A stretch of DNA of 21,723 nucleotides from an uncultured Holophagales bacterium (GTDB lineage Bacteria; Acidobacteriota; Thermoanaerobaculia; Multivoradales; UBA5704), in NCBI GenBank assembly GCA_963842525.1, contig CAWJGT010000028.1, positions 1-21,723 of the forward strand, given 5' to 3'. Below the pieces are notes generated by a model, which worked only from the letters and a program-made list of their open reading frames with translations, made no database searches and was not told the DNA's origin. Made by a program: the position numbers and the translations under genes. Position 1 is the first letter of the stretch. Every line of letters begins with the position of its first letter. Shown one piece after another: positions 1-21,723 of the stretch.

Positions 1-66
1 GTCTTTTTTGTCCTTGGGAGGGTCCTTCCCTTCCCCGGCCAGTCGGAGTACCATGGCGGCGCTTTC

Positions 67-1731
67 ATGGTTCCCTTGGCCCAAATCTTCCGCGGCCGTC
101 CGGCCAGGCTCCGGTTTCCCGGCGTGCTCGCCATCGCGCTCCTTGCGGGTTGCGGGCGGGACGAGACCGACGCGCCGCAGGTCCCGACGGCGCAGGGGCC
201 GCGCCGCGGCGGCACCGTCGTCACCGGCTGGGGCGCCGAGCCCTCCGGCGTCAACGAGTACATCACGCCGTCCACCAATGCCACCAACGAGGTCCTGTTC
301 CTGATCTTCCGGCACCTGCTCGAAGAGCAGCCGGATTTCTTCACCGGCCCGCCGAGCCTGACACCGCAGCTCGCGACGTCCTACGAATGGTCGGACGACC
401 ACAAGACGCTCACCTTCCACCTGCGGAAGGACGCGGTCTGGAGCGACGGCGTGCCACTCACCGCCGAGGACGTGCGCTGGAGCTGGCAGGCCCAGATGGA
501 CCCTGACGTCGCGTGGGACAGCGCCTACATGAAGGCCGAGATCACGGACGTCGAGGCGGTCGATCCCCACACGGTCCGCTTTCATTTCCGGCGCGCCTAT
601 GCCAAGCAGATCCTGGACGCCAACGAAGGGGTGATCCTCCCCCGACACGTCTGGAGCAAGCTCCCCTTCTCCAAATGGCGGGAGAGCGCCGACTGGTTCA
701 AGCAGAACCTGGTGACGGCCGGCCCCTTCAAGATCCATTCATGGACACCCCAGCAGGAGCTCGTGCTGGCGCGCAACGATCGGTATTACGAAAAAGACCG
801 CCCCTATCTCGACCGGGTCGTCATGCGTTTCCTGCCGGACCCGAGCACCCAGATGACCCAGCTCCTGAATGGCGAGCTCGACTTCGTGTTCCAGATCGCT
901 CCGTCCGACGCGCAACGGATCCTCGCCGCGCCGCACCTCCAACTGGTCCCGTTCTGGTCGAACCTCTCCGTCGTGGTGACCTGGAACCTGACCGACCCGC
1001 TCTTCTCCGACCCCGAGGTGCGGCGGGCCCTCACCCTGGCCCTCGACCGCCAAGCCATCGTCGAGACGATCCTCGGCCGGTATGGCCGGGTCGGCAGCTC
1101 ACCGATCGTCAGCGACGTCTGGGCGCACGACCGGTCCATCAAGCCGCTCCCCTACGACCCCGCCGAGGCGCGCCGCATCCTGGCCGCCAAGGGGTGGCGC
1201 GACAGCAACGGGGACGGCATCCTCGACCGCAACGGCAAGCCGTTCGCCTTCGAGATCAGCACCAATACGAACAACCAGCAGCGTGCCGACTCGCTGGTCA
1301 TGATCCAGGACCAGCTCAAGAAGGTAGGTATCCAGGCCACGCCCCGCATCCTGGAGTTCAATACCCTGACGGCGCAGACCAACAGCGGCGACTTTCAGGC
1401 CGCGGTGGTCGGCTTCGTCATGGACACCAGCCTCGACCTCACCGGCAACTACCAGAGCCGGGCGATCCCCCCGAACGGGTCGAACTCCATGCGCTATGCC
1501 AACCCCGAGGTCGACCGGCTCATGGACGAGGTGGCCGCCGCGCCGGATCTGCGCGCGGTCCTGACCCAGATCCATGCGCTCGAACGGATCATCGTCCGCG
1601 ACCAGCCGGTCACCTTCCTCTGGGAATCGCAGCGGCTGGCGGTGGTCAGCAAGCGGACCCACGACGCGAATCCGAACCAGTTGCGCGGGTTCTTCAACCT
1701 CAAGGACTGGTGGGTCGAGCCGCGGCCGTGA
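67..1731 (+). CDS. ABC transporter peptide/nickel-family (family 5, OppA/DppA-like) substrate-binding lipoprotein
   Basis: 554 aa; lipobox LLAGC; family-5 motifs (LATSYEWSDDHKTLTFHLRKDAVWSDGVPLTAEDV, GPFKI, DPEVRRALTLALDR); DSNGDG Ca-binding-like loop; followed by two permeases. Confidence 0.93.
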   Translation: MVPLAQIFRGRPARLRFPGVLAIALLAGCGRDETDAPQVPTAQGPRRGGTVVTGWGAEPSGVNEYITPSTNATNEVLFLIFRHLLEEQPDFFTGPPSLTPQLATSYEWSDDHKTLTFHLRKDAVWSDGVPLTAEDVRWSWQAQMDPDVAWDSAYMKAEITDVEAVDPHTVRFHFRRAYAKQILDANEGVILPRHVWSKLPFSKWRESADWFKQNLVTAGPFKIHSWTPQQELVLARNDRYYEKDRPYLDRVVMRFLPDPSTQMTQLLNGELDFVFQIAPSDAQRILAAPHLQLVPFWSNLSVVVTWNLTDPLFSDPEVRRALTLALDRQAIVETILGRYGRVGSSPIVSDVWAHDRSIKPLPYDPAEARRILAAKGWRDSNGDGILDRNGKPFAFEISTNTNNQQRADSLVMIQDQLKKVGIQATPRILEFNTLTAQTNSGDFQAAVVGFVMDTSLDLTGNYQSRAIPPNGSNSMRYANPEVDRLMDEVAAAPDLRAVLTQIHALERIIVRDQPVTFLWESQRLAVVSKRTHDANPNQLRGFFNLKDWWVEPRP

Positions 1732-1756
1732 CCGTGCTCCCTCGCGGCGAGGACCG

Positions 1757-2737
1757 TTGACCGGCTTCCTCCTGCGGCGCTTCGCCGCCTCGCTGCTCCT
1801 CCTCTGGCTGGTTCTCACCGTCGTCTTCTTCCTGGTCCACATCGCGCCGGGTGATCCGGTGGACAGCCTGCTCGCGGATTCGCGCATCGTCAGCGTGGAG
1901 CAGCGGCAGGCCCTGGTCCGTGCCCTCGGGCTGGACCGCCCCGTCCACGAGCAGTACTTCCTGTGGCTGGGGAAGGTGGTGCGCGGCGACTGGGGCATCT
2001 CGTTCGCGCAGCAGCGGCCGGTGGCGACCGCGATCGCCGAGGCGCTCCCGGCCACCCTCCTCCTGACCGGCGCGGCGCTCCTGGTCGAGTACGTGGTGGC
2101 CCTGCTGCTCGGCGTCGCCGCCGCCCGGCGGCCCGGGAGCGTCCTGGACCATGTCATCCGCGTGGTCTCACTCTTCTTCAATGCGCAGCCACCCTTCTGG
2201 CTCGGCCTCATGGCGATCCTTCTGTTCGCATATGTCTGGCCCGTGATGCCGTCCGGTCAACTGCACTCGGTCGACGCGGACCAGATGGGCCCTCTCGGGC
2301 GGCTGCTCGACCTGGCCCGCCACCTGGCGCTCCCGGCGCTGGTGCTCGGCCTGTTTGCGGCGGGCTCGACGGTCCGCTTCGTGCGCGCCAGCCTGCTCGA
2401 GGTGCTGCACCGGGACTACGTCCGCACCGCCCGCGCCAAGGGGCTCTCCGAGCGCCGGGTGCTCTGGGTCCACGCCCTGCGCAACGCCCTGACGCCGGTC
2501 ATCCAGATCTTCGCCCTGACGCTGCCGAGCCTGCTGAGCGGCTCGCTGGTCACCGAGACCGTCTTCGCCCTCCCCGGCATCGGCCGGCTCACCTTCTCGG
2601 CCATCCTCGCCCGCGATACGCCGCTGATCCTGGGCACCACCGCCTTGGCCGGCGCGACGGTGGTCCTCGGCAACCTGCTGGCGGACGTCCTCCAGGTCCT
2701 GGCCGATCCGACCCAGCGGCGAGAGCGCGATGCGTAG
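1757..2737 (+). CDS. ABC transporter permease (OppB/DppB-like)
   Basis: TTG start with GAGGA upstream; APGDP, GDWGISF and EAA-loop DYVRTARAKGLSERRVLWVHALRNA motifs. Confidence 0.92.
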   Translation: MTGFLLRRFAASLLLLWLVLTVVFFLVHIAPGDPVDSLLADSRIVSVEQRQALVRALGLDRPVHEQYFLWLGKVVRGDWGISFAQQRPVATAIAEALPATLLLTGAALLVEYVVALLLGVAAARRPGSVLDHVIRVVSLFFNAQPPFWLGLMAILLFAYVWPVMPSGQLHSVDADQMGPLGRLLDLARHLALPALVLGLFAAGSTVRFVRASLLEVLHRDYVRTARAKGLSERRVLWVHALRNALTPVIQIFALTLPSLLSGSLVTETVFALPGIGRLTFSAILARDTPLILGTTALAGATVVLGNLLADVLQVLADPTQRRERDA

Positions 2738-3712
2738 GCTTTCTCCCACGCTCCGTTGGGGGATCGCCCTCTGCGGCGGGCTCGGGCTCCTCGCGCTCGT
2801 GGCGCCCTGGATCGCGCCCTACGATCCGGCGGAGCAGCTCGACCCGGCCGTGGCCGCCTACCGGCCGCCCGGCACGGTCCTCCCGGCGGTGCACTTGGCG
2901 GACGGGAGCTGGCGCCTGGTCGAGCGCGCCGAACGCATTCCCGGCGGTCTGCGGATCGAACGCCAGGGGGAGACGAAGAGCTCGCCGAGGCCGATGTCGT
3001 CAATCTCACGCCGGACGGGGTGGCCGACCGCCGCCGCTTCCTCCTGGGGAGCGACAAGTTCGGGCGCGATCTTGTCTCACGGATGCTCTACGGCGCCCGC
3101 GTCTCCCTGGCCGTCGGGTTGCTCGCGGTGACCCTGGCCCTGAGCGTCGGCATCTCCGTGGGCGCAGCCGCCGCCCTCGGCGGGCGCTGGCTCGACGCGC
3201 TGTTGATGCGCGGCGTCGACGCCCTGCTCTCCTTCCCGTCGCTCTTCCTGCTGATCGCCGTGGTGGCCTTCTTCCGGCCGGGCACAATGATGATGGTGGC
3301 GATCCTCGGCGGGACCTCCTGGATGGGGATCAGCCGGCTGACCCGCGCCGAGATCCTCGGCCTGCGGCAGCGCGAATTCGTGCTCGCGGCGCGGACCCTG
3401 GGGCAGCACCCTTTCGCCATTTTCTGGCGCCACCTCCTGCCCAACGCCTTCACCCCGGTGCTGATCCAGGCCACCCTGTTGATCGGCGCGGTGATCCTGG
3501 CCGAATCGTCGCTCTCGTTCCTCGGCTTCGGCATCCAGCCGCCGACGCCGAGTTGGGGCAACATGGTGGCCGAGGGACGCGAGGCGCTCTCCTACGCCTG
3601 GTGGGTCGCGACCTTCCCGGGCCTGGCCATCACGCTCACCGTGATCGCCTTCAACCTCCTGGGCGAAGGCTTGCGGGATACGCTGGACCCGCACCGGGAC
3701 CTCACCTCGTAG
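2730..3712 (+). CDS. ABC transporter permease (OppC/DppC-like), frameshifted at the G-run 2966-2970
   Basis: N-part (APWIAPYDP) in the 2730 frame; C-part (LGSDKFGRD, REFVLAARTLG, PPTPSWGNM, GEGLRDTLDP) in the 2756 frame; one extra G joins them. Confidence 0.88.
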
Positions 3713-3726
3713 CCCCCAGATCCCGG

Positions 3727-3735
3727 TGTTATGCT
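3727..3735 (+). promoter_or_regulatory. Putative extended -10 promoter (TGnTATGCT) for the MFS gene
   Basis: TGTTATGCT ends 9 nt before the GTG start; no Shine-Dalgarno. Confidence 0.45.
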
Positions 3736-3744
3736 GCCCGCCTT

Positions 3745-4953
3745 GTGAGCGAGACCACAGCTCCTTTTCCTCGGAAGGCCCTGGTGCCGGTCTTCGTGAC
3801 CGTGCTGCTCGACCTGATCGGGTTCGGGATGATCATCCCGCTCCTCCCGTTCTATGCCCAACGGTTCCATGCCACGCCGGCGCAGATCGGCTGGCTCTTC
3901 GCTTCCTACAGCCTGACGCAGCTCGTCTTCGCGCCGCTCCTGGGCCGGCTGTCCGACCGCGTGGGGCGACGGCCGGTGCTGCTGGCCTCCATCGCCGGCG
4001 GGATCGCCGCCTACGTCCTCTTCGCCGAGGCGGACACGTACCTCATGCTGCTGTTGGCCCGGGCGCTCTCCGGCGTGGCGGCGTCCAACTACAGCATCGC
4101 GCAGGCCTATGTGGCGGACGTGACGCCGCCCGCGCAGCGCTCGCGGGCCATGGGCATGGTCGTGGGCGCCTCCTTCGGGCTCGGCTTCATCCTCGGCCCG
4201 GCGCTCGGCGGGCTCATCATCTGGGCGCGGCCCGGAAACCCCGGTGCCGTGCCGCTCACCGCCGCCGTGCTCGGCGCCCTCAACCTGGTGCTCGCCACGG
4301 TATGGCTCAAAGAGTCCCTTCCTCCCCAGGTCCGCGGGCGCTACCGGTGGGAGGGCTGGCTGAGCCTCGGGAGCTTTGCCGAGTCCTGGCGCGACGCCCC
4401 TGTGCGCGGCCTCTTCGTCCTGTCTTTCCTGGTCACCGTCTGCTTTTCCATGATGGAGACGAGCCTCGCCCTGTACATGCAGGCCCGCTTCGGGCTCGGG
4501 GCCGCAGCGATCCCCTGGATCTTCTCGTTCATCGGCATCATCCTGGTCGTGGTCCAGGCGGCGCTGGTGGGGCCGCTGGTCCGGCGTTTCGGCGAGCGGG
4601 CGCTGATCCAATACGGCATCGTCCTGATGGCGGCGGGTCTGCTCCTGCTGCCGGCCGCGCCGGCGCCCTGGCTGCTCCTGCCGGCTCTGTCGCTCCTGGC
4701 GGTCGGCTCGGGGATCCAGAGCCCGGCCAGCCTGGGCCTGCTGAGCCTCCTTGTCCGGGGCGACGCCCAGGGGGGCACGAGCGGCGTCTACCGCTCCTTC
4801 GGCGCTCTCGCCCGCACCCTGGGGCCGGTGGCCGGTCCGTGGCTCTTCGGGGCAGCCGGCATCCGCTGGCCGTTCTGGACCGCCGGCGGCCTGATGCTCC
4901 TCACCCTCGTCTATGCCCGGGACGTGCTGCGCCGGGTGGCCACTCCCGGGTGA
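3745..4953 (+). CDS. MFS transporter, TetA/DHA1-like drug:H+ antiporter
   Basis: LDLIGFGMIIPLLPFY, motif A GRLSDRVGRRP, motif C GFILGPALGG; about 12 hydrophobic segments; GTG start. Confidence 0.9.
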   Translation: MSETTAPFPRKALVPVFVTVLLDLIGFGMIIPLLPFYAQRFHATPAQIGWLFASYSLTQLVFAPLLGRLSDRVGRRPVLLASIAGGIAAYVLFAEADTYLMLLLARALSGVAASNYSIAQAYVADVTPPAQRSRAMGMVVGASFGLGFILGPALGGLIIWARPGNPGAVPLTAAVLGALNLVLATVWLKESLPPQVRGRYRWEGWLSLGSFAESWRDAPVRGLFVLSFLVTVCFSMMETSLALYMQARFGLGAAAIPWIFSFIGIILVVVQAALVGPLVRRFGERALIQYGIVLMAAGLLLLPAAPAPWLLLPALSLLAVGSGIQSPASLGLLSLLVRGDAQGGTSGVYRSFGALARTLGPVAGPWLFGAAGIRWPFWTAGGLMLLTLVYARDVLRRVATPG

Positions 4954-4970
4954 GCGGATTTTGTCTTCTT

Positions 4971-5025
4971 CCCCCTCTCCCGGTCGGTGGGGGGGCGATG
5001 GGAGAGGGGGGCCAGGGGGGTGAGG
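4971..5025. repeat. REP-like palindrome CCCCCTCTCCC-N18-GGGAGAGGGGG with GGGGGGTGAGG tail
   Basis: Perfect 11 bp stem 4971-4981/5000-5010 in the intergenic space; related copy at 17816-17847. Confidence 0.7.
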
Positions 5026-5027
5026 CC

Positions 5028-6062
5028 GTGCTGACCCGGGACTTCGACTACGAACTGCCGCCCGAGAGCATCGCCCAGCGCCCGGCGCCCCGCGGCGAGA
5101 GCCGCCTGCTGGTCCTCGACCGGAAAGGCCCCGAACGCCACCGCCGCATCCGCGACCTCCCGGAGCTGCTCCGTCCCGGCGACCTCCTGGTCCTGAACGA
5201 CACAAGGGTCATTCCGGCGCGCCTCTTCGGCCACCGTGTCGAAGGAGGCGGACGTGTCGAAATCCTGCTGGTCGAGAAGACCGGGGACAGCGACTGGGAC
5301 GTCCTCCTGAAGCCCGGCCGCCGCGCCCGGCCAGGTACGGTCATCGAGCTCGAGCCGGGCCTCACCGCCGAAGTCCTGGGCCGTGGCAAGGAAGGGCGTT
5401 TCCGTCTGCGCTTCTCCGAGCCGATCGAAGCCCACCTCGACCGTCTCGGCCACGTCCCGCTCCCTCCCTACATCGGCCGTCCGGACGAGCCCGCCGACCG
5501 CGACCGCTACCAGACCGTCTACGCCCAACACCCCGGAGCCATCGCCGCCCCTACCGCCGGCCTCCACTTCTCCCAGGACCTCCTGGACCAGATCGCCGCC
5601 GCTGGCATCGGCATCGCAAGAGTGACCCTCCACGTCGGCCTCGGCACCTTCAAGCCGGTCCAGGCCGAATGGATCGAGGAGCACCGCATGGAAAGGGAGC
5701 GTTACGAGATCAACGAAGAGGCCGCCGAAGCCATCCGCCAGACCCGCGCCCGGGGAGGACGGGTGGTGGCCGTGGGGACCACGGTGGTGAGGACACTCGA
5801 ATCCGCCGCGCTGGCCGGAGGCGGCGAGGTCCGGCCGGGATCGGGATCGACGGAGCTGTTCATCACCCCGGGGTTCCGCTTTCAGGCGGTGGATGTGCTG
5901 CTCACCAACTTCCACCTGCCGCGGTCGACCCTGCTCATGCTGGTTTCCGCGTTTGCCGGGAGGGAGCGGATCCTGGCCGCCTACGAGGAAGCGGTTCGGA
6001 TGGAATATCGGTTTTATTCGTATGGGGATGCAATGTTGGTTGAACGAAGGCGTAGCGCGTAG
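5028..6062 (+). CDS. queA: tRNA preQ1(34) S-adenosylmethionine ribosyltransferase-isomerase
   Basis: DFDYELP, LVLNDTRVIPARL, PLPPYI, YQTVYA, AAPTAGLHF, TNFHLPRSTLLMLVSAF, YRFYSYGDAM. Confidence 0.97.
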   Translation: MLTRDFDYELPPESIAQRPAPRGESRLLVLDRKGPERHRRIRDLPELLRPGDLLVLNDTRVIPARLFGHRVEGGGRVEILLVEKTGDSDWDVLLKPGRRARPGTVIELEPGLTAEVLGRGKEGRFRLRFSEPIEAHLDRLGHVPLPPYIGRPDEPADRDRYQTVYAQHPGAIAAPTAGLHFSQDLLDQIAAAGIGIARVTLHVGLGTFKPVQAEWIEEHRMERERYEINEEAAEAIRQTRARGGRVVAVGTTVVRTLESAALAGGGEVRPGSGSTELFITPGFRFQAVDVLLTNFHLPRSTLLMLVSAFAGRERILAAYEEAVRMEYRFYSYGDAMLVERRRSA

Positions 6063-6119
6063 AGACGCCCTAGTCCACGACCACAAACCTTTCAGTTACC
6101 ACCGCCGTCAGGGCGTCTC
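6059..6119. repeat. GTAG-type REP-like inverted repeat / possible terminator between convergent genes
   Basis: GTAG at 6059-6062 (contains the queA stop), then GAGACGCCCT (6062-6071) ... AGGGCGTCTC (6110-6119), a perfect 10 bp inverted repeat. Confidence 0.5.
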
Positions 6120-6179
6120 CAAGGCCCCAGCAACCTCCTCCGCCCCGCCAAACACCACCCCCGGCCCGATCTCATGGTC

Positions 6180-6215
6180 CAGAGATTCAGAGGACAGAGG
6201 GTTCAGAGATCAGAG
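6180..6215 (-). repeat. Five CTCTG pentamers spanning the stop codon of the NACHT/FGE gene
   Basis: CAGAG on + at 6180, 6188, 6195, 6204 and 6211. Confidence 0.65.
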
Positions 6216-8995
6216 GAGAATGGGAGAAGCACGACCCGAAACCCTACGTACCAGTTACGGCCCGGAGGACCGAACCAGTCGCGGAAGGCGCAGCGCACGT
6301 ACGACGAATCGCTGAAGTAAGCGCCGCCCCGCAACACCCGGGGGCCAGGGGCCTGCAAGTCTTCTTTCCTCTCGTCTCTCGTGTACGGGTAATCTTTCCC
6401 CAAGCTCCGCGTCCATTCCCACACGTTCCCGCTCATCTCCTCGCAGCCGTACGGGCTCACTCCCTGGTGAAAACAGCCCACCGTGCTCGTTGTCCCAAGA
6501 CCTGTCTCGTCAGTGTTGGCCCATTCCACGCCCGATTTCTCGCCCCAGGGATAGATCCTGCCGTCGGTCCCCCGCGCAGCCTTTTCCCACTCGGCCTCCG
6601 ACGGTAACGCCGGCCTCAACCTTCCCGCGGCGAGCCCCTCCCAGAAGGGCCGTTCGGCCGGCTGGGCTGCCGGCTGCTCGCGGGCCAGCTCCCGCAGCCG
6701 GTCCCCCAGCCATTCGCAGTACGCCAGGGCATCGTGCCAGGAGACCCCTCTCATCGGGTGGTTGGAAACCCCCTCCAGGCTCTCCGGTCCCGCTGCGAAA
6801 CCGCTGCTCTTCACGAAGGCACGGAACTGTTCGGCCGTCACCGGGAACCGAGAGATGTAGTAGGCCGGCAGGTCGACCTCGTGCTGAGGAGTCTCCCTCT
6901 TCTGGGCCTCGGGATCTCTCTGGGGATCGCTCCCCATGAGGAACTTTCCGGCGGGAATCTCGACGAACCCCAAAAGGGGCTCCCGCAGCAAAAACCGGTT
7001 CGGATCGAACCGCGGATCGCCCAGCCGGGCCAGCGTTGTGCCGGCCAGGGCCCGCTCGGCGGCTGGGAAGAGGTCGCTTCCCAGGAGGTACACGTGCCAC
7101 CGTTGCAGCCGTTCGAGCTTGGGCCGGTTCACCTCACCGACCTTTGTGAGATCCGCGGATTCCGCAATAGTCTGCCCGGCCAGGTGTACTCCCCAGGCGT
7201 CCTCCGGGCCGCTGGCTGGATCATCAGGCTCACGAGGACACAGGTGCTCCGCCAGCGTCCAGACCGCCGAGATCGCTCCCCGCGCCGCCTTGGCTCCAGC
7301 CAGCAGCACCACCTCGCGCCAGCGGCCCGGATCCTTGCGGCCCAGCTCCGCCACCGTCGCCGGGAACTCCTCGCCAGTCAGGTGGCAGGCGGCCAGATAC
7401 TCCTGGAAGGTGCGGTGCGGAAAGGTGTAGACCCCAATACCCCGCGGCACCAGCAGACCGGCCCGCTGGCTCAGATAGTCCACCAACTCCGCTGGGTTGG
7501 TGTCCGGATTGCGCCGCAGGCGCATCAGGCGGCCGACGAGCTCTCCCTCAGGGAGGTCCGCCGTGCCTTGGAGGTCTCCCCGGCAGTGGATCTCGAAGGC
7601 AAGGTCTTCGAGCACCTGCCGGACCTGTTCCCTGCCCACCGCCAGATGTTGCGCCAGGCTCGGCTGGATGAGCACGGTCTGCCCCTTGGCATCGCGGATC
7701 ACCCGCTGGCTCTCCCAGAGATTCAGGAGCAGCTCCACCGCGTCCTCATAAAGCTGCTCCCGCCTTTCTGGCAAGCTGCCGCCCCGCCAGGCATGCAGAC
7801 TTGCCATAAGCGTGAGGAGCAGAGGACGCTCGGCGAGCCCCCGGAGGCGGTTGCTGCCAAAGATCGCCCGCCGCAGGAGCTCGGCGCGGCCCCGCGCCTC
7901 CTCCGCCCCGATCCGGCCCACCGCAGCGGCGTGGTCATACCATCGCTGGACGAAATTCCCAATCTGGCTGTTGTCGAACGGCGCGAGCACCGCCTCAGAG
8001 AATCCCTTGAGTGCCCACCCCTGGCTCCGGTAGGCGTACGTGCGGCTGGTCAGGAGCACACGGCACTTCCCGAAGGTACGGCCGAAGTCCTCGACCGCCT
8101 GCCGGATACGTTCCCTGCGGCTCTCTGCCTCGGGCACCTCGTCCAGGCCGTCGAATAGCAGCAGACCACCTTTCTCCTGAAGCTCCTTCTTGAGAAGGGG
8201 TGCGTAATCGTCGAGACTGCTCTCTTCGAGCGTCCATTCGATGAAGCTCCACAGATGTCGCGCCGACGCGGTCTCCTCAGAAGACGGGAGCCCTCTGGCC
8301 GCGAAATCCCGCAGCACCACCCGCACAGGCAGTAGCGGGCCGTGGCTCCACGGCTGAGGCTTCTCATCCTCATCAGACAGGGGAGAGCGCAGAAGCGCCA
8401 GGTTCGCCCGGGGGCGGCCGAGGATCTCGCCGGCCAGGCACAGGGCCACGAAATTGAGGAAGGTGCTCTTGCCGCTCCCGGGGTCGCCCAGGAGTACGAG
8501 GCGCTCATGGAGATTGAGTTGTTCCAGGGCGGAACGACGTCGGCCCATATCAGGCCCCTTGAATCCCCGATAGCCTTCCTGGTCCTCCGCAGGCGACATG
8601 GTCAACAGCGCCGTGTAGACGGCCTCCAGGCTGAGGCGGGCTTCGGCCTCATTGCTGGCCGCCGCCGGATCGATGCCGGTGAGGGACAGGTCCCCGACCT
8701 GCTCCATGAGCCGGGATAGATAGGCCGAGCGCAGGGCGGCGGGATCGGCCCCGGTGGTTCCCGAGCCCAGGACGATGTTGCCCCCGACGTTCCCGCCGAC
8801 CACCACGCTCCCCGCGCCGCCCGCCAACGCACCCATCCCCTCAGCGATGGCGCCCGAGCCCTCGACCCGGGCCACTACCGACTCCTGGGCCCGCAGCATC
8901 TCGATCATCCGCTCGATCTGATTATCCGGCAGCAAACCGCGCAGGCGGGACCGGATCTCCTCATGCTCGCGGGATGGATCGGCCGGCTCACTCAC
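6203..8995 (-). CDS. NLR-like protein: N-terminal amyloid-like motif + NACHT NTPase + C-terminal FGE-sulfatase (SUMF1/EgtB/PvdO, CLec-fold) domain, 930 aa
   Basis: Walker A GDPGSGKS, NACHT Walker B LLLFDGLDEV, PLLLTL, FPHRTFQEYLAA; FGE motifs FLMGS, LPSEAEWEKAARG, YPWG, MSGNVWEW, RVLRGG, GFRVV; GTG start overlaps the upstream stop (GTGAGTGA), with GGGAG RBS. Confidence 0.9.
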   Translation of the reverse strand: MSEPADPSREHEEIRSRLRGLLPDNQIERMIEMLRAQESVVARVEGSGAIAEGMGALAGGAGSVVVGGNVGGNIVLGSGTTGADPAALRSAYLSRLMEQVGDLSLTGIDPAAASNEAEARLSLEAVYTALLTMSPAEDQEGYRGFKGPDMGRRRSALEQLNLHERLVLLGDPGSGKSTFLNFVALCLAGEILGRPRANLALLRSPLSDEDEKPQPWSHGPLLPVRVVLRDFAARGLPSSEETASARHLWSFIEWTLEESSLDDYAPLLKKELQEKGGLLLFDGLDEVPEAESRRERIRQAVEDFGRTFGKCRVLLTSRTYAYRSQGWALKGFSEAVLAPFDNSQIGNFVQRWYDHAAAVGRIGAEEARGRAELLRRAIFGSNRLRGLAERPLLLTLMASLHAWRGGSLPERREQLYEDAVELLLNLWESQRVIRDAKGQTVLIQPSLAQHLAVGREQVRQVLEDLAFEIHCRGDLQGTADLPEGELVGRLMRLRRNPDTNPAELVDYLSQRAGLLVPRGIGVYTFPHRTFQEYLAACHLTGEEFPATVAELGRKDPGRWREVVLLAGAKAARGAISAVWTLAEHLCPREPDDPASGPEDAWGVHLAGQTIAESADLTKVGEVNRPKLERLQRWHVYLLGSDLFPAAERALAGTTLARLGDPRFDPNRFLLREPLLGFVEIPAGKFLMGSDPQRDPEAQKRETPQHEVDLPAYYISRFPVTAEQFRAFVKSSGFAAGPESLEGVSNHPMRGVSWHDALAYCEWLGDRLRELAREQPAAQPAERPFWEGLAAGRLRPALPSEAEWEKAARGTDGRIYPWGEKSGVEWANTDETGLGTTSTVGCFHQGVSPYGCEEMSGNVWEWTRSLGKDYPYTRDERKEDLQAPGPRVLRGGAYFSDSSYVRCAFRDWFGPPGRNWYVGFRVVLLPFSSDL

Positions 8996-9452
8996 GCTTC
9001 GGCTCCCGGCCGAGAACGATATCCCCGTGCACGTCCCGGCCCACGGCGACCCCGCCAGCCCCGGCCGCCACCGCCCCGGGACCCTGCGCGACGGCACCGC
9101 TTCCCTGAACCGTGGCAGTGAAGGAGGGTCCGCCCGCGGCTTCGAGGAGCTTGGCGATCTCGGCCGCGAAAGTTTCGTCTTCCTCGAGAATCCTCTTGAG
9201 CTGGCGGCGGAGGGTCTCCACCGCCTCGGAGTCCTCGGGGGCCTTGGCCACTTCCTGGGCTGCCGCCTTAGCGATCGGCCTTTCCTCGACGCGGGGGTAC
9301 AGCCGCTCCCAAAGTCCCTTGACCTTCTCCCAGGCCCCGGTCCCCAGCGCTTTTCCGGCGTCGGCCACGAGATCCTGGCCGCCTTGGACGAGATACGGCA
9401 ACGCAGGCACGAGCATCTGCGTCAGGGCTTCGGCAAGGAGTTGGATGTCCAT
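8988..9452 (-). CDS. Bell-like (HeLo/HELL-analogous) helical effector protein with C-terminal amyloid-like motif
   Basis: 154 aa; hydrophobic N-terminal helix (LLAEALTQMLVPALPYLV), AWEKVKGLWERL...APED...LRRQLKRILEED pattern; G/A/V-rich tail matching the neighbour's N-terminus; GGAGG RBS. Family recognised by eye, no HMM run. Confidence 0.75.
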   Translation of the reverse strand: MDIQLLAEALTQMLVPALPYLVQGGQDLVADAGKALGTGAWEKVKGLWERLYPRVEERPIAKAAAQEVAKAPEDSEAVETLRRQLKRILEEDETFAAEIAKLLEAAGGPSFTATVQGSGAVAQGPGAVAAGAGGVAVGRDVHGDIVLGREPKRE

Positions 9453-9479
9453 GATCGGAGGTCCTCCGGGAATCTTTCA

Positions 9480-9488
9480 ATCTTATCA
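9480..9488 (-). promoter_or_regulatory. Putative extended -10 promoter (TGnTAAGAT) of the Bell-NACHT operon
   Basis: TGATAAGAT on minus, 27 nt upstream of the ATG and ahead of the RBS. Confidence 0.45.
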
Positions 9489-9528
9489 GGGGGGTTTGGC
9501 AGCATCCCTTGCCCCGGATTGGAGCCAT

Positions 9529-9959
9529 CTGGATCGAGCCAGGGCCGTTCTGTATGCCTATCGGGTGACATGTAACGATCCAGGGTCACGCTGGACGCTT
9601 ATCGGGCGACGCTGGATCGATACAGAGCGCTCTGGATGCTTATCGGGGACCCGGTAACGATCCAGCATGACTCTGAACGCGTATCGGCGACGCTGGATCG
9701 GTACAGGGCGCTCTCGATACCTATCACGTCACCCGATAGCGATCCAGGATGACCCCGAAAGCTTACAGGGCGCTCTGGATGCTTATCAGGTGACCGCTGG
9801 CGATCCAGGGTAACTCTGAACGCCTATCGGGCGACGGTGGATCGATACAGGACGCTCTAGATGCCTATCAGGTGACCTGCTATCGATCCATATGACCCTG
9901 AATGCTTAGCGGGCGACGCTGGATCGGTCCAGGTCACTCTGGATGCTTATCAGGTGACC
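9529..9959. repeat. Array 1: 21 degenerate 20-21 bp palindromic subunits arranged as an ~82 bp four-subunit higher-order repeat
   Basis: Subunits A ctggatcgatacagggcgct, B ctggatgcttatcaggtgacc, C nntaacgatccagggtcact, D ctgaacgcttatcgggcgacg; A starts at 9529, 9612, 9693, 9837, 9919. Confidence 0.9.
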
Positions 9960-9972
9960 CGATCACCAATCC

Positions 9973-10111
9973 TCACCCCACCGCCGCGGTGTACCGGTCG
10001 AGGATCTTCGGCCAGCCTTCGGCCGAGGCCATGCCGTCGCGGTAGGCCTCGGCGCCCTCGCCGCACTCGCACCTCGTGACGGATGGTGTTTTCGGTAGGC
10101 TGGCGGGTCAT
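9973..10111 (-). pseudogene. Internally deleted SRPBCC/AHSA1-like gene remnant
   Basis: AGGAGG RBS + ATG MTRQPTENTIRHEVRV joined out of frame to GEGAEAYRDGMASAEGWPKILDRYTAAVG*; both pieces resemble the termini of SRPBCC-family proteins. Confidence 0.6.
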
Positions 10112-10123
10112 CCAATGCCTCCT

Positions 10124-10396
10124 GCCCTGCGGCGTGCGCCGGCGGACCTGCGACGTGCGCCAACGGACCTGCAGGTCGGCACACAGGACCCGCAGGTCAA
10201 CCCAGCCACCCTGAAGGTCAGCGCACAGGACCCGAGGGTCAACCCGTCCGCCCTGAAGGTCGGCGCACAGGACCTGCAGGTCAACCTGCTTGACCTGCGG
10301 GTCAACGCACTGGACCCGCGGGTCAACGTGCCTGACCCGCAGGGCAAGTCGGTGGCCCCGCAGGTCCGCTGGCGCACGCCGCAGGTCCGTCGCCGC
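10124..10396. repeat. Array 2: 13 x 21 bp units with palindromic core GACCTGCAGGTC and 26 bp subterminal inverted repeats
   Basis: Exact 21 bp register; 10127-10152 matches the reverse complement of 10359-10384 at 25/26 positions. Confidence 0.88.
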
Positions 10397-10439
10397 ACTG
10401 TGCACCGGCGGCCTCGACCGTCCTCCCGTACCAGGGCGC

Positions 10440-10460
10440 CGGAGGAAGGCCGTTCCTCCG
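10440..10460 (-). terminator. Hairpin downstream of larB
   Basis: CGGAGGAA-N5-TTCCTCCG 8 bp stem just past the larB stop; no U-tract. Confidence 0.3.
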
Positions 10461-10478
10461 CGCTGCGGCGCCTGCCGG

Positions 10479-11306
10479 CTATTTTGTCACGAGCCCTTCG
10501 CGCGATGCCGGTGTGACGGACGCCGGGCGCTCGGCGCCAGCCGTTCGTGCAATGCGGCTGGCGAGGACGGCAGCCCCATAGCCGTTGTCGATGTTGACGA
10601 CGCCGATGCCCGGAGCGCAGGCGTTCAGCATGGTGAGGAGAGGCGCAATGCCGCCCAGGCCGACACCGTAGCCGACGCTGGTGGGGACGGCGACGACCGG
10701 GGCCGGGACGAGGCTGGCGACGACGGTGGGGAGGGCGCCGTCCATGCCCGCCACGGCGATGACGACGTCGGCGCGGCGGATGTCCGGCAGGTTGCCCAGC
10801 AGGCGGTGGAGGCCGGCGACTCCGACGTCGTAATGGCGGGTCACCTCGTGCCCGAACCAGGCGGCGCAGACGGCCGCCTCTTCGGCCACGGGCAGGTCGG
10901 AGGTGCCGGCCGCGAGGACGCTGATGGCGCCGGGCAGAGGCGGGTGCGGCTCGCCGCAGGTCAGCAGGCGGGCGCGCTCGTGGTAGACCGCCTCGGGATG
11001 ATCGGGATCGGGATGATTGGGACGGGCGCGCCGGATCTCTTCCGCCAGTTCGGGCCGCAGGCGGGTGACCAGCACCCGGCCGTGGGCGCGCATCATCCGG
11101 TCGACGATCGCCTGGAGGTCCGCCAGGGTCTTGCCTTCTCCATAAACGGCTTCGGGCAGGCCGTTGCGCAGCTCGCGGTGGAGGTCCAGCTTGGCGAACC
11201 CGAGGTCCGCATAGGGGAGGTCGGCGAGGTCCTGCAGAGCCTGTTCGGGCGCGAGGTCGCCGGCCGCGACTGCCTGGAGAAGCTCGAGGAGCTGTTGCGG
11301 TCTCAC
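10479..11306 (-). CDS. larB: Nickel-pincer cofactor biosynthesis protein LarB (PurE-like)
   Basis: DLGFAKLDLHRELRNGLPEAVYGEGKT, AGTSDLPVAEEA, DVGVAGLHRL, AGMDGALP, PTSVGYG, VVNIDNGYGA. Confidence 0.93.
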   Translation of the reverse strand: MRPQQLLELLQAVAAGDLAPEQALQDLADLPYADLGFAKLDLHRELRNGLPEAVYGEGKTLADLQAIVDRMMRAHGRVLVTRLRPELAEEIRRARPNHPDPDHPEAVYHERARLLTCGEPHPPLPGAISVLAAGTSDLPVAEEAAVCAAWFGHEVTRHYDVGVAGLHRLLGNLPDIRRADVVIAVAGMDGALPTVVASLVPAPVVAVPTSVGYGVGLGGIAPLLTMLNACAPGIGVVNIDNGYGAAVLASRIARTAGAERPASVTPASREGLVTK

Positions 11307-12121
11307 GGCAGTGGGCCGGAGCCCAGGTCTGCGCCGCCCCGGCGATAGCCTCTCGGATCGTAGGACAGGCGGACGAAGCCGAGGTTGCGGAGGCGGGGCT
11401 CGATCTCGGGCCAGAGGGTTTCGAGGCGGGCGACCTCGTCGGGTCCGACCTCGACGCGAGCGGCGCCCTCTTCGTGCCTTACCCGGACGATGCGGAAGCC
11501 ATGGGAGGCGAGCACCTCCTCGGCCGTCTCGATGCGGCGGAGCTTGCCGAGAGTGACGACCTGGCCGTGGGGGATGCGCGAGGAGAGGCAGGCATTGGCC
11601 GGGCGGTCCCAGACCGAGAGGCCCAGGTCGCGCGCGATCTGCCTTGTGCCCGCCTTGTCGATCCCGTTCGCGAGGAGCGGTGAGTAGATGCCGCGCTCGC
11701 GGATCGCCCGCAGGCCCGGCCGGTCCGGCCCGGGATCGGAGGCGTTGGTGCCGTCGCAGACCACGGCAAAGCCGCGCTCGGCCGCCAGCCGGAGCATGGA
11801 ATCCATCCGCAGGCCCTGGCAGACGTAGCAGCGGTGGCTCGGATTGGCTACGAACTCGGGATCGTCCAGCTCGCTGTAGGTGACCACCTCGTGCCGGATG
11901 CCGATCTCGGCCGCCAACCGCCGCGCCTGGTCCAACTCCGCCCCGGCCAGCGTCTCCGCCGCCGCGGTCACCGCCAGAGCCCGTTCCCCGAGCGCCCGGT
12001 GAGCCAGAGCCGCCACGACGCCCGAATCCACCCCACCGGAATAGGCGACCAGCACCGACCCGCGGCCGGCGAGGTCGGCGATCAAAGTATCAATCTGGGA
12101 AGCGAGGACGACCGTGGTCAT
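11303..12121 (-). CDS. larE: ATP-dependent sulfur transferase LarE (PP-loop)
   Basis: AYSGGVDS PP-loop, RCYVC, DGTNASD, RPGLRA, ACLSSRIPHG, RVRH; 4 bp overlap with larB; alternative start at 12142. Confidence 0.92.
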   Translation of the reverse strand: MTTVVLASQIDTLIADLAGRGSVLVAYSGGVDSGVVAALAHRALGERALAVTAAAETLAGAELDQARRLAAEIGIRHEVVTYSELDDPEFVANPSHRCYVCQGLRMDSMLRLAAERGFAVVCDGTNASDPGPDRPGLRAIRERGIYSPLLANGIDKAGTRQIARDLGLSVWDRPANACLSSRIPHGQVVTLGKLRRIETAEEVLASHGFRIVRVRHEEGAARVEVGPDEVARLETLWPEIEPRLRNLGFVRLSYDPRGYRRGGADLGSGPLP

Positions 12122-12160
12122 AGCAACGGCGGATGGTAGCACGCAGGGTGCCAGGCCTCC

Positions 12161-12541
12161 CTACCGCCCCCGCCCGACCGGGACACGGAAGATCACCGGG
12201 ACGAAGAAGAAGATGATGTAGACGCCGAGGCCGTAGAGGGGGACCAGGGGCGCCGCCTGCTTCCAGGTCAGCGGCGCCATGTCGCGGAGCAGAAAGAGGA
12301 TGCCCGCCGGACCGGCGATGTAGAGGATGGCGAAGCGGCGGCGGAGGGCGCGATCGAAGTTGCGGGTGCGCTGGACGAAGATCAGGCCGAAGAGCCAGCC
12401 CAACGACATCGCCGCCGTGTAGTAGGGATAGAGGGCCAGCGGCAGCGTCCCGTCGATCCGCACCAGCCCGAAAGTCACCACAAGCTCGATGGCCCAGCAC
12501 GCCAGGAACAGCGCGAGCAGGATGACCTCGTACCGCTTCAC
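12161..12541 (-). CDS. Hypothetical membrane protein (about 4 TM segments)
   Basis: 126 aa, hydrophobic segments, high GC3, starts 9 nt after the gcvP stop. Confidence 0.75.
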   Translation of the reverse strand: MKRYEVILLALFLACWAIELVVTFGLVRIDGTLPLALYPYYTAAMSLGWLFGLIFVQRTRNFDRALRRRFAILYIAGPAGILFLLRDMAPLTWKQAAPLVPLYGLGVYIIFFFVPVIFRVPVGRGR

Positions 12542-12550
12542 GAGGAGGCT

Positions 12551-15539
<2,989 letters not shown>

Positions 15540-15553
<14 letters not shown>

Positions 15554-15926
15554 TTTTCACGAACTCCTCGTACTGCTGGGCTTTCATGAGCTGCTTGAGG
15601 TCGTCCGCCGAGGAGAACCGGATCTTGAGGAGCCAGCCCTCGCTGTGCGGGTCTTCGTTGAGCAGCTCGGGGTCGTCGACCACGGCGTCGTTGATCTCGA
15701 TGATCTCGCCGGCCACCGGGGTGTAGACCTCGGCGACGGCTTTGACCGATTCGATCGTGCCGATCTCGTCATTGGCGTCGAAGACCTGGCCGACTTCCGG
15801 CAGCTCGACGAACACCACCTCGCCCAGCTCCTGCTGCGCGAAATCGGTGATGCCCAGGATGCAGATGTCGTCTTCGACGCGGATCCACTCGTGTTCCCTC
15901 GAATAGAGATAATCCGTCGGATACAT
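15540..15926 (-). CDS. gcvH: Glycine cleavage system H protein
   Basis: [23 protein letters not shown], lipoyl-Lys motif IESVKA, GWL. Confidence 0.97.
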
Positions 15927-16016
15927 CCTCGATCGCTCCTCCCTGAAAATCCGCCCGTGCCGGAGTCAACGCACGAGACGGAACGAAGCGGTGTTCGCTG
16001 CGGCGGGACTCGTTTA

Positions 16017-16044
16017 GTTATACCATCAAAGATCGGTTTGGCAA
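16017..16044 (-). promoter_or_regulatory. Internal sigma70-type promoter upstream of gcvH
   Basis: TTGCCA-16 bp-TATAAC with TGn extension, in an AT-rich patch of the 144 bp gcvT-gcvH gap. Confidence 0.65.
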
Positions 16045-16070
16045 TTGATCCGGCATCTGGCCGCCCCTTT

Positions 16071-17183
16071 TTATTTCGGCCGGCGATAGAACGGCAGGGC
16101 GACCACCTCGGCCGCGAGCCGCTTGCCGCGCACGTCGAGGCTCAGCGGGGTGCCGGGAGCGGACAGGTCCGCCGGAACGTAGGCCATGCCGAGCGCCTTT
16201 TCGAAGGTCGGGCTCCAGGTCCCACTGGTGACCGCACCCACCTTGCCTCCGTCCTCCTGCGACACAACCGCGTGCCCCTGGCGCGCGATTCCCCGCTCTC
16301 TCACCTCGAAGCCGACCAGCTTGCGGTCGAGCCCCTTCTCTTTCTGCGCTGCCAGGACGTCGCGGCCCAGGAAATCCCCCTTGTCGAGCTTGACCACCCA
16401 GCCCAGGCCCGCCTCCAACGGAGTGGTGGTGTCGTCGATCTCGTGGCCGTAGAGGGCCATGGCGGCGTCGAGCCGCAGCGTGTCGCGCGCCCCGAGGCCG
16501 GCCGGCTTCAATCCGGCGGGAGCCCCGTCTTCGAGCAGGCGGCGCCAGATCTCGGCCGCGTCGCCGGAGTCCACGTAGAGCTCGAAGCCGTCCTCCCCGG
16601 TGTAGCCGGTGCGCGAGATCAGGGCCGGCCGGCCGGCCACCTCCCCCTGCAGGAAGCCGTAGTAGCGCAGCTCGATCGCGCCGGGGCTGGCAAGCGGCGC
16701 CAGGATCTCCACCGCCTTCGGCCCCTGGAGAGCGATCAGGGCATAGCGGTCGCTCTCGTCCGTCACCTCGGCCCCTGATGAGCCGGCCCGCGAGGCGATC
16801 CAGTCGAAGTCCTTGGCCGCGTTCGAGGCGTTGACCACGACGAGGAAGTCGTCGGCGGCCAGCCGGTAGATCAGCAGGTCGTCGACATAGGTGCCCCGCT
16901 CGGTCAGGAAGCCGCTGTAGTGGGCGCGCCCCGGGGCGAGCTTGGCGACGTCGTTCGGGGTGAGCCGCTGGAGCAGAGCCTCGGCGCCCGTGCCGCGGAC
17001 CCGGATCTCGCCCATGTGCGACACGTCGAAGAGCCCGGCGGCCGTGCGCACGGCGCGGTGCTCTTCGATGACACCCTCGTACTGCACCGGCATCTCCCAG
17101 CCGGCGAATTCGACCAGACGCGCGCCCGCCTCGACATGGCAGGCGTGAAGCGGCGTATGCTTGAGATCCTCCCGTGGGGCCAT
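16071..17183 (-). CDS. gcvT: Glycine cleavage system aminomethyltransferase T
   Basis: [48 protein letters not shown]. Confidence 0.97.
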
Positions 17184-17337
17184 GGCTCGGATCGATCCTC
17201 CGAAACAGCGCGCGGGACCGGGCGCGCGGATGGGTGCAAACGGTATCACAGGCCAGGCGTAGGAAATTCGCAGCCCGTGGGTTCCAGGGGGAAAGAAGCA
17301 CTTGGCTCCACGCCAACCGACCGAAAGGAGTCTGCCG

Positions 17338-17787
17338 ATGATGAAGACGAAGACCCTGCTGTTGACGGCCCTCGCGACGTTCCTCCTCGCTCTGCCCGCG
17401 ATGGCCCAGATCGAGGCCAACGCCAAGCGGCCGAACCCGGGCGAGATCCTGCGCAACCCCCGGGCGCTCGCCCGCTACCTGAAGCTGACGCCCGCGCAGC
17501 AGGCGACTCTCAAGACGCTGTCCCAGGAGCTCCAGGCCACGACCAAGCCGATCCACGAGGCGCAGAAGGCGCTGCGCGAGCAGCTCGACGACCAGCTCGC
17601 GGCCGCCAGCCCGAGCGCCTGCGCGATCGGCGACACGGTGCTCGACATCCAGGAGAACCACAAGAAGCTGGAGGCCGCCCGCGCGGAGTTCAACACGAAG
17701 TTCACCGCGATCCTCACCCCCGAGCAGAAACGGAAGTACGAGGCCCTCAAGGAGGCTGCGCGGCTCCTCGGCGGCGAGGACGCGTAG
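17338..17787 (+). CDS. Spy/CpxP-family periplasmic helical protein
   Basis: AAGGAG RBS, signal peptide ending AMA-Q, two LTxxQ motifs (LTPAQ, LTPEQ). Confidence 0.82.
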   Translation: MMKTKTLLLTALATFLLALPAMAQIEANAKRPNPGEILRNPRALARYLKLTPAQQATLKTLSQELQATTKPIHEAQKALREQLDDQLAAASPSACAIGDTVLDIQENHKKLEAARAEFNTKFTAILTPEQKRKYEALKEAARLLGGEDA

Positions 17788-17815
17788 GGCCGTCCTCTCC
17801 TCCCCGGCTCCGTTC

Positions 17816-17847
17816 CCCTCTCCCCCGGTCCAGCTTGGGGGAGAGGG
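17816..17847. repeat. REP-like palindrome CCCTCTCCCCC-N10-GGGGGAGAGGG
   Basis: Perfect 11 bp stem, intergenic; same core as 4971-5010. Confidence 0.65.
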
Positions 17848-17907
17848 TCCGCGCTTTGTCACAGGACTGCTTTTGCAAAGATCGGCGGAACGCGTTATGT
17901 GTACCGC

Positions 17908-18411
17908 ATGAAACTGCTCTTGATTCGCCATGCCATTGCCGAGGAGCGCGAGGATTTCGCCCGCACGGGAAAGGACGACCGTCTCCGGCCGTTGACCGAC
18001 GAGGGCCGGAAGAAGATGAAGCGGGCGGCCAAGGGGCTCCGCAAGGTCGCCCCCGACATCGACCTGCTGGCGACCAGCCCGCTGACGCGCGCCGCCCAGA
18101 CCGGTGCCATCCTCGACTCGGCCTACGACGGCCTCAAGGAGGTCGAGATCGAGCAGCTCTCCCCCGATTCCACGCCCGAGGACTTCCTCCGCTGGCTCCG
18201 CAAGCGCAAGGAGAAGTGCGTAGCCGCGGTCGGGCACGAGCCCAGCATCAGCCTGATCCTCTCCTGGCTCCTGACCGGCACCGAGCGCCGGATCTTCGCC
18301 TTCCGCAAAGGCGGGGCCTGCCTGCTCGAATTCAATGACGAGCCCGCCGCCGGGACCGCGACGCTGCTCTGGGCGCTGACCCCGGCCCAGCTCCGGGAGC
18401 TGGCGGACTGA
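17908..18411 (+). CDS. sixA: Phosphohistidine phosphatase SixA-like
   Basis: LLIRHA, RPLTDEG, SPLTRAAQT, VGHEP, KGG. Confidence 0.85.
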   Translation: MKLLLIRHAIAEEREDFARTGKDDRLRPLTDEGRKKMKRAAKGLRKVAPDIDLLATSPLTRAAQTGAILDSAYDGLKEVEIEQLSPDSTPEDFLRWLRKRKEKCVAAVGHEPSISLILSWLLTGTERRIFAFRKGGACLLEFNDEPAAGTATLLWALTPAQLRELAD

Positions 18412-18415
18412 CGCC

Positions 18416-19465
18416 ATGGATGCGACCGGGCTCCTCCCCCGGCCTCCTGAAGAGGGTGCTCGGCTCCTGGCGCTCTCGTTCCTCGACCAGGCGGCGGCGG
18501 CCTTCCCGCGCCTGGAAGACTCCGCCGACGCCGAGGCGCTGCACGACTTCCGGGTTGCCCTGCGCCGGCTGCGGAGCTGCCTGCGGGCCTACCGTTCGCT
18601 GCTCGACAAGAGCGTTCCCAAGAAGCTGGCACGGCGCCTGCGCAAGCTGGCCCAGGCCACCGGCCCCGGCCGGGATACGGAGGTCCAGATCGAATGGCTG
18701 CGCCCGCGCGGCAAGCACCTGGCGTCGCACCACCGGGCCGGCCTGGCCTGGCTGATCGGCCGGCTGGACGAGCGGATGCGCGAGGCCTATGCCGAGCTCA
18801 ACGAACGCGTGGCGGACAAGTTCCCCGACCTCGAAGGCGAGCTCCGGCACCGGCTCTCGGTCTATCGCGCCGAGGTCCACCTCGCCTCCGGAGCCCGCCG
18901 GCCGACGCTCGCCGACGCCACGGCCGAGATCCTGCGCCGGCAGGCCGCCGAGCTCGAAGCGCACCTCGCCCGCATCGAGGACGCCGACGACGAGCAGGAG
19001 GCCCACCAGGCGCGGATCGCCGCCAAGCGCGTCCGCTACCTGCTGGAGCCATTCGTGGACGAAGTCCCCGCCGCCGGTCCCCTGGTCAAGCGGCTCAAGA
19101 CGCTCCAGGACCTGCTCGGCGAATTGCACGACGCGCACGTCCTGGAGACCGAGCTGCGCGAGGCCACCGAGCTCGCCGCCGCCGAGCGCATCCGCCGGCT
19201 CTACGACCTCTCGCTCCAGGAGGTGCCCGACGAGAAGCTCCTCCGCGCCGAGCGCCGCCGCGGACGCGAATCAGGGCTGATCGCCCTCGCCCGGCTCAAC
19301 CGCAACCGGCGGGACCGGCTCTTCGACAAGCTGGAGGCCGAATGGCTCGAAGGGGCCGGCGGGGATTTCTTCCGCGACGTCGATCAGCTCGGCGAGGTGA
19401 TGGATCAGTACGCCCCACCCAGCGTCTGGCCGCCGTCCACCACCAGCACCGCTCCGGTCGTGTAG
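18416..19465 (+). CDS. CHAD-domain (polyphosphate-binding) protein
   Basis: [45 protein letters not shown]. Confidence 0.9.
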
Positions 19466-20190
19466 GCCGAAGCGTCGCTCGCCAGGTAGAGGGCGGCGCC
19501 GATCAGGTCGTCCGTCGTCCCGATCCGCCGCTGCGGGATGGCGCGCAGCGCCCGCTCCCGGGCCTCGGGCGTGGACCACAGCGCCTCGCTGAAGCGGGTC
19601 TCGATCAGACCGGGCGCGATGGCGTTGACCCGGATGCTGTCCCGCGCCAGCTCGGCCGCCAGGGTCCTGGTCAGCATCAGGACCGCCGCCTTGGTCACGC
19701 CGTAGACGCCCAACCCGCCGTGCGGCACCAGGCCGGCCACCGAGGCGATGTTGACGATCCGTCCGCCGCCGCGGGCGCGCATCCGCGGCACGCAGGCCTT
19801 CACCGTGTGGACATAGCCCTTCACATTCACCTCGAAGGTCTTGTCCCAGTGCGACTCCTCGGCGTCGAGAAGCGGCCCGAAGTGCGGGCTGGTGGCCGCG
19901 TTGTTGACCAGCACGTCCACGCCGCCGTAGGCCTCCTCGGCACGGACGACGAGCGCCTCGGCGTCGGCAGCGCGCCCGGTGTGGCAGGCCACGGCGATCG
20001 CCTCGCCGCCATCCGCCTGAATGCCGTCGGCCACGGCCTGGAGGCCCTCCAGCTTGCGGCTCGCCAGGACCACCCGCGCTCCGGCCGCCGCAAGGGCCCG
20101 CGCAATGGCCTCGCCGATCCCGCGCGAGGCGCCGGTCACCACGGCCACCCGGCCGGTGAGGTCGAAAAGCTTCCCAGGAATTTCGGTCAT
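19405..20190 (-). CDS. Short-chain dehydrogenase/reductase (DHRS4-like)
   Basis: [12 protein letters not shown], catalytic [18 protein letters not shown]. Confidence 0.93.
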
Positions 20191-20206
20191 GGCGTCGGAC
20201 GATATC

Positions 20207-21225
20207 TCATCGAGCCGGCCGCAGCACGGCCTTCCGCGCCAGCCACCTCGCCGCGGACCGCACCGGCAACGGCATGCCACGGATGAGCCGGCTGCGTGGG
20301 GATGCAGCAAGGGCCGGAATCGTCTCGAAGAGCAGCTCCGCCCAGCGCGGGACCAGGGCCTCGGCCGTGAAGCCCGCGCCACGGCGGCGGCCGTTCTCCA
20401 CCATGGTCTGATAGAGGCCCGGATCGTCCCGCAGGCGGAGGACGGCAGACTTCGCCTCCTCGACGGAGGCCGCCTCCTGATAGTCGAGATCAGACTGACG
20501 CAGCTCGCGGAACGCATGTTCGGGCCCCAGGACCGAAGGGACGCCGGCCAGCCAGGCATTGTAGAGCTTGGTGGCCGGTTTCGAGGTGCGCAGCGCCGGC
20601 TCCCGCCTCCGACCCTCGGGCCGGACGGCGAGGAACACGTCGACCGTCCGGAAGTCGGGCCACTCCAGGACGAGCCGGTCCGTCTGCTCGCCCGCAAACT
20701 CGACGGAGTCGACCACCCACTCGATGCCGAGGCCGGCGAGGAAGCCGGTCCATTCCGCAGAGCGGAAGCCGGGGTGGAGGTTGGCATCGAACCCCTTGTA
20801 GGCGATGCGCTCGATCCGGGTGCCGCGGGCGGGATCGCGCGGGATCAAACCCGGCTGGGGCCAGTGGGGAACGAAGAAACGCTTCCGACCGTCGGCGAAG
20901 CGGCCGTTCTGCACGATCTCGAAGTCGGCCAGGAGCGGCTCGCGGTTGTCCGCCCGGACGCCGACCAGGACCACGTCGCGCATCCGCCGCCGCGCGCGCC
21001 GCAAGGCCCCGGCCTGCTTGGCGTGGAAGACGACAAGGCCCTCCTCGGAGGCTCTCCCGCGAGCTGCACGGGGTACCCGGCGCTGGCGAGCCGCAGGAAG
21101 GCCTGAAGGATCCAGATGCGCTCGCCGCGCTGGAAGGCCCGCCAGTCGTGGTCGGGATCGAGCCCGCGCAGGTGGTCGAGGTCCTCTTCACCGCTCAGGA
21201 AGAACGTGCACTGCACGGGCCGCAT
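20207..21225 (-). CDS. Glycosyltransferase-like protein (GT-B-type C-terminus), frameshifted near 21046
   Basis: MRPVQCTFF...GEPP continues as [10 protein letters not shown]...ADFEIVQN...[21 protein letters not shown] if one base is added. Confidence 0.65.
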
Positions 21226-21279
21226 GATAGCGCCCGACCGGAGGCTCGTATGCTCGCCGGGATGAGAAAGGAGCGAGCC

Positions 21280-21703
21280 ATGGCGGTCGAGATGACGGGC
21301 AGGTACATCGGCAACCTCAAAGTGGAGCTGACCCACGGCCCCTCGGGCACGCAGATCAAGACTGCGGCCCCGGTGGACAACCAGGGAGACGGCGGCTGCT
21401 TCTCGCCCACCGACCTCGCCTCGGTAGCGCTCGGCACCTGCATGGTCACCGTGATGGCCATCGTCGCCGAGCGCGACGGCATCGACATGAGCAGCGTCTC
21501 CTTCCAACTGGAGAAACACATGTCTGCCAGCCCGCGCCGGATCAGCCGCATCCCCGTGACGATTCAGATGCCGAAAGGCCTCACCCCCGACCAGCGCAGA
21601 AGCTCAGCGCACCGCCCTCACCTGCCCCGTCCACCAGAGCCTCCACCCCGACATCGAGAGGCCGGTTACGTTCGTGTACGAGGATGGGGAGGTGACGAGG
21701 TGA
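21280..21703 (+). CDS. OsmC/Ohr-family protein with two apparent single-base deletions (~21598, ~21607)
   Basis: AAGGAG RBS; DNQG..FSPTDL...LGTC; the second Cys motif TCPVHQSLHPDI lies in a shifted frame; adding 2 nt gives 141 aa. Confidence 0.85.
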
Positions 21704-21723
21704 CGGCTGCGATGTAAGAATGA

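Follow-up and report, generated by a model that had tools for sequence, protein, structure and literature searches.

Two overlapping genes in the window (the whole stretch of DNA analysed, 21,723 nucleotides from an uncultured Holophagales bacterium) probably form a cell-death module of the Bell/BASS type, made up of an effector and an NLR receptor, whose tip appears to be rewritten by a diversity-generating retroelement (DGR) now or to have been so recently. The preliminary description had placed a shared motif at the C-terminus of a small effector and at the N-terminus of an NLR encoded by an adjacent, overlapping gene, and this layout was confirmed, the genes being collinear with an 8-bp overlap; the two 39-residue segments that it quoted were exact by translation. 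Each gene is preceded by a Shine-Dalgarno-like site, namely GGAGGA at 9467-9462, 9 nt ahead of the effector ATG, and GGGAG, 7 nt 5′ of the NLR GTG. This GTG is the probable start of the NLR, supported by the upstream GGGAG and by the product of P0106, a homologue with 80% identity, which starts at the equivalent residue. The coordinates are collected in Table 1.

Table 1. Positions in the window of the two genes, their domains and the surrounding insertion.
Feature	Positions	Strand	Details
Effector gene (P0002)	8988..9452	-	154-aa ORF; ATG 9452-9450, TGA 8990-8988
NLR gene (P0001)	6203..8995	-	930-aa ORF, read from GTG 8995-8993
Gene overlap GTGAGTGA	8988..8995	-	8 bp, read from the sequence; NLR GTG overlaps effector TGA
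Bell-like N-terminal helical domain of effector	9138..9452	-	residues 1-105; AF2 helices 3-105
Motif, effector copy	9009..9125	-	residues 110-148; most conserved part of the effector family
Motif, NLR copy	8765..8881	-	residues 39-77; aligns with N-terminal motifs of homologous NLRs
NACHT NTPase module	7931..8500	-	residues 166-355; Pfam PF05729, E=7.1e-10
FGE-sulfatase-fold (C-type-lectin-like, 'FGS') domain	6230..6967	-	residues 677-922; Pfam PF03781, E=4.5e-50
DGR variable-region (VR)-like 3′ end of NLR gene	6203..6346	-	144 nt; VR signature, no cognate template repeat found
Insertion with module and repeat arrays	6063..10478	.	4.4 kb, between queA and a larB-like gene

The two 39-residue segments were identical at 24 positions in a gap-free alignment (BLOSUM62 sum 116). 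When the NLR segment was shuffled 100,000 times with its composition preserved, identity averaged 6.0, with a highest value of 16, and no shuffle reached 24; when both termini were shuffled with the offset left free (300 shuffles), the best 39-mer had a mean of 10.1 and a peak of 14. At the DNA level the two copies agree at only 72 of 117 coding positions, indicating that the motif is conserved as protein sequence and does not stem from a recent duplication of the DNA. Composition-corrected BLASTP at default settings gave no significant match between the copies (best E=0.13), as is expected from a segment rich in Gly, Ala and Val; tblastn without composition corrections detected the motif match at E=3e-10.

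The pair was found at 13 loci in several phyla, the hosts being MAGs of Acidobacteriota, Competibacteraceae, Chloroflexota, Verrucomicrobiota and Actinobacteria, and contig C9 of the window's own genome carries a paralogous pair. Both partners carried the motif at 12 loci from several phyla. Conservation and co-variation of the motif pairs had been set beforehand as a check, and its outcome speaks for the proposed module: across these 12 loci the motif score was 86.4 for cognate vs 66.5 for non-cognate partners (permutation p=0.0005). The motif pairs were reciprocal best at L047, L048 and L060, and at L048 both partners had switched to another shared motif (18/21 identical). Within the 10 loci of the same motif type alone, the pair-specific co-variation was marginal (p=0.044) and the cognate partner ranked top among the NLR sides in only two. 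At L047, L050, L051 and L058, the Bell-like domain, motif, NACHT and FGE domains were fused all in one, indicating that the helical domain occupies the place of NLR effector domains.

We propose that the NACHT-FGS protein would act as the receptor, its C-terminal lectin-fold domain binding a ligand, for example an invader or non-self molecule. Ligand binding would cause the NACHT module to oligomerise, and the oligomer would gather the disordered Gly/Ala/Val-rich N-terminal motifs into a stacked beta, amyloid-like nucleus, which would template the almost identical C-terminal motif of the small protein. Once polymerised, the small protein would free its N-terminal hydrophobic helix from the bundle, and the freed helix would attack the membrane, so that the cell is killed or arrested in abortive infection or regulated death.

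The motif is 32-36 residues long and follows the family consensus A-x-[LV]-[QH]-GSGA[IV]AQG-x-GAVAAG-x-GG[VI]A[VI]G-x-x-V-x-G; it consists of 29% G, 21% A and 14% V with few N/Q. The effector copy had a pLDDT below 50 in the monomer AF2 model. The spacing of Gly is heptad-like, with lags 5 and 7 dominant, and weak, sub-threshold matches to the YadA head repeat, a beta-roll, were obtained for 26 of the 46 family members (best E=2.3e-4), none of the 46 matching at the Pfam cut-off. These matches would fit a finite solenoid and an amyloid equally well. Both the Gly spacing and the YadA matches are compatible with a non-amyloid homotypic adaptor, in which a finite beta-roll or beta-solenoid hetero-oligomer docks the effector on the activated NLR by the logic of effector-associated domains (EADs) or Death-like adaptors, with no self-propagating templating. 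EADs, of which one copy sits on an NTPase and others on effectors, occur on STAND-FGS proteins as well (Kaur et al.), and the window-type motif is so conserved that non-cognate pairs score near cognate ones at loci of the same motif type. However, the motif is predicted to be disordered in the monomer, is short and of low complexity, unlike the globular EADs, and lacks a YadA match at the cut-off, whereas in position, length class and choice of partner domains it matches the BASS motifs for which fibrils and prions were demonstrated. We therefore consider such an adaptor unlikely, and amyloid-like templating remains our preferred reading.

The receptor is built of the N-terminal motif, NACHT, a helical spacer and the FGE-sulfatase (CLec/FGS) domain in this order. 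Pfam supported both domains that had been proposed earlier, with 39.4 bits for NACHT (cut-off 26.7) and 171.1 bits for FGE-sulfatase (cut-off 23.3), and the translation contains the Walker A motif GDPGSGKST and the Walker B motif LLLFDGLDEV. The FGE-sulfatase-fold domain is the putative ligand sensor. When it was compared with known enzymes, all equivalogs fell far under their cut-offs (e.g., EgtB, 92.8 bits vs 360).

The 3′ end of the NLR gene has the signature of a DGR variable region, on which the preliminary description was silent. It is the most divergent part in comparison with the 80%-identical P0106. Its nucleotide identity to two copies on contig C14 was 83-84%, although the FGE domains are just ~46% identical in protein, and 22 of the 26 variable columns in the VR core fell at codon positions 1-2 (hand count from the column list). 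Of these two closest copies, one belongs to a broken gene and the other to the remnant of a gene. Neither a cognate template repeat, sought by nhmmer in the assembly, nor an RT near the VR of the window was found; the single related template recovered from a metagenome has mismatches at 30 of its 113 positions other than adenine. An RT/Avd cassette is present elsewhere in the genome of the window, and there a DGR lies beside a TIR-NACHT-FGE paralogue with 15 of 16 mismatches at adenines. Among homologous loci, a template repeat adjoins the motif-NACHT-FGE gene at L048 (18 of 19 mismatches at template adenines), and 23 of 29 mismatches fell at template adenines at the motif-bearing L062. Judged from this pattern, the ligand-binding tip of the receptor looks as if it is, or recently was, rewritten by DGR, and the NLR gene may still be a target.

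The module and its repeat arrays appear as an insertion, since queA ends at 6062 and the larB-like gene at 10479, while in the same-family genome G365 the queA-larB gap is 26 bp with alike flanking synteny (larE-like, gcvP). The GC content of the insertion is 0.63 vs ~0.70 in the flanks. The neighbours are housekeeping genes with no defence island around the module, and the genome has at least nine NACHT-FGE paralogues. These two features would also suit a role of the same mechanism in allorecognition within aggregates (recognition of kin or non-self) instead of anti-phage defence, which Dore et al. raise for DGR-diversified NACHT-CLec proteins and which has a counterpart in the incompatibility function of the fungal HET-S/NWD2. 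However, the only bacterial amyloid pair put to experimental test is described as an abortive-infection system, and bacterial NACHT proteins are reported to protect against phage. The observations on the window suit both roles alike, and we regard allorecognition as rather improbable and defence as the likelier role.

The small protein matched no family in Pfam, NCBIfam or PADLOC. Its AF2 model showed a helical bundle of ~105 residues, with pLDDT mostly 84-90 and 67-68 around residues 21-40, followed by a disordered tail (residues 110-154, pLDDT<50). The N-terminus reads MD-IQLLAEAL and its first helix is amphipathic/hydrophobic. A word-based search gave 103 homologues at E<=0.01, mostly without a Pfam domain, and D2 was nearly invariant across 46 homologues. 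A profile of the N-domain detected 2,481 cluster representatives at E<=0.001, and features were counted on 146 of the top 150 matches. These proteins are typically 130-160 aa; 136 of the 146 were <=300 aa, and 112 of these 136 had D/E at position 2 or 3. At least four interchangeable classes of C-terminal motif were present in the retrieved family: by deliberately narrow regexes, 10 members had the window type, 32 SGERSVAxGG, five QRVxAE and four the RHIM-like IQIG, with 88 unclassified. In eight of the ten long members, the domain is fused to a P-loop protein, the P-loop following 166-268 residues in. Because the acidic position 2/3, the size, the swappable motifs and the P-loop fusions match the published description, the small protein is termed Bell-like; this assignment follows described features, as Pfam, NCBIfam and PADLOC, in the form searched, contain no Bell/BASS model. 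The earlier designation as a Bell-like effector thus holds for the predicted helices, the acidic residue and the motifs, but the Bell fold was left unconfirmed by structure comparison, since a Foldseek search with the model identified no solved helical-bundle relative (0 matches at E<=0.001), and HeLo, MLKL and Bab were absent from its hits. The small protein probably attacks membranes.

The absence of a detectable catalytic or toxin family and of a solved relative in Foldseek would be consistent with a regulator of the NLR (a chaperone, for instance, or a protein that caps the N-terminal motif or inhibits it like an antitoxin), the executioner being another protein. This is very unlikely, because the helical domain lies at the very N-terminus of the fusion proteins (NACHT-FGE proteins at four loci, and eight of ten long members), which is where NLR effector domains are located, and the conserved acidic residue ahead of a hydrophobic helix 1 agrees with the description of Bell/HeLo/Bab. 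In addition, the motif ties NLRs elsewhere to recognised effectors, a caspase and DUF4062. The window type is also joined to EAD7 and to NACHT/nSTAND N-termini, a pattern reported for BASS motifs, and one protein (P0099) bears both this motif and EAD7. A functionless by-product of low-complexity composition or local duplication, which the Gly/Ala/Val richness and the composition-adjusted BLASTP might suggest, is effectively refuted by the shuffles, the low DNA identity, and the recurrence of the motif on both partners in several phyla with concordant change. The small protein is best regarded as the putative effector of an amyloid-type module.

Among known systems, NACHT/STAND-FGS 'antigen-receptor-type' proteins with DGR hypermutation have already been described (Kaur 2020, PMC7159879; Kaur 2021, PMC8195603; Kibby 2022, 10.1101/2022.07.19.500537; Dore 2024, PMC10907252), and the suggestion that the FGE-sulfatase/CLec sensor is little described was therefore overstated. 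The window receptor resembles them in the NACHT and C-terminal FGE-sulfatase domains, the hypervariable C-terminal patch, the several paralogues per genome with differing N-termini, the template repeats beside homologous loci, and the RT/Avd cassette elsewhere in the genome. Those receptors, however, are coupled to EADs, Death-like domains, TIR or peptidases, and some have 'N-terminal extensions without characterised domains'. In the passages covered by our literature search, neither an amyloid motif nor a Bell effector is linked to NACHT/STAND-CLec receptors. EADs (Kaur 2020) are likewise small modules on the NTPase N-terminus with other copies on diverse effectors encoded nearby, but they are globular and helical, whereas the window module is a 32-36-residue Gly/Ala/Val-rich segment predicted to be disordered.

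In HET-S/NWD2 of Podospora anserina, a NACHT NLR is described whose N-terminal motif templates the prion-forming motif at the C-terminus of a pore-forming helical effector encoded next to it, and the layout is that of the window pair. That system differs in being fungal and in its HeLo effector, 21-residue HRAM pseudo-repeat and WD40 sensor, and neither family searches nor Foldseek detected sequence or fold similarity to it.

The window pair also corresponds to the Bell/NLR pairs of filamentous bacteria, of which 91.3% are reported to be collinear and 42% overlapping (Dyrka et al. 2020, 10.1101/2020.01.06.895854). As described there, these pairs share with the window a helical protein of ~100 aa plus a tail, which is acidic at position 2/3 and starts with a hydrophobic helix, a motif at the C-terminus of this protein that recurs N-terminally in the product of the adjacent, collinear and overlapping NACHT gene, all-in-one fusions, and occurrence of the motif on further effector domains. 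They differ in their TPR/WD sensors, in contrast to FGE-sulfatase/CLec here, and in being mainly from Actinobacteria and Cyanobacteria, whereas the present pairs come from Acidobacteriota, Competibacteraceae, Chloroflexota and Verrucomicrobiota MAGs. The published BASS motifs are enriched in Q, N, G, V and I with a typical length of ~25 (Dyrka et al. 2020); the window motif is longer and richer in Ala. In E. coli, Bab/Agp (BASS11) acts in abortive infection by amyloid templating (Ibarlosa et al. 2024, 10.1101/2024.11.07.622273). Bab, with ~80 aa and a 23-aa motif, is unlike the 154-aa window effector, and no Bab-like protein was present among the 103 word-based matches of the latter. The Bab/Agp motif family is linked to TIR, CHAT, EAD7 and NACHT, and the window-type motif to DUF4062, caspase, EAD7 and NACHT. 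Bab/Agp, as reported, shows how a pair of this kind can defend the cells by abortive infection through amyloid templating.

The effector gene (product P0002) and the gene for the NACHT receptor (NLR; product P0001) are collinear, and the 8-bp overlap claimed for them in the preliminary description was seen directly: the TGA of the small gene lies inside GTGAGTGA, whose first GTG opens the NLR gene on the same strand. The sequence GGAGGA is located 9 nt upstream of the effector ATG and GGGAG is located 7 nt upstream of the NLR GTG. An NLR homologue from another assembly (P0106, 80% identical) starts at the residue equivalent to this GTG. In the published set of Bell/NLR pairs, 91.3% are collinear and 42% overlap (Dyrka et al. 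2020, 10.1101/2020.01.06.895854). Scanning for promoters and terminators returned one promoter-like site over the start codon and one terminator-like site within the NLR gene.

The two 39-residue stretches on which the pairing had been proposed, effector residues 110-148 and NLR residues 39-77, are exactly what the DNA encodes, and they are identical at 24 of 39 positions without gaps. The best of 100,000 composition-preserving shuffles reached 16/39, and the best of 300 shuffles of both termini with free offsets reached 14/39. Only 72 of 117 nucleotides are identical between the DNA segments encoding the two copies. The match was not called by composition-corrected BLASTP (E=0.13), and it was given E=3e-10 by uncorrected tblastn. 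The position of the motif at the NLR N-terminus is common to homologues. When NLR residues 30-100 were searched against 5.8 billion sequences, only the protein itself and one homologue passed the E-value, a query of this length being too short for so large a database. A structure prediction of the complex (three copies; NLR residues 30-85 plus effector residues 100-154) gave a score of 0.15 and a mark of 0.32, which speaks neither for nor against an interaction.

Genes and elements of the window and of related loci
Feature	Sequence	Coordinates	Strand	Remarks
Effector ORF (P0002)	window	8988-9452	-	154 aa; TGA at 8990-8988
NLR ORF (P0001)	window	6203-8995	-	930 aa, read from GTG 8995-8993
Two tandem-repeat arrays	window	9529-9959 and 10126-10398		units 41/82 nt and 21/42 nt; between effector and larB-like gene
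Second effector/NLR pair	window's genome, contig C9	1916741-1919974 (4741-7975 of region L007)		161-aa effector; 920-aa motif-NACHT-FGE protein
Third NACHT-FGE gene	C9 region L007	9039-10593		directly upstream of the C9 pair; split over two frames
Broken motif-NACHT-FGE gene	window's genome, contig C14	203500-207100 (6500-10160 of region L036)		interrupted by a repeated element
DGR cassette	window's genome (G000), contig C3	956050-961644		TIR-NACHT-FGE target, HTH gene, Avd-like gene, TR, RT frame
VR of C3 cassette	contig C3	959151-959295
TR of C3 cassette	contig C3	960646-960790
Bell-like effector and NACHT-FGE gene sharing a different motif	locus L048 (genome G016, contig C4)	4689-9789
TR of L048	locus L048	8148-8265		directly after the motif-NACHT-FGE gene
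Compact DGR cassette	metagenome contig L063			1132 nt; VR end, Avd gene, Asn-codon-rich TR, RT start
Window-type motif on other partners	locus L061 (Anaerolineales MAG)	2-3010
Window-type motif on other partners	locus L058	4076-4966
NACHT(-FGE) with Trp-rich N-terminus	locus L053	2047-4920
NACHT(-FGE) with Trp-rich N-terminus	locus L055	688-2773

The pairing of the two motif copies is supported by their co-variation, for which each effector tail was compared with each NLR N-terminus by local BLOSUM62 alignment and a permutation test was applied. The resulting p-values, which are indicative only because related loci are not independent, were 0.044 for the 10 loci with the window-type motif (cognate mean 86.2 versus 79.3; cognate NLR first in 2/10) and 0.0005 for 12 loci after addition of the diverged-tail loci L048 and L060 (86.4 versus 66.5). 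The window-type motif is strongly conserved, and most effector/NLR pairs therefore look interchangeable. Reciprocal best pairs in the 12-locus set were found at L047, L048, and L060. At L048, both partners share a different motif, ITASGDxSVAAxNINAPVII, with 18/21 identical residues, and this two-sided swap is the pattern expected if the copies must match.

Bell domains have been described as all-alpha bundles of ~100 residues with a hydrophobic N-terminal helix and a negative charge at position 2 or 3, which occur in proteins of 120-140 aa and, less often, at the N-terminus of NLRs (Dyrka et al. 2020, 10.1101/2020.01.06.895854). In the AF2 model of the effector, built from 46 sequences, residues 3-105 form a helical bundle whose block pLDDT is mostly 84-90, with a dip to 67-68; the tail of residues 110-154, which is the motif, has a pLDDT below 50. 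The protein begins with MDIQLLAEALTQMLVPALPYLV, and its first 24 residues have a mean hydropathy of +0.91, compared with -0.15 over the entire domain. At least 90% of the 46 homologues keep D2, and their N-terminal consensus is MD..LLA.A....LAP.LP.L. A profile of the N-domain (14 sequences, alignment A5) matched 2,481 of 1.84 billion cluster representatives at E<=0.001, including 1,155 at E<=1e-10. Family features were counted on the 146 members retrieved from the best 150 of these 2,481 matches: 136 were no longer than 300 aa, and most of these measured 130-165 aa and had the domain at the N-terminus; D/E occupies position 2 or 3 in 112 of the 136. A P-loop is found 166-268 residues into 8 of the 10 long members of this sample. 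Narrow regexes sorted the tails into at least four motif classes, namely the window type (10), SGERSVAxGG...TGD (32), QRVxAE (5), and the RHIM-like IQIG (4), and left 88 unclassified.

Judged by these described features, the effector N-domain has the published Bell properties: it is small, helical and acidic at position 2 or 3, its amyloid-type tails are swappable and include a RHIM-like one, and it is occasionally fused to the N-terminus of NLRs. The earlier assignment as a Bell-like effector holds in respect of the helical bundle, the acidic position, and the NLR fusions, and it gained nothing from structural comparison, since Foldseek of the effector model against the PDB returned 0 matches at E<=0.001 and thus no HeLo, MLKL, or Bab structure. 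A sequence profile search of the PDB returned nothing relevant, and Pfam, NCBIfam, and PADLOC, none of which includes a Bell model, gave no family match for the small protein. In the ESM Atlas, the nearest cluster (score 0.93) is a family of 95-aa cyanobacterial proteins, 26% of which carry PF20701 HetE-N; it serves as a lead only, and a literature search for PF20701/HetE-N gave nothing.

The NACHT and FGE-sulfatase architecture claimed for the NLR was confirmed, both Pfam domains scoring above cut-off. NACHT (PF05729) covers residues 166-355 with 39.4 bits against a cut-off of 26.7 and contains the Walker A motif GDPGSGKST and the Walker B motif LLLFDGLDEV. It is followed by a single C-terminal FGE-sulfatase-fold domain (PF03781, residues 677-922, 171.1 bits). 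The NCBIfam enzyme equivalogs score far under their cut-offs (EgtB 92.8/360, SenA 81.7/420, GldK 75.2/350, PvdO 44.5/500), which makes a predicted binding module of lectin fold, and not an enzyme, the best reading of the domain. PADLOC and NCBIfam searches of the NLR gave only P-loop-level matches and a sub-threshold EruA match. FGS/CLec NACHT proteins with a single C-terminal FGE fold are a class in Kibby 2022 (10.1101/2022.07.19.500537), and NACHT/STAND-FGS proteins have been described as an 'antigen receptor type' class that is often DGR-diversified and often present as several paralogues per genome (Kaur 2020 PMC7159879; Kaur 2021 PMC8195603; Kibby 2022 10.1101/2022.07.19.500537; Dore 2024 PMC10907252). 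The genome of the window encodes at least nine NACHT-FGE paralogues.

The 3' end of the NLR gene carries what its sequence identifies as the signature of a variable region (VR) of a diversity-generating retroelement (DGR). The last 144 nt of the gene match two copies on contig C14 at 83-84% identity, whereas whole FGE domains share ~46% protein identity. Over 150 nt, the three copies are 81-86% identical and differ at 32 columns, which fall on codon positions 1, 2, and 3 in 15, 9, and 8 cases; in the core of the VR, 22 of 26 variable columns, counted from the column list, are at positions 1-2. The flanks are near-identical, including ~50 nt beyond the stop codon. The VR is also the least conserved part in the comparison with P0106, since only about half of the last 44 residues are identical while the proteins are 80% identical overall.

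Searches of the 9.95-Mb assembly (96% complete) with blastn and with an nhmmer VR profile detected only other gene ends and no cognate template repeat (TR) for this VR. The plus-strand copy on C14 was rejected as the TR on two grounds: it carries bases other than A at positions where the VRs differ, and it runs on into a 134-aa FGE remnant. The C14 copies lie in a broken gene and in a gene remnant, beside an IS200-like transposase. At its N-terminus, the broken gene retains only the second half of the motif; this gene and the inverted 3'-end remnant flank the IS200/Y1-type transposase gene. A pattern scan of metagenomes found one contig, L063, which shares the exact 17-nt and 14-nt anchor strings of the window VR. 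All 10 differences between its own VR and TR are at template adenines. It was rejected as the cassette cognate to the window VR, as 30/113 non-A positions differ. The Logan contigs recovered from sequencing runs were all from soil metagenomes, with a word share of at most 0.10, and a few pieces of 151-189 nt were identical to the window.

Bona fide DGRs were detected in this family, both in the genome of the window and in relatives. In the cassette on contig C3, 15 of 16 VR/TR mismatches are at template adenines; its RT frame is only 237 aa and may be truncated. At L048, where the motif-NACHT-FGE gene is paired with a Bell-like effector, one TR serves two convergent FGE gene ends, with 18/19 mismatches at adenines for the first VR and 18/22 for the second; an RT was not seen within the 12 kb examined. 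At L062, another homologous locus, 23/29 TR mismatches are at adenines. The genome of the window has 18 RVT_1 matches, including several identical multi-copy ORFs of 451-483 aa that resemble group II intron-type RTs and may be one reason why the assembly is fragmented.

The effector/NLR pair recurs. The same genome (34 contigs) contains a second pair on C9, in which an effector 56% identical to that of the window overlaps the NLR gene by 14 bp. The motif of the C9 NLR is one heptad shorter, and part of its FGE domain is out of register with homologues, which may reflect a local double frameshift. The neighbouring third NACHT-FGE gene has a frameshift or is broken; where its VR-like end departs from its neighbour, it does so mainly at VR positions. 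The effector profile matched in 4 of 401 genomes sampled from the host phylum, and a scan of GTDB species genomes gave 13 loci, the motif pattern itself being present in at least 599 stretches. The hosts of the 13 loci are Competibacteraceae, Thermoanaerobaculia, other Acidobacteriota, Anaerolineales, Chloroflexia, Verrucomicrobiota, Actinobacteria, and a 'Proteobacteria' MAG.

To determine locus anatomy, five modules were mapped by BLAST to every ORF of 18 loci, and the motif strings were considered alongside. A separate Bell-like effector adjoins a motif-NACHT(-FGE) gene in the window and at L007, L047, L048, L051, L053, L054, L055, L056, and L060, and on every contig of sufficient length, L060 excepted, FGE-sulfatase is present in the partner NLR. 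All-in-one Bell-motif-NACHT-FGE proteins are encoded at L047, where the architecture was confirmed with Pfam, and at L050, L051, and L058. The motif is also joined to caspase, DUF4062, a Zn-ribbon/TPR protein, EAD7, and nSTAND N-termini, and this variety of partners points to a network in which the motif links effectors and adaptors. It stands at the C-terminus of caspase (Peptidase_C14) and DUF4062 proteins, after the zinc ribbon in the TPR protein, and at the N-terminus of the EAD7 protein; the window-type motif on such other partners was found at L061 and L058 and in P0099, a protein with EAD7. At L053 and L055, the NACHT(-FGE) protein begins with a Trp-rich, hydrophobic, transmembrane-like stretch followed by a degenerate motif, and these variants may be membrane-anchored receptors of the same system.

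The effector/NLR module is flanked by housekeeping genes (a peptide ABC transporter, queA, larB- and larE-like genes, the glycine cleavage system, and a CHAD protein). In a genome of the same family, queA and larB are separated by 26 bp with the same downstream synteny, and the NLR, the effector, and the two repeat arrays therefore constitute a 4.4-kb insertion, within which the GC content is lower. Arrays similar to the two tandem-repeat arrays are present at about a dozen other sites of the genome (contigs C1, C9, C11, C12, C19, C25) and resemble MITE/REP elements.

The anatomy and the evolutionary behaviour of the pair are directly seen here; how the pair would act is inferred from the paradigms of fungal HET-S/NWD2 and E. 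coli Bab/Agp. A ligand would bind the variable lectin tip of the receptor, and the NACHT module would then oligomerise and bring the N-terminal motifs together, which would nucleate a stacked beta structure. This structure would template the effector tail, and helix 1 of the effector would be freed to attack the membrane. The main rival is that the motif forms a non-amyloid beta-solenoid adaptor. This is favoured by the heptad-like glycine spacing of the motif, by the EAD logic of Kaur et al., and by sub-threshold matches to the YadA head in 26 of 46 members (best E=2.3e-4); the YadA head repeat scores 15.9 bits on P0002, below the Pfam cut-off of 25. In outline, the earlier interpretation as amyloid-type signalling is sound and the finding is real: probable Bell/BASS-type signalling is combined with an FGS receptor that resembles a DGR target.

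A more far-reaching proposal, which we hold tentatively and with more doubt than confidence, couples a hypermutating receptor to a prion-like relay. Adenine mutagenesis by DGRs would diversify the motif-NACHT-FGS proteins somatically into a receptor repertoire, and any member that bound its ligand would nucleate an amyloid; this amyloid would propagate itself and convert Bell-type pore-forming effectors from a common pool. The motif would then be a new BASS class for FGS receptors, widespread beyond Actinobacteria and Cyanobacteria. Because paralogues and loci differ little in the motif, a single executioner could be triggered by numerous receptors of different tuning.

Such pairs were not reported for these phyla in the texts consulted, and full-text searches with the motif strings gave nothing relevant; Table S2 of Dyrka et al. 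and the supplementary architecture figures of Dore et al. and Kibby et al. may list some. A full-text search combining amyloid, diversity-generating retroelement, and NACHT found nothing that joins both themes. Many DGR-diversified NACHT-CLec proteins have 'uncharacterised N-terminal extensions' and are not known to have a defined output mechanism. The present results suggest that, in one widespread subfamily, the extension is an amyloid-type motif that passes the signal to a Bell-type effector. The locus and its relatives thus offer a concrete, testable output for hypermutated bacterial receptors, and amyloid signalling would extend to Acidobacteriota, Competibacteraceae, Chloroflexota, and Verrucomicrobiota. 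The test material is compact, consisting of two 35-residue peptides and a 105-residue effector domain, with natural fusions and motif swaps as built-in controls. Bacterial amyloid signalling has been dissected experimentally in one example, Bab/Agp, and DGR-diversified NACHT-CLec 'antigen sensors' in none. If the proposed relay is true, the system would be a bacterial analogue of diversified antigen receptors that converge on a single death pathway.
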